DNA of 64,000 nt, taken from Chitinispirillaceae bacterium. GTDB taxonomy: Bacteria > Fibrobacterota > Chitinivibrionia > Chitinivibrionales > Chitinispirillaceae. The notes below the pieces were generated by a model, which had not been told where the DNA came from, made no database searches, and was given only the letters and a program-made list of their open reading frames with translations. How positions within the stretch are numbered: position 1 is the stretch's first letter; every line of letters starts with the position of its first letter. A program made the translations under genes and the position numbers. Shown here in pieces: positions 1 to 64,000 of this stretch. Location: contig JBKHHW010000001.1 of assembly GCA_046538945.1 (NCBI GenBank), positions 17,765 to 81,764 on the forward strand, in the 5' to 3' direction.

Positions 1-1889
1 GCCTTTTGGTAATTTTTCTGAAGAATATGTCCATAAGCCTGCACCAGCATACCTTCACACTTCAGAATTTCCTTGTCAGTTGTTTTTTCCAGCTGTTCAC
101 CGGTTGCAATACAGTCACTCCACTGACGCGCCTTTATCGCTGTCCAGGCTTTTCCCAGCAGAGCGTCCTCGGCATAGTAACTGTCATCGGGAATCATTCT
201 GAGAGCCACTACAGCTTTAGACAAAGCACTTTCCTCATAAAAGAGATACCCTAGGAACAAATAACTGCGGTAAACGATCTCCTCAGCTTCGGAGGTTTTT
301 GCCTGTGTACTGATCACATTCTCAAGCGCAGTGATTATCTCCTGTACATCGCTGTCCAACAGTGCATGCCCCACAGCAGTAGCATGCTGAGCATGAATAT
401 AGTCCGGATGAGAATCCGGTACAACAGAAAAAGCATGAATTGCTTTCCTGTACTCACCGTTCTGAAGGTTGATCTGACCCATCAGATACGCCCCATGAAA
501 TCTGAGCGAATCAGGAACACTCGGTTTATTGAGCTCAACGAACTGGTTGGACGCAGAGGCGAAATCTTTGTTGCGGTAATATATACGCATAAGCCCCAGG
601 TCGGCATAAGGTACTACGGAGCTGAGAGGGTGCTGGTCTTTGGTTTTGATATAGTTCACAACGGCCTGATCCCTCATATCCATCTGTTCCTGACAGTCAG
701 CCCTGAAAAGATTAACCCAGTCATTTTTGAAGAAATCAGGGAATTCGACAGCTATACGGCTGAAGACGAAAAAGGCACTCCAGTACTTTTTCTCAGAATA
801 GAGCTTGCGGGCCCTGTTGTACAGTTCGTTGGGACTGAGAGAGGCCAGACGGGCCATTCTACGTGCGTAAACTTCCTCCCTGTGCTTGCCGATATCCGCT
901 TTAACGTAAAAAGTATGACTGGTAGCCTCGCTATTCTCTTCTGTCATAATGTTGTACTGGTAAAAAGCAGAAAGGTCGCGCCCCACATTGAATGAAGGCA
1001 CATTGATCCCGAGAGCCAACCCCCAGTAATCAAGAACATCCTCATCAAAACCGAACATCAGGTATGATTTGAACATTCTCATAGCCCAGAAACCTACTCT
1101 CCAATTAAGATCCCATTCCAGTTTTTTAAGGTAACTCACATTGCTTTCAAAAGTTTTGGCATTGACTATGAAATCCTTGATATCCAGATCCATATAGTTC
1201 TCAATCCTGTTTTCCCAGTAATTGGAATTCCAGGACAAACGCAGATTCCGGGCATACTCTGCCTCGTTGCCCCATTTGGGAACCCAGGAATTGCCCATCG
1301 AAGGAGCGATAAGATTCTGAGTTGCCAGTCCCAGAATATGCTCGCCAATTACCGGGTGATTCAACAGTCTGTAAGTGGCACCCAAATCAATACCGGTACC
1401 CTGGAGAGGATCTCCGAAATTGGACTGATAAGCAAAGTTGAGATTGGCCCCTACCACAAACTGCCGCCAGATATGCCAGGCGTAACCGAAAGATATGAAT
1501 ACATTGGTATTACTGTACCTAATAGCGTTCTCTAAATTTTCGGTCAGTCTTCCGTTTTCATCCGCAATATCGTCATGCACAAATCCGTCGTCACCAAGCA
1601 GCATGGAGACACTTGCGGTATGGTGAAGTGACAACGGAACATTTACACCGAAATCCCAAAGGTAAAACTGTCCTTCCAGAACAGGTGCAACAGCTAATCT
1701 TGCCGAAATGTAATTCTCCTCGGCTATGAAAGCAGGATTGCTCACTGAAGAGTAAGGGGTGTGAATACTACGCCAACGTTGCGTGAGAAGAAACTCCCCC
1801 GGAAGTCCGTCTGCCAAAACAGAATTCCACAAGCTCAAAACACACAAGAGTAGTAACAGCCTTTTGCCGAATAACTCACGCTTTAACAT
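1..1889 (-). CDS. Exported protein with a signal peptide, a beta-rich OMP-like N-terminal region and TPR-like C-terminal repeats; the C-terminus lies beyond the window edge
   Basis: Absent from the ORF track because the frame runs off the window start without a stop. My reverse-strand translation from the ATG at 1887-1889 gives MLKRELFGKRLLLLLLCVLSLWNSVLADG (signal peptide). W/Y/G/N-rich alternating segments follow (NLNFAYQSNFGDPLQGTGIDLGATYRL, LEWDLNWRVGFWAM). Then come TPR-like helices (YNRARKLYSEKKYWSAFFVFSRI; GLMRIYYRNKDFASASNQF; YLMGQINLQNGEYRKAIHAF). I checked nt 3-260 codon by codon and found no in-frame stop. Plus-strand ORFs 6-254 and 366-995 are antisense shadows. Confidence 0.6.
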   Translation of the reverse strand, partial: MLKRELFGKRLLLLLCVLSLWNSVLADGLPGEFLLTQRWRSIHTPYSSVSNPAFIAEENYISARLAVAPVLEGQFYLWDFGVNVPLSLHHTASVSMLLGDDGFVHDDIADENGRLTENLENAIRYSNTNVFISFGYAWHIWRQFVVGANLNFAYQSNFGDPLQGTGIDLGATYRLLNHPVIGEHILGLATQNLIAPSMGNSWVPKWGNEAEYARNLRLSWNSNYWENRIENYMDLDIKDFIVNAKTFESNVSYLKKLEWDLNWRVGFWAMRMFKSYLMFGFDEDVLDYWGLALGINVPSFNVGRDLSAFYQYNIMTEENSEATSHTFYVKADIGKHREEVYARRMARLASLSPNELYNRARKLYSEKKYWSAFFVFSRIAVEFPDFFKNDWVNLFRADCQEQMDMRDQAVVNYIKTKDQHPLSSVVPYADLGLMRIYYRNKDFASASNQFVELNKPSVPDSLRFHGAYLMGQINLQNGEYRKAIHAFSVVPDSHPDYIHAQHATAVGHALLDSDVQEIITALENVISTQAKTSEAEEIVYRSYLFLGYLFYEESALSKAVVALRMIPDDSYYAEDALLGKAWTAIKARQWSDCIATGEQLEKTTDKEILKCEGMLVQAYGHILQKNYQK

Positions 1890-2353
1890 TTTATTTGACC
1901 TCTCCTATAAGTATCACTAATCGCATCCAAGGTCCGAACAGAGATTCTGTCCACCGGAGTAACTGACCTGCCAATTTATTGTTGCACTATCTTCCATATG
2001 ATATATAGATAATACAATCTGATACACGCACATTCTCAAGCACTAAAATCAGTTCCCAACGATTCTCTCCAGATCCCCCCAACAATATATTCACAATAGA
2101 CCGAAATTGCTCATTTTTGTGAAAAAAGAGCAATTTTCTCCGGGAAATTCTACTGCTCGGAGACTTCAGATACCGGAAATCACATGCTTAATCGATTAAA
2201 ATACAGGATAAGCACTTATAATAAATAGATATCCGCCATCAAGGAATAAAAGAACATTTTTCAGATTTGCCAAAAATCTGCACCGAAGCACCTAACCGCA
2301 ATGAAAACAGCGCCTTCCGGTGCTGGATCTTTTCACTGGAACAAACCGAACTT

Positions 2354-3817
2354 TTATTGATAAGCGGCTATTCCGCGCCTGTTCAGAAGTGTTCCGTCAC
2401 TGGAGTATAAAGAAAGAAGCGCATTCATATAGGTGACTCTGGCCCTGGCCTCATCAAGATCCGCAGAAATGTAGTCCCTCTGAGCCTGGAGAACTGCATA
2501 CTCCGTAGATTTCCCCACATTCATCTTCTCCTGCTCCGCCTCCAGTTTCTTCTGCTGAAGATCTCTGGCCACCTGCGCGGCCTCTATCTGTTTCAGAGCT
2601 CTTGATGCCTCCAGATGTGCGGATCGGACCTCAAGTTCCATTAACCTGGAAAAATTCTCCAAAGACAGCTCAATCTGCTCCGAGGAAAGCACCGCCCGCC
2701 GGTGCCTCTCACGGGAGGCTCCATTAGAAGCCGGCATCTGGAATGTAAGCCCACCGGAAATAGAACCGGACGGCTCATCATACCTGCTCAATGCATCACT
2801 GAAAGATTGAGCATAAGAGGAGCCCTCGAGCGTGATGAAGAAATCAAGTTTGGGCAACAATCCATTTTTTGTACGGGTAACCTCAAGCTCCCCCTTCCGG
2901 GCAAGAAGCCGGGCCAGACTGAGATCGGGACGGTGTGCCTGCGCTGCTTTCAGGTGAAGCACAACACTATCGGCATGATCCAGTGATACCGCAGTATCCT
3001 TTGGAGCAAGCTGAGTTTCCCATAAAAGAGAATCACTCATCAGATAAATCAACTGAAGTGACTTCTGTCTGAATGCTGCGGATGCATCGATAAGTTGTTT
3101 TTCACGAGTTGCCACCTCCGCTCTGATGACGGCAAGATCCAAAGAGGCAATCCGACCCACTTTCAGTTTTTCTTCAGATTCATACAACAGTCTCCGGGCC
3201 AATTCAAGAGAATGCGTGTAAATCCCCACTTCCCTGCGGCTCAACACCAAGTCCCAGTAAGCACGTTCCGTATCAGCCAAAAGCTTCATAGCGTAAGCCG
3301 CAAGCTCCTCCTGACGAATACAAATGTCCACGTTGGCAGTGCGTATGGGAGCCAGATTCGCCGACGGACTCAATCCCCGCATAAGGGGCTGAGCCAGAGT
3401 CAAAGACATGGAGTTTTCATACTCCTCTCCAGGCACAGTAAAAGGCCTGAGGCCTCCTCCCGATAACGGGCCAACACTCCCCTCAAGCTGAATACTGGTT
3501 CCAGTGGGGAGTTCTTCAGTGACAGCCACTGAAGCATTCTGGACATTCCTTACAGAGTCCCCTCTTTGCTGACTGCTCCCGAAGGACATCCGTATCTGTG
3601 GTTCATATCGGTACAGATTCTCTCTGTAGATTGTGGAAGCCACCTCGGTATCGATCCGCTCGATGCGGAAAAGCGGATTGTTCTGTGCAGCTTTCAACAA
3701 TACATCGCGAAGAGAAAGATGAAGAGAATCAGTCGATGCCGTAGCGAAGAGCGGCGCGGCCCCAAGCAGTGTCGAAAACGCTACAACCATACCAATGAAT
3801 CTCATTTTCATACTCAT
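2354..3817 (-). CDS. TolC-family outer membrane efflux protein (OMF)
   Basis: 487 aa with a signal peptide (MRFIGMVVAFSTLLGAAPLFATA) and long coiled-coil segments typical of OEP repeats. It has a 4-nt stop/start overlap with the upstream RND gene. Confidence 0.85.
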   Translation of the reverse strand: MSMKMRFIGMVVAFSTLLGAAPLFATASTDSLHLSLRDVLLKAAQNNPLFRIERIDTEVASTIYRENLYRYEPQIRMSFGSSQQRGDSVRNVQNASVAVTEELPTGTSIQLEGSVGPLSGGGLRPFTVPGEEYENSMSLTLAQPLMRGLSPSANLAPIRTANVDICIRQEELAAYAMKLLADTERAYWDLVLSRREVGIYTHSLELARRLLYESEEKLKVGRIASLDLAVIRAEVATREKQLIDASAAFRQKSLQLIYLMSDSLLWETQLAPKDTAVSLDHADSVVLHLKAAQAHRPDLSLARLLARKGELEVTRTKNGLLPKLDFFITLEGSSYAQSFSDALSRYDEPSGSISGGLTFQMPASNGASRERHRRAVLSSEQIELSLENFSRLMELEVRSAHLEASRALKQIEAAQVARDLQQKKLEAEQEKMNVGKSTEYAVLQAQRDYISADLDEARARVTYMNALLSLYSSDGTLLNRRGIAAYQ

Positions 3818-6800
3818 GCTCTCTTTCCCTCTAACTTCATTTTTTTCTCTTTTCTCTGCTCAACAATGGAATAGATGACGGGAATAAATACCAGGGTGAT
3901 CATAGTGGAAACTGAAAGGCCGCCTATCACTACACGAGCCATGGGGGCCTGAGTTTCCCCGCCTTCACCCATTCCGATCGCCAGGGGAAGAAGCCCAAGA
4001 GAAGTGGTGAGTGTGGTCATGAGAATCGGGCGCAGACGACGTTCTCCCGCGGTCTCCAATGCCTTGAAGAGCCCCATACCCTCTTCACGCCGGAAACGAT
4101 TCACCGTATCCACAAGAACAATAGCATTGTTGACCACTATACCCGCAAGAATGATACAACCGATATAAGCCTGAACCGTAAACGGTGTACCGGTCAGCAG
4201 CATTATTGCCACCACCCCGACCAAAGCAACCGGGATTGAAAACAACACTATAAAAGGATCCTTGAATGATTCGAACTGCCCTGCCATGACCAGAAAAACA
4301 AGCAGAATCGCCATCGCGATTCCAAACATCATTTCTCTTTGGGACTTCTGCTGCTCTTCCCAGTCACCCCGGATCAAAACAGCAAATTCCTGAGGCACGG
4401 AAATATCCTTTAGCGCCTCTCTTATTCTCTCCACTATGGTTTTCAGATCCACTCCGTCGTAATCTACATTGATGCTCACCACCCGCTCCCGGTCCCGCCG
4501 CTGCACCTCAGTAGGTCCGGTAGCCGGCTCCACGTCTGCAACGGACTGAAGGGAAACAGCAGTTCCCGTCTTATTCAAAACAGACAACCGGTAAAGCTGA
4601 TCGATCTTCTTTCGATCCTCCTGCGCCAACCGCACGATCACGGAATATTCCTTTCCACTGACCCGTACCTGAGTGGCGCGGGTGCCCCCCATTGCAGTGC
4701 GGACAGTGCTGCCGATCTGATTTGCCGTCAATCCCAGATCCGCCGCCTTCCCGCGATCGATCTTGACTCTGTATTCAGGCATTCCCTCTTCGCGGCTGAT
4801 ATCCGCTTCAGTGACGCCCTCGACCTGCAAAATGGCATCTGACAACTGCTGAGCAAGCAATCGCCCAGTCTTGAGATCGTGTCCCCTGATCTCCACATCT
4901 AAAGACTGATCCTGACTGGTTCCTATTCTGAAAATGAAAAGTCCTCTCCCCTCCCTTACACGAATGGAAGCGCCCGGAATTCCCATCAGCTTAGGTCTCA
5001 GCTGCTGAGCGACTTTGGCTGACGAACGGGACCTCTGATTTTTGGGGACAAGCGCAACTCGCATATTTGCAGTATGATTACTCGACCACCACCCCCCTCC
5101 TCCCACCATTGCAACTATGTATTCGCACTCCGGAACTTCTTTCTTTATGATTCCTTCAACTGTCTTTACAACTTCATCCAGGCGTTCAAGTTTCGTTCCC
5201 ACCTCCATTTCCACATTGACCCTCACCTCGCTTTCATCGGCTGATGGCATAAACTCCACTCCTACCAGTGGAAGTGCCAGCAGTGCAAGGATAAACAAAG
5301 CCGCTACGGACATGATTACCGTGGGGCGGTGCCGGAGTGCCCAATGAATGAGACGGCCGTACTGATGCTCGACTGCAATGTAGAAACTCTCCGAGCGGCG
5401 GAAAACCGACGAGAACAATCCGCTTTTTGATTGAGACAGATTACGTGTATAGAGGAATTTGGAAGAAAGCATGGGCACGAGTGTAAGAGCCACTAAAAGC
5501 GAACATGCCAGAGAAAAAGCGACCACATAGGCCAGAGAACGAAACATTATACCCGACATTCCCTGAATGAATACAACCGGAAAGAAAACCACCAGAGTGG
5601 TGAGTGTACTGGCAGTAACGGCGGACCATACCTCGCCTGCGCCCTTGACTGCGCTTGCTTCGGCTTCTTCGCCGTTTTCCCGTTTATGATAAATGTTGTC
5701 AAGAACCACAATTGCATTGTCCAGCAGCATGCCTATTCCAAGGGCGAGACCGCCGAAGGTCATCAGGTTGAGAGTAAGCCCGCTGAAATAAACAAGTGCA
5801 AAGGTGGCAATTATAGAAATAGGAATAGCGACGCTGATGATCAGGGTTGTGGAAATGTTACGCAGAAAAAGCAGCAGCACAAGAAGTGCAATTGCACCAC
5901 CGATCAACAAAGCATTCGCAACAGCTCCGATTGATCTCTCGATGTATTTGGATGTATCTATAAGCGGGATGATGTCAAACCCGGAGATATCCCTGTTTAT
6001 CCGACTCAACTCACGGTGCACCCCATTGGCAACCGCAACCGTATTGGTTCCGGACTGTTTGCTTACTGAAAGCTGAATACCCGGAGTACCGTTTATTCTT
6101 ACAATATTCGTAACCTCTTCATATCCGTCCGTAACTTCCGCAATATCTGAAATCCTTACCGCTGCACCGTTTCTCACTGCTACAATCGTATTGCGTACGT
6201 CATCTACTCCTTCAAACTCCGCAAGAGTTCTCACCATTATTTCACGGTTACCCTGATCGACGGACCCGGCCGGAATGTTTCTGTTCTCCTGATTCAGAGC
6301 GCTCACCACCATGTCGGTGGAAATGCCGAACGCCTCCATACTGGAAGAACGGAGCGAGACCTGAATTTCCCTGCCGGTTCCACCGCGAATATCAACCGAG
6401 GCAACTCCCTCAACCCGCTCAAGACGGTACAGGACCTGATCCTCCACGATCTGCCTTATCTCCGTCAATTCCTTATCTGATGTAACACCCAGAATCATGA
6501 CGGGAAAGGCATTCAGATCGAATTTACGTATGAAAGGCCGTTCGATGTCTTCGGGGAGGCTGTTGAGGGATCTGTCGATCCTGTCCCGTATGTCATTCAC
6601 CGCTACATCGAGATCCGTTCCCCAGACAAAAGAGACCCGCACAGTACTCCTTCCCTCACTTGAGGTGGAAGTGATCTCCTCTATCCCCTGCAGCCCGGCA
6701 ATCGCCGCCTCTATGGGACGAGAAACAAGTTCCTCCATCTCCTGAGGGCCGGTATTACCATAGGAGGTTACCACAGTTATGGTGGGATAGGTAATCTCCG

Positions 6801-6918
6801 GCATAAGATCAATCGGAAGCCGCATCAGCGAGAATGCTCCGATTACCAGGACAACCAGATATATCACGGTTATGAGAACCGGACGACGTACGGAAAGCTT
6901 TACAAAAGAAGCGCTCAT
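3814..6918 (-). CDS. RND (AcrB/HAE1-type) efflux permease
   Basis: 1034 aa. The N-terminus (FVKLSVRRPVLITVIYLVVLVIGAFSLMRLPIDLMPEITYPTITV) and two multi-TM bundles separated by large periplasmic loops match the AcrB-family layout. It has 4-nt overlaps with both neighbours. Confidence 0.95.
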   Translation of the reverse strand: MSASFVKLSVRRPVLITVIYLVVLVIGAFSLMRLPIDLMPEITYPTITVVTSYGNTGPQEMEELVSRPIEAAIAGLQGIEEITSTSSEGRSTVRVSFVWGTDLDVAVNDIRDRIDRSLNSLPEDIERPFIRKFDLNAFPVMILGVTSDKELTEIRQIVEDQVLYRLERVEGVASVDIRGGTGREIQVSLRSSSMEAFGISTDMVVSALNQENRNIPAGSVDQGNREIMVRTLAEFEGVDDVRNTIVAVRNGAAVRISDIAEVTDGYEEVTNIVRINGTPGIQLSVSKQSGTNTVAVANGVHRELSRINRDISGFDIIPLIDTSKYIERSIGAVANALLIGGAIALLVLLLFLRNISTTLIISVAIPISIIATFALVYFSGLTLNLMTFGGLALGIGMLLDNAIVVLDNIYHKRENGEEAEASAVKGAGEVWSAVTASTLTTLVVFFPVVFIQGMSGIMFRSLAYVVAFSLACSLLVALTLVPMLSSKFLYTRNLSQSKSGLFSSVFRRSESFYIAVEHQYGRLIHWALRHRPTVIMSVAALFILALLALPLVGVEFMPSADESEVRVNVEMEVGTKLERLDEVVKTVEGIIKKEVPECEYIVAMVGGGGWWSSNHTANMRVALVPKNQRSRSSAKVAQQLRPKLMGIPGASIRVREGRGLFIFRIGTSQDQSLDVEIRGHDLKTGRLLAQQLSDAILQVEGVTEADISREEGMPEYRVKIDRGKAADLGLTANQIGSTVRTAMGGTRATQVRVSGKEYSVIVRLAQEDRKKIDQLYRLSVLNKTGTAVSLQSVADVEPATGPTEVQRRDRERVVSINVDYDGVDLKTIVERIREALKDISVPQEFAVLIRGDWEEQQKSQREMMFGIAMAILLVFLVMAGQFESFKDPFIVLFSIPVALVGVVAIMLLTGTPFTVQAYIGCIILAGIVVNNAIVLVDTVNRFRREEGMGLFKALETAGERRLRPILMTTLTTSLGLLPLAIGMGEGGETQAPMARVVIGGLSVSTMITLVFIPVIYSIVEQRKEKKMKLEGKRA

Positions 6919-8141
6919 CCGGCACTCCCCTGCTTTGTTTGACCCTTGCCTTTTTTACCAGCAGGCGATCTTCCGACAATCACTTTCCCACCGTCACGGA
7001 GCAGATGCTGCCCCAGCGTTACCACCGGACCACTGATCGTCTCAGGTGAGGTGATCTGTGCAAATGTTCCATCATCAATGCCTACAGAAACCGGAATCTG
7101 ACTTACCTTTGCCGAATCCCCTACTGTGAAAACGAAGAACTTTCCCTCCCTGTCCACAACCGCCGAAGATGGTACCACCACAGCGGAATCCTCTCTCTCC
7201 AATACTATTTCCAATTTAGCAAACATACCCGGTTTGAGAAGAAGGGAATCGTTTTTCAAAGCCACTTCAACGGCCGCGGTCCTGGAACCCTCTTGAAAGA
7301 ACGGTGCCACCCGATGTACCCGCCCCTCGAAAGATTTTCCGGGCAGTGCCTTAACCGTAACAGTCGCTTTCTTTCCAGGTGAAAGGCGCTGATATTCCCG
7401 TTCAGTAACAGCCAATTCCACATATACGGTATCAATACCCACAACGGTTACGACCGGTCCCCCAACAGACAGCTGCGCCCCGCCGTCTACATGACGCACT
7501 GCGATGAAACCCGGTTTTGAAGCTCTTATATAGGTATAACCAAGCCGGGTCTTCGCCTGAGCCACCAGAGCCTCCCGTTGGTCCAGCTGAGCTTTGGCAA
7601 GCTCGAGTCGTGATTTCTGGGTCTGAAGCTGAGTCTGAAACGATTCGAATTCCACCTGCGAAGAGATTCCTTTTTCCAAAAGCCCCCTGACCCGCTCAAG
7701 CTCCCGCTCAGTAAAGGATACCTGAGCCTGTGCTTCGGCTACGGAAGCACTGCTAACCCGGACCTGAGCCTGTGCTTCCTGCAGCGCATGACGGTACTCT
7801 GTATCATCGATTCTGCCGATAATTTCCTTACCCCTCACATCATCACCGATCCTTTTATTGAGACTGATGAGCCGTCCCCCTACTTTTGCCGAAACTACAT
7901 ACTTGTAAGATGCATTCACAGTACCTGCAAATTCCCGAACATCGGAAATGGATCGTACAGAAGGCTGAGCCACTTCAACTGCAACCGGTCCCTGTGTTCG
8001 ACGAGGACCGAATGATGATGCTCCGCCCTTGTCTTTTTGCAAAGACCTCACAACCAGAAGTGATACTGCAGCTATAAAAACCAGCACGAAAAACGAAACT
8101 GCAACTCTCTTTGCTTTCATCTCTCCCCATTTCCGACACAT
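6915..8141 (-). CDS. Efflux periplasmic adaptor (MFP, HlyD/AcrA family)
   Basis: 408 aa with an N-terminal anchor, a lipoyl-like segment (GGRLISLNKRIGDDVRGKEIIGRIDD) and a coiled-coil hairpin (AQAQVRVSSASVAEAQAQVSFTERELERV). The ATG at 8120 (MKAKRVAV...) is an equally plausible start. Confidence 0.9.
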   Translation of the reverse strand: MCRKWGEMKAKRVAVSFFVLVFIAAVSLLVVRSLQKDKGGASSFGPRRTQGPVAVEVAQPSVRSISDVREFAGTVNASYKYVVSAKVGGRLISLNKRIGDDVRGKEIIGRIDDTEYRHALQEAQAQVRVSSASVAEAQAQVSFTERELERVRGLLEKGISSQVEFESFQTQLQTQKSRLELAKAQLDQREALVAQAKTRLGYTYIRASKPGFIAVRHVDGGAQLSVGGPVVTVVGIDTVYVELAVTEREYQRLSPGKKATVTVKALPGKSFEGRVHRVAPFFQEGSRTAAVEVALKNDSLLLKPGMFAKLEIVLEREDSAVVVPSSAVVDREGKFFVFTVGDSAKVSQIPVSVGIDDGTFAQITSPETISGPVVTLGQHLLRDGGKVIVGRSPAGKKGKGQTKQGSAG

Positions 8142-8295
8142 GCGGACAAATCGGTTCTGAATACAGTTATGGAATTATTAGACTTCTCTGAAATATCGTC
8201 CGTTACAGAAATATACCTGCACACAACTTTTTTTTGCTATACAAACCATATCAATAATAGAGTAAAGCATAATGCGGCTGTTCTGTATCCCACCC

Positions 8296-9369
8296 TCATT
8301 CTCTTCTCAACACACTTCCCGCAAGCTGTCCGCACGCCCCCATGATGTCCTGCCCCCTGCTTCGACGGACCGTAGCGGCAAGACCACGTCTGTGAAGCTC
8401 TTCTGCGAAAGAATCAACTGTACAGTCATCAGGCGACTTGAAGTTCCCTCTCCCAGTCTGATTCAATGGGATCAGATTCACTTTGCAGGGAAAGCCTCCC
8501 AGAAGCCTCTGAAGCGCGTTTGCCGCTTCTTTTGTATTGGTTACCCCGTCAATTACAACATATTCAAATGTCACCCTGCGACCTGTTTTGTAAAAGTAAC
8601 GCCTGGCAACAGACACAAGCTGTTCTATAGGATACCTGTCATTTATGGGCATGTATTTACTTCTCAGTTCATTGTTCCAGGCATTGAGAGAAATGGCCAG
8701 ACCGATGGTGAGATTTTCATTCATAAGGCGATCGATTGAAGGAACAACACCGGCAGTGGATACGTTTATCCTGCGGGCTCCGATGTTGAATCCGTCCTCA
8801 TCCATCATGATGGCCAAAGAAGATCTGAAATTCTCAAAATTGCTCAACGCCTCACCCATGCCCATGAACACGATGTTGGTAACCACCCTGTCACCTTTAA
8901 AGAAAAGATAATCGTTTATCCCCACAAGCTGCCCGACAATCTCCTCCTGTGTCAGATTGCGGATAAAACCCAGTTTCCCTGTTTCACAGAAACTGCATCC
9001 CAGGCCACATCCCAACTGACTCGAAATACAGGCAGTTCTCCTTTTATCATCAATCAAAAGTACACTTTCCACGACATCGTCACTACCCGGAAGCACAAAT
9101 CCGAACTTTACCGCATCTCCGAACTTTGATTCCAGAACATATCGGGCCTCCAACTTACCGATTTCACAGCGCTCATCCAGCTTTGTACGAATCGGCTTTG
9201 ACATGTTGGTCATTTCATCAAAACTGTCAATTCGCTTCTGATAAAGCCATTTTATGATCTGACGGGCTCTGAAGCTCTTCTCGCCCATACCGAGAACAAA
9301 TTCGGTCATATTTTCAAGTGACAGATTCTTCAGGCGGGTTTTGGACTGCGGATCTGACTGAGACATCAC
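8296..9369 (-). CDS. rlmN: Radical-SAM 23S rRNA/tRNA A2503-C2 methyltransferase (RlmN/Cfr family)
   Basis: 357 aa. It carries the CxxxCxxC radical-SAM motif in GCGLGCSFCETG, an RlmN-like N-terminus (FRARQIIKWLY) and a C-terminal GACGQL. Confidence 0.9.
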   Translation of the reverse strand: MMSQSDPQSKTRLKNLSLENMTEFVLGMGEKSFRARQIIKWLYQKRIDSFDEMTNMSKPIRTKLDERCEIGKLEARYVLESKFGDAVKFGFVLPGSDDVVESVLLIDDKRRTACISSQLGCGLGCSFCETGKLGFIRNLTQEEIVGQLVGINDYLFFKGDRVVTNIVFMGMGEALSNFENFRSSLAIMMDEDGFNIGARRINVSTAGVVPSIDRLMNENLTIGLAISLNAWNNELRSKYMPINDRYPIEQLVSVARRYFYKTGRRVTFEYVVIDGVTNTKEAANALQRLLGGFPCKVNLIPLNQTGRGNFKSPDDCTVDSFAEELHRRGLAATVRRSRGQDIMGACGQLAGSVLRRE

Positions 9370-9472
9370 TACTTCCTATTCTTCAACATTCCGTACTGCG
9401 ACAAGGATAAAAGCGTGCCCTCTTGAACGAAAAAAGGCCTGAAGAACCGAAGCCCTTCAAGCCAATATTTAA

Positions 9473-9556
9473 TGCGGTCGGCCGGACTCGAACCGGCACA
9501 GGCATACGCCCACTACCCCCTCAAAGTAGCGTGTCTACCAATTCCACCACGACCGC
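9473..9556 (-). tRNA. tRNA-Leu (anticodon GAG), class II with a long variable arm; CCA not encoded
   Basis: Hand-folded reverse complement: GCGGTCG-TG-GTGGAATTGGTAGACAC-G-CTACT-TTGAGGG-GGTAG-TGGGCGTATGCCTGT-GCCGG-TTCGAGT-CCGGC-CGACCGC-A. The 7-bp acceptor stem, U33, anticodon GAG, G37 and T-loop TTCGAGT are all in place. Confidence 0.9.
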
Positions 9557-9566
9557 TGAAAATTCT

Positions 9567-10046
9567 CTACTCTGCAGTTTTCTGCTCAGGTTCTGCAGCT
9601 TTCTGCTCAGGTTCTGTGTTCTGATCAGACTCGGCACTCTCCTGCTGAGCAGGTTCCTCCGAAGCCTCTTCACCGCCAAGACCGGGAAGAACTTCAGTAC
9701 CGTCACTCTCTTTCATTTCCATCCCAGGCTCAACGAGAGGAGTCGGAGCTTCATCACGGACTTTTTCCGCCCTTTTCTGCATCCCGGACTGCTCAAGAGC
9801 AACATTGCTGCTATTGGAAGCCACAAATGTCATGACTATACAAAGAATCAGAAAAAGCGATCCGAAAACGGCAGTTCCCTTTGTAAGGATATTCGCAGTA
9901 TCCTGGGTTCCCAGGAAGTTGCTTGCCCCACTCAGACCGCCGATTGCCCCGGAGATCCCTCCGCCCTTATCCGACTGGATCAGGATAATGAGACACAAGA
10001 AAATACATACCAGAATGAACATAACCAAGAGAATTCCAAATAACAT
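9567..10046 (-). CDS. secG: Preprotein translocase subunit SecG with a long acidic C-terminal tail
   Basis: MLFGILLVMFILVCIFLCLIILIQSDKGGGISGAIGG...NILTKGTAVFGSLFLILCIVMTF is the two-TM SecG core. I chose the ATG at 10046, 19 nt after the tpiA stop, over the ORF-track start at 10082, which overlaps tpiA. The tpiA-secG-tRNALeu order supports the call. Confidence 0.85.
   Translation of the reverse strand: MLFGILLVMFILVCIFLCLIILIQSDKGGGISGAIGGLSGASNFLGTQDTANILTKGTAVFGSLFLILCIVMTFVASNSSNVALEQSGMQKRAEKVRDEAPTPLVEPGMEMKESDGTEVLPGLGGEEASEEPAQQESAESDQNTEPEQKAAEPEQKTAE
9572..9613 (-). repeat. Two tandem 21-bp copies, plus a degenerate third, inside the 3' end of secG, encoding AEPEQK(A/T)
   Basis: ctgcagttttctgctcaggtt (9572-9592) and ctgcagctttctgctcaggtt (9593-9613) differ at 1 nt. 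They translate on the minus strand to ...EPEQKAAEPEQKTAE*. Confidence 0.85.
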
Positions 10047-10065
10047 ACCACCACCATTGAAAAAG

Positions 10066-10821
10066 TTATTTAGGTTGCACAATACCGGCGAAATCAGCAG
10101 GCTTCAGTGCGGCTCCACCGATAAGCCCACCATCCACATCACTTTCCGCCAGAAGATCTTTCGCATTTCCTGGCTTCATGCTACCGCCGTACTGTATACG
10201 CATTGTGTCAGCAGTTTCTTTTCCAAAAAGTTCGGAAAGTAGTTTTCTGATGAACACATGCACCTCATTTGCCTGCTGAGGTGTAGCGGTCTCACCGGTT
10301 CCGATAGCCCAGACCGGTTCGTAGGCAATGGTGCACTTGGCAGCTTCTTCAGCAGAAATTCCCTCAAAGGCACCGCGAACCTGCTTTTCGATGACCGCAT
10401 TCATTTTACCGCTCTTCCGCTCTTCAAGAGTTTCTCCCACACAAACGATAGGAAGAAGACCCGAAACGAGAACAGCCTTTGTTTTCTTATTAACAGTCTC
10501 ATCAGTTTCACCGAAATAGGAACGCTGTTCGGAATGACCGATGATCACATAGGTCACGCCCACGCTTTTGAGCATATCGCAGCTTACTTTTCCGGTAAAA
10601 GCCCCTTTTTGCTCCCAGTGCACATCCTGAGCACCAAGTTTCACATTTGAACCCTTCAGTTCCTCCGCAACAGCCAGAAGATTGGTATAGGGCGGGCATA
10701 CTGCAACATCCACATCCGTAACTGAACCAACAACCTCAACTACGCCTTTGGCTAAAGCACGTGCTTCATCAAGGGTAGTGTTCATCTTCCAGTTACCGGC
10801 AATAAAGTTTTTTCTTGACAT
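10066..10821 (-). CDS. tpiA: Triosephosphate isomerase
   Basis: 251 aa with NWKMN, IIGHSERR-like (IIGHSEQRSYF), AYEPVWAIGTG and GGSMKP motifs. Confidence 0.95.
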   Translation of the reverse strand: MSRKNFIAGNWKMNTTLDEARALAKGVVEVVGSVTDVDVAVCPPYTNLLAVAEELKGSNVKLGAQDVHWEQKGAFTGKVSCDMLKSVGVTYVIIGHSEQRSYFGETDETVNKKTKAVLVSGLLPIVCVGETLEERKSGKMNAVIEKQVRGAFEGISAEEAAKCTIAYEPVWAIGTGETATPQQANEVHVFIRKLLSELFGKETADTMRIQYGGSMKPGNAKDLLAESDVDGGLIGGAALKPADFAGIVQPK

Positions 10822-10923
10822 GATCGTTTATCCTCAAGTTTTCAGATTATTGCAGGAGCATAAAATACTACTCGGCTCACTGCAGGTCAAAAGATTTCGT
10901 CAATCAAGCGAGGGGGAAGGCCC

Positions 10924-12192
10924 TTACTTGTCGTTTAGCGCTTTCACTCCCGGCAGTTCCTTGCCCTCGACCAGCTCAAGCGATGCCCCTCCGCCGGTGG
11001 AAATGTGAGACATTTTGTCCGCAACCCCGGCCTTTTTGACCGCGGAAACAGAATCACCTCCACCGATTACAGTGACAGCACCTTCAAGCTCCGCAAGTGA
11101 TGAAGCGATAGCCTGAGTTCCTTCGGCGAATTTGGGAAATTCAAAAACACCCATAGGACCGTTCCAGAAAACAGTCTTGGCACCCTTGATGGCGTTTTTG
11201 AATTTGTCTCTGGTCAAAGGACCGATATCCATACCCATCCAACCGTCCTCGATCGCTCCCCGGGCCACGACCTTCGATTCCACATCAGCCCCGAATTCCT
11301 TTGTCACCACATGATCGATCGGCAGATATATATACACCTGTGTTTCGTAGGCTTTCTGAAGAATCTTGCGGGCAGTATCGATCATATCCTCTTCCACGAG
11401 AGAATCACCGATCGACAGCCCTTTGGCCTTGAGAAACGTATAGGCCATGCCGCCGCCGATAATCATATAGTTCACTTTTGAAAGCAGACTTTCCAAAACT
11501 GCAATCTTGGATGAAACTTTTGCGCCACCGATAATAGCCACAAAAGGTTTTTCTGGATTATCAACAACTTTATCCTGGAGAAATTCCAGTTCCTTTTCCA
11601 TAAGGAAGCCGGCAACGGAGGGAAGAAAATGCGCCACTGCTTCCGTTGAAGCATGAGCCCGGTGAGCCGTACCGAAGGCGTCATTCACATACACATCACC
11701 GTATGATGCCAGCACCTTGCCCATTTTTTCACGATCCTGTGCATCCTTGGCCTTTTCTTCCTTGTGAAAACGGGTATTCTCAAGCATGAGAACGGCACCG
11801 TTATCCAGCTTTGAAACCATATCCCTGGTTTCATCACTCAGGCAGTCCGGAGCAACGGCAACATCCCTGCCGATAAGCTTTGAAAGATGAGCAGCCAGGG
11901 GAGCCATTTTGTGCTTACCCTCCAGATACTTCTGTTCATCAAAAGGCTTGCCCTCTTTTTCCGCCTTCTCCCTGGCCTTGGGTGTTTCCTTCCTGGGGTC
12001 ACCCAGATGAGACATGAGTACGAGGCTCTTTACACCCTGCTCCATCACGTATTTGATAGTAGGAAGCGCGGCCTGGATTCGGTTATCATCCTGAATGACT
12101 CCCTCATTCATGGGAACATTGAAATCCACGCGCATGATGACCCGTTTACCTTTAAGGTCGATATCTTTGACAGTTTTTTTCGTTATAGCCAT
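10924..12192 (-). CDS. pgk: Phosphoglycerate kinase
   Basis: 422 aa with RVDFNVP, SHLGDP-type (MSHLGDP), GGAKVSSKI and STGGGASLE motifs. Confidence 0.95.
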
Positions 12193-12221
12193 TTGTCATT
12201 ACCCCTTCGATTTTCAGGTGG

Positions 12222-12261
12222 AAAAAAGGGTTCTTTATATTCATTGAATCATAAAGAACCC
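12222..12261 (-). terminator. Intrinsic terminator/attenuator between gap and pgk
   Basis: Minus-strand RNA reads GGGUUCUUUAU-GAUUCAAUGAAU-AUAAAGAACCC followed by UUUUUU. That is a perfect 11-bp stem, a 12-nt loop and a U6 tract. It lies 31 nt after the gap stop and 29 nt before the pgk ATG. Confidence 0.65.
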
Positions 12262-12292
12262 TCAGGGATTAACCCGGAATTGACCACTGCAC

Positions 12293-13300
<1,008 letters not shown>

Positions 13301-13475
13301 TTACCTCCAATATTGTAAGTTAAAATTGAGGATGTTTAGATTACAGGAAAAAAGCTATTTTGAAGAACAATCCTGCCAGCACAGCACAGGCGGATAATAT
13401 AGTTTGGGTCTGGACGCGAGTCAACCCAAAACCATTTTGGATAAGCCGTATCACATTACTCCTGAAGAGGTACAT

Positions 13476-14294
13476 ATGAATGATTCAATTCCCAAAGCGC
13501 CGTTTCTGAAATACACGGATATCGCCCGACCGGGTCCCTTCTTCATTGCCGGTCCCTGCGTCATCGAGTCCGAAGACTTATGCTGCAGGGTGGCGGAGGA
13601 ACTGGTGAAACTAGCCGAATCCAACAACGTTGATATCATTTTCAAATCATCATTCTACAAAGCCAACCGCACATCCCTAAATTCCTACCGCGGACCAGGC
13701 AAACAGGAAGGTTTGAAAATTCTCGACAACATAAGGCAACAGTTCGACATTCCGGTTCTCACCGATATTCATGAATCCCAGGATGCTCAGGAGATTGCCC
13801 AGGCAGTCGACATTCTTCAGATCCCGGCATTTCTCTGCAGACAGACAGACCTGCTTGAAAGTGCAAAAGCAACGGGCAAATGGATCAATATCAAAAAAGG
13901 ACAGTTCATGGCCCCCGAAGACATGAAATACTCGCTGCAGAAGGCCGGGGGCAAGTGCTGGCTTACTGAACGAGGCACGTTCTTCGGCTACAACCGTCTG
14001 GTGGTGGATTTTATTTCAATCCCGACCATGAAAAAATACGGACGAGCGGTTGTTTTCGATGCCACTCACAGCGTACAGCAACCGGGAGGTGGAAACGGCT
14101 GTTCTTCCGGAAACAGAGAAATGGCACTTCCGCTGGCCCGGGCAGCCCTGGCCTCCGGAGCAGACGCGCTGTTCATGGAGATCCACCCAGATCCAGATAA
14201 GGCTTTTTGTGATGGTCCAAACAGTTTGAGCGTTCAGGACTTTACCCAAGCTCTACCAAAACTGATTGATATTTACAATGTGGTAAACGGATAA
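13476..14294 (+). CDS. kdsA: 3-deoxy-8-phosphooctulonate (KDO-8-P) synthase
   Basis: Motifs FKSSFYKANRTS, LTDIHE and IKKGQFM. The ATG at 13476 is preceded by GAAGAGG with a 5-nt spacer. The ORF-track TTG at 13404 only adds an unlikely 24-aa leader. Confidence 0.9.
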   Translation: MNDSIPKAPFLKYTDIARPGPFFIAGPCVIESEDLCCRVAEELVKLAESNNVDIIFKSSFYKANRTSLNSYRGPGKQEGLKILDNIRQQFDIPVLTDIHESQDAQEIAQAVDILQIPAFLCRQTDLLESAKATGKWINIKKGQFMAPEDMKYSLQKAGGKCWLTERGTFFGYNRLVVDFISIPTMKKYGRAVVFDATHSVQQPGGGNGCSSGNREMALPLARAALASGADALFMEIHPDPDKAFCDGPNSLSVQDFTQALPKLIDIYNVVNG

Positions 14295-14301
14295 TTCCGA
14301 T

Positions 14302-15330
14302 TTAGGAAGAACCAGAGCCCAGATTCACTTTGTTCTTCCAACCGGAAGAAATATGAGCTTTTCCGTTCGAATCGACAACTATACACTCCAGATCCGGCCT
14401 ATCCTGGACAAACTGCAGGATTTCGCGGGCACTGCGGCAGAAAAGTCCCGTACTGTAGATATCGGCAATTACCGGGTCCGTCGCCCAGATAGTGAGACTC
14501 CGGTTTTCTCCGCAGCTGTAACCGGTGCGGGTGTCAAAAAGATGATGATACCTTCTGCCATCCACTACTCTGAACCGTTCGTAATCACCACTGGTCACAA
14601 GCGCACCCTTATCAAGAGGAAGCGTCGCGAGCATCTCCGAACGGTTTCTGGGATGTTGAACCCCGATCACCCAACTTGAGTTATCAGCACGAGCTCCGGA
14701 GGAAACAATGTCACCTCCGGCTACGATAAGATAATCGTTTATGCCGTATGACCTGACCAGCTCCTCCAACTGACGGAGCACATATCCCTTGGCGATTCCC
14801 CCCACATCGATTCTGATTTCAGGAGATTCGATTGTCACCTCATCTGCGGCATCGTTCAGTTCTACTTTCCGATAATCGACTTTGGACAAAGCATCTTTCA
14901 CCTGAGCCGGCTCCGGAAGAGGAGCATCCCCATTGGCCTGCTCATCAAAACCCCAAAGCTCTTTCAAAGGAAGTACGGTAATATCGAAGGCACCGTCCAG
15001 AGTATCGCCGTAGGCAAGTCCCAGCCGAAGCATTTCACCCAGATCGTCTGAAACCGGCATGCTCTTCTTCGATCGCTCGTTCAAGAGCCTCACTTCAGAA
15101 CCAGCCCGACTTACCGAAAAACGTTTTTCACTCTGGGCCAGAAAAGAATCCACCTTTTTCCAAACCGTGTCGACATCAAAACTTTCCGGAACCGAAAGTG
15201 TTATTTCAGAAACCGTATCCATCCGGAAAAAGAGACGTTTACGATGCACTTTGCCATTGGACGAACAGGTCATCAGCACCAGCAAAAAAATCGGAACAGC
15301 AGCATACACTATCTTTTTTATCACATTCAT
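14302..15330 (-). CDS. apbE: ApbE-family FAD:protein FMN transferase (lipoprotein)
   Basis: 342 aa with a lipobox-like LVLMTC and motifs FDITVLPL, IDVGGIAKGY, VAGGDI, TSGDYERF and HHLFDTRTG. Confidence 0.85.
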   Translation of the reverse strand: MNVIKKIVYAAVPIFLLVLMTCSSNGKVHRKRLFFRMDTVSEITLSVPESFDVDTVWKKVDSFLAQSEKRFSVSRAGSEVRLLNERSKKSMPVSDDLGEMLRLGLAYGDTLDGAFDITVLPLKELWGFDEQANGDAPLPEPAQVKDALSKVDYRKVELNDAADEVTIESPEIRIDVGGIAKGYVLRQLEELVRSYGINDYLIVAGGDIVSSGARADNSSWVIGVQHPRNRSEMLATLPLDKGALVTSGDYERFRVVDGRRYHHLFDTRTGYSCGENRSLTIWATDPVIADIYSTGLFCRSAREILQFVQDRPDLECIVVDSNGKAHISSGWKNKVNLGSGSS

Positions 15331-15358
15331 TCCCGGTGACTAAAATCAAAACAAACGA

Positions 15359-16135
15359 TCATACTGTTTCAGAATTCCGTGCTTTGTGCCAGTTCACCAC
15401 AGCCGAAAACGGCAAAGATCCTCCGAAGATGTCAAGGGCACTGCCGACCGTGGCATCCACACGCCCCTTACCAAGCTGATCCACCATCTCAAGATCTGCA
15501 ACGTTGCGTATACCCCCGGCATAAGTCACCGGCTGAAAGCAACAATGGCCCAAAAGCGACACGAGTTCTGAATCGATGCCCTTTTTAAGTCCCTCCACGT
15601 CCGCGGCATGAATCAGGTACTCATCACAGTACTCATTCAGTTTCGCAAACAACTCTTCGGAAACTTCCTCTTCAGTGAACTTCTGCCACCGGTCGGTAAC
15701 CACCAGATACCGATCCCCGGCCCTGCGGCAGCTCAGATCAAGCACCAGTCTCTTCTTACCGACAGCCCTGATCAACTCCTCCAGACGCTCCCATTTGATA
15801 CGCCCGTCACTGAATACGTACGAGGTAACAATAACGTGTGACGCTCCGGCATCCAGAAACATTTTTGCGTTCTGGGGTTTTATACCGCCACCTGCCTGAA
15901 GTCCCCCGGGAAAGGCGGAGAGCGCTTCCAAAGCCGCCTTCTGATTCCCCGGTCCAAGCATGATCACATGACCGCCCCGGAGGTCGTTATCTCTGTACAA
16001 AGCTGCAAAATGAGACGGCGACTGGTCTGTTTCAAAGTTGGTGATCAGTCTTTTCCTATTCCCTTCGAATAAGGTTCCCCCCACTATCTGCTTGACTCTT
16101 CCATCATGAAGATCAATACATGGTCTAAAACGCAT
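15359..16135 (-). CDS. HisA-family isomerase of the eukaryote-like (His6) subtype
   Basis: 258 aa. The N-terminus MRFRPCIDLHDGRVKQIVGGTL matches the His6-type ProFAR isomerase N-terminus as I recall it. It looks like a (beta/alpha)8 barrel with a C-terminal GGIR. No other his genes are in the window. Confidence 0.7.
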   Translation of the reverse strand: MRFRPCIDLHDGRVKQIVGGTLFEGNRKRLITNFETDQSPSHFAALYRDNDLRGGHVIMLGPGNQKAALEALSAFPGGLQAGGGIKPQNAKMFLDAGASHVIVTSYVFSDGRIKWERLEELIRAVGKKRLVLDLSCRRAGDRYLVVTDRWQKFTEEEVSEELFAKLNEYCDEYLIHAADVEGLKKGIDSELVSLLGHCCFQPVTYAGGIRNVADLEMVDQLGKGRVDATVGSALDIFGGSLPFSAVVNWHKARNSETV

Positions 16136-16286
16136 AATTATATTTTTAACCCTTTGAATGTTTTTGGATACTAAAGTGTTCTAAAATACGCTCCGCTGAT
16201 CAGTTCTGCATAGAACAGGTTTGACGGACATATATTCAGAAACCATATTAGAAATTATTACCTACACATTTCTGAAAGGGGTGCAT

Positions 16287-17021
16287 ATGAATTTGAAATC
16301 TTTTCTGACAGTCTGCGGCCTTGTTGCCTTTATAGGATGCGGAAGCAGCGGTCCTAGAGAAGTCGTGGAAGAAAAATATCCCAGCGGAGCCAAAAAGGTA
16401 GTCGTAGTCTACGATGGAAAAGACACCCTCCGGGCCACCTTCTTTTTCGAAGATGGAAAAATCCAGTCAGACCGCTTCTACAAAGAGAGCAAACTCGACA
16501 GCGTAATGGTCATAAACAACAAAGATGGCCAAACGATCCAGGAATGCCACTACAAGGAAGGCAAAAAGCATGGTACCGAAAAGGAATTCTATGATGACGG
16601 TACCCTGAAAAGTGAAACTACCTACGAAAACGACGCTCCTGTAGGAAAGTCGGTGTCCTATTATGAAGACGGTCAGATCATGCAGGAAACCAGTTATGCA
16701 AATGGAAAGAAAGACGGCAAGGAAACTGTTTACTATCCTAACGGGAAGATTAAACATGTACGCCATTACAAGGCCGGCAATATGGAAGGACTTGAACAGG
16801 AATTTTTCGAAACCGGCAAAGTCAAAGTCGAAAAGAACTGGAAAGACAATCACCTTGACGGTACATTTGTAACCTACCATCCGAATGGAAAAAAGGAAGA
16901 GACAGGCACTTACAAAGAGGGCGCCTACGATGGTACCAGAACCATGTACAATAAATTCGGCGGCAAGGTGTCAGAAGCATACTATGAAAACGGAGAACGT
17001 ACCGGCGGACAGGTATTCTAA
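16287..17021 (+). CDS. MORN-repeat-variant (YwqK-like) lipoprotein
   Basis: The ATG at 16287 gives MNLKSFLTVCGLVAFIGCGSS (lipobox). About eight repeats of Yx.G....E..Y..GK..G follow (e.g. YYPNGKIKHVRHYKAGNMEGLEQEF). The SD AAAGGGG lies upstream. The ORF-track start at 16221 adds a non-signal leader. Confidence 0.75.
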   Translation: MNLKSFLTVCGLVAFIGCGSSGPREVVEEKYPSGAKKVVVVYDGKDTLRATFFFEDGKIQSDRFYKESKLDSVMVINNKDGQTIQECHYKEGKKHGTEKEFYDDGTLKSETTYENDAPVGKSVSYYEDGQIMQETSYANGKKDGKETVYYPNGKIKHVRHYKAGNMEGLEQEFFETGKVKVEKNWKDNHLDGTFVTYHPNGKKEETGTYKEGAYDGTRTMYNKFGGKVSEAYYENGERTGGQVF

Positions 17022-17031
17022 AAAATTCTCG

Positions 17032-17058
17032 AACCGGTTCTCGTCCTGAGAGCCGGTT
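17032..17058. terminator. Hairpin in the 41-bp convergent gap, possibly a bidirectional terminator
   Basis: aaccggttctc-gtcct-gagagccggtt forms an 11-bp stem with one G-U pair. T-rich sequence flanks both sides. Confidence 0.45.
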
Positions 17059-17062
17059 TCTT

Positions 17063-18562
17063 CTAATCCACCCACCTGATTCCAGCAATCAGCTTTTCCA
17101 AAATCTGCTCCTGCATAACCCAGTTATCGTACTGGCCTCGGCCAACCCCATTGCAGAGGATCGCAAAAGCATACGTTTCATCCTCCAGAAGAACATAACC
17201 GGCCAACGTGGAAACTCTGATTGAATTCAATGTACCAGTTTTAGCTCTTACAATTCCCTTCAGACGCGATCTCTGAAACCTGTCTTCAAGAGTCCCATCA
17301 ACTCCCGAAACAGAAAGAGAAGCCAGGTAATCAGGAAAATATCTCTTCTGACGCGATACATAAGAGAGCAGTTCTACTATCTGGGAAGCGCTGAGGCGAT
17401 TGGTGGTTTTACCCATCCCGGACCCATTCGAAATCAAAGGTTTACCGGGTAAATCCAGCTCTGCCCACCACCTTGAAACAACTGCAGCTCCATTGAGCCA
17501 GGTTCCCGGAGAACCGTCCCGGACCGCTCCCATAGTCTTAAACAACATTTCCGACACAAAGTTATTTGAATGCCTGAACATATGTCCCACATAATCTGAA
17601 AGGGGCTGGCCTTTGAAGGTATAAAAAGGATCTTGCGATTCCAACCCGGAAGGCACTCTTTTGCGAACAGTTTTTCCTGTTATCTGTATACCGTTTTCCC
17701 TGAACAGCGACCTGACAGCTCCGCCAAAAACCTCCCAGGTCTGCCATACTTTTCTGAAAGTATACCTGGAGGGTTCATTCAATGCCATGGCCCCACGGAC
17801 ATCTATCTGAGTAACTCCCGCACTCTGAGACGTTCTTATATCGAGACTGCCACGGGTTCCGGAGGGCACAGTCACAGCAGAGGAGTTTATTTTCAGACCC
17901 TCAATGCGGGGAAACACATCCACGTGCACAGGTGATCCCACGTGCTGTCCTGAACGGTGATGAATAGCAATACTGCTGAAATTGGCTGATAGCGCACCTA
18001 TGATAGACTGATAAGCCCTGCTTCCATCATTATTGGAAAATCCGGGTCCTACCCTGACAGAATCGAAAAAGAAATCATCAAGAACAAGATCCCCGTCTAT
18101 GACATTTATTCCCCTGTGCTTCAGGTGCTGCACAAATAGCCACATCTTTTCGGCACTGAACCCCGGATCTCCCCGTCCCTGTATATACAGATTTCCATGG
18201 ACAACACCCGAATCACAATTGTAGGTTCCATCAATATACACCGGCGTTTCAAATGTGTAATCCGAACCAAGAGTTTCAAATGCTGCAGCACCAGTTACAA
18301 GCTTTGAAACCGAGGCCGGAATCATCATGCTGTCAGCATTGATCGAAACGACATTCGAATCAGTATCGAGATCCTTTATCACTACTGCGATTCCTCCGCC
18401 GGTGTAACTGCGTGCATGGAGCAGTTTCTCGACTTTTCCCTGCATGGAACCGAAAACCAGTCGGATTAAAACCAGCGGAATAAATAAAGCAAACACCCTT
18501 TTTCGCACACTCACTTTTTTTCCTTTCGATACTGCTAATTTTGCTTTCTTCACGACTTCCAA
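17063..18562 (-). CDS. dacB: D-alanyl-D-alanine carboxypeptidase/endopeptidase (PBP4, peptidase S13)
   Basis: 499 aa with SxxK (PASVSKLVTG), SxN (HSNNFVSE) and KTG (AKTGTL). The N-terminal anchor start codon is uncertain; the track uses a TTG. Confidence 0.85.
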   Translation of the reverse strand: MEVVKKAKLAVSKGKKVSVRKRVFALFIPLVLIRLVFGSMQGKVEKLLHARSYTGGGIAVVIKDLDTDSNVVSINADSMMIPASVSKLVTGAAAFETLGSDYTFETPVYIDGTYNCDSGVVHGNLYIQGRGDPGFSAEKMWLFVQHLKHRGINVIDGDLVLDDFFFDSVRVGPGFSNNDGSRAYQSIIGALSANFSSIAIHHRSGQHVGSPVHVDVFPRIEGLKINSSAVTVPSGTRGSLDIRTSQSAGVTQIDVRGAMALNEPSRYTFRKVWQTWEVFGGAVRSLFRENGIQITGKTVRKRVPSGLESQDPFYTFKGQPLSDYVGHMFRHSNNFVSEMLFKTMGAVRDGSPGTWLNGAAVVSRWWAELDLPGKPLISNGSGMGKTTNRLSASQIVELLSYVSRQKRYFPDYLASLSVSGVDGTLEDRFQRSRLKGIVRAKTGTLNSIRVSTLAGYVLLEDETYAFAILCNGVGRGQYDNWVMQEQILEKLIAGIRWVD

Positions 18563-18636
18563 AATTCTATTTTAATTACTGTAAAATAATAAATACAACA
18601 TTCAGATTACCCTTACCCTCACAGGGGAGATTTTTA

Positions 18637-18849
18637 ATGCCGAAATATGCAATTGCTTTTATCACACCAGCAAAAAAGATGCAGCTTCGCCACAAAATGA
18701 TCGAAGGTGAAAACAAGGACAGCGCCCTCAGACGCTTTTTCAACGAAGAAGCTAACGAGTACTACTCCAACGACGAACAGGGGTATTACTATTTCAAAGA
18801 AGACTTCTATGATGAGACGGCTGGCTCAGGCAGTATTATCGAACTGTAG
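18637..18849 (+). CDS. Small hypothetical protein (70 aa, Y/E/D-rich)
   Basis: The ATG at 18637 is preceded by GGGGAG with a 7-nt spacer. Sequence: MPKYAIAFITPAKKMQLRHKMIEGENKDSALRRFFNEEANEYYSNDEQGYYYFKEDFYDETAGSGSIIEL. I recognise no family. Confidence 0.45.
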   Translation: MPKYAIAFITPAKKMQLRHKMIEGENKDSALRRFFNEEANEYYSNDEQGYYYFKEDFYDETAGSGSIIEL

Positions 18850-18861
18850 CAGAAAAGAAAC

Positions 18862-18880
18862 GCCTGCCAACCGGGCAGGC
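18862..18880. terminator. GC hairpin between convergent genes
   Basis: gcctgcc-aaccg-ggcaggc is a 7-bp GC-rich stem. It sits 13 nt after the small ORF stop and 23 nt from the nrdR stop. There is no strong U-tract. Confidence 0.35.
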
Positions 18881-18902
18881 AACGCAGTTTCCAAACACGT
18901 AT

Positions 18903-19373
18903 CTATTTGGAGTCGGGTTCTGTTTTCGATCCGATCCCCTGGACTTCAGAAATGAACTCACTGATATCCTTGAATTTTCTATATACAGACGCGAACCTGA
19001 TGTAAGCCACTTCATCCAGCCCGTACAGTTCCGTCATGACCAATTTCCCGATTTCCGAACTGGGCACCTCGTTTCTGCCCAGCTTGTCAATCTGATTTTC
19101 TATTTTTTCAACTATACTGTCGATTTTCTTCACACTCACAGGCCTCTTTTTGCAGGCGGCGGAAATACCCTGAAGGAGCTTCTGACGGTCGTAGGGCTCG
19201 CGGCGCTGATCATTTTTTATGATCGTCATGGAGACACTCTCTATGTATTCATATGTGGTGAAGCGACGACCGCAATCCAGACACTCCCGTCTGCGCCTGA
19301 CCGCCCTCCCCTCTTTGCTTGTCCGGGAGTCGACAACTTTATCTTCCTCATGGCTACAATATGGACAGCGCAT
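18903..19373 (-). CDS. nrdR: Transcriptional repressor NrdR
   Basis: 156 aa. MRCPYCSHEEDKVVDSRTSKEGRAVRRRRECLDCGRRFTTYE is the zinc ribbon; an ATP-cone follows. Confidence 0.95.
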   Translation of the reverse strand: MRCPYCSHEEDKVVDSRTSKEGRAVRRRRECLDCGRRFTTYEYIESVSMTIIKNDQRREPYDRQKLLQGISAACKKRPVSVKKIDSIVEKIENQIDKLGRNEVPSSEIGKLVMTELYGLDEVAYIRFASVYRKFKDISEFISEVQGIGSKTEPDSK

Positions 19374-19409
19374 TTGTATTCTCCTGCCGATGTGATGTTT
19401 TCGGAATTG

Positions 19410-19442
19410 AAAAAAGGCAATCAGAGTGCAGTGCTGATTGCC
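19410..19442 (-). terminator. Intrinsic terminator upstream of nrdR, downstream of the 228-aa gene
   Basis: Minus-strand RNA reads GGCAAUCAG-CACUGCACU-CUGAUUGCC followed by UUUUUU (9-bp perfect stem). A second weaker hairpin cccgg/ccggg lies at 19485-19500, right after the upstream stop. Confidence 0.6.
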
Positions 19443-19512
19443 GCAAACCGAAAACAGATGATTGCATATAATAAAAATAAACGTCCCGGTTCTGCCCGGG
19501 CAAGAAAAGCAT

Positions 19513-20199
19513 TCAGAAACTGGTGGTCAGAGACACTTCAGCCCCGGAGAGATCAGGCGCTATTGACTGCTGAAACTCGAGAGACTTGAGGACCGATTCT
19601 CTTTGGGAAATCTTCAAATCGACGATCGAGACGATGCGGTTGAGAATCATTCCGCCTATGAAAAAAGAGGAAACTACCTGGAATTGACGGGACTGCTCGC
19701 GAAGTTTGTTGAACTCCTCTTTCTGGCTCTCATCCCCCCATCGCCACCACTCCTTAGGATTCAAATACTTCTCCGCTTCGCTGCGCTCGAGACTAACAGC
19801 CTGGTTGTAATCCCCGGCCTCCATGAAATTGCCCACATGCCTCCAGTACGCTTCATTATCCTGCGGATCCTCTATGCCGCCTACAGTAGAAGCATACGTA
19901 CAAGCTTCCCCTTCCCGCTGCCTGGAATAGGAATGAAACAGTACCGCTCCGAAAAGTGCGGCCACATCAAATGCCAGATATTTGAACGCAGAAGACGAAT
20001 TATCAAGATAGTGATGTCCCAATCCGGGAACAGCTGCGGAAGCCGCCATAGCCATCGTCACAGACTTGTTGCTCTGAGGTACACTATCGAAAATATTCAC
20101 CTCTTTGGTGATCACCTCTTCCTCTACCGTCACCTGCGAAAACACATCTACAGCAGCAACAGCAAGGACAGCCATGCAGAAAAGCAGTTCTTTTTTCAA
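19513..20199 (-). CDS. Exported membrane protein, short paralog of the upstream gene (DUF5683-like features)
   Basis: 228 aa with a signal peptide (MKKELLFCMAVLAVAAVDVFSQ). It has a PGLG motif plus a hydrophobic helix (SAAVPGLGHHYLDNSSSAFKYLAFDVAALFGAVLF), a second helix (FFIGGMILNRIVSIVD) and a C-terminal ...VSLTTSF. The TTG start overlaps the upstream stop (TTGA). Confidence 0.6.
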   Translation of the reverse strand: MKKELLFCMAVLAVAAVDVFSQVTVEEEVITKEVNIFDSVPQSNKSVTMAMAASAAVPGLGHHYLDNSSSAFKYLAFDVAALFGAVLFHSYSRQREGEACTYASTVGGIEDPQDNEAYWRHVGNFMEAGDYNQAVSLERSEAEKYLNPKEWWRWGDESQKEEFNKLREQSRQFQVVSSFFIGGMILNRIVSIVDLKISQRESVLKSLEFQQSIAPDLSGAEVSLTTSF

Positions 20200-21575
20200 A
20201 ATTTAACCCTCAAAGCTACACCGGGGACCGTTTCTGAACCGGTAAAAACATACTGCTGCTCCAGATTTAACCTGTTCCACACGGTTTTCTGCCCAAGAAG
20301 ATAGGAATTGTAGGCCTTTGCAGTGAAACCGGCATCTACAGCGCTGACTATGTGATTGAGAATCAAGCCGAAAAGGCTGTATTTGGCAGCATCGTAATGG
20401 GAATTGGATTCGGATATCATGGAATTATACTTAGACTGATAACTCGAATACCCGGTCAGGCCCTCTTCTCTGATCCTTCTGCCGGCTTCGTCAATGATGC
20501 GACTTACAAAGTAGAACGAAGCGGCTGTATCCTCATCACTGCGCATATACCGCCCGTAAGCACCATCGATTGTGTCGGCCATGCCGTGATTCACGATTTC
20601 ATCCAGCTTCGGTTCACAGTCTACCCACCCCGGAGTGAGAAAGCTGCTCTGAATCATTTCATAATAACTGTTTTGTTTATGCTCTGCAGCAGCATAAAAA
20701 AAGGAATCAACCTGAAATGTTTCTGAAAACAGAGTATCCGCATATTCGGCTTTTCCCCGGTTCGCAAACTCCTCTGAGAGGACTTCTTTGTACCGATCGA
20801 GAGAATCAACACTGAAGTGTTTATCAGCGATATCACGGGCATCCCGTCTCACACGTGCCCCTTTTACATTGTAGGCTACAGCTACCCCGATAATCGCCGC
20901 TTCAGCCGCAATAAAAGCACCCGCCTTCAAGTAGTTTTTCGAATACGCCTGACCGAGACCCGGCACCAGAAAAGACATCAACATTGCCAGCCTCGGGGAA
21001 CGGTATTCTTCCAGATTGTGAGCGAAATTTATAGACTGAACTTCCTCAATGACCGGTTCTGATGAAGCTGTATCGGCATTTCCGAGTTCCACTTGCTTCT
21101 GAGAGCCGGGAGGCGGTGTTTTTCTGACTCTTTGGGGAGGTTTAGAACTTGCCTCAGATTCCTGCTCGACTGGAGCCGTCTGGGCCGATGTATTAGGAGC
21201 AGAAGAGGAATCCGTGGACTGACCAGCAGAGTCTTGCTGCTCGACAGTCCTTTCGCCGGCCAAAAGATCCTCCGGCCCCTCCTCACTGAGGAGCTCATCC
21301 AGATCCAGCCCCTGACCAGAAGGGGCGGCGGCCTCTGTATCAGCCGCCTTCTTCTCTTCTTGTGGGGGCACTGCTGCCGTGGAACTATCCTTATCCACCT
21401 CCGGCCCGGGTTCGCCATCCTTACCCTCATCCTCCACAACCAAGTCTCCATCCTCAACGGATTCCACTACGACTCCCTGCGGAGAAGACTCGGCAGCACT
21501 ATCTTTTTGGGCCGATGCCACCTGAGCTGAAAAGAAAACAGAAACACCTAAAGCCAGCAGCGTACGCCTGTTCAT
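20196..21575 (-). CDS. Exported protein with an acidic low-complexity region plus a PGLGQ membrane module; long paralog of the downstream gene
   Basis: 459 aa with a signal peptide (MNRRTLLALGVSVFFSAQVASAQ) and about 150 aa of E/D/S/P-rich sequence. Then come SFLVPGLGQAYSKNYLKAGAFIAAEAAIIGVAVAY and, further on, LFGLILNHIVSAVDAG. The C-terminus is ...VALRVKF. Confidence 0.6.
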   Translation of the reverse strand: MNRRTLLALGVSVFFSAQVASAQKDSAAESSPQGVVVESVEDGDLVVEDEGKDGEPGPEVDKDSSTAAVPPQEEKKAADTEAAAPSGQGLDLDELLSEEGPEDLLAGERTVEQQDSAGQSTDSSSAPNTSAQTAPVEQESEASSKPPQRVRKTPPPGSQKQVELGNADTASSEPVIEEVQSINFAHNLEEYRSPRLAMLMSFLVPGLGQAYSKNYLKAGAFIAAEAAIIGVAVAYNVKGARVRRDARDIADKHFSVDSLDRYKEVLSEEFANRGKAEYADTLFSETFQVDSFFYAAAEHKQNSYYEMIQSSFLTPGWVDCEPKLDEIVNHGMADTIDGAYGRYMRSDEDTAASFYFVSRIIDEAGRRIREEGLTGYSSYQSKYNSMISESNSHYDAAKYSLFGLILNHIVSAVDAGFTAKAYNSYLLGQKTVWNRLNLEQQYVFTGSETVPGVALRVKF

Positions 21576-21602
21576 AACACTCCTATTCCCAAGACCGAAA
21601 AA

Positions 21603-22409
21603 CTACAACCCGAGCACATCCTTCATTGTATAAGAGCCGGGCTGTTTCGACGAGAGCCACTTAGCTGTCTCAACCGCCCCTCTCGCAAAAGTACTCCGGC
21701 TGTGTGCCATATGCCTCAATTCAACCCTTTCGCCCATTCCGGCAAAGAGTACTGTGTGATCACCAACTATATCGCCCCCCCGTACCGCGTGCATTCCGAC
21801 CTCGCTGGATGAACGGGTCGAGGATGCCATTCCGGACCGGCCATTAACTATAGCCTCATCATAGCTCTTCTCCAAAGCATCGGCAACTATTTCTCCCAGT
21901 CTGCGGGCAGTTCCGCTCGGAGAATCCTTCTTGAATCTATGATGCGCTTCCACAATTTCTATGTCAAAACTGCCTTTGAGCCGCTTTGACACCAGTTCTG
22001 TAAGCGAAAAAAGCAGATTGACACCGAGACTCATGTTCGGACTCACCACCACCGGAATAGTCTGCGCGGCCTTTTCGGCGAGTTCATAATCGCTTTTTTC
22101 AAGCCCGGTGGTTCCCACCACCATCGGTTTCTTGTGCTCTGAAGCTCTCTCCAGAAGAGAACGGGTAGACTGAACGGATGAAAAATCGATAATCACTCCG
22201 TCAGCCACGCCGGCTTGCTCCAGGGAGGAAGTGACTTTCAAACCGCCGAAGTCAGCCCCGATGCACTGTCCATAATTCTCGCCCATTTTGGGGTGAGAAG
22301 GATACTCCACTGCCGCGGCCAGTTTAACCGAAGGGTCATCCTGAATCACTTTGGCAATCTCAATCCCCATACGGCCCAGAGCACCCATAATTAAAATATC
22401 TATTGCCAT
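21603..22409 (-). CDS. dapB: 4-hydroxy-tetrahydrodipicolinate reductase
   Basis: Motifs GALGRMG and EAHHRFKKDSPSGTA. I chose the ATG at 22409 (MAIDILIMG...). The ORF-track TTG at 22424 overlaps the dapA stop and is the alternative. Confidence 0.9.
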   Translation of the reverse strand: MAIDILIMGALGRMGIEIAKVIQDDPSVKLAAAVEYPSHPKMGENYGQCIGADFGGLKVTSSLEQAGVADGVIIDFSSVQSTRSLLERASEHKKPMVVGTTGLEKSDYELAEKAAQTIPVVVSPNMSLGVNLLFSLTELVSKRLKGSFDIEIVEAHHRFKKDSPSGTARRLGEIVADALEKSYDEAIVNGRSGMASSTRSSSEVGMHAVRGGDIVGDHTVLFAGMGERVELRHMAHSRSTFARGAVETAKWLSSKQPGSYTMKDVLGL

Positions 22410-22420
22410 AATGGTCCCTT

Positions 22421-23308
22421 TCAAGACTTTTTGGGAAGAGAGTACGTTTCGAGTACGGAGAGCAGCTGCTTTTTATTGTCTTCCTTCATGGAAACTAACG
22501 GCAGTCTCACCGGCCCGGCCGCAAGCCCAAGGTGATCCATACATGCCTTTATCGGCACAGGATTGGCCTCTATGAACACGAACTGAGACAGAGGGAGAAG
22601 CTCCTCGTGAATTTTCAGTGCTGTCGAGGTATCTCCGTTGAGAAAAGAGTCGATCATTGAACCCATTTTGTCAGGAACGATATTTCCGATCACGGATATC
22701 ACTCCTTTTCCTCCGCAGGCAAGGGTGGGCAGAGTCAGTCCGTCATCCCCGGAAAGAATGGTGACTCTGTCTCCGCAGCGGCGATGTATCTCCGAAACCT
22801 GAGCGACACTTCCGCTGGCTTCCTTGATTGCGGCAACACTCTTCAGTTCACAGAGCCGTTCGAGGGTTTCAGGAAGCATATTCACTCCGGTACGCCCCGG
22901 AACGTTGTAGAGTACCATAGGGACATCCACATTTTCGGCAATCGCCTTGAAATGCTGATACAGTCCCTCCTGAGTGGGCTTGTTGTAGTAAGGAGTGATG
23001 GTCAGGATTGCATCCGCGCCCTTCTCTTTTGCGTGCTGAGCGGCATTGATCGCCTCTTTTGTGTTGTTGGAGCCGGCTCCCGCAATCACCTGCACTCGTC
23101 CCTTTGCCTGTTCGACCGCGATGTCCACCACCCGGTTGTGCTCCTGCCAATCCAGCGTAGCAGACTCGCCGGTGGTCCCGCAGGGAACGATTCCGGCAGC
23201 CCCTTTTGAAATCAGGTATTCGATATTGGACCTGAGTCCCTCTTCATCCAGTTTTCCGTCTTTAGTGAATGGCGTTACTATTGCCACATAACATCCGCGA
23301 AATTCCAT
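22421..23308 (-). CDS. dapA: 4-hydroxy-tetrahydrodipicolinate synthase
   Basis: 295 aa with VAIVTPF, GTTGESATL, YNVPGRTG and AIKEASG (the Schiff-base Lys context). Confidence 0.95.
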   Translation of the reverse strand: MEFRGCYVAIVTPFTKDGKLDEEGLRSNIEYLISKGAAGIVPCGTTGESATLDWQEHNRVVDIAVEQAKGRVQVIAGAGSNNTKEAINAAQHAKEKGADAILTITPYYNKPTQEGLYQHFKAIAENVDVPMVLYNVPGRTGVNMLPETLERLCELKSVAAIKEASGSVAQVSEIHRRCGDRVTILSGDDGLTLPTLACGGKGVISVIGNIVPDKMGSMIDSFLNGDTSTALKIHEELLPLSQFVFIEANPVPIKACMDHLGLAAGPVRLPLVSMKEDNKKQLLSVLETYSLPKKS

Positions 23309-23349
23309 CAGAATCTCCTTCTGTTAAACGTGTGTTGTGTCTACCTAAT

Positions 23350-23393
23350 AAAAATGCCGGGTTTCCGGAACTTGAACTCCAGGATGCCCGGCA
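23350..23393 (-). terminator. Candidate terminator after rplI
   Basis: Minus-strand RNA reads UGCCGGG-(25 nt)-CCCGGCA followed by UUUUUAUU. The 7-bp GC stem has a large loop. It lies 41 nt after the rplI stop. Confidence 0.4.
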
Positions 23394-23433
23394 CAAGAGT
23401 TTTTGATGCTCTAGACCAAACAAAAGCCGACAA

Positions 23434-23883
23434 TCAGCTTTCTTCTTTCACAACCCAGACCTTCAGCTTCGCACCCACATCCCGGAAAAGGTTGATATCC
23501 ACCGAATATACTCCAAGCTGTTTGATGGGCTCTTCGAGGGCAACCTGCCTTTTTTCGACATTGAACCCCTCCTTTTTGAGGAATTCAGAAATGTCCTGAG
23601 CACTGACAGACCCGTAAATCTGCTCCTCCGCGCCTACCTTCACAGGAATGGTGCACGGAGTCTGCTCAATTTTCTTGCCCATTTCACGGGCTTCGGCCAG
23701 CTGCTGTTCCTCGCGTTTTTCAGAGACACGCCTCATCTCAGCGACCTGCTTCTTATTCCCCTCGGTCGCAATAACTGCTATGCCCTGCGGTATGAGAAAA
23801 TTTCTGGCGAAACCGTCTTTGACGGAAACGATATCCATTGCTCTACCAAGACTCTGGTAATCCTTCTTAAGAACGACTTGCAT
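23434..23883 (-). CDS. rplI: 50S ribosomal protein L9
   Basis: 149 aa; MQVVLKKDYQSLGRAMDIVSVKDGFARNFLIPQGIA is the L9 N-terminus. Confidence 0.95.
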   Translation of the reverse strand: MQVVLKKDYQSLGRAMDIVSVKDGFARNFLIPQGIAVIATEGNKKQVAEMRRVSEKREEQQLAEAREMGKKIEQTPCTIPVKVGAEEQIYGSVSAQDISEFLKKEGFNVEKRQVALEEPIKQLGVYSVDINLFRDVGAKLKVWVVKEES

Positions 23884-23916
23884 TTTTATTACTCCTCCAC
23901 TTTACCGGTCGTCAGA

Positions 23917-24147
23917 TTATTTGATGTTTTCAGCCACAAACGGCAGAAGTGCCAAGTGTCTGGCACGCTTGACAGCAGTGGCCAGCTTTCTCTGATTCTT
24001 CGAACTGACGCCCGAGAGGCGGCGGGGAACAATTTTCCCACGCTCAGTCACATATCTTCCAATAGTTCTTATATCTTTGTAATCCGGCTCTACTTTATTC
24101 TGCTCAAACCAGCAGACCTTTTTTGCTCTTCTTTTCCCAAGTGCCAT
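23917..24147 (-). CDS. rpsR: 30S ribosomal protein S18
   Basis: 76 aa with [41 protein letters not shown]. Confidence 0.95.
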
Positions 24148-24178
24148 TATGATCTTTCTCCCTTATGAATATTTACAC

Positions 24179-24562
24179 TTATTCCTGATCAGCGCTTTCT
24201 TTATCTTCCCCTGCAGCCGCAGCAGCCTCAGAACGCTCCCTGCGTGCAACCAGCTCCGCGCGGGCAATGTCATTTTTGACATTTCTGACCACAGTGAGAT
24301 GGCGCAGAATGTTTTCATTAAGCTTGATGGACTTTTCAAATTCAGCAGGAACATTACCCTCTCCCTTGTACAGAAAAAGAACGTAATGACCGGATCTTTT
24401 CTTTTTTATGGGGTACGCCAATGCCCTCTTTCCCCACACATCCACCTTCTCAAGCTCAGCATTGGCACTGAAGAATTCCTCAAGCTTCTTCTGTTCCTTC
24501 TGGATCACGTCTTCGGGAAGAGACCCGTCGATCACGATCGCTGTTTCATAGGGTCGAATCAC
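24179..24562 (-). CDS. rpsF: 30S ribosomal protein S6
   Basis: 127 aa; MIRPYETAIVIDGSL...WGKRALAYPIKK is the S6 pattern, with an acidic tail. Confidence 0.95.
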   Translation of the reverse strand: MIRPYETAIVIDGSLPEDVIQKEQKKLEEFFSANAELEKVDVWGKRALAYPIKKKRSGHYVLFLYKGEGNVPAEFEKSIKLNENILRHLTVVRNVKNDIARAELVARRERSEAAAAAGEDKESADQE

Positions 24563-24621
24563 TTACTACCTCCTGTGGTCGTTTAGGGCCCCGGAACGGA
24601 TATTCCGGAGCAGGATTATTT

Positions 24622-25278
24622 TTATTCTAAATTTCCGTTCCCGTCGTTCAACGGCACGGAATTATATCTGTTCATTGTCCTTTCGATACCATTATCAAGC
24701 AAAAATCGCACTGCAGCAGCCGACGCATCCACCACCTTCTGTACTTTCTCATTCTCCCGGTCGGTGAAATTACCCAAAACAAAGCTTATGATATCCACCC
24801 CGGAAGGCAATGGCCCTATCCCCACCCTCATCCGGGGGAAATCGGAACCGACAGCGGAGCTTATAGACTTCAAACCATTGTGACCGCCATGGCTCCCCCC
24901 CTTGCGGAACCTGATCGTTCCCAAAGGGATGTTGAAGTCATCCACGATTACCAAGCTATTACAAAGAGGCAGTCCATATCTTTCCAGGCATGCCTTTACA
25001 GCCACCCCGGAACGGTTCATGAAAGTAAGCGGCTTCACCAGCACAAGCGGCTTCAGACCGGGTTTGGGTACCCCTTCGACACAGACCGAACTGCAGTGCC
25101 TGCGGACCGACCCTTCCGAAAGATCTGCTTGTAGACGGTCAATGATTCTGAAACCGACATTGTGACGAGTAAACTCATACTCATCACCGGGATTACCCAA
25201 TCCGAAAAGAATGTACGAAGGCTTGAATTCAGCCCTGCGTTTGCCAAAAAATTTCTCAAAGAGCGTTAACAGACACAT
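24622..25278 (-). CDS. pth: Peptidyl-tRNA hydrolase
   Basis: Motifs LFGLGNPGDEYEFTRHNVGF and GGHNGLKS. The approx. 20-aa N-terminal leader suggests the true start may be internal or non-ATG. Confidence 0.9.
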   Translation of the reverse strand: MCLLTLFEKFFGKRRAEFKPSYILFGLGNPGDEYEFTRHNVGFRIIDRLQADLSEGSVRRHCSSVCVEGVPKPGLKPLVLVKPLTFMNRSGVAVKACLERYGLPLCNSLVIVDDFNIPLGTIRFRKGGSHGGHNGLKSISSAVGSDFPRMRVGIGPLPSGVDIISFVLGNFTDRENEKVQKVVDASAAAVRFLLDNGIERTMNRYNSVPLNDGNGNLE

Positions 25279-25303
25279 TTCAATAAAGCGGCTGCCCTTG
25301 AAT

Positions 25304-25909
25304 TCAGGAGGCCGCTTCCTCTTCGCTCTCCTCCGCGGTTGTTTCTGAAACCCGAGTAGGAGGTGTCACAACGGCAAGCACCTCTTCAGGTGCATCCTTG
25401 ATGACGATTTTGGGAATGGAAACATCTCTCACATGAATAGATTCCCCGATTTTCAGCTCAGACACGTTGATTGTGACGTTTTCCGGAATATCTGCAGGCA
25501 GACACTCGACTTTGACAGTTTTAACCGGATGACCCAACACCCCGTTATCCACCTTCACTCCAACAGGAACGCCCTCGATTTCCAGAGGGACATCGACAAC
25601 AACTTTCTCATTCATGTCCACATGCATGAAATCGATATGGTAGAACTCATTGTCCCTCAGGACACTACGCTGCACTTCACGGATGACAGCAATGGAATCA
25701 CCGCCGTTTTCGAGCCCCAGATCGACCAGATGAGTGAGCTGTCTGTTTCTGACCATAGTGGCGAAATCTTTATGGAAAACCTCGATCTTCTTCGGTTCCA
25801 GATCGTGACCATAATAGATCGCGGGAATCCAACCCTGGGAACGGGCCTTGCGAGTGTAGGACTTTCCGTCACCCTCCCGCACACGTGTCTGCAATTTAAC
25901 AATATCCAA
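25304..25909 (-). CDS. rplY: 50S ribosomal protein L25 / general stress protein Ctc
   Basis: 201 aa with RKARSQGWIPAIYYG. The TTG start at 25909 is preceded by GAGGAGG. It has an acidic C-terminal tail. Confidence 0.9.
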   Translation of the reverse strand: MDIVKLQTRVREGDGKSYTRKARSQGWIPAIYYGHDLEPKKIEVFHKDFATMVRNRQLTHLVDLGLENGGDSIAVIREVQRSVLRDNEFYHIDFMHVDMNEKVVVDVPLEIEGVPVGVKVDNGVLGHPVKTVKVECLPADIPENVTINVSELKIGESIHVRDVSIPKIVIKDAPEEVLAVVTPPTRVSETTAEESEEEAAS

Positions 25910-25965
25910 AGTACGACCTCCTCGGACAAACGCTTTAATTTATTCAACTGATTTAGCCAAATGAA

Positions 25966-26041
25966 TGGCTGGGGCGGAAGGATTCGAACCCTCGAATACA
26001 TGGACCAAAACCATGTGACTTAGCCGCTTGTCGACGCCCCA
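25966..26041 (-). tRNA. tRNA-Gln (anticodon UUG), CCA encoded
   Basis: Hand-folded reverse complement: TGGGGCG-TC-GACAAGCGGCTAAGTC-A-CATGG-TTTTGGT-CCATG-TATTC-GAGGG-TTCGAAT-CCTTC-CGCCCCA-G-CCA. It has the U1-A72 pair typical of bacterial tRNA-Gln and U33. Confidence 0.9.
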
Positions 26042-26140
26042 GCAAAGGCCGGATTTAAAAAATAATCTTTTAAATATAAGTGATGGCAACGCAAGAGGAA
26101 AGATAATCAAAAGACAGAACAGGTTTTTGCTTTGAAGCAC

Positions 26141-26485
26141 CTACATCGGAACTATCCGCTTTTTGGAATAATCCGAACCGCAGTCGGCAGTCTGCAGGTG
26201 ATTCGCTTCAAAAGCTTCTAACCCGCCCCGTTTGTTGATCTCGATTTCAAAGGCATCCAGAACCTTATCCTCGATTTTCTGTCTCGTTTCGTTGTTTATG
26301 GGATGTGCAAGATCTTGGAAAGAGCCGTTGAAACGACGTCGGCTGGGCATAGACACGAAGAAGCCTCGGCAGCCGTTAATGACTCTCAACCCTCTTACCA
26401 CAAAGCAGTCATCAAAAACTATATCGGCGTACGCTTTGAGCTTTCCCTCACTTCTCAAAGTGATATTTACTTCTGTGATCTCCAC
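26141..26485 (-). CDS. spoVG: Septation/regulatory protein SpoVG
   Basis: 114 aa; MEITEVNITLRSEGKLKAYADIVFDDCFVVRGLRVINGCRGFFVSMPSRR is the SpoVG core. The GTG start is preceded by AGGAGG. Confidence 0.9.
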   Translation of the reverse strand: MEITEVNITLRSEGKLKAYADIVFDDCFVVRGLRVINGCRGFFVSMPSRRRFNGSFQDLAHPINNETRQKIEDKVLDAFEIEINKRGGLEAFEANHLQTADCGSDYSKKRIVPM

Positions 26486-26550
26486 AGCGAGCCTCCTGAT
26501 GATGGGTGTGTGTATGCCGGAAACGACAGGGTTAAGCTCGGCATACTTAT

Positions 26551-26579
26551 AATATACACAGTTATCTTTCTTTTGCCAA
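26551..26579 (-). promoter_or_regulatory. Sigma70-like promoter for spoVG
   Basis: On the minus strand: TTGGCA (26579-26574), a 17-nt spacer, then TATATT (26556-26551). The predicted transcript starts at or inside an 8-bp hairpin, GTATGCCG(19 nt)CGGCATAC, at 26512-26546. Confidence 0.45.
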
Positions 26580-26818
26580 TTCAGTTTGAAAAAAAAACAT
26601 TTTTTTTACCTGAATGACATAGAGACCAGAAAGGTACAAAGCTGTTAAAAAAGGGTCTGAAGATGCCTAATCCCCTGTTTTGCAGAAGGATACAGCAAAA
26701 ACCAAAGTTGACTCAGCAACAGTAAAAGTGGCGATACTACTTGCCCCGGCACGGTGTAGAACATTTATTTTATTCTTTTAGCTAAATTCTTATCCTTTCA
26801 ATTCAGGCCATAAGTCAC

Positions 26819-27742
26819 ATGAGCGCTTCTAAAAAAGATCTGCTGACACTGCTCGAGTTTTCTCCTGACGAACTACGCAACATCATTTCGCTTGCCGCGG
26901 AACTGAAAGCCAAAAGGTATTCATATCCCTACCGCACTTTCGAACAGAAATCCGGGGTGCTTATCTTTGAAAAACCCTCCCTGCGCACCAGGATCACCTT
27001 TGAAACAGCCATAAATGAACTGGGCGGACATGCCATCAATCTGGCCAGCGCAGCGGTGGGGATGGGAAAACGGGAAAGTGTGGAGGATGTTGCACGGAAC
27101 CTTGAACGGGTGGTACACCTGATCGTGGCACGCACTTTCGAACACGACACGGTCGTGCAGCTGGCCAGGTTTAGTTCCATACCCGTCATTAACGCTCTTA
27201 CAGACTCGTTTCACCCCTGCCAAGCACTGGCTTTCGCTCTCACGGTTCACGAGAACCGGCCTGGCCATAAACCGAACATTGTCTTCATCGGTGACGGAAA
27301 CAACGTCTGCAACTCCATCATGGTGATTTGTGCTAAACTCGGCTATTCCTTCACAGTCGTGGGCCCCAGGGGTTACGAACCGCATCAGGAAATGGTACGT
27401 AGCTGCATGGAAATCTGCAAGCAAACCGGAGGCTCGCTCACGATTACTAATGATTTGTTCCCGGCTGTGGAAAAAGCCGAAATACTCTACACCGACGTCT
27501 GGACGAGCATGGGGCAGGAAGAAGAATCAGAAAAACGCATAAAGGACTTCCGATCATACCAGGTCAATACCGAACTGGTACGGAAAGCCCCCAAGGATGT
27601 TCTGGTTTCACACTGTCTTCCGGCACACCGGGACGAGGAAATCACTAGCGAAGTTCTCGATTCACCACATTCAGTGGCTTTCGATGAAGCGGAAAACAGG
27701 CTTCATGTTCAGAAAGCTGCAATCGTGCACCTTTTTTCCTAA
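26819..27742 (+). CDS. argF: Ornithine carbamoyltransferase
   Basis: 307 aa with FEKPSLRTR, HPCQALA, DVWTSMGQEEE and HCLPAHR. Confidence 0.9.
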   Translation: MSASKKDLLTLLEFSPDELRNIISLAAELKAKRYSYPYRTFEQKSGVLIFEKPSLRTRITFETAINELGGHAINLASAAVGMGKRESVEDVARNLERVVHLIVARTFEHDTVVQLARFSSIPVINALTDSFHPCQALAFALTVHENRPGHKPNIVFIGDGNNVCNSIMVICAKLGYSFTVVGPRGYEPHQEMVRSCMEICKQTGGSLTITNDLFPAVEKAEILYTDVWTSMGQEEESEKRIKDFRSYQVNTELVRKAPKDVLVSHCLPAHRDEEITSEVLDSPHSVAFDEAENRLHVQKAAIVHLFS

Positions 27743-27758
27743 CACAGGCGAAAAATCT

Positions 27759-28529
27759 ATGGCTGAAAAACGCGTTTCATTCGGGATAAAGGCACTTGAT
27801 AAAATGTGCTGCGGCGGTCTGCTCAGGGGCTCTGCAAACCTTTTCGAAGGTGCCCCGGGGACCGGCAAAACGACCATGGCAATGCAGTACATCTTCAACG
27901 GCATCACCATGTACGGCGAGCCGGGCCTAATCATCACTTTCGAGGAATTCCCACAGCAGTATTACCATGATGCACTGCAGTTCGGGTGGGATTTCAAGAA
28001 ACTTGAAGCCGAAGGAAAGCTCAAGGTCATCTTTTCCGATCCCGAAACCGCCTTGTCCGAATTCGACAAAATGGACGGAGAATTCGTCTCCATCGTCGAG
28101 GAACTTGGTGTTAAACGGGTGGTGGTAGATTCCATGACCCACTTCGAATCGCTTACCCTGGACAATCATGAACTGAGGGATATAGAGAGGCGATTTATCA
28201 ACGCGCTGAAAAGAGAAGGCGTCACCAGTATTCTTCTCAGAGAAAACGACAGTCTTCTGGGCCAGGTCTCTCATATCACCAGTAAAATTCCTTTTATCGT
28301 TGACACTTATGTGCTTTTACGATATGTTGAAATAGACAGTGCCATAGAAAAGGCGCTCTGTTTTCTTAAAATGAGGGGAAGTGATCATCAGAAAGATATC
28401 CGCTGTTTCAGAATTACCTCTAAGGGAATCGAAGTTGAAGCGAAATTCAGCGGCAAGGAAGGTATAATGAGCGGTATCACACATTCCACTCCCCAAGATG
28501 CTTTTGTTGATGCATTCGGAAAGAAATAA
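27759..28529 (+). CDS. Single-domain KaiC-like (RecA-superfamily) ATPase
   Basis: The ATG at 27759 gives MAEKRVSFGIKALDKMCCGGLLRGSANLFEGAPGTGKTTMAMQY. It has a Walker A (GAPGTGKT), ITFEE (catalytic Glu position) and a Walker B (KRVVVDSMTHF). It is about 256 aa, one KaiC/RadA-type domain. The ORF-track start at 27597 overlaps argF and is rejected. Confidence 0.8.
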   Translation: MAEKRVSFGIKALDKMCCGGLLRGSANLFEGAPGTGKTTMAMQYIFNGITMYGEPGLIITFEEFPQQYYHDALQFGWDFKKLEAEGKLKVIFSDPETALSEFDKMDGEFVSIVEELGVKRVVVDSMTHFESLTLDNHELRDIERRFINALKREGVTSILLRENDSLLGQVSHITSKIPFIVDTYVLLRYVEIDSAIEKALCFLKMRGSDHQKDIRCFRITSKGIEVEAKFSGKEGIMSGITHSTPQDAFVDAFGKK

Positions 28530-28534
28530 GTGTT

Positions 28535-28831
28535 ATGGAAGTTCCGTCAACTGCAGACATACTGCTAATTGCCGGATATGTGATGTTCTGCATGGGTCTG
28601 AACGTGATAGCGTTTCTGATCTCTTCGTTTTACAAGAAGAAACTCAAGCAGCCCTCTCCGACTCTGGGTTTTCTTCTTGCTCTTCTGTTTGGAGCAGTGT
28701 TTATCGGTTCGCTTATAATGAGAGATTTTCATTCTCAGAGTCTCCAGGCTATTTCCCTTCTGGGCTACAGCATGAGTTCTACATTGAGTATAGTGGGGTT
28801 GTATCTGTCCATGAGAAAAACCAGGAAGTGA
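28535..28831 (+). CDS. Small 3-TM membrane protein (98 aa)
   Basis: Three hydrophobic helices: ILLIAGYVMFCMGLNVIAFLISSF, LGFLLALLFGAVFIGSLI and ISLLGYSMSSTLSIVGLYLSM. It starts 5 nt after the KaiC-like stop. Confidence 0.55.
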   Translation: MEVPSTADILLIAGYVMFCMGLNVIAFLISSFYKKKLKQPSPTLGFLLALLFGAVFIGSLIMRDFHSQSLQAISLLGYSMSSTLSIVGLYLSMRKTRK

Positions 28832-28832
28832 T

Positions 28833-29132
28833 ATGATTTACGAACAGACACTTTTCTTTTTTGATGTATCTGCAGTTTCGCTGATGCTTGTGCTTGCATA
28901 TCTCAGCAAGCGCCTGGGAGATGCACTGCAGATCAAACCCTATTACCGAATCCTTTTTTTCACTTCGGCTGCGATAGTGGGAGCTTCCGGCATAGACACA
29001 ATACCGTCGTCTTTGAGTTTCACTCTGACTGCGATCCTGACCAATTTCATCAGATTCGCAGCTTCACTCACAGCTCTTGTCGTCGTGCTGCGCTACTGGA
29101 AATGGCTCTTTGCTGAATTTTCCAAAACTTAA
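28833..29132 (+). CDS. Small 3-TM membrane protein (99 aa), likely paralog of the preceding one
   Basis: Three helices: FFFDVSAVSLMLVLAYLS, YYRILFFTSAAIVGASGI and LTAILTNFIRFAASLTALVVVL. It starts 1 nt after the previous stop. It shares the same TM1-basic-(Q/I)KP-TM2 layout. Confidence 0.55.
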   Translation: MIYEQTLFFFDVSAVSLMLVLAYLSKRLGDALQIKPYYRILFFTSAAIVGASGIDTIPSSLSFTLTAILTNFIRFAASLTALVVVLRYWKWLFAEFSKT

Positions 29133-29146
29133 GGTCTGCGGAAACT

Positions 29147-29524
29147 ATGAGCAAAAAGATTCTTGTAATTGAAGATGACAGCGATATTGCGGATCTGGTG
29201 AAACTAGTTCTGGAAACGGATCAGTTCGAAGTCAGAACGGTTCTGGATTCCCTCCAGGCCTACGAGGAAGCCAAGGTCTACAGGCCCGATGCCATTCTTC
29301 TCGACCTTTCGATGCCTGGAATGGATGGATGGGCTGTATTCAGACTCCTGCGCAGCGACGATTCATTCCAAAACGTACCCATTGCCATTTTGACCGCCAA
29401 ATCTCAGCAGTTTGATCAGATGGTCGGACTTCACATCATGAATGCTGATGCTTATATCACTAAACCGTTCGGAAAGCAAGAACTGATCGACAAAACCTAT
29501 GAGCTCTTCAAAAGAAAAGAATAA
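29147..29524 (+). CDS. Stand-alone response-regulator receiver (CheY-like)
   Basis: 125 aa with ILVIEDDSD, DAILLDLSMPGMDG (phospho-Asp), ILTAKS and YITKPF. It has no output domain. Confidence 0.85.
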   Translation: MSKKILVIEDDSDIADLVKLVLETDQFEVRTVLDSLQAYEEAKVYRPDAILLDLSMPGMDGWAVFRLLRSDDSFQNVPIAILTAKSQQFDQMVGLHIMNADAYITKPFGKQELIDKTYELFKRKE

Positions 29525-29933
29525 ACGTATACTTGTTGTTGACGACGAGGTGGATGTCCTTGACTTTCTCAAGATCTATCTTGAGTCTCTGGGCTGGGAA
29601 GTGACCACGGTGATGTCCACCGCCAAGGCTTTCGAAGAACTGGACAACAAACCCTACTTTCTCGTGCTGACTGACATCGCCATGCCTGACATGGACGGCT
29701 ACGAATTCATCAGCAAAATCAAGGAGAAATCCTACCCCAGCCAGATGGCACTGATGACCGGTTTCGGCTACAACCCCAAACACACTCTGGTCAAAATCTA
29801 CAAGACGATACGCTATCCCTGCCTTTTCAAACCGTTCAACAGGGCAAAGGTGGCCGAAGCGGTTCAGAATGCATACAATGCCTATCATGAAAACATTCTG
29901 CAATCTGAATCAAGCCAGGAACCTCAAGACTGA
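29499..29933 (+). CDS. Stand-alone response-regulator receiver (CheY-like), second copy
   Basis: 144 aa with ILVVDDEVD, LVLTDIAMPDMDG, ALMTGFG and LFKPF. It overlaps the previous receiver by 26 nt. It has no output domain. Confidence 0.85.
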   Translation: MSSSKEKNKRILVVDDEVDVLDFLKIYLESLGWEVTTVMSTAKAFEELDNKPYFLVLTDIAMPDMDGYEFISKIKEKSYPSQMALMTGFGYNPKHTLVKIYKTIRYPCLFKPFNRAKVAEAVQNAYNAYHENILQSESSQEPQD

Positions 29934-29936
29934 CAA

Positions 29937-32771
29937 ATGCGCGACATAACCATTAAAGGTGCACGCGTTCACAATCTCAAGAACATCGATGTAACCATAC
30001 CCCGCAACAGTTTCACCGTGATAACGGGCCTTTCCGGTTCCGGGAAGTCCTCTCTAGCTTTCGATACGCTATACTCCGAAAGCCAGCGGCGCTATGTCGA
30101 ATCGCTCTCCTCCTACGCCCGGCAGTTTCTGGGTCTGATGGAAAAGCCCGATGTGGACCAGATAGAGGGACTCTCTCCCGCAATATCAATCGAGCAGAAA
30201 ACAACCGGTCATAACCCCCGCTCGACCGTGGGCACCATTACCGAAATCCATGACTACCTGCGCCTTCTTTTTTCCAGAATCGGAACTCCCACCTGCTACA
30301 ACTGCGGCAGAATAATCGCCCGCCAGACAGTTCAGGAGATTACCGACAGAATTCTCACCCTGGAACCCGGGACCAAATTCCAGATCCTTGCCCCGGTCAT
30401 AAAGGAACGCAAAGGCGCGCACAAGGACCTCCTCTCCAAGCTTCAGAAGGATGGATATGTAAGAGTACGGGTTGACGGAACGGTTTACACACTGGATGAG
30501 GATGTTCCAATTGATCCGGATACAAAACACACGATCGAAGTCGTGGTCGACAGACTGATAGCCGGCAGGAACATAGCATCAAGGCTTACCGAATCCATTG
30601 AAACATCGCTCAAGCTGAACAGTGACGGAACGCTGATTGCAGATATTATTGACGGCGAAGACATTCTCTTTTCGCAAAGACTTGCGTGTCCGGTCTGCGG
30701 CATAAGCTATGATGAGCTGAGCCCGCGCATGTTTTCCTTCAACAGCCCCTTCGGAGCCTGCGAGGAATGCCACGGACTGGGCTTTCTTATGGAAATAGAT
30801 CCTGAACTTGTGGTACCGAATCCCTCACTCTCCCTCAAAGAGGGAGCAATTGTCCCCTGGAACGGAGCCAATACGGAGGGGGGATGGAACAATCAGATTC
30901 TGCTGTCTGTCAGCAAACATTTCAAAATTCCCATGGACAAACCGTTCCGTTCCCTCACTGCTAGACAGAAGAAAATTCTTCTTAACGGATCAGGAAAAGA
31001 ACGCATATCGATTCAGTACGAAACCAAAAGCGGCTCCGGAAAAGGAGAATTCAGACGTACCTTCGAAGGAGTTATCCCCAATCTGCTCAGACGTTACAGA
31101 GACACCACCTCGGAGGACATACGGCGATGGATAGAGGGGTTTATGACCCAGAAGCGCTGCCCCACCTGCGGAGGCACTCGGTATAAAAAGCAGAGTCTGG
31201 CCATTTTGATAAACGGCAGCAGCATCGCCGACGTCTCTGAATACTCTATAGAAAAATCTCTCGATTTTTTCAGAAACTACCGACCGGAGGGGGTAAACGG
31301 AAAGATCGCCCGCCCCATCCTGCGTGAAGTAATCCAGCGTCTCACGTTTCTTTACGATGTGGGTCTGGGTTACCTAAGTCTTGACCGTACTTCCTCCACG
31401 CTCTCGGGAGGAGAGGCTCAGCGTATCCGCCTGGCCACACAGATAGGGTCTAGGCTTACAGGGGTACTGTACATTCTTGACGAACCCAGTATCGGTCTTC
31501 ACCCGCGGGACAACAGCCGGCTGCTCTCGACTCTTATTGCCCTGAGAGATCTGGAAAACACGGTCATAGTGATCGAACATGACAAGGAAACCATCATGGC
31601 CGCGGATCATCTGATCGACATCGGTCCCGGAGCAGGCATCCACGGGGGAGAACTGGTGGCCCAGGGGAAACCATCGCAGGTTGCCGCGTCGGCCGATTCA
31701 CTCACCGGACTGTATCTGTCAGGAAAGAGAAATATTCCCCTTCCCAGAAAACGCAGAAACGGCAGCGGTTCCTTCATTACAGTCAGAAAAGCATCGGGAC
31801 ACAATCTCAAAAACGTCGATGTGTCTTTTCCGTTAGGAAAACTGGTATGCGTGACGGGGGTGTCCGGCTCGGGGAAAAGCTCACTGGTAAACCATACCCT
31901 TTATCCGGCTCTGGCCAGATCCCTTTACCGTTCAAGAAGAGATTCCCTCCCGTATGAAAAAATCGACGGGCTGAATCAACTCGACAAGGTGATTGATATC
32001 GACCAGTCCCCTATCGGCAAAACGCCCAGATCCAACCCCGCGACATACACCAAGGTTTTCGATCCGATAAGAAACCTCTTCGCCATGCTCCCCGAGAGCA
32101 AGATAAGAGGCTATACTCCCGGCCGTTTCAGCTTCAACGTTAAAGGCGGCAGGTGTGAAACCTGCCAGGGCGACGGTGAGCTCAGAATAGAAATGCATTT
32201 TCTTCCCGACGTGTACGTTCAGTGCGAAACGTGCCACGGGAAAAGGTACAACCGGGAGACGCTGGAAATTCTATACAAAGGAAAGTCCATCGCGGATGTG
32301 CTTGAAATGACAATCGATGAGGCATTGGTCTTCTTTGATAAGTTGTCCGCAATAAAGCAGAAACTCATGGTGCTGTCCCAGGTGGGACTGGGCTACATCC
32401 GTTTAGGTCAACCGGCAAACACTCTTTCCGGAGGCGAAGCGCAGCGGATCAAGCTCGCCTCCGAACTTTCCAAGCGAGCTACGGGCAAAACACTCTACAT
32501 CCTTGATGAACCCACGACAGGACTTCACTTCGAGGATATCCTCATGCTCATGAATGTCATCCAGGAACTGGTCGACAAAGGTAATTCAGTGATAGTGATC
32601 GAACACAACCTGGATGTGATCAAATGCGCTGACTACATAATTGACCTGGGGCCCGAAGGTGGCGACAAGGGCGGCACCGTTATTTCCCAGGGAACTCCGG
32701 AGCAGATAGCAGCCGACCCGACCTCCATTACGGGACAGTACCTCAAAAAAGAACTACAGATCACAGAATAA
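29937..32771 (+). CDS. uvrA: Excinuclease ABC subunit A
   Basis: 944 aa with two ABC modules ([12 protein letters not shown]; [11 protein letters not shown]), zinc-finger Cys clusters and LSGGEAQRI twice. It starts 3 nt after the receiver stop. Confidence 0.97.
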
Positions 32772-33006
32772 CCGCTTCAGCAGCACGTTTTCTTTTTTTC
32801 CGACCGACAACAATCTTTTGACAAATGCGCAAAAGTTTCCTCCCGCCTGCACCCGAACGGCTAAAACACACCATAATCAGCACATGCAGAACCGCAAAAG
32901 CATATTACGGTAAACACTCAGGCTGCATACGAATAATCATCCCTTTGAAGTCTCCCCTGAACTATTTTGTTAGGTTCGTTTCTTTTCACACCATAAGGAG
33001 GCATAC

Positions 33007-33579
33007 ATGTCAGGTAAAAACGTCGTACTTTTCGGCCCTCCCGGAGCAGGCAAGGGCACACAGGCAGCTAAACTCCGCGACCTTCTGGAAGTCCCGCATA
33101 TCTCCACAGGTGATATGTTCCGCTACCACATAAAGAACGACACCGAGCTTGGCCGCACAGCCAAGGAATACTCAAACAGCGGTCGTCTGGTTCCGGATGA
33201 AGTGACAATCGCCATGGTAAAAGATCGTCTCAGCCAGGATGATGTGAAGGTCGGATTCCTTCTGGACGGCTTTCCCAGAAGTGTCCCGCAGGCAAAAGCC
33301 CTTGACAAAATCCTGGAAGAGCTGAATATAAAACTCGACCACGTGGTGAATATCGCAGTGGCTGACGAGGAAGTGAAAGCCAGACTTGCAAAGCGGGCAG
33401 ACATTGAGGGCCGTGCCGATGATGCTGATCCAAAAGTGATCGAGAACAGACTCAATACCTACAAGCAGCAAAGCGAGCCCTGTCTTGAGTATTACCGCCC
33501 TCGTGGTATTGTGCGCGATATTGACGGTATCGGCACAATCGATGAAGTATTCGGCAGAATTCAGGAAATCTTCGAGTAA
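33007..33579 (+). CDS. adk: Adenylate kinase (short-lid type)
   Basis: 190 aa with GPPGAGKGTQA and LLDGFPR. The SD AGGAGG lies upstream. No Cys4 zinc lid. Confidence 0.95.
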   Translation: MSGKNVVLFGPPGAGKGTQAAKLRDLLEVPHISTGDMFRYHIKNDTELGRTAKEYSNSGRLVPDEVTIAMVKDRLSQDDVKVGFLLDGFPRSVPQAKALDKILEELNIKLDHVVNIAVADEEVKARLAKRADIEGRADDADPKVIENRLNTYKQQSEPCLEYYRPRGIVRDIDGIGTIDEVFGRIQEIFE

Positions 33580-33591
33580 TCAGCCCTGCGA

Positions 33592-34782
33592 CTACATCCG
33601 CTCTTTCCGGATCTCATCAACAACGGATCCGGTCTGAGCGGATCGGTTATCTTCTACCGTCCTGGAAAAAGACTGCCCCTTCCACCCGAAACGACCGAAT
33701 ACCCCCAGAAGAACTGCAGCTATCACCATCGGCAACTGAACAAGCGAGGCTAACGGGATGAAAGCCCTCAGTTCCTTTTTGCGGAATATGCGGGTCCCCG
33801 GAATGAGAAGCGCTGTCTCCCCTGCCATTTTCACCAAAAGCTGTGATAAAAACAGCGGCAAATTGGACTTGTCGAAAAGCGTAACTATAAAAGACAGAAC
33901 TATCGAGAGGTAAAAAATGAACACTGAAGACAGAAGTGCAACTTGAGGTGCGCAATAGTGTACTGTTTGTGATCCCCATCGCTTTCTCTGATCGAATGCG
34001 GCTGATACGGTCGGTGTCGGGTTGGTTTCCACAGTGCCGGCCGGATCGGCCATAAACGTCACATTCCATCTGCCACTTTTCCACACACGCTGAAGAAGCA
34101 GGTCATCATCCCCGGACACGACCCTGTTCGCCTTGTTTCCGTATCCGCCGATCTCCTCAAACACCTTCCTGCGGAATGCGAAATTATTCGCATTGGAATT
34201 GATGGGAAGATTCGCTCCTATCGCCGATGCGGCCACTATACCATGGGACAGAAAATCTATTGTCTGCAGTCCGAAGAATATTCTGTTCATCCCGGGAATG
34301 AATCTATAGCATGTTATTCCCTGCACCAGGCCAGTATCCGATGCAAAGAATCTGCTTATGGCAGAAAGCCAACCGGAAGAAACGATACAATCAGCATCTG
34401 TAAAAACAATGATTTCATTTCCGGCGGCATCGATTCCTTTTGACACAGCGTTCTTTTTAGGAGAGATTCCCGGAACCGTTTCAGTTATGTCCACAACTCT
34501 GAGATTAGGGTACTCACTTTGCAGTTCGGAAAGAATAGCCGGTGTAGAATCTTCCGATCTATCATTGACAACTATCACCTCATAGCTGGAACTGGGAATA
34601 TTCTGGGAAAAAACAGATTCAATACATCCACGAATATTCCGCTCCTCATTTCGAGCGGCAATCACCACGGAAAAACTGAAATCGTTACGATTCTGCCCAG
34701 CACCAAGCTTCAGCAGTCCGTTCTGCAGAAACAGAATCACACAGACGTAGAGAACCGCCGGAATGAGTATAACCCAGATCAT
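33592..34782 (-). CDS. Membrane-embedded family-2 glycosyltransferase, processive type (D,D,D,QxxRW)
   Basis: 396 aa with an N-terminal TM, VVIAARNEE, VVNDRSED, FTDADC and QRKRWGSQ (a Q(R/Q)xRW motif). There are several C-terminal TM helices. Confidence 0.85.
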   Translation of the reverse strand: MIWVILIPAVLYVCVILFLQNGLLKLGAGQNRNDFSFSVVIAARNEERNIRGCIESVFSQNIPSSSYEVIVVNDRSEDSTPAILSELQSEYPNLRVVDITETVPGISPKKNAVSKGIDAAGNEIIVFTDADCIVSSGWLSAISRFFASDTGLVQGITCYRFIPGMNRIFFGLQTIDFLSHGIVAASAIGANLPINSNANNFAFRRKVFEEIGGYGNKANRVVSGDDDLLLQRVWKSGRWNVTFMADPAGTVETNPTPTVSAAFDQRKRWGSQTVHYCAPQVALLSSVFIFYLSIVLSFIVTLFDKSNLPLFLSQLLVKMAGETALLIPGTRIFRKKELRAFIPLASLVQLPMVIAAVLLGVFGRFGWKGQSFSRTVEDNRSAQTGSVVDEIRKERM

Positions 34783-34819
34783 ATGACCTCCGAAATGTTA
34801 ACATTTTCACAATTCACAT

Positions 34820-36466
34820 CTACCACTCATACCTGGCAGCGATCGGAAACCTTCTCCCCGACCCGAACGCTTTGGGAGTGACTTTCAGCCCCGGAGGGGC
34901 CTGCCGGCGCTTGTATTCATTGAAGGCAAGTCTGCCTGCCACCCATTTGACCGTCTGTGGATCAAATCCCTGAGCCGCCACTTCTGAACTGGACTTTCCC
35001 TCTTCGATCAACTGGCCGAGAATGGCATCCAGCTCAGGATAGGGAGGAAGAGTATCCTGATCCTTCTGTTCCGGCCTCAATTCGGCCGAAGGCGGTTTGG
35101 TTATTGTCTCTTGCGGAATGACCTCCCTTTCCCGGTTGATGTATTCAGCAAGCCTGTAGACAAGTCCCTTTGACAGATCACTTATCACTCCCAAACCGCC
35201 GTTCATATCTCCGTAAAGAGTGCTGTATCCCACCGCCGATTCACTTTTATTGCCGGTGGTAAGCAGGAGATGCCCGAATTTGTTTGAAAGAGACATGAGC
35301 AGCGTACCCCGTATACGGGCCTGAAGGTTTTCTTCAGCAAGTCCGAAAGGTGTGTTTTTAAAAAACGGATCCAGTGCAGCAAGGAATGCGGAGAACGTAC
35401 TCTCGATGCTCACTACAGAAAATCTGATCCCCAGGCTTTCCGCCAGAGCTTCCGCATCTTTCACGCTCCCCTCCGAGGAATGCCGGGAAGGCATTGCAAC
35501 ACCCCACACATTCTCTTTTCCCAGAGCCGCAGCAGCAACAGCACATGTCACCGCGGAATCGATTCCCCCCGACAGGCCCAGAAGCACGGCTTTGAATCCG
35601 CACTTTTTGACGTAATCGCAAAGACCCAGAACCAGAGCATCATGAACGGATGCTATAGTGTCCCTGTCAGGTATCTGGATTGGATTGCAGGCTGCCGCCG
35701 TATCCACAATCCGCACCTCCTCTTTGAAAGCAGGAAGCTGAGTGCAGAGGTTGCCACTGGGATCGAAATACGCACTGTTTCCGTCAAATATCAGCTCGTC
35801 ATTACCTCCCACCTGATTTACGAATAGAAAGGGAAGCCTGTGAACCGCGGCATGATTCTTCATGATTGTGCTGCGAAGTCCCACTTTACCCAGGTGGAAT
35901 GGTGATGCTGAGATATTGATCAGTATGGAAGCATCTTGAGCCACCAGTTCGGCAACCGGATCCTTATCATAAAGCCTTGACAAAAACAAATCTCCGTTGT
36001 TCCAGGCATCCTCGCAGATACTGATCCCCAGCACTTCTCCTTTGAACTTCACCACTGAAACGGATTCAGCAGAATCGAAATATCTGCTTTCATCAAACAC
36101 ATCGTAAGCAGGCAGTAGGGATTTGTTCTGCTCGAACAGGATTTCTCCGTTCTGCAGTAGAACAGCGGAATTATTCAATCCCTTGCCGAAAGACCTTTGT
36201 GTACGTGTAACCGTACCCAGAAGGATACCGGTCTGGGGATACCTGCGGGAGGCCTCAAGAATATCGTTGAGCGACGAAAGGCTGTTATCGACAAACCATT
36301 TCTTCTCCAAAAGGTCCCGCGGAGGATACCCCTGAAGAAAAAGTTCCGAAAAGACAATCAGATCAGGGCTCTCCGGTGCCGTTTCCCGCAACACCCGGAA
36401 AACCTTTTCAGCATTTCCCTTCACATCTCCCACAACGGGATTAAGCTGACAGATTACTACTCTCAT
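34820..36466 (-). CDS. nadE: Glutamine-dependent NAD+ synthetase (CN-hydrolase + NadE domains)
   Basis: 548 aa with an N-terminal nitrilase-like domain (ICEDAW) and a C-terminal PP-loop (LGLSGGIDSAV). Confidence 0.9.
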   Translation of the reverse strand: MRVVICQLNPVVGDVKGNAEKVFRVLRETAPESPDLIVFSELFLQGYPPRDLLEKKWFVDNSLSSLNDILEASRRYPQTGILLGTVTRTQRSFGKGLNNSAVLLQNGEILFEQNKSLLPAYDVFDESRYFDSAESVSVVKFKGEVLGISICEDAWNNGDLFLSRLYDKDPVAELVAQDASILINISASPFHLGKVGLRSTIMKNHAAVHRLPFLFVNQVGGNDELIFDGNSAYFDPSGNLCTQLPAFKEEVRIVDTAAACNPIQIPDRDTIASVHDALVLGLCDYVKKCGFKAVLLGLSGGIDSAVTCAVAAAALGKENVWGVAMPSRHSSEGSVKDAEALAESLGIRFSVVSIESTFSAFLAALDPFFKNTPFGLAEENLQARIRGTLLMSLSNKFGHLLLTTGNKSESAVGYSTLYGDMNGGLGVISDLSKGLVYRLAEYINREREVIPQETITKPPSAELRPEQKDQDTLPPYPELDAILGQLIEEGKSSSEVAAQGFDPQTVKWVAGRLAFNEYKRRQAPPGLKVTPKAFGSGRRFPIAARYEW

Positions 36467-37980
36467 CTTTTCGACTCGATAAGAGAAACACCCGACATCT
36501 CTTCGGGTTTTGGAATGCCCAGAAGCTCCAGCATGGTGGGAGCAATATCCGCCAGAGTTCCTTCATCACGGAGCTTGAGATCTCCTGCACCCACGATGGT
36601 GAGCGGAACCGGGTTTATGGTGTGAGAGGTCATCGGGGATCCGTCCTCAAGCCGGGTCTGTTCGGCGTTACCGTGGTCTGCGGAAAGAATGCACACTCCA
36701 CCCTGCTTTGTCACAGCCTCCACAACATCATGAACACAGGTATCAACCGTTTCAACAGCTTTCAGGACAGCGTCGAAAATTCCGGTGTGACCCACCATGT
36801 CGCAGTTGGCGAAATTACATATCACCACGTCATACTTGCCGCTGTTTATAGCCTCCACCAGCTTGTCTCTCACTTCAAGGGCGCTCATCTCGGGCTGATG
36901 GTCATAGGTAGCCACCTTTGGGCTGTTCACCAGGATGCGTTCCTCTTCTGGAAAGGGATCATTTCGCTGTCCGTTGAAAAAGAAGGTGACGTGGGCGTAT
37001 TTTTCGGTTTCGGCACACCGAAGCTGCTTCAGACCGTTATTGGCCAGCACCTCACCCAGAATATTTTTGTTTGTCATCTCCGGGTAAGCTTCTATGAAAT
37101 TACCGTTATCATAGTAATGGGTCATGGCAACGAACATGGAAACCATCTTTGAGCGGGAGAATTCATTGAAATCAGGCTCAACCATTGCCTTAGTCAATTG
37201 CCGGGTGCGATCGAAGCGGAAATTGAAGAATATCACTGAATCGTTCTCCGCCAGTCCCTCGTAATCAATGACTCTCGGTTTCACAAACTCATCCGTTTCT
37301 CCTGCAGCGTATGCATTGTCGATTGCCTGCTTCCAGTCCGCCACCTTCTCGCCTTTGCCTTCCATGATGGCCCTGTAGGCAAGCTCGGTTCTGTCCCAGC
37401 GAGTATCCCTGTCCATGGCATAGTAACGTCCGATAACCGTTGCTACCCTGCCGACTCCGGTTTCATCTATCCCCTTCTGCAGAAGCGCCATATGCTCATT
37501 TGCCGACTTGGGCGGAGTGTCACGTCCGTCGGTGATGGCATGGACAACCACATTGGAAAGCCCCTGTTTCCTGCACAGTTTGAGAAGCGAGATGCAGTGA
37601 CGGGTGACAGCATGCACTCCCTCCTCCTGAATGAGACCGATCAGATGAAGCGCACTGTCCCTTTCCTTTGCATGGCCGATAGCCTTCAAGAATGCCTCAT
37701 TTTCGAAAAAATCTCCATCTTTGACACCTTTGTCTATCTTTGTAAGGCTCTGGTAAATGGTTCTTCCCGCCCCGATGTTGAGGTGACCCACTTCGCTGTT
37801 CCCCTGGTAGCCTTCAGGAAGTCCGGCACTCAGCCCTGATGTCTCGATGAGCATGGTGGGATAATTTTCCTCATACGCATCCGTAAAAGGAGTATTGGCT
37901 TTGAAAATTGCATTCGAGTCCTCTTCTTTTCCCCGTCCCCATCCGTCTCTGAGAATCAGACATACCGGTCTTTTCTTCAT
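36463..37980 (-). CDS. gpmI: 2,3-bisphosphoglycerate-independent phosphoglycerate mutase
   Basis: 505 aa with LILRDGWG, NSEVGHLNIGAGR, TDGRDTPP and SADHGNAE. It has a 4-nt overlap with nadE. Confidence 0.95.
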   Translation of the reverse strand: MKKRPVCLILRDGWGRGKEEDSNAIFKANTPFTDAYEENYPTMLIETSGLSAGLPEGYQGNSEVGHLNIGAGRTIYQSLTKIDKGVKDGDFFENEAFLKAIGHAKERDSALHLIGLIQEEGVHAVTRHCISLLKLCRKQGLSNVVVHAITDGRDTPPKSANEHMALLQKGIDETGVGRVATVIGRYYAMDRDTRWDRTELAYRAIMEGKGEKVADWKQAIDNAYAAGETDEFVKPRVIDYEGLAENDSVIFFNFRFDRTRQLTKAMVEPDFNEFSRSKMVSMFVAMTHYYDNGNFIEAYPEMTNKNILGEVLANNGLKQLRCAETEKYAHVTFFFNGQRNDPFPEEERILVNSPKVATYDHQPEMSALEVRDKLVEAINSGKYDVVICNFANCDMVGHTGIFDAVLKAVETVDTCVHDVVEAVTKQGGVCILSADHGNAEQTRLEDGSPMTSHTINPVPLTIVGAGDLKLRDEGTLADIAPTMLELLGIPKPEEMSGVSLIESKR

Positions 37981-38216
37981 TTCGAACTCCCTTTAATGTA
38001 GAACATATCAGTTGATCTGTTTTTTCGATTTATAATAGACTTCTGCTTGAATTCTATCTATATTAATTTTCACCCGATTCTTATTATTGAGCGCTTTCAG
38101 AGCTCATCCGAACCTCAAGACTGTTTGAGGCGAATTTCACTTTTTCAGTCAGTAGAATCTGAATAAAACAATGTAATATAGAATAAAAAACCGGGCAAGC
38201 ATAGAGGTTATGCGAT

Positions 38217-45475: not shown

Positions 45476-46318
45476 GTGATCAGCAGCAAAAAATACAACC
45501 TGGACAGCTGTAGTGATGTGAAAGCGTTCCGTGAACAGATACTATCCTTTTACAGTCAAAACGGAAGAGATCTGCCGTGGCGAAAGGATTTCGATTCTTA
45601 TCGTATTTTCATCTCCGAAATCATGCTCCAGCAGACTCAGGTTGAACGGGTCAGATGCAAATTTATTCAGTTTGTGAAAGAAATTCCTGATTTCGAATCT
45701 CTTGCCAGAGCGGGCATGAATACAATCTACCCACTGTGGCAGGGTTTGGGGTACAACAGGCGTGCGCTTGCTCTCAGGAATGCTGCACTATTGATAGTTG
45801 ATCAGCACAAAGGCATACTCCCCGACACCCCCGAAGAGCTTGTCAGACTCCCCGGGATCGGTCCCGCTACCGGGGCGTCCATTACTGCATTTGCGTACAA
45901 CAAGCCGGTCGTTTTTCTGGAAACGAACATCAGAACAGTGCTTATACACCATTTCTTTCCCGACCACGATCGAGTCCATGACAGAGATCTCTTCAAGACC
46001 GCGGAAAAGGTTCTCGACAGAAGAAATCCGAGGATCTGGTATTCAGCCCTGATGGACTATGGAACAGTTCTGAAAAAGGAGGTGGGGAATCTGTCCGGAA
46101 AAAGTCTTCAGTTTAAAAAACAGTCTCCATTCAAAGGGTCGAACCGGCAGCTTCGGGGAGCGATACTGAAGATGCTTAATGAAACGGGCAGTGTTTCGAT
46201 GGACAAGTTGACGGAAAAGGTCAACAGACCCTACGGGCAAGTGATTGATGCAGTCAATGCACTTGTGAAAGAGGCGATGGTCAGAGAAAAAAGTGGAGTT
46301 TACAGCTTGATGGAATGA
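45476..46318 (+). CDS. HhH-GPD DNA glycosylase, MutY/Nth-like but without an Fe-S cluster loop or NUDIX-like domain
   Basis: 280 aa with LPWRKD..YRIFISEIMLQQTQVERV, LWQGLGYNRRALALRNAA and LPGIGPATGASI (HhH-GPD). There are no Cys residues after WYSALMDYG, where MutY/EndoIII carry Cx6Cx2Cx5C. GTG start. Confidence 0.8.
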   Translation: MISSKKYNLDSCSDVKAFREQILSFYSQNGRDLPWRKDFDSYRIFISEIMLQQTQVERVRCKFIQFVKEIPDFESLARAGMNTIYPLWQGLGYNRRALALRNAALLIVDQHKGILPDTPEELVRLPGIGPATGASITAFAYNKPVVFLETNIRTVLIHHFFPDHDRVHDRDLFKTAEKVLDRRNPRIWYSALMDYGTVLKKEVGNLSGKSLQFKKQSPFKGSNRQLRGAILKMLNETGSVSMDKLTEKVNRPYGQVIDAVNALVKEAMVREKSGVYSLME

Positions 46319-46320
46319 AC

Positions 46321-46364
46321 GGAACGTCTAAACTAATCTGGAAGCGAACCAGATTGAGACGTCC
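46321..46364 (+). terminator. Candidate terminator after the glycosylase gene
   Basis: Interrupted hairpin acgtct..aatctgg-aagcgaa-ccagatt.agacgt, starting 3 nt after the stop and followed by a T-rich stretch (atgatattttct). Confidence 0.4.
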
Positions 46365-46393
46365 ATGATATTTTCTATCTCGTATAGAAATGC

Positions 46394-46422
46394 TCCGGTT
46401 TTCCCGCTTTGAGAAAACCGGA
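46394..46422. terminator. Second hairpin in the convergent gap
   Basis: tccggttttc-ccgctttga-gaaaaccgga has 10-bp arms. It lies 24 nt from the stop of the minus-strand Na/Pi transporter gene. Confidence 0.4.
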
Positions 46423-46445
46423 TTCAGTAATCTTTGAAAAACGTA

Positions 46446-48131
46446 CTACTTCTCTCCCGCCACCACTTCCGCTATATTTAGTATATGATCCTTCACCCGC
46501 CGGTAGCTGTTGAGCATATCCGGAAAAACCGTGCTGAGCATAGGGTCAAATTTATTCTGCGAAAGCCTCTTAAGATGATTGCCCCTCAGATTCCGGAAAT
46601 GATGAGTGATCGCATCGCCCTGAGTGTTGGCTTTGGAGATGACAGATGCGTTATTCACCTTCAGTGCTTCGAAGACGAGATTGAAATAACCGGATACATA
46701 GTCGTGAAGTGATATCAGATCATTTCTCATCACCTCAGGTACTTCTATTCCGGCATTTTTCACTCTGAGATACAGTTTTAAAATTGTGGTTACATAATCA
46801 CTAAGCGTTTCGAATTCGTCGGCGATACGCATCTGATGCTGGGCCTCTTCGGCCAGACTGTGTGGGATGTTGCCGGCAGAAAGAAGATCGCCCAGAAATA
46901 CAGTGATTTCCTTCTGCATGCTGTCTAAAATCTCCTCCCGGTGAAAAAGCTTCTTGATCACATCCAGATCATCATTAGGATTTGTGATGATTTCTCTGAG
47001 CTTGTCGAGCATTTTTCTGTTGTGCGAGCCCATGATAATGACCTCTTTTCTCGACTGCTCAATTCCCACCATTGGCGTTTCAAGCATCAGATTGTTGAGC
47101 TTTGTAAGGCGCGGAGCTTCCCGAAAAGGTTTGTCTGGTACAATTTTCAGAAGCACTGATGCGATTATCGATACAAAAGGAAGGAACACAAAAGTGTTTA
47201 CAACATTGAAACCGGTGTGCACAGCCGCAATGCCAGCCTGAATGTAGGGATAGGTCTCCGCACCATCCACCATCACTACTGCATTGGGGTCACTTCCAAT
47301 AATCCAAGGTATAGTTTTTATATAAAAGCTGAAAAGTGCAGTGATCCATATTACACCGGATACGTTGAAAAAGATATGAGCGTATGCGGCTCGCCGGGCA
47401 TTTGTAGTTGTTCCCAGAGATGCAAGGTAGGCGGTAATCGTTGTACCGATATTTTCACCTAATACTAGTGCTGCGGCTGTCTGGAACTCGATCACCCCGG
47501 AAGCAGCCAATCCCATCGTAACACCCAGCGTAGCAGAGGACGATTGAACGATGAGAGTCAGAATACAGCCTACCAATGCGCATTTGAGTACTCCCCAGTA
47601 GGTATCTGCAGAAAACGCGTGAAACCATGCTTCAAACTCCGGAATAGAACGAATGGGTTTGAATCCGTCTTTCATCAGCTCCAACCCGAAAAACACCATT
47701 CCTATTCCCATTACGGTCATGCCGATGTAACGCAGCTTTTCATTTTTGGAAAAGAGAAAAGCCATTGCAGCCAAACCCATTATAGGCAGGCCATATTTGC
47801 CTATATTCAGCACCAGAATCCAGCCGGTTATGGTAGTACCAATATTTGCCCCCATAATGACACCGATAGCCTGCTGGAGGGTCATAAGGCCGGAATTCAC
47901 AAACCCCACCACCATTACCGAAGTTATTGAGCTGGACTGGATTATGCAGGTAACCAAAGTACCGACCCCGGTTGCCAGAAGGCGCTTATTGGTAACCATG
48001 CCGATAAGCTTCCTCAGGCGTTCACCCGCCACGGTCTGCAGCCCTTCGGACATGTTTTTCATACCCAGCAGGAATATTCCCAGACCGCCGATGACACTGA
48101 ATGCTATAGAAAAAATCAGTGAGGTGTCCAT
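46446..48131 (-). CDS. Na+/phosphate cotransporter family protein with a PhoU-like C-terminal domain
   Basis: 561 aa with duplicated Na_Pi_cotrans repeats (QSSSITSVMVVGF; QSSSATLGVTMGL). The soluble helical C-terminal third is PhoU-like. Confidence 0.9.
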   Translation of the reverse strand: MDTSLIFSIAFSVIGGLGIFLLGMKNMSEGLQTVAGERLRKLIGMVTNKRLLATGVGTLVTCIIQSSSITSVMVVGFVNSGLMTLQQAIGVIMGANIGTTITGWILVLNIGKYGLPIMGLAAMAFLFSKNEKLRYIGMTVMGIGMVFFGLELMKDGFKPIRSIPEFEAWFHAFSADTYWGVLKCALVGCILTLIVQSSSATLGVTMGLAASGVIEFQTAAALVLGENIGTTITAYLASLGTTTNARRAAYAHIFFNVSGVIWITALFSFYIKTIPWIIGSDPNAVVMVDGAETYPYIQAGIAAVHTGFNVVNTFVFLPFVSIIASVLLKIVPDKPFREAPRLTKLNNLMLETPMVGIEQSRKEVIIMGSHNRKMLDKLREIITNPNDDLDVIKKLFHREEILDSMQKEITVFLGDLLSAGNIPHSLAEEAQHQMRIADEFETLSDYVTTILKLYLRVKNAGIEVPEVMRNDLISLHDYVSGYFNLVFEALKVNNASVISKANTQGDAITHHFRNLRGNHLKRLSQNKFDPMLSTVFPDMLNSYRRVKDHILNIAEVVAGEK

Positions 48132-48434
48132 AATTCACTCCGGACGGGGCATAACAGATAGACCGAAAAAGTATTGCCGCCCCGCAACCTTGTGAGGGTT
48201 TTGTTAAGATTTGGTGAGAATTCAGTTAGTGTTTTCATGAAGAGGTTTAAAATAACTCAACATATACCTGTGCACAACATTTTTTTGGAATGGTTGAGTT
48301 TGAAAAATAAAAAGAGAGCACCTATTACGCTCCGAACAATTAAAAGAGGTATTGGGGATATAAAAATTTTGGATCGGGCAGATAAATTCAGCGGCACTTC
48401 GATATTTTTCAACTCCATAGAGTAAGAATCCGAG

Positions 48435-48463
48435 TTGAAATCCTCACACTCATTAGCTATTTT
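48435..48463 (+). promoter_or_regulatory. Candidate sigma70-like promoter for thiE
   Basis: TTGAAA (48435-48440), a 17-nt spacer, then TATTTT (48458-48463). It lies about 43 nt upstream of the thiE ATG. Confidence 0.35.
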
Positions 48464-48505
48464 TGCCCTCTAAACCAAGTATGACTCGTAACAAGGATTT
48501 CCAGT

Positions 48506-49141
48506 ATGAACACAGCCGCACTCTCAGACTTTGGCTTCTACTCCGTTCTCACAGACCCGGTCAAAGGCTACGAATATATGACTGAACTGCTGGTTGATTT
48601 CCAAATACCTTTTGTGCAGCTCAGGGCCAAGGGTGCGCCAGAAGATTTTATCCGGAAAACAGCGCTGAATATGCGCAGAATCACAGAGGGAAGCAAAACC
48701 AAACTGATAATAAATGATGACCCGCATATAGCAGCGGAAGTGGGAGCTGACGGGGTTCATGTGGGACAAAACGATATGCCTTACGAGCAGGTTAGGAAGA
48801 TCGTAGGAAATGAGAAAATCATCGGCATTTCCACCCATTCACTCCAGCAGACAAAAGACGCCTGCAAAAACAAGCCCGATTACATAGGTATAGGACCAGT
48901 TTTTCCTACACCTACGAAGAAAATACCTGATGCGGTGATTGGCCTGGATGGTATGAAAGAGATGCTGTCGGCCGCGACAGTTCCGGGGGTATGCATAGGG
49001 GGTATAAATCTTGAGAACCTACCGAGCGTGCTGAAAGCGGGAGCAGTGAACTTCTGCATGGTGAGGCAATTCACAAAATGTGATAATCCGCAAAAAGTAT
49101 TACAGGAAATTTTGAGAATTCACCAAGAATTATTTGCTTGA
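48506..49141 (+). CDS. thiE: Thiamine-phosphate synthase
   Basis: 211 aa with FVQLRAKG, GADGVHVGQNDM, IGISTHS and GPVFPTPTK. Confidence 0.85.
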   Translation: MNTAALSDFGFYSVLTDPVKGYEYMTELLVDFQIPFVQLRAKGAPEDFIRKTALNMRRITEGSKTKLIINDDPHIAAEVGADGVHVGQNDMPYEQVRKIVGNEKIIGISTHSLQQTKDACKNKPDYIGIGPVFPTPTKKIPDAVIGLDGMKEMLSAATVPGVCIGGINLENLPSVLKAGAVNFCMVRQFTKCDNPQKVLQEILRIHQELFA

Positions 49142-49260
49142 TCGCTTCAGGCTGTATATGCCGAAAAGAAAACACATATTGGATTTCAATTCCGGATCAC
49201 CAATATCACAACATAACTGAACTTTCAACTATTTTCCCACATTAAACCAGTTTCGCAGCC

Positions 49261-50598
49261 TCAGCTTTTCCGCTCGAAAACGACTCTGCCGTCAAGAACA
49301 GAAAACAGTGCACACCCCTGGAGCTCTACTCCCTCGAATGCGGTGTTTTTAGCCTTAGAGAAAAAATCGGAAGGATCGACCGACCATTTCACATTCGGAT
49401 CGACAACGGTAACATCCGCCTTTTCACCATTTTTGAGTGTCCCCCCCGGCAACCCCAGAATGCGGTTGGGAGCGATACTCATTTTTTCCACCATCTGACC
49501 CGGCGTAAGGATGTTTTTACCGACCAATGAAGTCATCACGACTCCAAGTGAGGTTTCAAGCCCCACAACTCCGAAAGCCGCGGCATCGAATTCGACATCC
49601 TTTTCCTCCGATACATGCGGGGCGTGATCGCTTGCGATAACATCGATCGTACCGTCCACAAGTCCCTCTATCACAGCATCCCTGTCGGCAGCTGTACGCA
49701 GAGGAGGATTCATTTTCTTGTTGGTGTCATACAAACCCACGTCCTCATCTGTCAGAGTAAAGTAATGAGGACAAGTTTCCGCAGTAACCTGTATTCCACG
49801 TTTTTTGGCTTCGCGGATCATGCGGACCGAACCCGCGGTGGAAACATGAGCTATGTGAATACGAGCACCCGTGTACTCGGCTAAAAGCAGATCCCGAGCG
49901 ACCCCGATGTCCTCAGCGATAACCGGTATACCTCTGACCCCCAGTCTTGTCGAAACCAAACCCTCATTCATATGTCCCTTGTAACTGAGAGCGGAGTCTT
50001 CACTATGACAGATCACAGGAAGGTTGAATGATTTTGAATAGTTGAGCGCATTGCGCATGACACTGGACTTCGCCACCGCTTTGCCGTCATCGGAAACAGC
50101 TCTGGCTCCCGATTTTACCATTTCCCCAAACGGAGTCAGCTCTTCACCCTCAAGACCCTTGGTAATAGATCCAATGGGAAAAATGCGGCAGGGACATCCC
50201 TCGCCCCGCTGAATCACATAGCGGATTTTCGATTCCTCATCCAGTACAGGAGTGGTATTGGGCATACAGGCAACAGCTGTGAATCCTCCGGCGGCAGCAG
50301 CCTGAGTCCCGGTGGAGATAGTCTCCTTATCCTCCCGCCCGGGTTCGCGCAGGTGAACGTGCATATCCATAAGTCCGGGTAAAACCCATGCCCCGGAAGC
50401 ATCAATGACCCTGGCCGAAGAGTACTCCTGGGGAATTTCATCAGATATGGCCCTTATCACGCCATCAGCTGTAATCACATTTGTAACAGTGTCAATATCC
50501 TGAACCGGATCTATCACCCGTCCATTTCGGATAATCAAAGGTTCCGCGGGTGTATTGCTCTGAGATTTATATACAATTCCATACTTTCTTTCAACCAT
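49261..50598 (-). CDS. pyrC: Dihydroorotase (multifunctional-complex/allantoinase-like type)
   Basis: 445 aa with PGLMDMHVHLREPG, HIAHVST and ASDHAPH. It has an 8-nt overlap with pyrB. Confidence 0.9.
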   Translation of the reverse strand: MVERKYGIVYKSQSNTPAEPLIIRNGRVIDPVQDIDTVTNVITADGVIRAISDEIPQEYSSARVIDASGAWVLPGLMDMHVHLREPGREDKETISTGTQAAAAGGFTAVACMPNTTPVLDEESKIRYVIQRGEGCPCRIFPIGSITKGLEGEELTPFGEMVKSGARAVSDDGKAVAKSSVMRNALNYSKSFNLPVICHSEDSALSYKGHMNEGLVSTRLGVRGIPVIAEDIGVARDLLLAEYTGARIHIAHVSTAGSVRMIREAKKRGIQVTAETCPHYFTLTDEDVGLYDTNKKMNPPLRTAADRDAVIEGLVDGTIDVIASDHAPHVSEEKDVEFDAAAFGVVGLETSLGVVMTSLVGKNILTPGQMVEKMSIAPNRILGLPGGTLKNGEKADVTVVDPNVKWSVDPSDFFSKAKNTAFEGVELQGCALFSVLDGRVVFERKS

Positions 50599-51517
50599 TC
50601 TCGCCGCCTCCCAAGAGATAAAGAACTGCCATTCTTACCGCAACACCGTTGGTTACCTGATCCAGAATAACCGAGTTGCCGCTGTCAGCCACATTAGACG
50701 CCAGCTCGACGCCTCTGTTGATCGGGCCCGGATGCATTATCACAACATTGTCCTTCAGCCCCGACAGTTTCTCCAGATCAAGCCCGTAGCGGTCCCGATA
50801 CTCACGGATAGAGGGAAACACCGCACTTGACTGACGCTCAAGCTGAATACGAAGAAGCATGACCACATCCGCCCCGTCAAGCGCCTCATCCAGATTGTCG
50901 GTCACCGGAACTCCAAGACTATGGTGATGCTGCGGCAGAAGTGTGGGCGGACCGCACAGCACCACATCCATCCCCATCGTTTTCATCCCCCAGGCGTTGG
51001 ACCTTGCTACCCGGGAGTGAAAAATATCTCCGATGATCGCTACCTTTAGACCTTCCAAACGGCCCATTTTCTGCCTGATGGTCATAATATCAAGCAGAGC
51101 CTGTGTGGGATGCTCATGCAGGCCGTCACCTGCGTTCACAATGACCGCGTCAGTACACTTGGTAAGAAAATAAGGCACACCGGCCGCACTGTGCCGGACA
51201 ACAACCATATCGATCTTCATCGCCTCGATATTACGGATTGTGTCCTTGAGTGTTTCGCCTTTATTAACAGAACTGGTGGAAGTGGAGAAATTGAGGGGAC
51301 TTGCTGATAGTCGTTTTTCCGCAAGTTCGAAAGATATCCGGGTGCGGGTACTGTTTTCATAGAAAAGATTGACAACCGTTTTACCTCTGAGAGTGGGGAC
51401 AATCTTGATATCCCGCTGAAGGACCTCGTAGAAGGAGTCCGCAGTATCGAGAATCAGTTTAATGTCCTCCCGGGAAACCCCCTCCAGACCCAGCAGATGC
51501 TGTATCCCGATTTTCAT
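50591..51517 (-). CDS. pyrB: Aspartate carbamoyltransferase catalytic subunit
   Basis: Motifs NSTRTRISFE, HPTQALLD and MHPGPINRG. I chose the ATG at 51517 (MKIGIQHLLGLEG), 4 nt after the pyrR stop. The track's TTG at 51538 overlaps pyrR. Confidence 0.95.
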   Translation of the reverse strand: MKIGIQHLLGLEGVSREDIKLILDTADSFYEVLQRDIKIVPTLRGKTVVNLFYENSTRTRISFELAEKRLSASPLNFSTSTSSVNKGETLKDTIRNIEAMKIDMVVVRHSAAGVPYFLTKCTDAVIVNAGDGLHEHPTQALLDIMTIRQKMGRLEGLKVAIIGDIFHSRVARSNAWGMKTMGMDVVLCGPPTLLPQHHHSLGVPVTDNLDEALDGADVVMLLRIQLERQSSAVFPSIREYRDRYGLDLEKLSGLKDNVVIMHPGPINRGVELASNVADSGNSVILDQVTNGVAVRMAVLYLLGGGENG

Positions 51518-51521
51518 GTAC

Positions 51522-52070
51522 CTAGTCGCCTTTCTCAAATTCCATAAGCCAAAGAGAATCCTCCCCGTCGATTTCCTTCACATTCAGAGATACTTCCTGA
51601 TTGGCAAGGGTAGTGATCTTTCTTCCCACATAATCCGCTCTTATGGGAAGTTCGCGATGTCCCCTGTCGATCAGAACTGCAAGCTGTATGGTCCGGGGAC
51701 GGCCGAAGTCCATAACCGCATCGAGTGCGGCCCTGACAGTGCGTCCCGTGTAGAGGACATCATCCACCAGAATAACATTTTTCGCATTGATATCGAAAGG
51801 AATATCGGTTACCCTGACCTCAGGCTGTTTGAAGGCAGTTCGGTAATCGTCGCGGTAAAGGGTCACATCCAGCACACCAGAGGGAATGGAAACATCTTCC
51901 ATTTTGCTTATCTTCTGAGCAATTCTGCTGGCCAGATACACTCCCCTGGTCTGCATCCCTACCATGCACACTTCGGAAAGCTCCGTATGCCTCTCCAGAA
52001 TCTGATGAGTTATGCGGGTAAGTGCCCTGTCAAGAGCATGGCTGTCCATCAGCAAATCAATTTTTTTCAT
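51522..52070 (-). CDS. pyrR: PyrR bifunctional regulator / uracil phosphoribosyltransferase
   Basis: Motifs ALDRALTRI, GMQTRGVYLA, VILVDDVLYTGRTVRAA and VLIDRGHRELPIRADYVG. I chose the ATG at 52070 (MKKIDLL). The track's TTG at 52079 is the alternative. Confidence 0.9.
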   Translation of the reverse strand: MKKIDLLMDSHALDRALTRITHQILERHTELSEVCMVGMQTRGVYLASRIAQKISKMEDVSIPSGVLDVTLYRDDYRTAFKQPEVRVTDIPFDINAKNVILVDDVLYTGRTVRAALDAVMDFGRPRTIQLAVLIDRGHRELPIRADYVGRKITTLANQEVSLNVKEIDGEDSLWLMEFEKGD

Positions 52071-52168
52071 AGTATTCAAAATAGTTAGAATGAGGTTTTA
52101 GGTCAATCACGGAATTACAGACATGATTTTTTCCCGATTTATCGCTTTCCCATTTAAAACTGTAATAA

Positions 52169-53752
52169 TCATTTCTGATATTCGCTCAGTTCGATACCCT
52201 TGTTATGCTCGGTAAAGAATTGAAGGTGCCAGTCACTCGGAAACAGCAGTACCTGCTGCCCCGATCCGTCCAGGGCCAGCTGAGCCCCCATGGGTATATG
52301 CATCTCGCTCTCTTGCAGAGGCCTATCAGTCAGGACCCAGCGCGCCATGGTCCACGGTGCCGCCTCCAGACGTGACTGAGCCCCATACTCCGCCTCGAGC
52401 CGATACTTCACCAGATCAAACTGCAGCGGTCCCACTGCGGCCAGAAGTGGAATTTTCTGATGAGCGGAAGGTATTTCGAACAGGTGAATAAGCCCCTCCT
52501 GTATGAGCTGCAGAAGCCCCTCCCTGAACCGCTTGTAGTTGGATGGGAGCGGATTGTGAATATAGGAAAAACACTCCGGAGGAAATCGCGGGATCTCATT
52601 GTATTCTATGGAGAGATCCTCGCTGAGAGTATCACCGATCCGGAAAGAATCTCCTCCCACCACCCCTATCACATCTCCCGCATAAGCCTCATCAACGGAA
52701 ATGCGCTCACGACCGAACACGTTGCTGGAATTGGAAAGCCGCAGATTCCTACCAGTGCGGACGTGAATCACCGACATATTGCGATTGAATTTTCCTGAAA
52801 CGATCCGGATAAAAGCCATGCGGTCCCGGTGCTTAGGATCCATATTGGCCTGTATTTTGAAAACAAAACCGGAAAACGATTCTTCCGATGGTTTTATTGA
52901 CCTCTCATTACTTATTCTTGGGAGCGGCGGAGGTGAAAACTCCAGAAAACCGTCAAGTAAAAGCTGAACACCGAAATTATTGGTGGCGCTGCCGAAAAAG
53001 ACCGGAGTCGTTTTTCCGGCCAGAACATCATCATCACAGAAATCCACTCCTGCATGTTCCACCATCTCCATCTCTTCACAGGCGGTCTCATATGCCGAAG
53101 GGCTTAGTCTTTCCTTCACAACCGGATCGGAAAGGCCGTGAGTAGCGACAGGCGCCCGGAAGACACCACCGGGTGTGCGTTCAAAAAAATGGGCCTGAGC
53201 GGTCCTGCGGTCGTATACACCTTTGAAATCCACTCCGGACCCCAGGGGCAGATTCATAGGATAAGCTCCGATATTCAGAACCTGTTCTATTTCATCCAGA
53301 ATTGCCAGTGTATCAAGAGCAGGCCGGTCCATCTTATTAACAAATGTAAAAACAGGCGTATTACGTTTCCTGCATACCTCAAACAGTTTGCGGGTCTGTT
53401 TCTCGATTCCCTTACCGCCGTCAATCACCATCACCACCGAATCCACAGCCGTAAGCACTCTGTAGGTATCCTCGGAAAAGTCCTTGTGACCGGGGGTGTC
53501 CAAAAGATTGACTCTGAAGCCCTTGTAATCGAAATTGAGAACTGTTGAACTGACAGATATTCCTCTCTTTCGCTCAAGCTCCATCCAGTCCGATACCGTG
53601 GAGCGTTCCTTTTTCCTGGCTGTCACAGAACCGGCCAGATGTACAGCCCCTCCATAAAGCAGAAATTTTTCCGTGAGAGTGGTTTTTCCTGCATCCGGAT
53701 GAGAAACGATGGCGAAAGTTCTTCTGCGGGATGATTCCTGCTGAACTGTCAT
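52169..53752 (-). CDS. prfC: Peptide chain release factor 3
   Basis: 527 aa with RRTFAIVSHPDAGKTTLTEK, LLDTPGH and NKMDR. Confidence 0.95.
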   Translation of the reverse strand: MTVQQESSRRRTFAIVSHPDAGKTTLTEKFLLYGGAVHLAGSVTARKKERSTVSDWMELERKRGISVSSTVLNFDYKGFRVNLLDTPGHKDFSEDTYRVLTAVDSVVMVIDGGKGIEKQTRKLFEVCRKRNTPVFTFVNKMDRPALDTLAILDEIEQVLNIGAYPMNLPLGSGVDFKGVYDRRTAQAHFFERTPGGVFRAPVATHGLSDPVVKERLSPSAYETACEEMEMVEHAGVDFCDDDVLAGKTTPVFFGSATNNFGVQLLLDGFLEFSPPPLPRISNERSIKPSEESFSGFVFKIQANMDPKHRDRMAFIRIVSGKFNRNMSVIHVRTGRNLRLSNSSNVFGRERISVDEAYAGDVIGVVGGDSFRIGDTLSEDLSIEYNEIPRFPPECFSYIHNPLPSNYKRFREGLLQLIQEGLIHLFEIPSAHQKIPLLAAVGPLQFDLVKYRLEAEYGAQSRLEAAPWTMARWVLTDRPLQESEMHIPMGAQLALDGSGQQVLLFPSDWHLQFFTEHNKGIELSEYQK

Positions 53753-53930
53753 CTTGTGTTTTTAACTCCCATATGCTGCCTCCGGGCCCGGTCAATAGCG
53801 CACAGCTTTCAAACAGACTGAAAACAGCTTTTAATTTTTTTTGATTAATTATCTGCCGGATTACGAACAGACCCGATAAAACGATGTGATATTCTGAAGC
53901 GATTATTAACAGAAAACACCCGAAGCGCTG

Positions 53931-53956
53931 AAAAAAAAAGGGGGATCAAATCCCCC
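53931..53956 (-). terminator. Rho-independent terminator after the carboxyltransferase-BCCP gene
   Basis: Minus-strand RNA reads GGGGGAU-UUG-AUCCCCC followed by U9. It starts 5 nt after the stop codon. Confidence 0.85.
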
Positions 53957-53961
53957 AACTT

Positions 53962-55992
53962 TCAGATTTCCTCGATTCCGATGAGCGGCTGATCTTTATC
54001 CACCGCCTCACCATCCTGCACCAAGACTTTGACGATCTTGCATTTTACCGGAGAGGAGATTTCGTTGAAAAGCTTCATAGCCTCTACGATACACACCTTC
54101 CCCCCTGCTTCCACGACATCGCCTTCCTTAACAAAGGAAGGCTTTCCCGGGCCGGGGGCGGAATAGAATGTGCCTACGAGAGGGGCATTAATGGTGCGGC
54201 TGAAGGATTCTTCCTTTTTCGCTTCCGGCTCTGCTTGTGCAGCGGAAAGCTGTTCTGCTTTCTTTGCCTGGGGCTGAGCCTGTGCGGCAGCAGAATCGGC
54301 CACGGTCACATCCACCGAAGGTTGCGCTGGCATGGATGTTACGGGTGCACTGCCGGCCGGCCTCACAGACAGATGATAATCACCCTTGCGGAACACTATC
54401 TCCTCCATCTTCAAACCGTCTATTTTCTGAAGAAGCTCACCGGCAACCCCTTCAATATTCAGAGACGCTGCGGGAGCTGGCGGAGCCTCGGGGCGCTCAG
54501 TTTCGGGTTTGGGTTCAGGTTTGGCTTTCCCTTTCAAAAGTTCCTCAACTGCCTCATCCTGCTGTCTGACTTTCTGAAATTCGATTTCTGCAGGTGATTC
54601 AGGACGCTCCTCAGAGGGAAGAGCACGCCACTTGAAATACTCAAGTGCCGGTTCAGGAAGAAGCACATAGGAGATGATATCCTCTTCATGCTGAATGAGA
54701 GCGGGATCCACACCGTCCGTTGCCTTTGGCAGCATCGGACTTAGCCTATCGGCGGGACGAAATGTGATCGGCTCCTCATCCTTGAGTATTTTCTTGATCA
54801 TCTTTTCAGAGATAGGGGCTGGCGATCTTCCGTAAAGACCTTTCACATAATCCCTTACTTCATTAGGAACGATCTTGTAACGTTCACCCGAAATCACATT
54901 CATGACCGCCTGAGTACCCACTATCTGACTTGTGGGAGTGACAAGCGGGGGATACCCCAGATCCTCGCGAACTTTGCTCACTTCATCCAGTACCTCCGGA
55001 AGTTTGTCAAGCGCCTTCTGCATTTCAAGCTGAGAGCGGAAATTGGAGATCATCCCTCCGGGAATCTGATGGATAAGAATCTCCGGATCTATGTAAGCGA
55101 CCGAAGCAGATGAAGTTTTACGCTTGGGGGCCAATTCGGCAAAATACCTGGCGGTCTTTTCCATGGCCTCCATATCAAGTTCTGCCGAATAATTAGTCTC
55201 CGAGAAAATTGCAGCCATAGTTTCCACCGGAGGCTGGGAAGAAAAGCCGGACATGGGCGAAATGGCACAGTCGATTGCTCCGGCACCGGCTCTTACACCT
55301 TCCACATAAGTCGCAATCGCCATTCCGCTCGAGGCATGGCAGTGCAGCTGAATCGGAATATTCACTTCCTTCATAAGTGCCGAAACAAGACGTTCTGCGG
55401 AGATCGGCGAGAGAATCCCCGCCATATCCTTTATACAAAGAGAATCGGCTCCCAAAGCCACCTGCTCTTTTGCATACTGCACGTACTTTTCAACCGTATG
55501 TACAGGTGATAACGTGTAGGCCAGAGTTCCCTGAGCGTGCCCGCCGTGTTTTTTAACAGCTTTTATCGCGGCTTCCAGATTTCTGGAATCATTGAGAGCA
55601 TCGAACACTCTGAAAATGTCAATCCCGTTTTCACACGCCAGAGCCACAAAACGATCCACCACATCATCAGCATAATTACGGTAGCCAACCAGGTTCTGTC
55701 CTCTGAGAAGCATCTGCAAAGGAGTGTTCTTCGCCTTCGACTTGATGAGACGAAGACGCTCCCAAGGATTCTCCCGCAAAAAACGAAGACATACGTCAAA
55801 AGTCGCTCCTCCCCAGACCTCAAGAGAGTAATACCCGACCTTGTCGATGACATCGATGATATTCATGATATCATCGGTTCTCATGCGGGTGGCCCAAAGA
55901 GACTGATGAGCATCACGCAGAGTCGTGTCGGTCACTCTGAGAGGTATTTTGTGCAGTTGGTCTTCTGTTTTGCTTTTTGGTGATTTGGTCAT
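53962..55992 (-). CDS. Pyruvate/oxaloacetate carboxyltransferase (5S / OadA / PycB type) fused to a complete AccB-type biotin carboxyl carrier module
   Basis: 676 aa. The N-terminus has TDTTLRDAHQSLWATRM (HMGL-like 5S carboxyltransferase) plus the PYC_OADA region. A P/A/E/K-rich linker follows. The last approx. 165 aa resemble full-length AccB: LLQKIDGLKMEEIVFRKGDYHLSVR, an A/P/Q linker, then INAPLVGTFYSAPGPGKPSFVKEGDVVEAGGKVCIVEAMKLFNEI. Confidence 0.85.
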   Translation of the reverse strand: MTKSPKSKTEDQLHKIPLRVTDTTLRDAHQSLWATRMRTDDIMNIIDVIDKVGYYSLEVWGGATFDVCLRFLRENPWERLRLIKSKAKNTPLQMLLRGQNLVGYRNYADDVVDRFVALACENGIDIFRVFDALNDSRNLEAAIKAVKKHGGHAQGTLAYTLSPVHTVEKYVQYAKEQVALGADSLCIKDMAGILSPISAERLVSALMKEVNIPIQLHCHASSGMAIATYVEGVRAGAGAIDCAISPMSGFSSQPPVETMAAIFSETNYSAELDMEAMEKTARYFAELAPKRKTSSASVAYIDPEILIHQIPGGMISNFRSQLEMQKALDKLPEVLDEVSKVREDLGYPPLVTPTSQIVGTQAVMNVISGERYKIVPNEVRDYVKGLYGRSPAPISEKMIKKILKDEEPITFRPADRLSPMLPKATDGVDPALIQHEEDIISYVLLPEPALEYFKWRALPSEERPESPAEIEFQKVRQQDEAVEELLKGKAKPEPKPETERPEAPPAPAASLNIEGVAGELLQKIDGLKMEEIVFRKGDYHLSVRPAGSAPVTSMPAQPSVDVTVADSAAAQAQPQAKKAEQLSAAQAEPEAKKEESFSRTINAPLVGTFYSAPGPGKPSFVKEGDVVEAGGKVCIVEAMKLFNEISSPVKCKIVKVLVQDGEAVDKDQPLIGIEEI

Positions 55993-56013
55993 GACGGGAA
56001 TTCCTCTTGAAAG

Positions 56014-56967
56014 TTATTTGGTGAATTTTCCCATGGCCGCAAACTTTTCAAACCGTTTTGCCATTAATTTCGATAATGAAAGGGATGATAGTTTTTTCAG
56101 ATGTTTCAGAACAGTTTTTTTAATCTCATCTGCGGTCCCCTGGTGATTATGATGCGCTCCTCCCGCGGGTTCCTGCACGATTTCGTCAATCACACCCAGG
56201 GAAAGAAGTGACGTGGCGGTGATCTTCAGCGCCTCGGAGGCCTGAGGTGAAAAGGAAGCATCGCGCCACAGAATGGACGCACAGCCCTCGGGAGAGATGA
56301 CAGAGTAAACCGCATTGGAAAGCATAAGCACCACATCCGCAACCCCGATTCCCAGTGCGCCGCCACTTCCTCCCTCACCTGTCACTATAGTGACAACAGG
56401 GACTTCCAGTCTTGCCATTTCGGTCAGGTTGCGTGCTATTGCCTCGGCCTGCCCCCGTTCCTCAGCTTCCAAACCGGGATATGCTCCCGGAGTATCGATG
56501 AAAGTAACGACCGGGATGTTGTACTTTTCAGCCAGATGCATCAGCCTCATAGCTTTGCGATACCCCTCCGGCTGGGCCATTCCGAAATTCCGTTCTATAT
56601 TCTCTTCAACATTCTTTCCCTTGCTGTGCCCGATCAGCATGACTTTCTGATTATCCAGAGTCGCGAATCCGCCAATCAGCGCATGATCATCACCGTAGCA
56701 GCGGTCTCCATGGAGTTCTACAAAATCTGTAAACATCAGCGAGATGTAATCATGAAGAACAGGACGGCGGGGGTGACGGGCAACCTGAACGGTTTGCCAG
56801 GGAGAGAGATTGCCATAGATCTCCTTCTTGCGCTCCTCGCACTTTCTCTCCAACTCCTCTATCTGAGCGCTGAAATCGCCTTTATTCTCAGCCGCAAGAG
56901 TTTTGAGCTTATTTATGGCTTTTTCCATTTCCGCTATAGGCTTTTCAAAATCAAGCTCACGTTCCAT
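56014..56967 (-). CDS. accA: Acetyl-CoA carboxylase carboxyltransferase alpha subunit
   Basis: 317 aa with VARHPRRP, FIDTPGAYPG and GEGGSGGALG. Confidence 0.95.
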   Translation of the reverse strand: MERELDFEKPIAEMEKAINKLKTLAAENKGDFSAQIEELERKCEERKKEIYGNLSPWQTVQVARHPRRPVLHDYISLMFTDFVELHGDRCYGDDHALIGGFATLDNQKVMLIGHSKGKNVEENIERNFGMAQPEGYRKAMRLMHLAEKYNIPVVTFIDTPGAYPGLEAEERGQAEAIARNLTEMARLEVPVVTIVTGEGGSGGALGIGVADVVLMLSNAVYSVISPEGCASILWRDASFSPQASEALKITATSLLSLGVIDEIVQEPAGGAHHNHQGTADEIKKTVLKHLKKLSSLSLSKLMAKRFEKFAAMGKFTK

Positions 56968-56975
56968 GATGCCTC

Positions 56976-57812
56976 TTACCGGTTGTAATATGAAAGGATT
57001 CTGTAAAGAGTGCTCTTCATCTCTCTCCGATGTACGACTTTGTCAATGAAGCCATGCTCCATCACAAATTCCGCCGTCTGGAAGTCAACGGGAAGTTTCT
57101 GTTTGATCGTCTGCTCGATCACCCGCCGTCCGGCAAATCCCACTAACGCTCTGGGCTCGGCCAGGTTCACATCCCCCACCATCGCATAGGAAGCCGAAAC
57201 ACCGCCTGTGGTGGGATCAGTCAGAACTGAAATGTAGGGAATTTTTCTTTCATTGAGACGGGAAACAGCAGCACAAGTCTTGGCCATCTGCATCAGGGAG
57301 AGAATTCCCTCATGCATTCTGGCACCTCCGGAAGCGGAAAACACAATATAGGGGATTTTGTGATCATAAGCGTAGTTAGCCGCCAGTAAAATCTTCTCAC
57401 CGGTACCCGACCCGAGACTACCGCCTAAAAAACGAAAATCCATCACTCCGATAACCACTTCGAGACCGTTAATCTTACCGGTCCCAGTCACAATGGATTC
57501 ATTCAGCTTAGTTTTTGACCGTGCCTTCTCCACCTTATCCACATAGCTTCCCTTGCTATCTATGAAGGCCAGAGGGTCCGAAGGCCGGATCTGCTCATAC
57601 ATTTCCTTGAAGGTTCCAGAATCGAGAGTAAGACCGATGCGCTCATAAGCGGTCAGTTTTCCATGCCAGTCACAGTTTGGACAGACACTCCGATTGTTGC
57701 TGAAATCCTCTTTGAAAATATGAGCGCCGCAGGATCTACAGCGGATCCATATCTCATCCTGAAGCTTTTTCTTGGCCTCTCGTTCGGATTTGGTCTTGAT
57801 GAACCAAGGCAT
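56976..57812 (-). CDS. accD: Acetyl-CoA carboxylase carboxyltransferase beta subunit
   Basis: 278 aa with an N-terminal zinc ribbon (CRSCGAHIFKEDFSNNRSVCPNCDWH), FLGGSLGS and SASGGARMHEG. Confidence 0.95.
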   Translation of the reverse strand: MPWFIKTKSEREAKKKLQDEIWIRCRSCGAHIFKEDFSNNRSVCPNCDWHGKLTAYERIGLTLDSGTFKEMYEQIRPSDPLAFIDSKGSYVDKVEKARSKTKLNESIVTGTGKINGLEVVIGVMDFRFLGGSLGSGTGEKILLAANYAYDHKIPYIVFSASGGARMHEGILSLMQMAKTCAAVSRLNERKIPYISVLTDPTTGGVSASYAMVGDVNLAEPRALVGFAGRRVIEQTIKQKLPVDFQTAEFVMEHGFIDKVVHRREMKSTLYRILSYYNR

Positions 57813-58141
57813 ACGTCAGTTCCCCGATGGATTGAATTCAAAAAATGCTTATCGACAGCTGGTTCTCACACCGAGGGAGTTCCCCCTCACAAAACCAGAG
57901 TAAACTTACAATATAAATTGTGGATGGGTTTGGTAAACATTTTCTGCGGTAATACAAGATTGTCACAACCGTGCGATCGCATTTTGAATCGGACATTTTG
58001 TACTGACTCGGTATAAACAACCCGGATATTTGGAACTCTTAACTTAAAAATGTATGGAATTATTTCAAAATCGTGCTGTCTTGAAGTAAATTGTGAGCCA
58101 AAGGAAAGGGCAATCAGATCTGTATGACCGGCCTTAATTCA

Positions 58142-58170
58142 TTGCCATACCGTCCAGTTTGGTATATAAT
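58142..58170 (+). promoter_or_regulatory. Sigma70-like promoter for the PAS-GGDEF gene
   Basis: TTGCCA (58142-58147), an exactly 17-nt spacer, then the perfect TATAAT (58165-58170). It lies about 65 nt upstream of the GTG start. Confidence 0.5.
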
Positions 58171-58235
58171 AATGATAAGAGCCTATTGAATGAACAGACA
58201 ACCCGGCTTGATTTGATTCTCTAACGGATGGTTAC

Positions 58236-59408
58236 GTGAAAATTCCTGAATTCAAAAAATTCTGCACACAATTCGGAAAAACAGGCGAAAAACCAGTATT
58301 CCGAATTGTGTTGTTGAATTCAGTATTCGTGTTTTTCAATGCGGCGATTGCCTCCGCCGCCTTCATTCTCCCGCTGAAATGGTACATCCTGCTTCCTATG
58401 CTCGCAGTTCTCCTTCTGTGGAACTGGTTTTTCACTTTTTCACTGAACAAACAGATGGAGTCGGATGCTGCCGCCATCAAAAAAAACGGTCTTCTCTTCA
58501 GACGCTTCCAGAACACAGCCAAATACTTCGAAAGCATCCTCCAGGACACCACAGACATAATCATCTCACTGGATAAGGACAACTTCATCTTCAAATTCAA
58601 CAACGGTGCTCAAAGCCACTTCGGATACAGCCAGGAAGAAATTCTGGGAGTGCCCTTTGAAAGCCTTTTCATAAACCCTGAAGACAGGGAAAAGATCCAT
58701 CGTCCAATAAAGAGCGGATCTAAATCCACCAGCGCGGAAGTGCCGATGAAGACCAAATCCGGGCAGAAAATCATAGTCAACATGTGCATCTCCAAAATGA
58801 AAGACGGTGGCTATGTGGTTACAGCTCAGGACATTACAGAAAAAAAGAAGCTTGAAGAAGAGCTCAAGAGTAAAAACGAGCAACTGAACAAACTTGCCAT
58901 AACCGACAACCTGACCGGACTATTCAACTCCCGCCATTTCTATAAAGCCATCAAGGGCGAACTTTCCCGACTCAAGCGCTATCCGGGACGAAAACTGGCC
59001 ATCATCTACATGGATGTGGATCGCTTCAAGGAATTCAACGACACAGAAGGTCATCAAATGGGAGATCATGTCCTCAGATCCCTGGGGAAAGTGATAGAGG
59101 TATGCATCAGAAAAGATGTAGATGCCGGGTTCAGATACGGTGGTGACGAATTCGTCATCATACTTCCGGATACCGATATGCACCAGGCCAAAGTAGCCGC
59201 TCAAAGAATCCAGAATCAGTTCGGGGCATTCAAATTCGGTCAAACCAGCCTGTCAATCGGAATTGCAGACGCACTGCCGGATGATGATGAGAAAACACTG
59301 GTGCGGCGAGCCGATTTCGCGATGTACAAGTCAAAAAAAGAGGGAAAGGCCAGCATTACCCTTGCCGAACAGTGCCAGGATTCAACTGAAGCCGTCCAGA
59401 ACACATGA
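58236..59408 (+). CDS. Membrane-anchored PAS-GGDEF diguanylate cyclase
   Basis: 390 aa with two N-terminal TM helices, a PAS domain (IISLDKDNFIFKFNNGAQSHFGYSQEEILGVPFESLF) and a GGDEF domain (LFNSRHF...RYGGDEFVIILPD). Confidence 0.85.
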   Translation: MKIPEFKKFCTQFGKTGEKPVFRIVLLNSVFVFFNAAIASAAFILPLKWYILLPMLAVLLLWNWFFTFSLNKQMESDAAAIKKNGLLFRRFQNTAKYFESILQDTTDIIISLDKDNFIFKFNNGAQSHFGYSQEEILGVPFESLFINPEDREKIHRPIKSGSKSTSAEVPMKTKSGQKIIVNMCISKMKDGGYVVTAQDITEKKKLEEELKSKNEQLNKLAITDNLTGLFNSRHFYKAIKGELSRLKRYPGRKLAIIYMDVDRFKEFNDTEGHQMGDHVLRSLGKVIEVCIRKDVDAGFRYGGDEFVIILPDTDMHQAKVAAQRIQNQFGAFKFGQTSLSIGIADALPDDDEKTLVRRADFAMYKSKKEGKASITLAEQCQDSTEAVQNT

Positions 59409-60108
59409 ACATGCATATAGCTCCGCTTGCCGCCACGTTGAGCGACTCCACAGCCTTTTCCAAAATCGGTATTCTGAACACACGGTCAGAGGAGCAGAGC
59501 ACCCCTCTGGTCAAACCACTTCCCTCACTGCCCAAAGCAAGTACGTGTTTTGAAAGACCCGTGAAATCAACATTTTCACTTCCACCCAGATCCGCAGATA
59601 TCAGTTGATAACCGGACTTTCTGAGCTGAGACACACACTTCAAGTAATCATCCGTTCTTCTGATCCAGACAGAAAGCACCGAACCGGCGGTGGACTGAAC
59701 TACCTTGGGAGAAAAAGGATCTGCACAGTTTGCACTCAGAATGCACCCGCAATAACCCAGAGCCGCAGCACTGCGGATCAGGGAACCCACATTTCCCGGG
59801 TCCTGGACGTGTTCCAGAAGCAACACCGCATTGCCTACATTCAGAGGCAGTTGGGATGAATATACCTGAGGAGGTATTCTCACCACCGCGGCTATTCCCT
59901 GAGGTGTGCGCGAAGAACAGATGGAACTCATTTTCTGAGAGGAAATGATCCGTGCACAAACAGAATGATTTTCATACTCTACGACCATTTCTTCTGTGCA
60001 AAGGAGCTCGTCAACATCATTTTCATGCTGGGACAACACCTGCTCCACAGCCCGCTTTCCCTCGATCAGAAAGAAACCCGACTCCCTCCTGACTTTAGAC
60101 TGAGACAA
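59356..60108 (-). CDS. SpoU/TrmH-family RNA 2'-O-methyltransferase
   Basis: 250 aa with FLIEGKRAVEQVL, LLLEHVQDPGNVGSLIRSAAALG, LGSEGSGL, IPI and ESLNVAASGAI. Its 3' end overlaps the convergent GGDEF gene by 53 nt. Confidence 0.8.
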   Translation of the reverse strand: MSQSKVRRESGFFLIEGKRAVEQVLSQHENDVDELLCTEEMVVEYENHSVCARIISSQKMSSICSSRTPQGIAAVVRIPPQVYSSQLPLNVGNAVLLLEHVQDPGNVGSLIRSAAALGYCGCILSANCADPFSPKVVQSTAGSVLSVWIRRTDDYLKCVSQLRKSGYQLISADLGGSENVDFTGLSKHVLALGSEGSGLTRGVLCSSDRVFRIPILEKAVESLNVAASGAICMFMCSGRLQLNPGTVRQG

Positions 60109-60236
60109 TGATTTATACCATGCCAGAGGTTTCAGAGTTCACCCCACCTCAAATGATCCAGTCACAAAACAGAAAAGAGAAGAGCCGATCTTCAGCGCTT
60201 CTCTTAAGACTTCATCGACATATCTTTATCAGGCTA

Positions 60237-60590
60237 TCAGGACTGCTTTTTCTTTTCCTTAATTCTGGTGGCCTTACCTACTCGTCCGCGCAGATAGTAA
60301 AGCTTTGCCCTGCGGACACGTCCCCGCTTGATAACCTTGATATCAGAGATCAGCGGTGAATGGGCGGGAAAAACCCGTTCCACATAGACATTTCCGGATG
60401 ACTTGCGCACTGTAACAGTGTAGCCGATTCCGGAACCGCTTGTCTGAATGACAACGCCCTGGAACTGCTGGATTCTTTCCTTGTCCCCTTCACGAATTGT
60501 AAAGGACACGTTGATCGTGTCGCCGGGCCCGAAATCCAGCTTACGATCGGTCAACTGCTTCTTTTCCACCGCTTTAATGATATCCTGCAC
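60237..60590 (-). CDS. rplS: 50S ribosomal protein L19
   Basis: 117 aa with [29 protein letters not shown]. Confidence 0.95.
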
Positions 60591-60648
60591 CGGACACCTC
60601 CAATTTTTGTACCGTATGACTATTAGTTTATTTTCCTGACCTAAACCT

Positions 60649-61338
60649 TCACCCTTTTTCCAGAAGATCGGGCCTGCGCTGCCGCGTTATCTCCAATGCC
60701 TTCTCATGCTGCCACTTTCTGATGTTTGCATGATGTCCGCTCAGAAGAACTTCAGGCACCCTTACTCCCTCAAACATCTCCGGCCTGGTATACTGAGGAT
60801 GACTCAGCAGACCTGAATAAAAAGAATCCGCCTCGGCACTGTCCCTGTTGCCCAGAGCCCCCGGGAGCAGTCTGGTGACCGCATCAACCAGTACCATCGC
60901 CGGAATCTCTCCTCCGGACAAAACATAATCCCCGATCGAAATCTCCATATCCACATACTTGTCCTGAATTCGCTGGTCGATTCCCTTGTAACGCCCGCAC
61001 AGAATGATAAGAGACTTTCGAGGCAGAAGACTCTTGACTGTTTCCTGGTCCAGAAGCTTTCCCTGAGGGGTCATATACACCACCAAAGGAGAATGCTCCT
61101 TCAGCCTTTCCCTTGATGCGGTTATAGCTTTTGCAAGCGGCTCGGGTTTCATGAGCATTCCCGCATCGCCCCCGTAGGGATAATCATCAACAGTCTGATG
61201 CTTCACATCTTCGGAATAATCCCGGATATTGTGTATGTCAATGGTAACAAGTCCCTTCTGAACAGCCCTTTTTATGATGCTGTCCGAAAAGGCACCCCTG
61301 AACATTTCCGGAAAGAGTGTCAGTATATCAAAGAACAT
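60649..61338 (-). CDS. trmD: tRNA (guanine37-N1)-methyltransferase
   Basis: 229 aa with [23 protein letters not shown] and [11 protein letters not shown]. Confidence 0.95.
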
Positions 61339-61368
61339 CCTCTACAACCTCAAGCACGGAAGAAACCG

Positions 61369-61890
61369 CTAGAGCAGCTCCTCCAAATAGGACCAGCGCA
61401 CTATTATGCGCCCCGTCTCCTTTTCCACCTTCAACACAGCATCCTGGTTGTAAGGTATCAGAACTTCATGACCGTCCTTCAGTGACACATCAAAGGCGTC
61501 CGTTGACGGCAGATTGACAACATCCTTCACCACTCCGAGCACCTCCCCCGTCTCATCACTGACCACAGACAGGCCTTCCAGCTCGAAATGATAATAGTCC
61601 CCCTCTTTCAGAGGAGGAAGCAAATCCTGAACTATATGGATCTTCTTGCCGTTGAGTTTTTCCGCCTCGGTCCGGTCATGTGCCGCACTGAAAAGTGCAA
61701 CAAAACCTCTTGGCCGCTCCTGTACTTTTTCCAGAACCGTTTCCTGCAGGCCCGAATCATCCGAACCTATAAGAACTGCAACCGGCGGCTTCAGCTGCCC
61801 GAAAGTCTCGCCGAAGGGCTCAACCGCACAATACCCCTCAAGGCCTATAGCCCGTCTGATGGCCGCAATGGCAATATGCTCCTGAGGCAT
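61369..61890 (-). CDS. rimM: 16S rRNA processing protein RimM
   Basis: 173 aa with IRRAIGLEGY, DYYHFELEGLSV and a PRC-barrel C-terminus. It sits in rpsP-rimM-trmD-rplS synteny. Confidence 0.9.
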   Translation of the reverse strand: MPQEHIAIAAIRRAIGLEGYCAVEPFGETFGQLKPPVAVLIGSDDSGLQETVLEKVQERPRGFVALFSAAHDRTEAEKLNGKKIHIVQDLLPPLKEGDYYHFELEGLSVVSDETGEVLGVVKDVVNLPSTDAFDVSLKDGHEVLIPYNQDAVLKVEKETGRIIVRWSYLEELL

Positions 61891-61913
61891 GATTCCTCTT
61901 CAGCAATCTGAAA

Positions 61914-62264
61914 CTAGGATTCGCTCTTCTGCTTATGCGGCTTCGGCCTGCGCTTGCGCTCCGGCTTGCGCTCGATGTTCATCTCTTCGGGAGACAAACC
62001 CTTTTCGAGCCCTTCCATTTTCTCGTAAAAACGATCCTGCTTGAGAAGGTTCTTCACAGTAAGAGTGGGAATAGCACCCTGCTTTATCCAGTAGGCAACC
62101 CGCTCTGTTTTGAAATCAAAGGCTTTGGGAGTTGCAGTGGGATCATAGACACCGACCATCTCAAGAAAACGACCGTCACGCTGTGTTCTGCTGTCAGCAG
62201 CAACAATACGATATTTGGCAATCTTTTTTCTGCCCACCCGGGCCAGACGAAGTTTTACCGGCAA
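61914..62264 (-). CDS. rpsP: 30S ribosomal protein S16 with a basic C-terminal extension
   Basis: I chose the TTG at 62264, preceded by AAGGAGA with a 5-nt spacer. It gives MPVKLRLARVGRKKIAKYRIVAADSRTQRDGRFLE, the canonical S16 N-terminus. The ORF-track TTG at 62282 adds 6 aa (MCKERI) and would swallow the SD. Confidence 0.9.
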   Translation of the reverse strand: MPVKLRLARVGRKKIAKYRIVAADSRTQRDGRFLEMVGVYDPTATPKAFDFKTERVAYWIKQGAIPTLTVKNLLKQDRFYEKMEGLEKGLSPEEMNIERKPERKRRPKPHKQKSES

Positions 62265-62310
62265 GATTCTCTCCTTGCACAAGTGATAGGTTTATGTTTT
62301 GTTTTCATTA

Positions 62311-63645
62311 TCAGAAAGGTGACAAATTGCGCAAAGCGGCATTCTGACCACGCTTGCCTGCAATCTTATTCATCTTCTTCATCATCGATTTCATACTGTC
62401 GAACTGCTTGAGCAACTTGTTCACATCCTGCACAGTAGTACCGCTCCCCGCAGCTATTCTTCTCTTCCGGCTGCCGTCGATAATGACCGGCTTCTCCCGC
62501 TCCTTGCGGGTCATGGAACAGATAATCGCCTCTATCCTCACCAACGCACTGTTGTCGATATCGGCATCCTTTATCTGTGATCCCACTCCCGGTATCATCG
62601 CCAACAGATCACCAAGAGGACCCATTTTCTTTATCTGACGAAGCTGATCGAGAAAATCCTGCAGAGTGAACATATTCTTGCGGATTTTCTTCTCCAGCTT
62701 TTTACTCTTCTCGACATCCACCGTCTCCTGAGCCCGTTCCACCAGTGAAACGATGTCACCCATCCCCAGAATGCGGGAAGCCATTCTTTCCGGATGAAAA
62801 AGCTCAAGCCCGTCAGGCTTTTCACTCACACCGATATACTGAACCGGCACCCCGGTCACATCGAGAATCGAAAGCGCCGCTCCACCTCTGGCATCACCGT
62901 CCATCTTGGTGAGAACCACACCGGTGAAATTGATCTCGTTGTGAAACTCTGTGGCCACATTGACCGCATCCTGGCCGGTCATGGCATCCGCCACAAAAAA
63001 GATCTCATCCGGTTTGGCCAGAGAACAGATCTCCTTAAGCTCCGTCATCATTTCTTTATCTATGTGAAGCCGTCCGGCCGTATCTAGTATGACCAGCGAG
63101 GCGTCATCCCGGCGAGCCTGCTCCAGAGCATCTCTGGCTATCTGCACCGGTTTGGCCTGACGGTCAGAATATACCGGTATGCTCAGAGACTTCCCAAGCG
63201 TCTCCAGCTGATCTATGGCGGCAGCTCTGTATGTGTCACAGGCCACCATAAGGGGTCTGTGACCCTGCTTTCTGAAATGAAGTGCCAGCTTGGAACAGGC
63301 GGTTGTCTTACCCGATCCCTGAAGACCGGCAAGCACCACTACATTAACCCGATTGGTATGAAACCGTACCTGCCGGGCCGCACCTCCCATAAGAGACGAC
63401 AGCTCATCATGCACCAGTTTCACAAACTGCTGTCCGGGAGTGATACTCTGCAGCACATCACTTCCAAGAGCCTTCTGCTTCACCGCGGAGGCGAACTTCT
63501 TCACCACCCTGTAGTTAACATCGGCCTCAAGCAGCGCCCGCTTCACATCACGCACCGCTTCAGAAATGTTTTCCTCGCTCAGCTTGCCGCGGCCGCGCAG
63601 CTTCTTGAAAATCGAATCAAATCTATTGGATAATTCTTCAAACAT
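62311..63645 (-). CDS. ffh: Signal recognition particle protein Ffh
   Basis: Motifs GLQGSGKTTACSKLA, DTAGR and TKMDGDARGG, plus a Met-rich M domain. The ATG at 63645 (MFEELSNRF) has AGGTGA 8 nt upstream. The track's GTG at 63657 lies inside that SD. Confidence 0.95.
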   Translation of the reverse strand: MFEELSNRFDSIFKKLRGRGKLSEENISEAVRDVKRALLEADVNYRVVKKFASAVKQKALGSDVLQSITPGQQFVKLVHDELSSLMGGAARQVRFHTNRVNVVVLAGLQGSGKTTACSKLALHFRKQGHRPLMVACDTYRAAAIDQLETLGKSLSIPVYSDRQAKPVQIARDALEQARRDDASLVILDTAGRLHIDKEMMTELKEICSLAKPDEIFFVADAMTGQDAVNVATEFHNEINFTGVVLTKMDGDARGGAALSILDVTGVPVQYIGVSEKPDGLELFHPERMASRILGMGDIVSLVERAQETVDVEKSKKLEKKIRKNMFTLQDFLDQLRQIKKMGPLGDLLAMIPGVGSQIKDADIDNSALVRIEAIICSMTRKEREKPVIIDGSRKRRIAAGSGTTVQDVNKLLKQFDSMKSMMKKMNKIAGKRGQNAALRNLSPF

Positions 63646-63661
63646 ATAGTCTTTCACCTAA

Positions 63662-64000
<339 letters not shown>

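Follow-up and report, generated by a model that had tools for sequence, protein, structure and literature searches.

A single-domain KaiC-family ATPase gene clusters with two small predicted membrane proteins and lineage-specific regulators in Fibrobacterota and Chloroflexota

Results

Layout and surroundings of the gene cluster

We analysed a 64-kb stretch of DNA from Chitinispirillaceae bacterium (called the window for simplicity), in which five plus-strand genes are packed between argF and uvrA:

26819..27742, + strand: argF (ornithine carbamoyltransferase; NCBIfam NF001986, 382.6 bits, cut-off 306)
27759..28529, + strand: KaiC-family ATPase gene (256 aa)
28535..28831, + strand: mp1 gene (98 aa; predicted 3-TM)
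28833..29132, + strand: mp2 gene (99 aa; predicted 3-TM)
29147..29524, + strand: REC1 gene (125-aa stand-alone receiver)
29499..29933, + strand: REC2 gene (144-aa stand-alone receiver)
29937..32771, + strand: uvrA (context gene downstream of REC2)

Coordinates and spacing agreed with those of an earlier reading made from the DNA letters alone (the sequence-only reading), i.e. gaps of 5, 1 and 14 nt followed by an overlap of 26 nt between the start of REC2 and the end of REC1. The ATPase gene follows argF after 16 nt, and argF is the same neighbour throughout the Fibrobacterota. On the other side, uvrA begins 3 nt downstream of the REC2 stop codon, and in many Fibrobacterota loci it directly adjoins the last receiver gene or overlaps it; next to the clusters of Chloroflexota and Aquicultorales it was not found. 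The cluster is surrounded by housekeeping genes (argF, uvrA, adk and ribosomal protein genes), and promoter and terminator signals at the locus were not enriched over shuffled sequences. A role in anti-phage defence was considered and rejected: ATPase, mp1 and mp2 had no match among the PADLOC models, the receivers gave generic receiver-domain matches only, and the locus lies in a syntenic housekeeping neighbourhood.

The ATPase is a single KaiC domain with conserved catalytic residues

The ATPase is a single KaiC domain of the RecA superfamily, which matches Pfam family KaiC/ATPase (PF06745) over residues 7-228 of 256 with an E-value of 3.4e-51 (174.3 bits, cut-off 26.6). Its catalytic residues are invariant or nearly so across 82 homologues, in which the Walker A motif GAPGTGKT (G31-T38), the catalytic glutamate pair E62/E63 (TFEEFP), the Walker B aspartate D124 (VVVDS) and K204/R206/H210 in LKMRGSDH (with K204/R206 taken as the Arg finger) are all conserved; the C-terminal tail TPQDAFVDAFGKK is conserved as well. 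The KaiC/RadA-type domain of approx. 256 aa with intact motifs described in the sequence-only reading is thereby confirmed, and within this pair of names the ATPase groups with KaiC and not with RadA/Sms. KaiC and RadA have the RecA fold in common, and RadA/Sms, RadB and the ATPase share the P-loop core of the superfamily. Together with weak matches to RadA and RadB and with the position of uvrA beside the cluster in Fibrobacterota, this might suggest a RadA/RadB-like recombination or repair ATPase that is co-expressed with uvrA. The RadA/Sms model (TIGR00416), however, reached 26.4 bits against a cut-off of 403 and covered residues 3-127 only, i.e. the P-loop region, with no match detected for the RadA regions outside this stretch. 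Since the uvrA link is also missing in Chloroflexota and Aquicultorales, and membrane proteins and receivers would be left unexplained, we regard a role as repair accessory as extremely improbable.

Cyanobacterial KaiC, whose output runs through SasA/CikA-RpaA, belongs to the same PF06745 family, and the ATPase aligns end to end with either of its halves; in searches against PDB KaiC chains the CI and CII halves matched about equally well (120 versus 128 bits to 8zn5). Both proteins have the catalytic glutamate pair, the Walker motifs and the Arg finger, and both are linked to two-component proteins. Clock KaiC consists of two tandem domains (about 500 aa), whereas the ATPase has one, and identity with clock KaiC was rejected based on the scores of TIGR02655 (136.6 bits versus 546) and NF006799 (170.4 versus 408). 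The phosphorylation sites S431/T432 of clock KaiC are absent: the aligned positions are P178/F179 in the ATPase and A/S/G-F in Anaerolineae homologues, and a Ser/Thr at these positions is not conserved across the family. These data do not support a timer based on KaiC-style autokinase activity, which weakens the premise of the sequence-only reading that the ATPase acts as an autokinase. Of the clock partners, neither KaiA nor KaiB was found among the genes neighbouring the ATPase, and a phmmer search of the 64-kb window gave no KaiB-like ORF, which is a weak test given that the query was only an approximate KaiB sequence. Unlike clock KaiC, the ATPase has obligatory small membrane-protein partners.

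The best single-domain NCBIfam model was KaiC_arch_3 with 132 bits, below its cut-off, and no other archaeal KaiC model reached its own cut-off either. Fusions with HisKA-HATPase_c, PAS, MerR-HTH and MEDS domains occur among related ATPase domains.

Two small proteins with conserved, predicted cytoplasmic motifs

Family-averaged hydropathy profiles revealed three hydrophobic stretches each in mp1 and mp2, and in both families positive charge is located on loop 1 and at the C-terminus. The predicted topology is 3-TM with the N-terminus outside and the C-terminus inside; the assignment as 3-TM miniproteins in the sequence-only reading gains support from hydropathy, charge and the mp2 model described below, which falls short of proof. 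In Fibrobacterota and Anaerolineae loci, an mp1 homologue lies directly 3' of the ATPase gene. After TM1, mp1 proteins carry a predicted cytoplasmic motif with the consensus ARFYxxK (SSFYKKK in mp1 at 28535-28831), and their C-terminus is basic. In mp2, the loop 1 motif LSxRLGxxxKxxPxYR and the C-terminal motif RYWxWL are conserved and predicted to be cytoplasmic, with W89 and W91 being invariant in an alignment across two phyla. In both proteins the most conserved parts are positively charged, predicted cytoplasmic segments, which together with the gene linkage suggest that the ATPase is tethered to the membrane. The external loops of both are tiny, almost absent in the predicted topology, and lack an obvious sensing surface, an observation that counts against reading the cluster as a signalling core.

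When mp1 and mp2 were compared as possible paralogues, hhalign gave a probability of only 27%. The sole Pfam match of mp1, to 7TMR-DISM_7TM, was sub-threshold (E 0.0073, 16.7 bits, cut-off 29) and probably reflects helix composition; mp1 as a 7TMR-DISM fragment was rejected because the score lies below the gathering cut-off, and mp2 had no 7TMR-DISM match. The database contains 357 relatives of mp2, which are unnamed and devoid of Pfam domains among the 120 matches listed. In an AlphaFold model of modest confidence (pLDDT 72), mp2 forms three helices, and a Foldseek search of the PDB with this model gave no structural neighbours (all E>1).

Intact receivers and no kinase in the window

REC1 and REC2 both match Response_reg (PF00072, cut-off 30.2) with E-values of 1.4e-24 (86.8 bits) and 1.4e-19 (70.7 bits), respectively. 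The acidic pocket, the phospho-acceptor aspartate, the threonine and the lysine are kept (D10/D11, D53, T83 and K106 in REC1; D15/D16, D59, T87 and K111 in REC2), and neither protein has a second or output domain, as had been noted from the letters. A receiver profile matched REC1 and REC2 only within the 64-kb window, and a profile of 16 HisKA+HATPase_c cores gave no histidine kinase at E<=10. The lack of a nearby kinase thus extends to the whole window, which sets the locus apart from a classical two-component system, in which a kinase accompanies the receiver.

In its strongest form, this could mean a phosphorelay without a kinase, in which the KaiC-like ATPase replaces the histidine kinase as phosphodonor or gatekeeper of the receivers. 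Every phospho-acceptor residue is kept in both receivers, and KaiC-family proteins including ArlH can autophosphorylate (bioRxiv 10.1101/2021.03.19.436134). The ATPase, however, has Pro-Phe at the S431/T432 positions, its family lacks a conserved Ser/Thr there, and relatives carry a classical kinase beside the same core (see below). We know of no case in which a receiver aspartate obtains its phosphate from phospho-Ser/Thr or from ATP bound by a RecA fold, and orphan receivers with distant kinases are common; we therefore judge this phosphorelay to be very unlikely. Because relatives have a kinase next door, a cognate kinase encoded elsewhere in the genome is probably the simplest source of phosphate for the receivers.

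ATPase, mp1 and mp2 are conserved across two phyla

Related loci were collected in scans that were each capped at the 80 best matches out of more than 530 relatives, so the phyletic range given here is a lower bound. Genes were called by crude ORF chaining, by which high-GC loci were poorly parsed, and taxon labels are those of the MAG record titles. The order ATPase-mp1-mp2-REC1 was present in 36/36 Chitinispirillia loci, normally with REC2 next: REC2 orthologues were found in every Chitinispirillia locus that extends far enough, except L031, and the five-gene order recurs accordingly. Deeper Fibrobacterota lineages (about 10 loci) keep ATPase-mp1-mp2-REC1. REC1 is specific to Fibrobacterota and follows mp2 in all lineages of this phylum examined (L001-L036, L039-L053, L078, L082 and L107), whereas REC2 was seen in Chitinispirillia loci only and is absent from the 'Fibrobacteria' loci. 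Mean identities across Chitinispirillia were highest for the ATPase (79%, 36 loci), followed by REC1 (74%) and REC2 (68%), and the ATPase is also more conserved than UvrA and ArgF.

In Anaerolineae (Chloroflexota; about 40 loci), ATPase-mp1-mp2 is kept and the receivers are absent. Here, a small winged-helix protein is always encoded upstream of the ATPase, and in about 19 loci the position after mp2, which is occupied by a receiver in Fibrobacterota, is taken by a multi-GAF HisKA+HATPase_c kinase. In some loci an adenosine deaminase gene follows mp2 instead, indicating that the kinase link is frequent and not obligatory. Median gaps within ATPase-mp1-mp2 range from -4 to 33 nt across lineages. 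As ATPase, mp1 and mp2 are common to both phyla and the receivers are not, these three genes constitute the core, and each lineage has two-component partners of its own. In both phyla the cluster contains at most one half of a two-component pair, so any wiring between kinase and receiver, and the direction of signalling, are guesses. In a third phylum, represented by Ca. Aquicultorales, an ATPase with 45% identity is followed by two 3-TM miniproteins and a winged-helix protein, adjoining an ECF sigma/anti-sigma pair. These miniproteins are paralogous to each other (hhalign 97%). Homology with mp1 or mp2 was not detected (probability <1%), and hence the likeness is an architectural parallel only.

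The cluster proposed in the sequence-only reading is thus a conserved and tightly coupled one and not a chance arrangement, with its order kept across the class and its core across two phyla; the refuting outcome named in that reading, a gene order restricted to this genome, thus did not occur. As a five-gene module it holds for Chitinispirillia, and the unit conserved beyond them is ATPase-mp1-mp2. The description 'without a histidine kinase' is true of this locus but not of the system, as the Anaerolineae relatives show. The link to two-component signalling is backed from three sides, namely the receivers of Fibrobacterota, the multi-GAF kinase of Anaerolineae and the fusions of related ATPases to signalling domains.

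Synteny at this locus has to be read with care. Since argF and uvrA keep their positions across Fibrobacterota just as faithfully, a conserved order need not mean shared function, and the receivers might belong to an unrelated pathway and ride along in an argF...uvrA housekeeping super-operon. The Chloroflexota version without receivers and the background-level promoter and terminator signals, which do not delimit a unit, would fit this explanation. Against it, REC1 stays tight to mp2 (median gap 2-12 nt) even where the ATPases have diverged to 49% identity, an independent phylum carries the complementary two-component partner at the same position, and the ATPase family is fused to kinase, PAS and HTH domains. 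We consider such a coincidental neighbourhood distinctly unlikely.

Discussion

The ATPase-mp1-mp2 core, the near-invariant catalytic residues of the ATPase and the concentration of conservation in the predicted cytoplasmic motifs of the miniproteins fit a membrane-docked KaiC-like ATPase ring that acts as a signalling core for two-component proteins, the receivers being phosphorylated by a kinase encoded elsewhere; we give this reading about an even chance. According to it, mp1 and mp2 (N-terminus out, C-terminus in) would jointly build a membrane platform, on which the motifs ARFYxxK of mp1 and LSxRLG..K..PxYR and RYWxWL of mp2 could dock a hexameric and catalytically active single-domain KaiC-type ATPase. 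A cue from the membrane or from inside the cell, together with ATP turnover, would determine the nucleotide state or the assembly state of the ring, with no part played by Ser/Thr autophosphorylation as in KaiC. This state might be coupled to lineage-specific regulators through protein-protein contact. In Chitinispirillaceae bacterium, the partners would be REC1 and REC2. Both receivers probably obtain their phosphate from a histidine kinase whose gene lies elsewhere, and they may bind the ATPase complex in a phosphorylation-dependent manner, similar to the P. putida KaiC homologue with its neighbouring kinase and response regulator. In a more far-reaching version, ATPase-mp1-mp2 would be a membrane-embedded transducer of a type not recognised before, which replaces the sensor kinase. 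Through its ATP-hydrolysis state the ring would act directly on the receivers, either phosphorylating them in a non-canonical way or capturing and releasing them according to that state; in other phyla its target would be a soluble kinase, a winged-helix protein or an ECF sigma pathway. We find this version quite improbable.

The best functional precedent for such contacts are the KaiC homologues of Pseudomonas putida and P. protegens, which physically bind the kinase and response regulator encoded next to them (bioRxiv 10.1101/2022.01.26.477890). Like the ATPase, they are encoded beside two-component proteins; they are, however, two-domain, phosphorylated and soluble proteins, for which membrane miniproteins were not reported, and they adjoin both kinase and regulator, whereas the ATPase cluster has half of a two-component pair per lineage. 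A closer match in size are the archaeal single-domain KaiC proteins of known structure (PH0284, PH0186 and SSO2452; about 250 aa). Makarova, Galperin and Koonin reportedly described archaeal KaiC-like ATPases as 'signal transduction hubs' in 2017 (cited in PMC5847659). KaiC-REC fusions and KaiC signalling hubs are known from archaea (PMC5847659). Both the archaeal hubs and the ATPase family are associated with, or fused to, REC, winged-helix, PAS and MEDS domains; they differ in that the ATPase is bacterial (Fibrobacterota, Chloroflexota). We did not find a fixed pair of 3-TM miniproteins described in the literature on archaeal KaiC proteins.

The regulators might instead merely control the expression or activity of a membrane machine made of ATPase, mp1 and mp2, which would serve, for instance, membrane or envelope maintenance, export or the building of a surface structure. 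It is common for hexameric RecA-type ATPases to sit on membrane platforms, single-domain receivers typically bind effectors, the ATPase is conserved at the level of a housekeeping gene and lies among such genes, and the nearest named single-domain NCBIfam relative is ArlH. The arrangement would then resemble ArlH/ArlI on ArlJ: ArlH (FlaH) of the archaellum motor is a single-domain KaiC-like ATP-binding protein at the ArlJ membrane platform with a partner ATPase (bioRxiv 10.1101/2021.03.19.436134), and archaellum clusters are also known in Chloroflexota (PMC12488501). Identity with ArlH/FlaH was nevertheless rejected (33.4 bits versus 215 and 38.4 versus 194), and no ArlI, ArlJ or archaellin genes were found in the window or in the related loci. 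Cargo, pilin, archaellin, secretin or transporter genes are linked to the cluster in none of the three phyla, the recurrent neighbours are regulators only, and mp1 and mp2 are too small, with loops too short, for an obvious channel. We rate an effector machine of this kind as unlikely.

Single-domain KaiC homologues without the clock phosphosites were noted in 'a few Bacteria' in an earlier survey, with no function assigned (PMC5520375). The cluster would fit in with the known KaiC-like signalling hubs, and for its arrangement, a KaiC-like protein with small membrane proteins and receivers in bacteria, we found no description in the literature. It provides the bacterial single-domain homologues with conserved partners, namely two dedicated membrane miniproteins and interchangeable regulators (receivers, a GAF kinase, a winged-helix protein and possibly an ECF sigma pair). 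If the signalling-core reading holds and the ring does link a membrane platform with two-component proteins, the concept of KaiC as a signalling hub would extend from archaea and clocks to bacteria, and two-component signalling would gain an additional input or adaptor layer. Two unannotated families of small proteins, mp1 and mp2, acquire a testable function. The Fibrobacterota are degraders of chitin and cellulose, and the stronger conservation of the ATPase relative to UvrA in Chitinispirillia points to an important role in this phylum.

Gene order and conservation of the module

The module, which consists of a single-domain KaiC-family ATPase, two predicted 3-TM miniproteins (mp1 and mp2) and two stand-alone receivers (REC1 and REC2), is arranged in the window together with its flanking genes as follows:

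26819-27742, + strand: ornithine carbamoyltransferase gene argF (NCBIfam 382.6 bits, cut-off 306), ending 16 nt before the ATPase
27759-28529, + strand: ATPase ORF, 256 aa
28535-28831, + strand: mp1 ORF, 98 aa
28833-29132, + strand: mp2 ORF, 99 aa
29147-29524, + strand: REC1 ORF, 125 aa
29499-29933, + strand: REC2 ORF, 144 aa
29937-32771, + strand: uvrA, starting 3 nt past REC2

The gaps of 5, 1 and 14 nt and the ensuing 26-nt overlap noted in the sequence-only reading agree exactly with the ORF coordinates, and the histidine kinase that it reported missing near the module is absent from the entire 64-kb window. The wider surroundings are housekeeping by synteny with annotated loci (ribosomal proteins S6, S18, L9 and L25, Pth, SpoVG, adk and NAD synthase), GC content is unremarkable and there is no sign of a mobile island. 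Elsewhere in the window (40819-43587), a 782-aa ORF and, after 7 nt, a 137-aa ORF that looks FHA-like by eye ('...GAVSIGRSSKNTIVLP...') could be another small signalling pair.

Relatives were retrieved by a scan of one genome per species and the ORFs of the loci were searched with the window's proteins. Each scan comprised the best 80 of more than 530 relatives; taxa are MAG labels, and gene models are derived from simple ORF chaining, which is unreliable for high-GC contigs. The proposed five-gene order holds in full only in Chitinispirillia (at least 36 loci, L001-L036), where argF-ATPase-mp1-mp2-REC1 is present in all and REC2 and uvrA come next wherever the contig reaches far enough, with the exception of L031, which has no REC2. 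It extends to REC1 as the single receiver, again behind argF, in deeper Fibrobacterota ('Fibrobacteria', at least about 10 loci, ATPase 49-60% identical) and to ATPase-mp1-mp2 with no receiver in Anaerolineae of the Chloroflexota (ATPase 53-60% identical; at least about 40 loci). In all three groups the genes lie close together (median gaps -4 to 33 nt). Judged by the gene content of these groups, the conserved unit is the ATPase with mp1 and mp2; REC1 is an addition at phylum level, and REC2 was found only in Chitinispirillia among the loci listed.

Mean identities to the window proteins across the class (36 Chitinispirillia loci) were 79% for the ATPase, 74% for REC1, 73% for UvrA, 68% for REC2, 65% for ArgF, 50% for mp2 and 44% for mp1, i.e. 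the uncharacterised ATPase is better conserved than UvrA and ArgF. Across Fibrobacterota (L001-L036, L039-L053, L082, L107), including lineages with ATPases only 49-60% identical, argF lies directly upstream and uvrA directly downstream, the latter frequently within 3 nt of the last receiver gene or overlapping it. The arrangement argF-ATPase-mp1-mp2-REC(s)-uvrA looks like one long operon.

Properties of the ATPase and the receivers

Pfam KaiC (PF06745) matches ATPase residues 7-228 (3.4e-51), and the protein aligns over its full length with each of the two halves of KaiC proteins of known crystal structure (8zn5: CI 120 bits, CII 128 bits). Its nearest homologues (77-91% identity) are from Chitinispirillum alkaliphilum and Chitinispirillales/Chitinivibrionales MAGs of the Fibrobacterota. 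Assignment to more specific families was rejected for clock KaiC (137-170 bits, cut-offs 408-546), archaeal KaiC_arch_3 (132 bits, cut-off 249), ArlH (33 bits, cut-off 215) and RadA (26 bits, cut-off 403). The catalytic set is complete (Walker A G31-T38, E62/E63, D124, K204/R206/H210) and varies little or not at all among 82 homologues, so that the Walker A, Walker B and catalytic Glu described as intact in the window are kept across the family. Neither KaiC phosphorylation site is retained: the KaiC segment 'H-I-S431-T432-I-T-D-T' corresponds in the alignment to 'K-I-P178-F179-I-V-D-T' of the ATPase. The equivalent pair is P-F in Fibrobacterota and A/S/G-F in Chloroflexota, hence there is no conserved Ser/Thr at this position. 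In the family alignment the C-terminal tail is conserved as well ('..DAFVxxFGKK' or '..FxEAF').

Both receivers were canonical in the Pfam search and carry no output domain, as had been claimed, and they keep their phospho-acceptor residues (REC1: D10/D11, D53, T83, K106; REC2: D15/D16, D59, T87, K111).

A repair ATPase tied to uvrA would fit the 3-nt spacing between REC2 and uvrA and the abutting or overlapping genes in many Fibrobacterota loci; however, the uvrA link does not extend to the other phyla and no RadA-specific features turned up in the ATPase, which makes this explanation extremely improbable.

Miniproteins and a candidate docking platform

No Pfam or NCBIfam family was found for mp1 or mp2, the sole match being a sub-threshold 7TMR-DISM_7TM hit for mp1. 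The earlier 3-TM assignment is supported by three hydrophobic stretches in each protein (family-averaged hydropathy), and the AlphaFold model of mp2 adds three helices at only modest confidence (pLDDT 72); comparison of this model with the PDB gave no structural neighbour. Because net positive charge sits on loop 1 and at the C-terminus, an N-out/C-in topology is predicted. Alignments show both miniproteins to be recognisably homologous between Fibrobacterota and Chloroflexota, and the best-conserved regions are the predicted cytoplasmic segments. Conserved motifs are 'ARFYxxK' after TM1 of mp1, 'LSxRLGxxxKxxPxYR' after TM1 of mp2 and 'RYWxWL' at the mp2 C-terminus.

The most economical reading of these sequence features is that a ring of the ATPase docks on a platform of mp1 and mp2. 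The docked ring would act as a signalling core in contact with lineage-specific regulators, its partners in the window genome being REC1 and REC2, which may serve as its input or its output. Since all phospho-acceptor residues are retained in both receivers, and since the ATPase has no KaiC-type phosphosites, the receivers would be phosphorylated by a kinase encoded elsewhere. We consider this proposal evenly balanced between right and wrong.

Neighbours of the module in Anaerolineae

The Anaerolineae order is secA (L044:2163-5276), a 125-aa protein, ATPase-mp1-mp2 and then a kinase or adenosine deaminase gene. In at least about 19 loci, mp2 is followed by a 770-1500-aa protein with 4-6 GAF (sometimes PAS) domains and HisKA+HATPase_c, the gene of which often overlaps mp2 by a few bases; no receiver gene is near these kinases. 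By analogy, they might show what a kinase for REC1 and REC2 looks like. In at least about 8 loci, an adenosine deaminase gene (TIGR01430, 296 bits) takes this place; the deaminase is found either straight after mp2 or past the kinase.

L044:7500-11984, L045:7447-10797, L047:7434-10676, L065:7588-10773: soluble histidine kinases with 4-6 tandem GAF domains, one of them also with PAS
L068:7575-8663, L080:7406-8488 and others: adenosine deaminase
L044:5393-5770, L045:5532-5909, L080:5618-5995 and at least about 40 further Anaerolineae loci: ~125-aa winged-helix protein
L083:6504-6872, L163:7520-7900 (Ca. Aquicultorales): ~125-aa winged-helix protein

Adjacency without functional meaning could be argued from argF and uvrA, which are equally syntenic, but the complementary half of a two-component system occupies the same position in a second phylum, and we regard this explanation as decidedly unlikely. 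In its strong form, the sequence-only reading would have the ATPase stand in for the kinase as phosphodonor; the lack of phosphosites and the kinase present in relatives tell against this, and we consider it very improbable.

Virtually all Anaerolineae loci encode the 125-aa protein, often abutting the ATPase start; by profile it is a small winged-helix protein (best PDB match 3r0a, E 0.001, followed by matches to the MarR and ArsR families; Pfam HVO_A0114 matches 8/10 members). It belongs to no curated family and is encoded alongside KaiC-like ATPases with one or two domains, in Chloroflexota and Aquicultorales as well as in other metagenomic contigs; in the window, a counterpart could not be found.

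Other relatives and known KaiC systems

A metagenome scan for which more distant single-domain ATPases served as queries yielded a third clade, labelled Ca. Aquicultor/Aquicultorales, Actinomycetota (L163:6001-10660, L164:510-3363, L083, L084), whose ATPase shares 45% identity with that of the window. In one locus the ATPase is followed by 3-TM proteins of 103 and ~130 aa, a winged-helix-like protein of 126 aa, a protein of 238 aa, an ECF sigma factor and a zf-HC2 anti-sigma factor; in another, the order is MarR-like protein, ATPase, proteins of 102, 97 and 126 aa, ECF sigma factor. The two miniproteins of this clade are plainly paralogous to one another (hhalign 97%). Homology to mp1 or mp2 is not detectable (hhalign <1%), and the parallel is therefore architectural only.

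Among the loci listed, the recurrent companions of the ATPase clade are regulators and signalling proteins only; genes for cargo, filaments, secretins or transporters do not recur beside it. A non-signalling membrane machine under the control of CheY-like receivers has no linked cargo gene in its favour, and we consider it unlikely.

A signalling core that contacts regulators has precedents: Pseudomonas KaiC homologues bind an adjacently encoded histidine kinase and response regulator (bioRxiv 10.1101/2022.01.26.477890), and KaiC-REC fusions and KaiC 'hubs' have been described in archaea (PMC5847659). A survey reports single-domain KaiC homologues in a few Bacteria, with neither phosphorylation sites nor KaiB (PMC5520375). 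Outside Makarova et al. 2017 (archaeal), with which overlap is possible, the literature searched contained no bacterial system that combines a single-domain KaiC ATPase with dedicated membrane miniproteins and receivers, and the Chitinispirillum alkaliphilum genome paper does not mention the module genes. We rate the module as falling under KaiC-like signalling hubs or KaiC-two-component coupling and not as categorically new.

In database proteins, domains related to the ATPase are also found fused to further signalling domains:

P0197: MerR-HTH + KaiC
P0241: KaiC + PAS
P0201: two KaiC domains + HisKA-HATPase_c
P0126: two KaiC domains + periplasmic solute-binding domain
P0138: KaiC + MEDS

At further single-domain KaiC-like loci, an 8-TM 284-aa protein comes right after the ATPase (L108:783-1637), and an upstream ATPase is MinD/ParA/CooC-like by eye (L100:25-408 and L104:2439-3293).

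Follow-up and report, generated by a model that had tools for sequence, protein, structure and literature searches.

The window analyzed here, a 64,000-nucleotide stretch of DNA from a Chitinispirillaceae bacterium, carries on its minus strand the genes accD, accA and a fusion gene, in this order, and open reading frame analysis found them exactly where the initial annotation had placed them. accD (56976-57812, minus strand) encodes a carboxyltransferase beta subunit of 278 aa, accA (56014-56967, minus strand) an alpha subunit of 317 aa, and the third gene (53962-55992, minus strand) a 676-aa protein in which a PycB/5S-type carboxyltransferase is joined to an AccB-type carrier. accA starts 8 nt past the accD stop codon (gap at 56968-56975), and 21 nt (55993-56013) separate accA from the fusion gene. 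A predicted intrinsic terminator with a 7-bp G+C stem and a T9 tail (53931-53956, minus strand) ends the operon; the element, GGGGGATTTGATCCCCC followed by T9 at 53956-53940 (minus strand), lies 5 nt past the fusion stop codon and is the single one of the operon, none having been found at the accD/accA and accA/fusion junctions. The three genes form one operon and are predicted to be co-transcribed; their earlier description as co-directional genes spaced by 8 and 21 nt, with a terminator only after the third, was borne out by both the open reading frame and the terminator analyses. The 423-nt non-coding region upstream of accD (57813-58235, minus strand) is the putative location of the operon promoter and includes two weak sigma-70-like sites (57966-57939 and 57937-57910), which are consensus matches only and should be considered putative. 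Across this region, a PAS-GGDEF gene diverges from the operon.

Domain composition of the encoded proteins

AccD matched TIGR00515 with 371 bits (cut-off 317) and also the Zn_ribbon_ACC model, with the zinc ribbon CRSCGAHIFKEDFSNNRSVCPNC at about 57669-57740. AccA, which presents the motif GEGGSGGALG, matched TIGR00513 with 463 bits (cut-off 319) and PF03255 with 491 bits. In a profile search of the genome for Carboxyl_trans, these two proteins were the only matches, and AccA/AccD is the only acyl-CoA carboxyltransferase of the genome.

The Pfam domains of the fusion protein are HMGL-like (residues 19-281), PYC_OADA (305-485, the single copy in the genome) and Biotin_lipoyl (600-672). Profiles and PDB matches assign residues 1-490 (54523-55992, minus strand), comprising a TIM barrel and PYC_OADA, to the PycB/5S type. 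The protein passes the NF006761 'PycB' model with 787 bits (cut-off 402), and scores below the cut-offs of TIGR01108 oadA (705 bits, cut-off 756.5) and of the 5S model NF008984 (505 bits, cut-off 827). The closest PDB matches of the carboxyltransferase are OadA 2NX9 (488 bits), PycB 5KS8 (471 bits) and 5S 1RQB (420 bits), and the active-site motifs LRDAHQS (55900-55920), LRGQN (55693-55707), IKDMAG (55417-55434) and HCH (55324-55344) are identical in the alignments to these structures. A charged, proline-rich linker (residues 491-509; 54466-54522, minus strand), differing in length and sequence among relatives, separates the carboxyltransferase from the carrier.

The carrier module (residues 510-676; 53965-54465, minus strand) includes nearly all of AccB, as judged by TIGR00531 and by alignment to PDB 4HR7. 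The TIGR00531 model (156 positions) is matched over its positions 8-155 by residues 519-674, with 114.9 bits (cut-off 115.2), and the alignment with E. coli BCCP (4HR7) runs from just past the first residues through the end, including the N-terminal segment (54358-54462, minus strand), which is followed by an A/P/Q linker. The thumb APGPGKPSF (54133-54159, minus strand) aligned to that of E. coli BCCP without a gap (FYSAPGPGKPSFV versus FYRTPSPDAKAFI), and the biotinylation motif EAMKL places the biotinylated lysine at Lys640 (54073-54075, minus strand). All 36 aligned sequences conserve both the module and its EAMKL motif. The N-terminal segment of AccB reportedly binds biotin carboxylase in the E. 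coli 4HR7 work. This segment is equally conserved in lineages that lack the carboxylase, which counts against the transcarboxylase reading proposed below, and our alignment revealed no difference in it between carboxylase-bearing and carboxylase-less genomes.

The name 'oxaloacetate decarboxylase alpha subunit', which JGI gives to homologues, would make the third gene part of a Na+-pumping oxaloacetate decarboxylase unrelated to accDA. Such a pump was predicted in Chitinispirillum alkaliphilum from three adjacent genes (PMC4814513), possibly assuming the same identity, and Vibrio cholerae OadA (2NX9), the best PDB match, would share with the fusion the half-reaction from oxaloacetate to carboxybiotin and pyruvate. 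However, OadB (PF03977) has no match in the source genome, the TIGR01108 score is below the cut-off, the carrier is of the AccB type rather than the short OadA type, and one relative (G032) has a true oadG-oadB-oadA cluster at a locus separate from its accDA-linked fusion. With OadB missing and the G032 cluster being a separate locus, we rejected this identity, which we regard as almost certainly wrong.

Biotin-dependent genes in the source genome

The source genome is 98% complete. The window itself, as had been noted, contains neither accC nor pycA, and the sole accC of the genome lies unlinked on another contig (G000:C197:10574-11902), with a score of 673 bits against a curated cut-off of 626.5. 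No accB was found beside it, and no free accB, pycA or second biotin carboxylase was found genome-wide. The search of the full genome proposed in the initial annotation for accB, accC, pycA and oadB thus returned one unlinked accC, and neither the canonical accB-accC operon nor the pycA partner that had been weighed against a special role was found. AccA, AccD and AccC resemble E. coli-type ACC in being canonical, all above curated cut-offs, and the carrier is nearly full-length AccB; in contrast to that system, AccB is present only as a carboxyltransferase tail, with no free AccB or accB-accC operon, and AccC is missing from most relatives.

The fusion C-terminus, described earlier as the only biotin carrier of the cluster, carries the only biotinyl domain, and is even the only biotin protein, of the genome; the remaining Biotin_lipoyl matches belong to a PDH E2 and to a KAS III protein with a fused lipoyl-like domain (ESAKS motif). 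The only possible substrate of AccC is the fusion's carrier. The genome also encodes a FAS II cluster and a biotin ligase. Motif scans and searches of the genome found neither PEPCK nor PEP carboxylase, and among PEPCK, PEP carboxylase, pyruvate kinase and malic enzyme, the motif scans matched only a MaeB-type malic-enzyme motif (at motif level only), in addition to PPDK.

It could be argued that the source genome, too, relies purely on ATP-independent transcarboxylation, with AccC a relic or serving something else, as the operon excludes accC, the family can evidently work without AccC and the malic-enzyme motif might offer a route to C4 acids. We find this improbable: AccC exceeds its curated cut-off and is 77-86% identical across the AccC-bearing genera of the family, its only possible substrate is the carrier, and neither PEPCK nor PEP carboxylase is at hand to supply oxaloacetate.

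Conservation of the operon and loss of biotin carboxylase

Gene content, synteny, phylogenetic pattern and purifying selection are what the analysis shows. Throughout the order (Chitinispirillum/Chitinivibrio group, Fibrobacterota), the accD-accA-5S::AccB operon is conserved, being present in 37 of the 39 relatives with an AccB-type match; in the remaining two, the two parts are unlinked (G038) or the match lies at a contig end. We surveyed 41 genomes of the order for biotin carboxylase (TIGR00514, E<=1e-50) and found it in 11, and in 9 of the 30 high-quality ones. It is absent from 30 of the 41 genomes and from 21 of the 30 that are at least 90% complete, including bins rated 100%, and a search with the source genome's own AccC confirmed the absence in G005, G012, G032, G038 and G042.

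It should be considered that, two or three excepted, the genomes are metagenome bins (completeness 83-100%, mostly 40-940 contigs), and each absence therefore rests on bin completeness. Incomplete bins could account for the missing carboxylases, yet the gene is lacking from those 21 genomes of at least 90% completeness, its absence follows clades (whole clades of 11, 3, 3 and 2 genomes) and it co-varies with the operon-linked PEPCK described below; an artefact is thus very unlikely.

On the operon tree, the carboxylase state changes at least 6-7 times. The AccCs of the order form one clade that tracks family structure, and the absences are therefore losses, which implies that biotin carboxylase was lost independently at least 6 times in the order. 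The same monophyly led us to reject a lateral acquisition of accC in the source genus. We found a free AccB in the congener G002 but treated it as a contaminant, as the 3.5-kb contig that carries it has a fabG-fabF-accB-fabZ arrangement typical of Bacillota and the bin is 6% contaminated.

Directly upstream of accD, and on its strand, 16 of the genomes without a carboxylase have a GTP-PEPCK gene, while an accD-linked PEPCK was found in none of the 11 AccC-bearing genomes (Fisher p=0.0026, uncorrected for phylogeny); informative pairs were too few for a phylogenetically independent comparison of accC and PEPCK. Eight of the genomes without a carboxylase have neither PEPCK nor PEP carboxylase, a point against the transcarboxylase reading. 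Between pairs of carboxylase-less genomes, dN/dS is 0.014-0.06 for accD, accA and 5S; for the AccB module, four of five pairs gave 0.07-0.18, and dS was saturated in the other. The operon genes are under strong purifying selection in these genomes.

Proposed function

The reaction in which AccABCD spends one ATP to carboxylate acetyl-CoA is regarded as the universal committed step when bacteria make fatty acids, and it serves as an antibiotic target. We consider it likely that the operon encodes a two-site, one-carrier biotin enzyme that acts in the family as an oxaloacetate:acetyl-CoA transcarboxylase and is, in the source genome, charged by AccC as well; its physical assembly, flux direction and all catalytic activities are what we infer. 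The AccD/AccA site would interconvert acetyl-CoA and malonyl-CoA, and the PycB/5S-type site, fused to the cell's only AccB-type carrier, would interconvert pyruvate and oxaloacetate. Carboxybiotin from either site would be usable at the other, which would make the complex intrinsically an oxaloacetate:acetyl-CoA transcarboxylase.

We read the family as transcarboxylases because the carboxylase-less genomes keep the operon, often with PEPCK at its head, under strong purifying selection. As most related genomes lack the ATP-using biotin carboxylase, enzymes of this type can, by their sequences, probably make malonyl-CoA from oxaloacetate without ATP. In most relatives, biotin carboxylase having been lost, transcarboxylation would be the only possible mode. 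Where PEPCK is present, PEP, CO2 and GDP would give oxaloacetate and GTP, and oxaloacetate and acetyl-CoA would then give pyruvate and malonyl-CoA, feeding type II fatty-acid synthesis.

In the source genome, the ancestral, unlinked AccC would also charge the carrier with bicarbonate and ATP, and the assembly would be bifunctional, working as both acetyl-CoA carboxylase and pyruvate carboxylase. With AccC present, the enzyme need not run ATP-free there, and, as PEPCK and PEP carboxylase are absent, an ATP-dependent shared carrier fits at least as well. The gene complement suggests that the carrier is probably ATP-loaded and serves the synthesis of both malonyl-CoA and oxaloacetate.

The two readings offered in the initial annotation thus divide between family and source genome. 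An ATP-free oxaloacetate:acetyl-CoA transcarboxylase is strongly supported for the family, where 30 of 41 genomes lack biotin carboxylase, the operon is kept and PEPCK is often linked, and less so for the source genome, with its AccC and no PEPCK. ACC and PycB sharing a carrier, with the carboxylase encoded elsewhere, suits the source genome but not the carboxylase-less majority. Taken to hold everywhere, the latter would mean that an ordinary ACC and a two-subunit pyruvate carboxylase share carrier and AccC for economy, with inter-site transfer physiologically irrelevant. The AccC of the source genome without PEPCK or PEP carboxylase, the PycB class that NCBIfam gives to the fusion and the sister clade of its 5S domain (L021, L022), where a 5S::AccB fusion is followed directly by a biotin carboxylase gene, all speak for economy. 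It may describe the source genome; it cannot describe the family, as in 30 of the 41 relatives strong purifying selection maintains the three genes and there is no carboxylase that could load the carrier, and 16 carboxylase-less genomes have recruited PEPCK into the operon. As a general account, we therefore consider it unlikely.

Returning to transcarboxylation, we favor, on balance, a broader statement: that this order, and probably similar Kiritimatiellia and other anaerobes, mostly lacks biotin carboxylase and would make all malonyl-CoA for FAS II by AccDA-5S::AccB transcarboxylation fed by PEPCK of the same operon, at no ATP cost for the committed step, biotin carboxylase having been lost at least 6 times once the carrier was fused to 5S. 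If true, an entire bacterial order would largely do without biotin carboxylase and draw malonyl-CoA from oxaloacetate, saving one ATP per C2 unit, which is relevant to fermenters, and would have converged with the transcarboxylase of anaerobic protists. PEPCK-accD-accA-5S::AccB would then be a compact natural module for ATP-neutral malonyl-CoA supply in metabolic engineering, and a widespread annotation would be corrected, as the same protein is now PycB, OadA or AccB depending on the record. In C. alkaliphilum, pyruvate carboxylase was reported to be absent by a published analysis. We found no bacterial acetyl-CoA:oxaloacetate transcarboxylase described in the literature we searched.

Comparison with known systems

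In the 12S/5S/1.3S transcarboxylase of Propionibacterium freudenreichii, one carrier shuttles CO2 between an acyl-CoA site and 5S without ATP. Its 5S subunit is homologous to the fusion's carboxyltransferase, with identical active-site motifs (1RQB), but its acyl-CoA site is a 12S hexamer rather than AccA/AccD-type, its 1.3S carrier is free rather than AccB-type and fused to 5S, and it has no biotin carboxylase, whereas AccC is present in the source genome and absent in 30 of 41 relatives. The 5S tree does not support descent from propionibacterial 5S or 5S-12S fusions, as these fall in different clades.

With the two-subunit PycA/PycB of Methylobacillus flagellatus (5KS8), the fusion shares a carboxyltransferase that passes the PycB model, aligned metal and substrate motifs and, in its nearest outgroup clade, a biotin carboxylase gene directly downstream. 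Unlike in that system, there is no adjacent pycA, the neighbors being accD and accA, predicted to be co-transcribed, and the carrier is AccB-type with an ACC thumb instead of the short PycB type. Residues 446-517 of 5KS8, the stretch between carboxyltransferase and carrier, are unaligned here, with the AccB N-terminal segment in that place.

The operon also resembles the protist ACCT/PycB malonyl-CoA:pyruvate transcarboxylase, as outlined for Giardia, Entamoeba, Mastigamoeba and retortamonads in papers (PMC8136499, PMC7985675, PMC12308965), which cite the primary reports (Jordan et al. 2003, pmid 12766347; Barbosa-Cabrera et al. 2012, pmid 22453500). Both share four modules and their order (AccD-like, AccA-like, pyruvate/oxaloacetate carboxyltransferase, biotin carrier), neither includes a biotin carboxylase domain, PEPCK co-occurs in anaerobes and, by analogy, the proposed job is the same, namely ATP-free supply of malonyl-CoA. 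The protist enzyme is, however, one polypeptide, and we retrieved many eukaryotic single chains of this architecture (1200-1390 aa), while the bacterial system has three separate polypeptides that are predicted to assemble. The bacterial carrier is moreover a complete AccB that includes the thumb and the N-terminal segment, and AccC, missing from most relatives, is present in the source genome. In the 5S tree, the fusion's domain falls within the two-subunit PycB/OadA/5S group and those of the eukaryotes group with single-chain pyruvate carboxylase, outside the fusion's clade (SH-aLRT 100). As their 5S domains sit in different groups, the bacterial operon and the protist enzyme are independent in origin, and the bacterial family would, from its sequences, be an independently arisen, split counterpart of the Giardia/Entamoeba enzyme; for the 5S module, the tree led us to reject descent of the eukaryotic transcarboxylase from the operon.

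The operon and its fused carrier

The three minus-strand ORFs of the operon were found at the positions claimed in the initial annotation, with the same intergenic gaps of 8 and 21 nt: accD (56976-57812, with the Zn ribbon present) and accA (56014-56967), both of which score above their NCBI equivalog cut-offs, followed by a gene for a fusion protein of 676 aa (53962-55992). The terminator reported after the third gene is also there, as a G+C stem followed by T9, 5 nt past the stop codon, and none comparable is seen at the two junctions.

The fusion contains three Pfam domains, namely HMGL-like (residues 19-281), PYC_OADA (305-485) and Biotin_lipoyl (600-672). It passed the PycB domain model (787 bits, cut-off 402) and fell below the curated cut-offs for OadA (705 vs 756 bits) and for transcarboxylase 5S (505 vs 827 bits). 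Among proteins of solved structure it is best matched by V. cholerae OadA (2NX9), M. flagellatus PycB (5KS8) and P. freudenreichii 5S (1RQB), and the metal- and substrate-binding motifs LRDAHQS, KDMA, HCH and RGQN are identical in an alignment of the fusion with all three. As for the carrier, the AccB model (156 positions) is matched from position 8 to position 155 by residues 519-674, and the same stretch aligns with BCCP from E. coli (BC-BCCP complex, 4HR7) over all but its first residues, taking in the N-terminal segment and, ungapped, the 'thumb'. Short carriers of the 1.3S/MmdC type, in contrast, can be aligned only past the thumb. Elsewhere in the window, a PAS-GGDEF gene (58236-59408, plus strand) and a SpoU-like methyltransferase ORF (59356-60108, minus strand) converge with a 53-nt overlap of their 3' ends (59356-59408).

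Carboxylases and carriers in the rest of the genome

The genome is a 3.47-Mb assembly of 280 contigs, rated 98.3% complete, in which the window belongs to contig C130. A biotin carboxylase encoded elsewhere, as the initial annotation had allowed, does exist: exactly one accC was found, on contig C197 (673 bits, cut-off 626.5); it is flanked by a Sua5-like gene and an unknown gene, and no accB adjoins it. Carboxyl_trans matches in the genome are limited to AccA and AccD, the sole PYC_OADA domain is that of the fusion, OadB gave no match, and tblastn with all parts of the operon revealed no second copy of any of them. The Biotin_lipoyl model matches the fusion and two lipoyl-type proteins, the first being PDH E2 with an ETDKA motif and the second the KAS III fusion of contig C80 described below. 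The fused carrier must therefore serve AccA/AccD, and AccC has no other substrate. A biotin-protein ligase is encoded, as is the full set plsX-fabH-fabD-fabG-acpP-fabF in one cluster; neither GTP-PEPCK, ATP-PEPCK nor PEP carboxylase was found in the genome.

Outside the window, contig C80 (locus L016, 2646-5968, minus strand) encodes a 440-aa protein in which an N-terminal lipoyl-like domain (VESAKS/ESAKS) is joined to FabH/KAS III; its gene directly follows that of a fused E1 alpha-beta 2-oxoacid dehydrogenase of 667 aa. The protein may hand branched acyl starters straight to the condensing enzyme.

Biotin carboxylase and oxaloacetate sources across the order

Nearly all of the genomes compared are MAGs, which should be considered when referring to the counts below. 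Using TIGR00514 at E<=1e-50, a search that was positive in 13 of 14 control genomes, biotin carboxylase was found in 11 of the 41 genomes of the order (the Chitinispirillum/Chitinivibrio group of Fibrobacterota, to which the present genome was assigned by protein names and identical sequences) or, counting only the 30 genomes with a completeness of 90% or more, in 9. With the AccC of the present genome as query, it was again absent from G005 (100% complete), G012, G032, G038 and G042. GTP-PEPCK is present in 23 of the 41 genomes; in 16 of these 23 its gene immediately precedes accD in the same orientation, about 30-200 nt away, and all 16 are carboxylase-less, while none of the 11 AccC-bearing genomes has it there. 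ATP-PEPCK was found in none of the 41 genomes and PEP carboxylase in two. Two of the relatives could be named, G010 as the cultured Chitinispirillum alkaliphilum and G008 as strain ANBcel5. For C. alkaliphilum, the genome paper reported no pyruvate carboxylase or PEPCK and predicted an OAD sodium pump (PMC4814513).

Judged from sequence, the only reading of the operon family that is consistent with the carboxylase-less genomes is oxaloacetate:acetyl-CoA carboxyl transfer. The 5S site would move CO2 from oxaloacetate to biotin, the AccB arm would carry it to AccDA, and AccDA would make malonyl-CoA for FAS II. Where PEPCK is part of the operon, the carboxyl group would come from CO2 fixed onto PEP with a gain of GTP, so that malonyl-CoA would cost no ATP. 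The transcarboxylation should be near equilibrium and pulled forward by the decarboxylative condensation, an analogy whose basis is the well-established methylmalonyl-CoA transcarboxylase.

The present genome keeps AccC and is without PEPCK or PEP carboxylase, which argues that here AccC loads the shared carrier. The loaded carrier would then feed AccDA, giving ACC function, as well as the 5S site, giving pyruvate carboxylase for anaplerosis, and transcarboxylation would stay as an intrinsic side capability. Each of the two initial readings would thus hold in part, the ATP-free transcarboxylase for the family, by way of its carboxylase-less members, and the shared, AccC-loaded carrier for this genome. 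One can speculate that pH plays a part: the two AccC-bearing members in culture are alkaliphiles from soda lakes, and high pH means plenty of bicarbonate as substrate for biotin carboxylase but little CO2 as substrate for PEPCK.

In G005, G012, G021, G022, G024, G029, G032 and G037 the operon is kept and no biotin carboxylase, GTP- or ATP-PEPCK or PEP carboxylase was found, which leaves these eight without a recognised source of oxaloacetate. One of them, G032, has in addition to the accDA-5S::AccB operon a true sodium-pump cluster, oadG-oadB-oadA, whose OadA is of the short-carrier kind (contig C42, locus L159, 3454-6804, minus strand).

Conservation and history of the operon

An AccB-type domain was found in 39 of the 40 relatives searched, and in 38 of these 39 it lies within a frame of 631-709 aa; the frame of G025, of only 267 aa, is apparently broken. 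Among the 39 relatives whose loci were fetched, 37 keep the order accD-accA-5S::AccB, G038 has it in two separate loci and one runs into a contig end. None of the 36 aligned sequences has lost the EAMKL motif, the thumb or the N-terminal segment of AccB. When carboxylase-less genomes are compared pairwise, accD, accA and the 5S domain give dN/dS values of 0.014-0.06; the AccB module gives 0.07-0.18 in four of five pairs, dS being saturated in the fifth. The single free AccB (G002, contig C56, locus L147) is probably a Bacillota contaminant rather than another AccB of the genus, as it lies on a 3.5-kb fabG-fabF-accB-fabZ contig of Bacillota-like order in a bin that is 6% contaminated.

All trees are quick IQ-TREE runs with SH-aLRT support only. 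The 11 AccCs of the order form one clade (SH-aLRT 94) whose branching tracks the families. This pattern makes AccC the ancestral condition, and genomes without it have lost it. When the tree is built from the concatenated operon proteins, at least 6-7 changes of carboxylase state are required, with absence occurring clade-wise. Phylogenetic placement of the 5S domain, proposed in the initial annotation, put the accDA-linked 5S domains into one clade of their own (support 99), the sisters of which are 5S::AccB fusions with a biotin carboxylase gene directly after them (L021, L022). This sister clade suggests a history in three steps: a PycB-type carboxyltransferase would have been fused to AccB in front of accC, the fusion would then have been linked to accDA, and finally the carboxylase would have been lost repeatedly and PEPCK recruited.

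In the AccC-bearing relative G028 (contig C20, locus L139, 7322-9340), the 5S domain shares no more than 47% identity with the others and has a very long branch, and accD and accA are more divergent as well (57-58% identity to the genes of the present genome); replacement or relaxed constraint may account for this divergence. In a MAG labelled Kiritimatiellia, this operon recurs adjoining plsX-fabH-fabD, interrupted by a small ParB_N gene.

Comparison with known enzymes and other lineages

When AccD, AccA and the fusion were joined into one query, the matches included many eukaryotic proteins in which a single chain of 1200-1390 aa has the modules in this order (e.g., Carpediemonas, Trimastix and Aureococcus); these correspond to the 'malonyl-CoA:pyruvate transcarboxylase' of Giardia and Entamoeba. 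The 5S domain of the eukaryotic enzyme, however, clusters with single-chain pyruvate carboxylase, apart from the bacterial accDA-linked clade, which makes the operon of the bacteria a split counterpart of independent origin. No account of a bacterial acetyl-CoA:oxaloacetate transcarboxylase turned up in full-text literature searches. Databases annotate the fusion inconsistently, as PycB, as OadA or, in C. alkaliphilum, as 'acetyl-CoA carboxylase, biotin carboxyl carrier protein', and the carrier module occurs on a 5S protein in about 500 protein clusters.

Other lineages elsewhere in the phylum have a canonical accB-accC pair and a single-chain pyruvate carboxylase. In the near-complete genomes of a Fibrobacter-like family, f10 (G041, G044, G046, G048, G054, G058, G060 and G066), no orthologues of AccA, AccD or AccB-type BCCP were found; these genomes have only a 12S-type carboxyltransferase and a distant 5S-like protein, some with a biotin-carboxylase protein of about 1200 aa. 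The malonyl-CoA route of this family is unlike both ACC and the accDA-5S::AccB operon.

Six bacterial single chains of about 985-1013 aa (P0020, P0023, P0024, P0026, P0027 and P0031) join 5S-type and 12S/PccB-type carboxyltransferases with no biotin carrier and resemble the core of a methylmalonyl-CoA:pyruvate transcarboxylase in fused form. Another set, of PycB-like proteins 770-820 aa long (P0075, P0078, P0087, P0105 and P0108), has a glycine-cleavage-H match (PF01597) besides the biotinyl domain and makes up a separate clade of the 5S tree.
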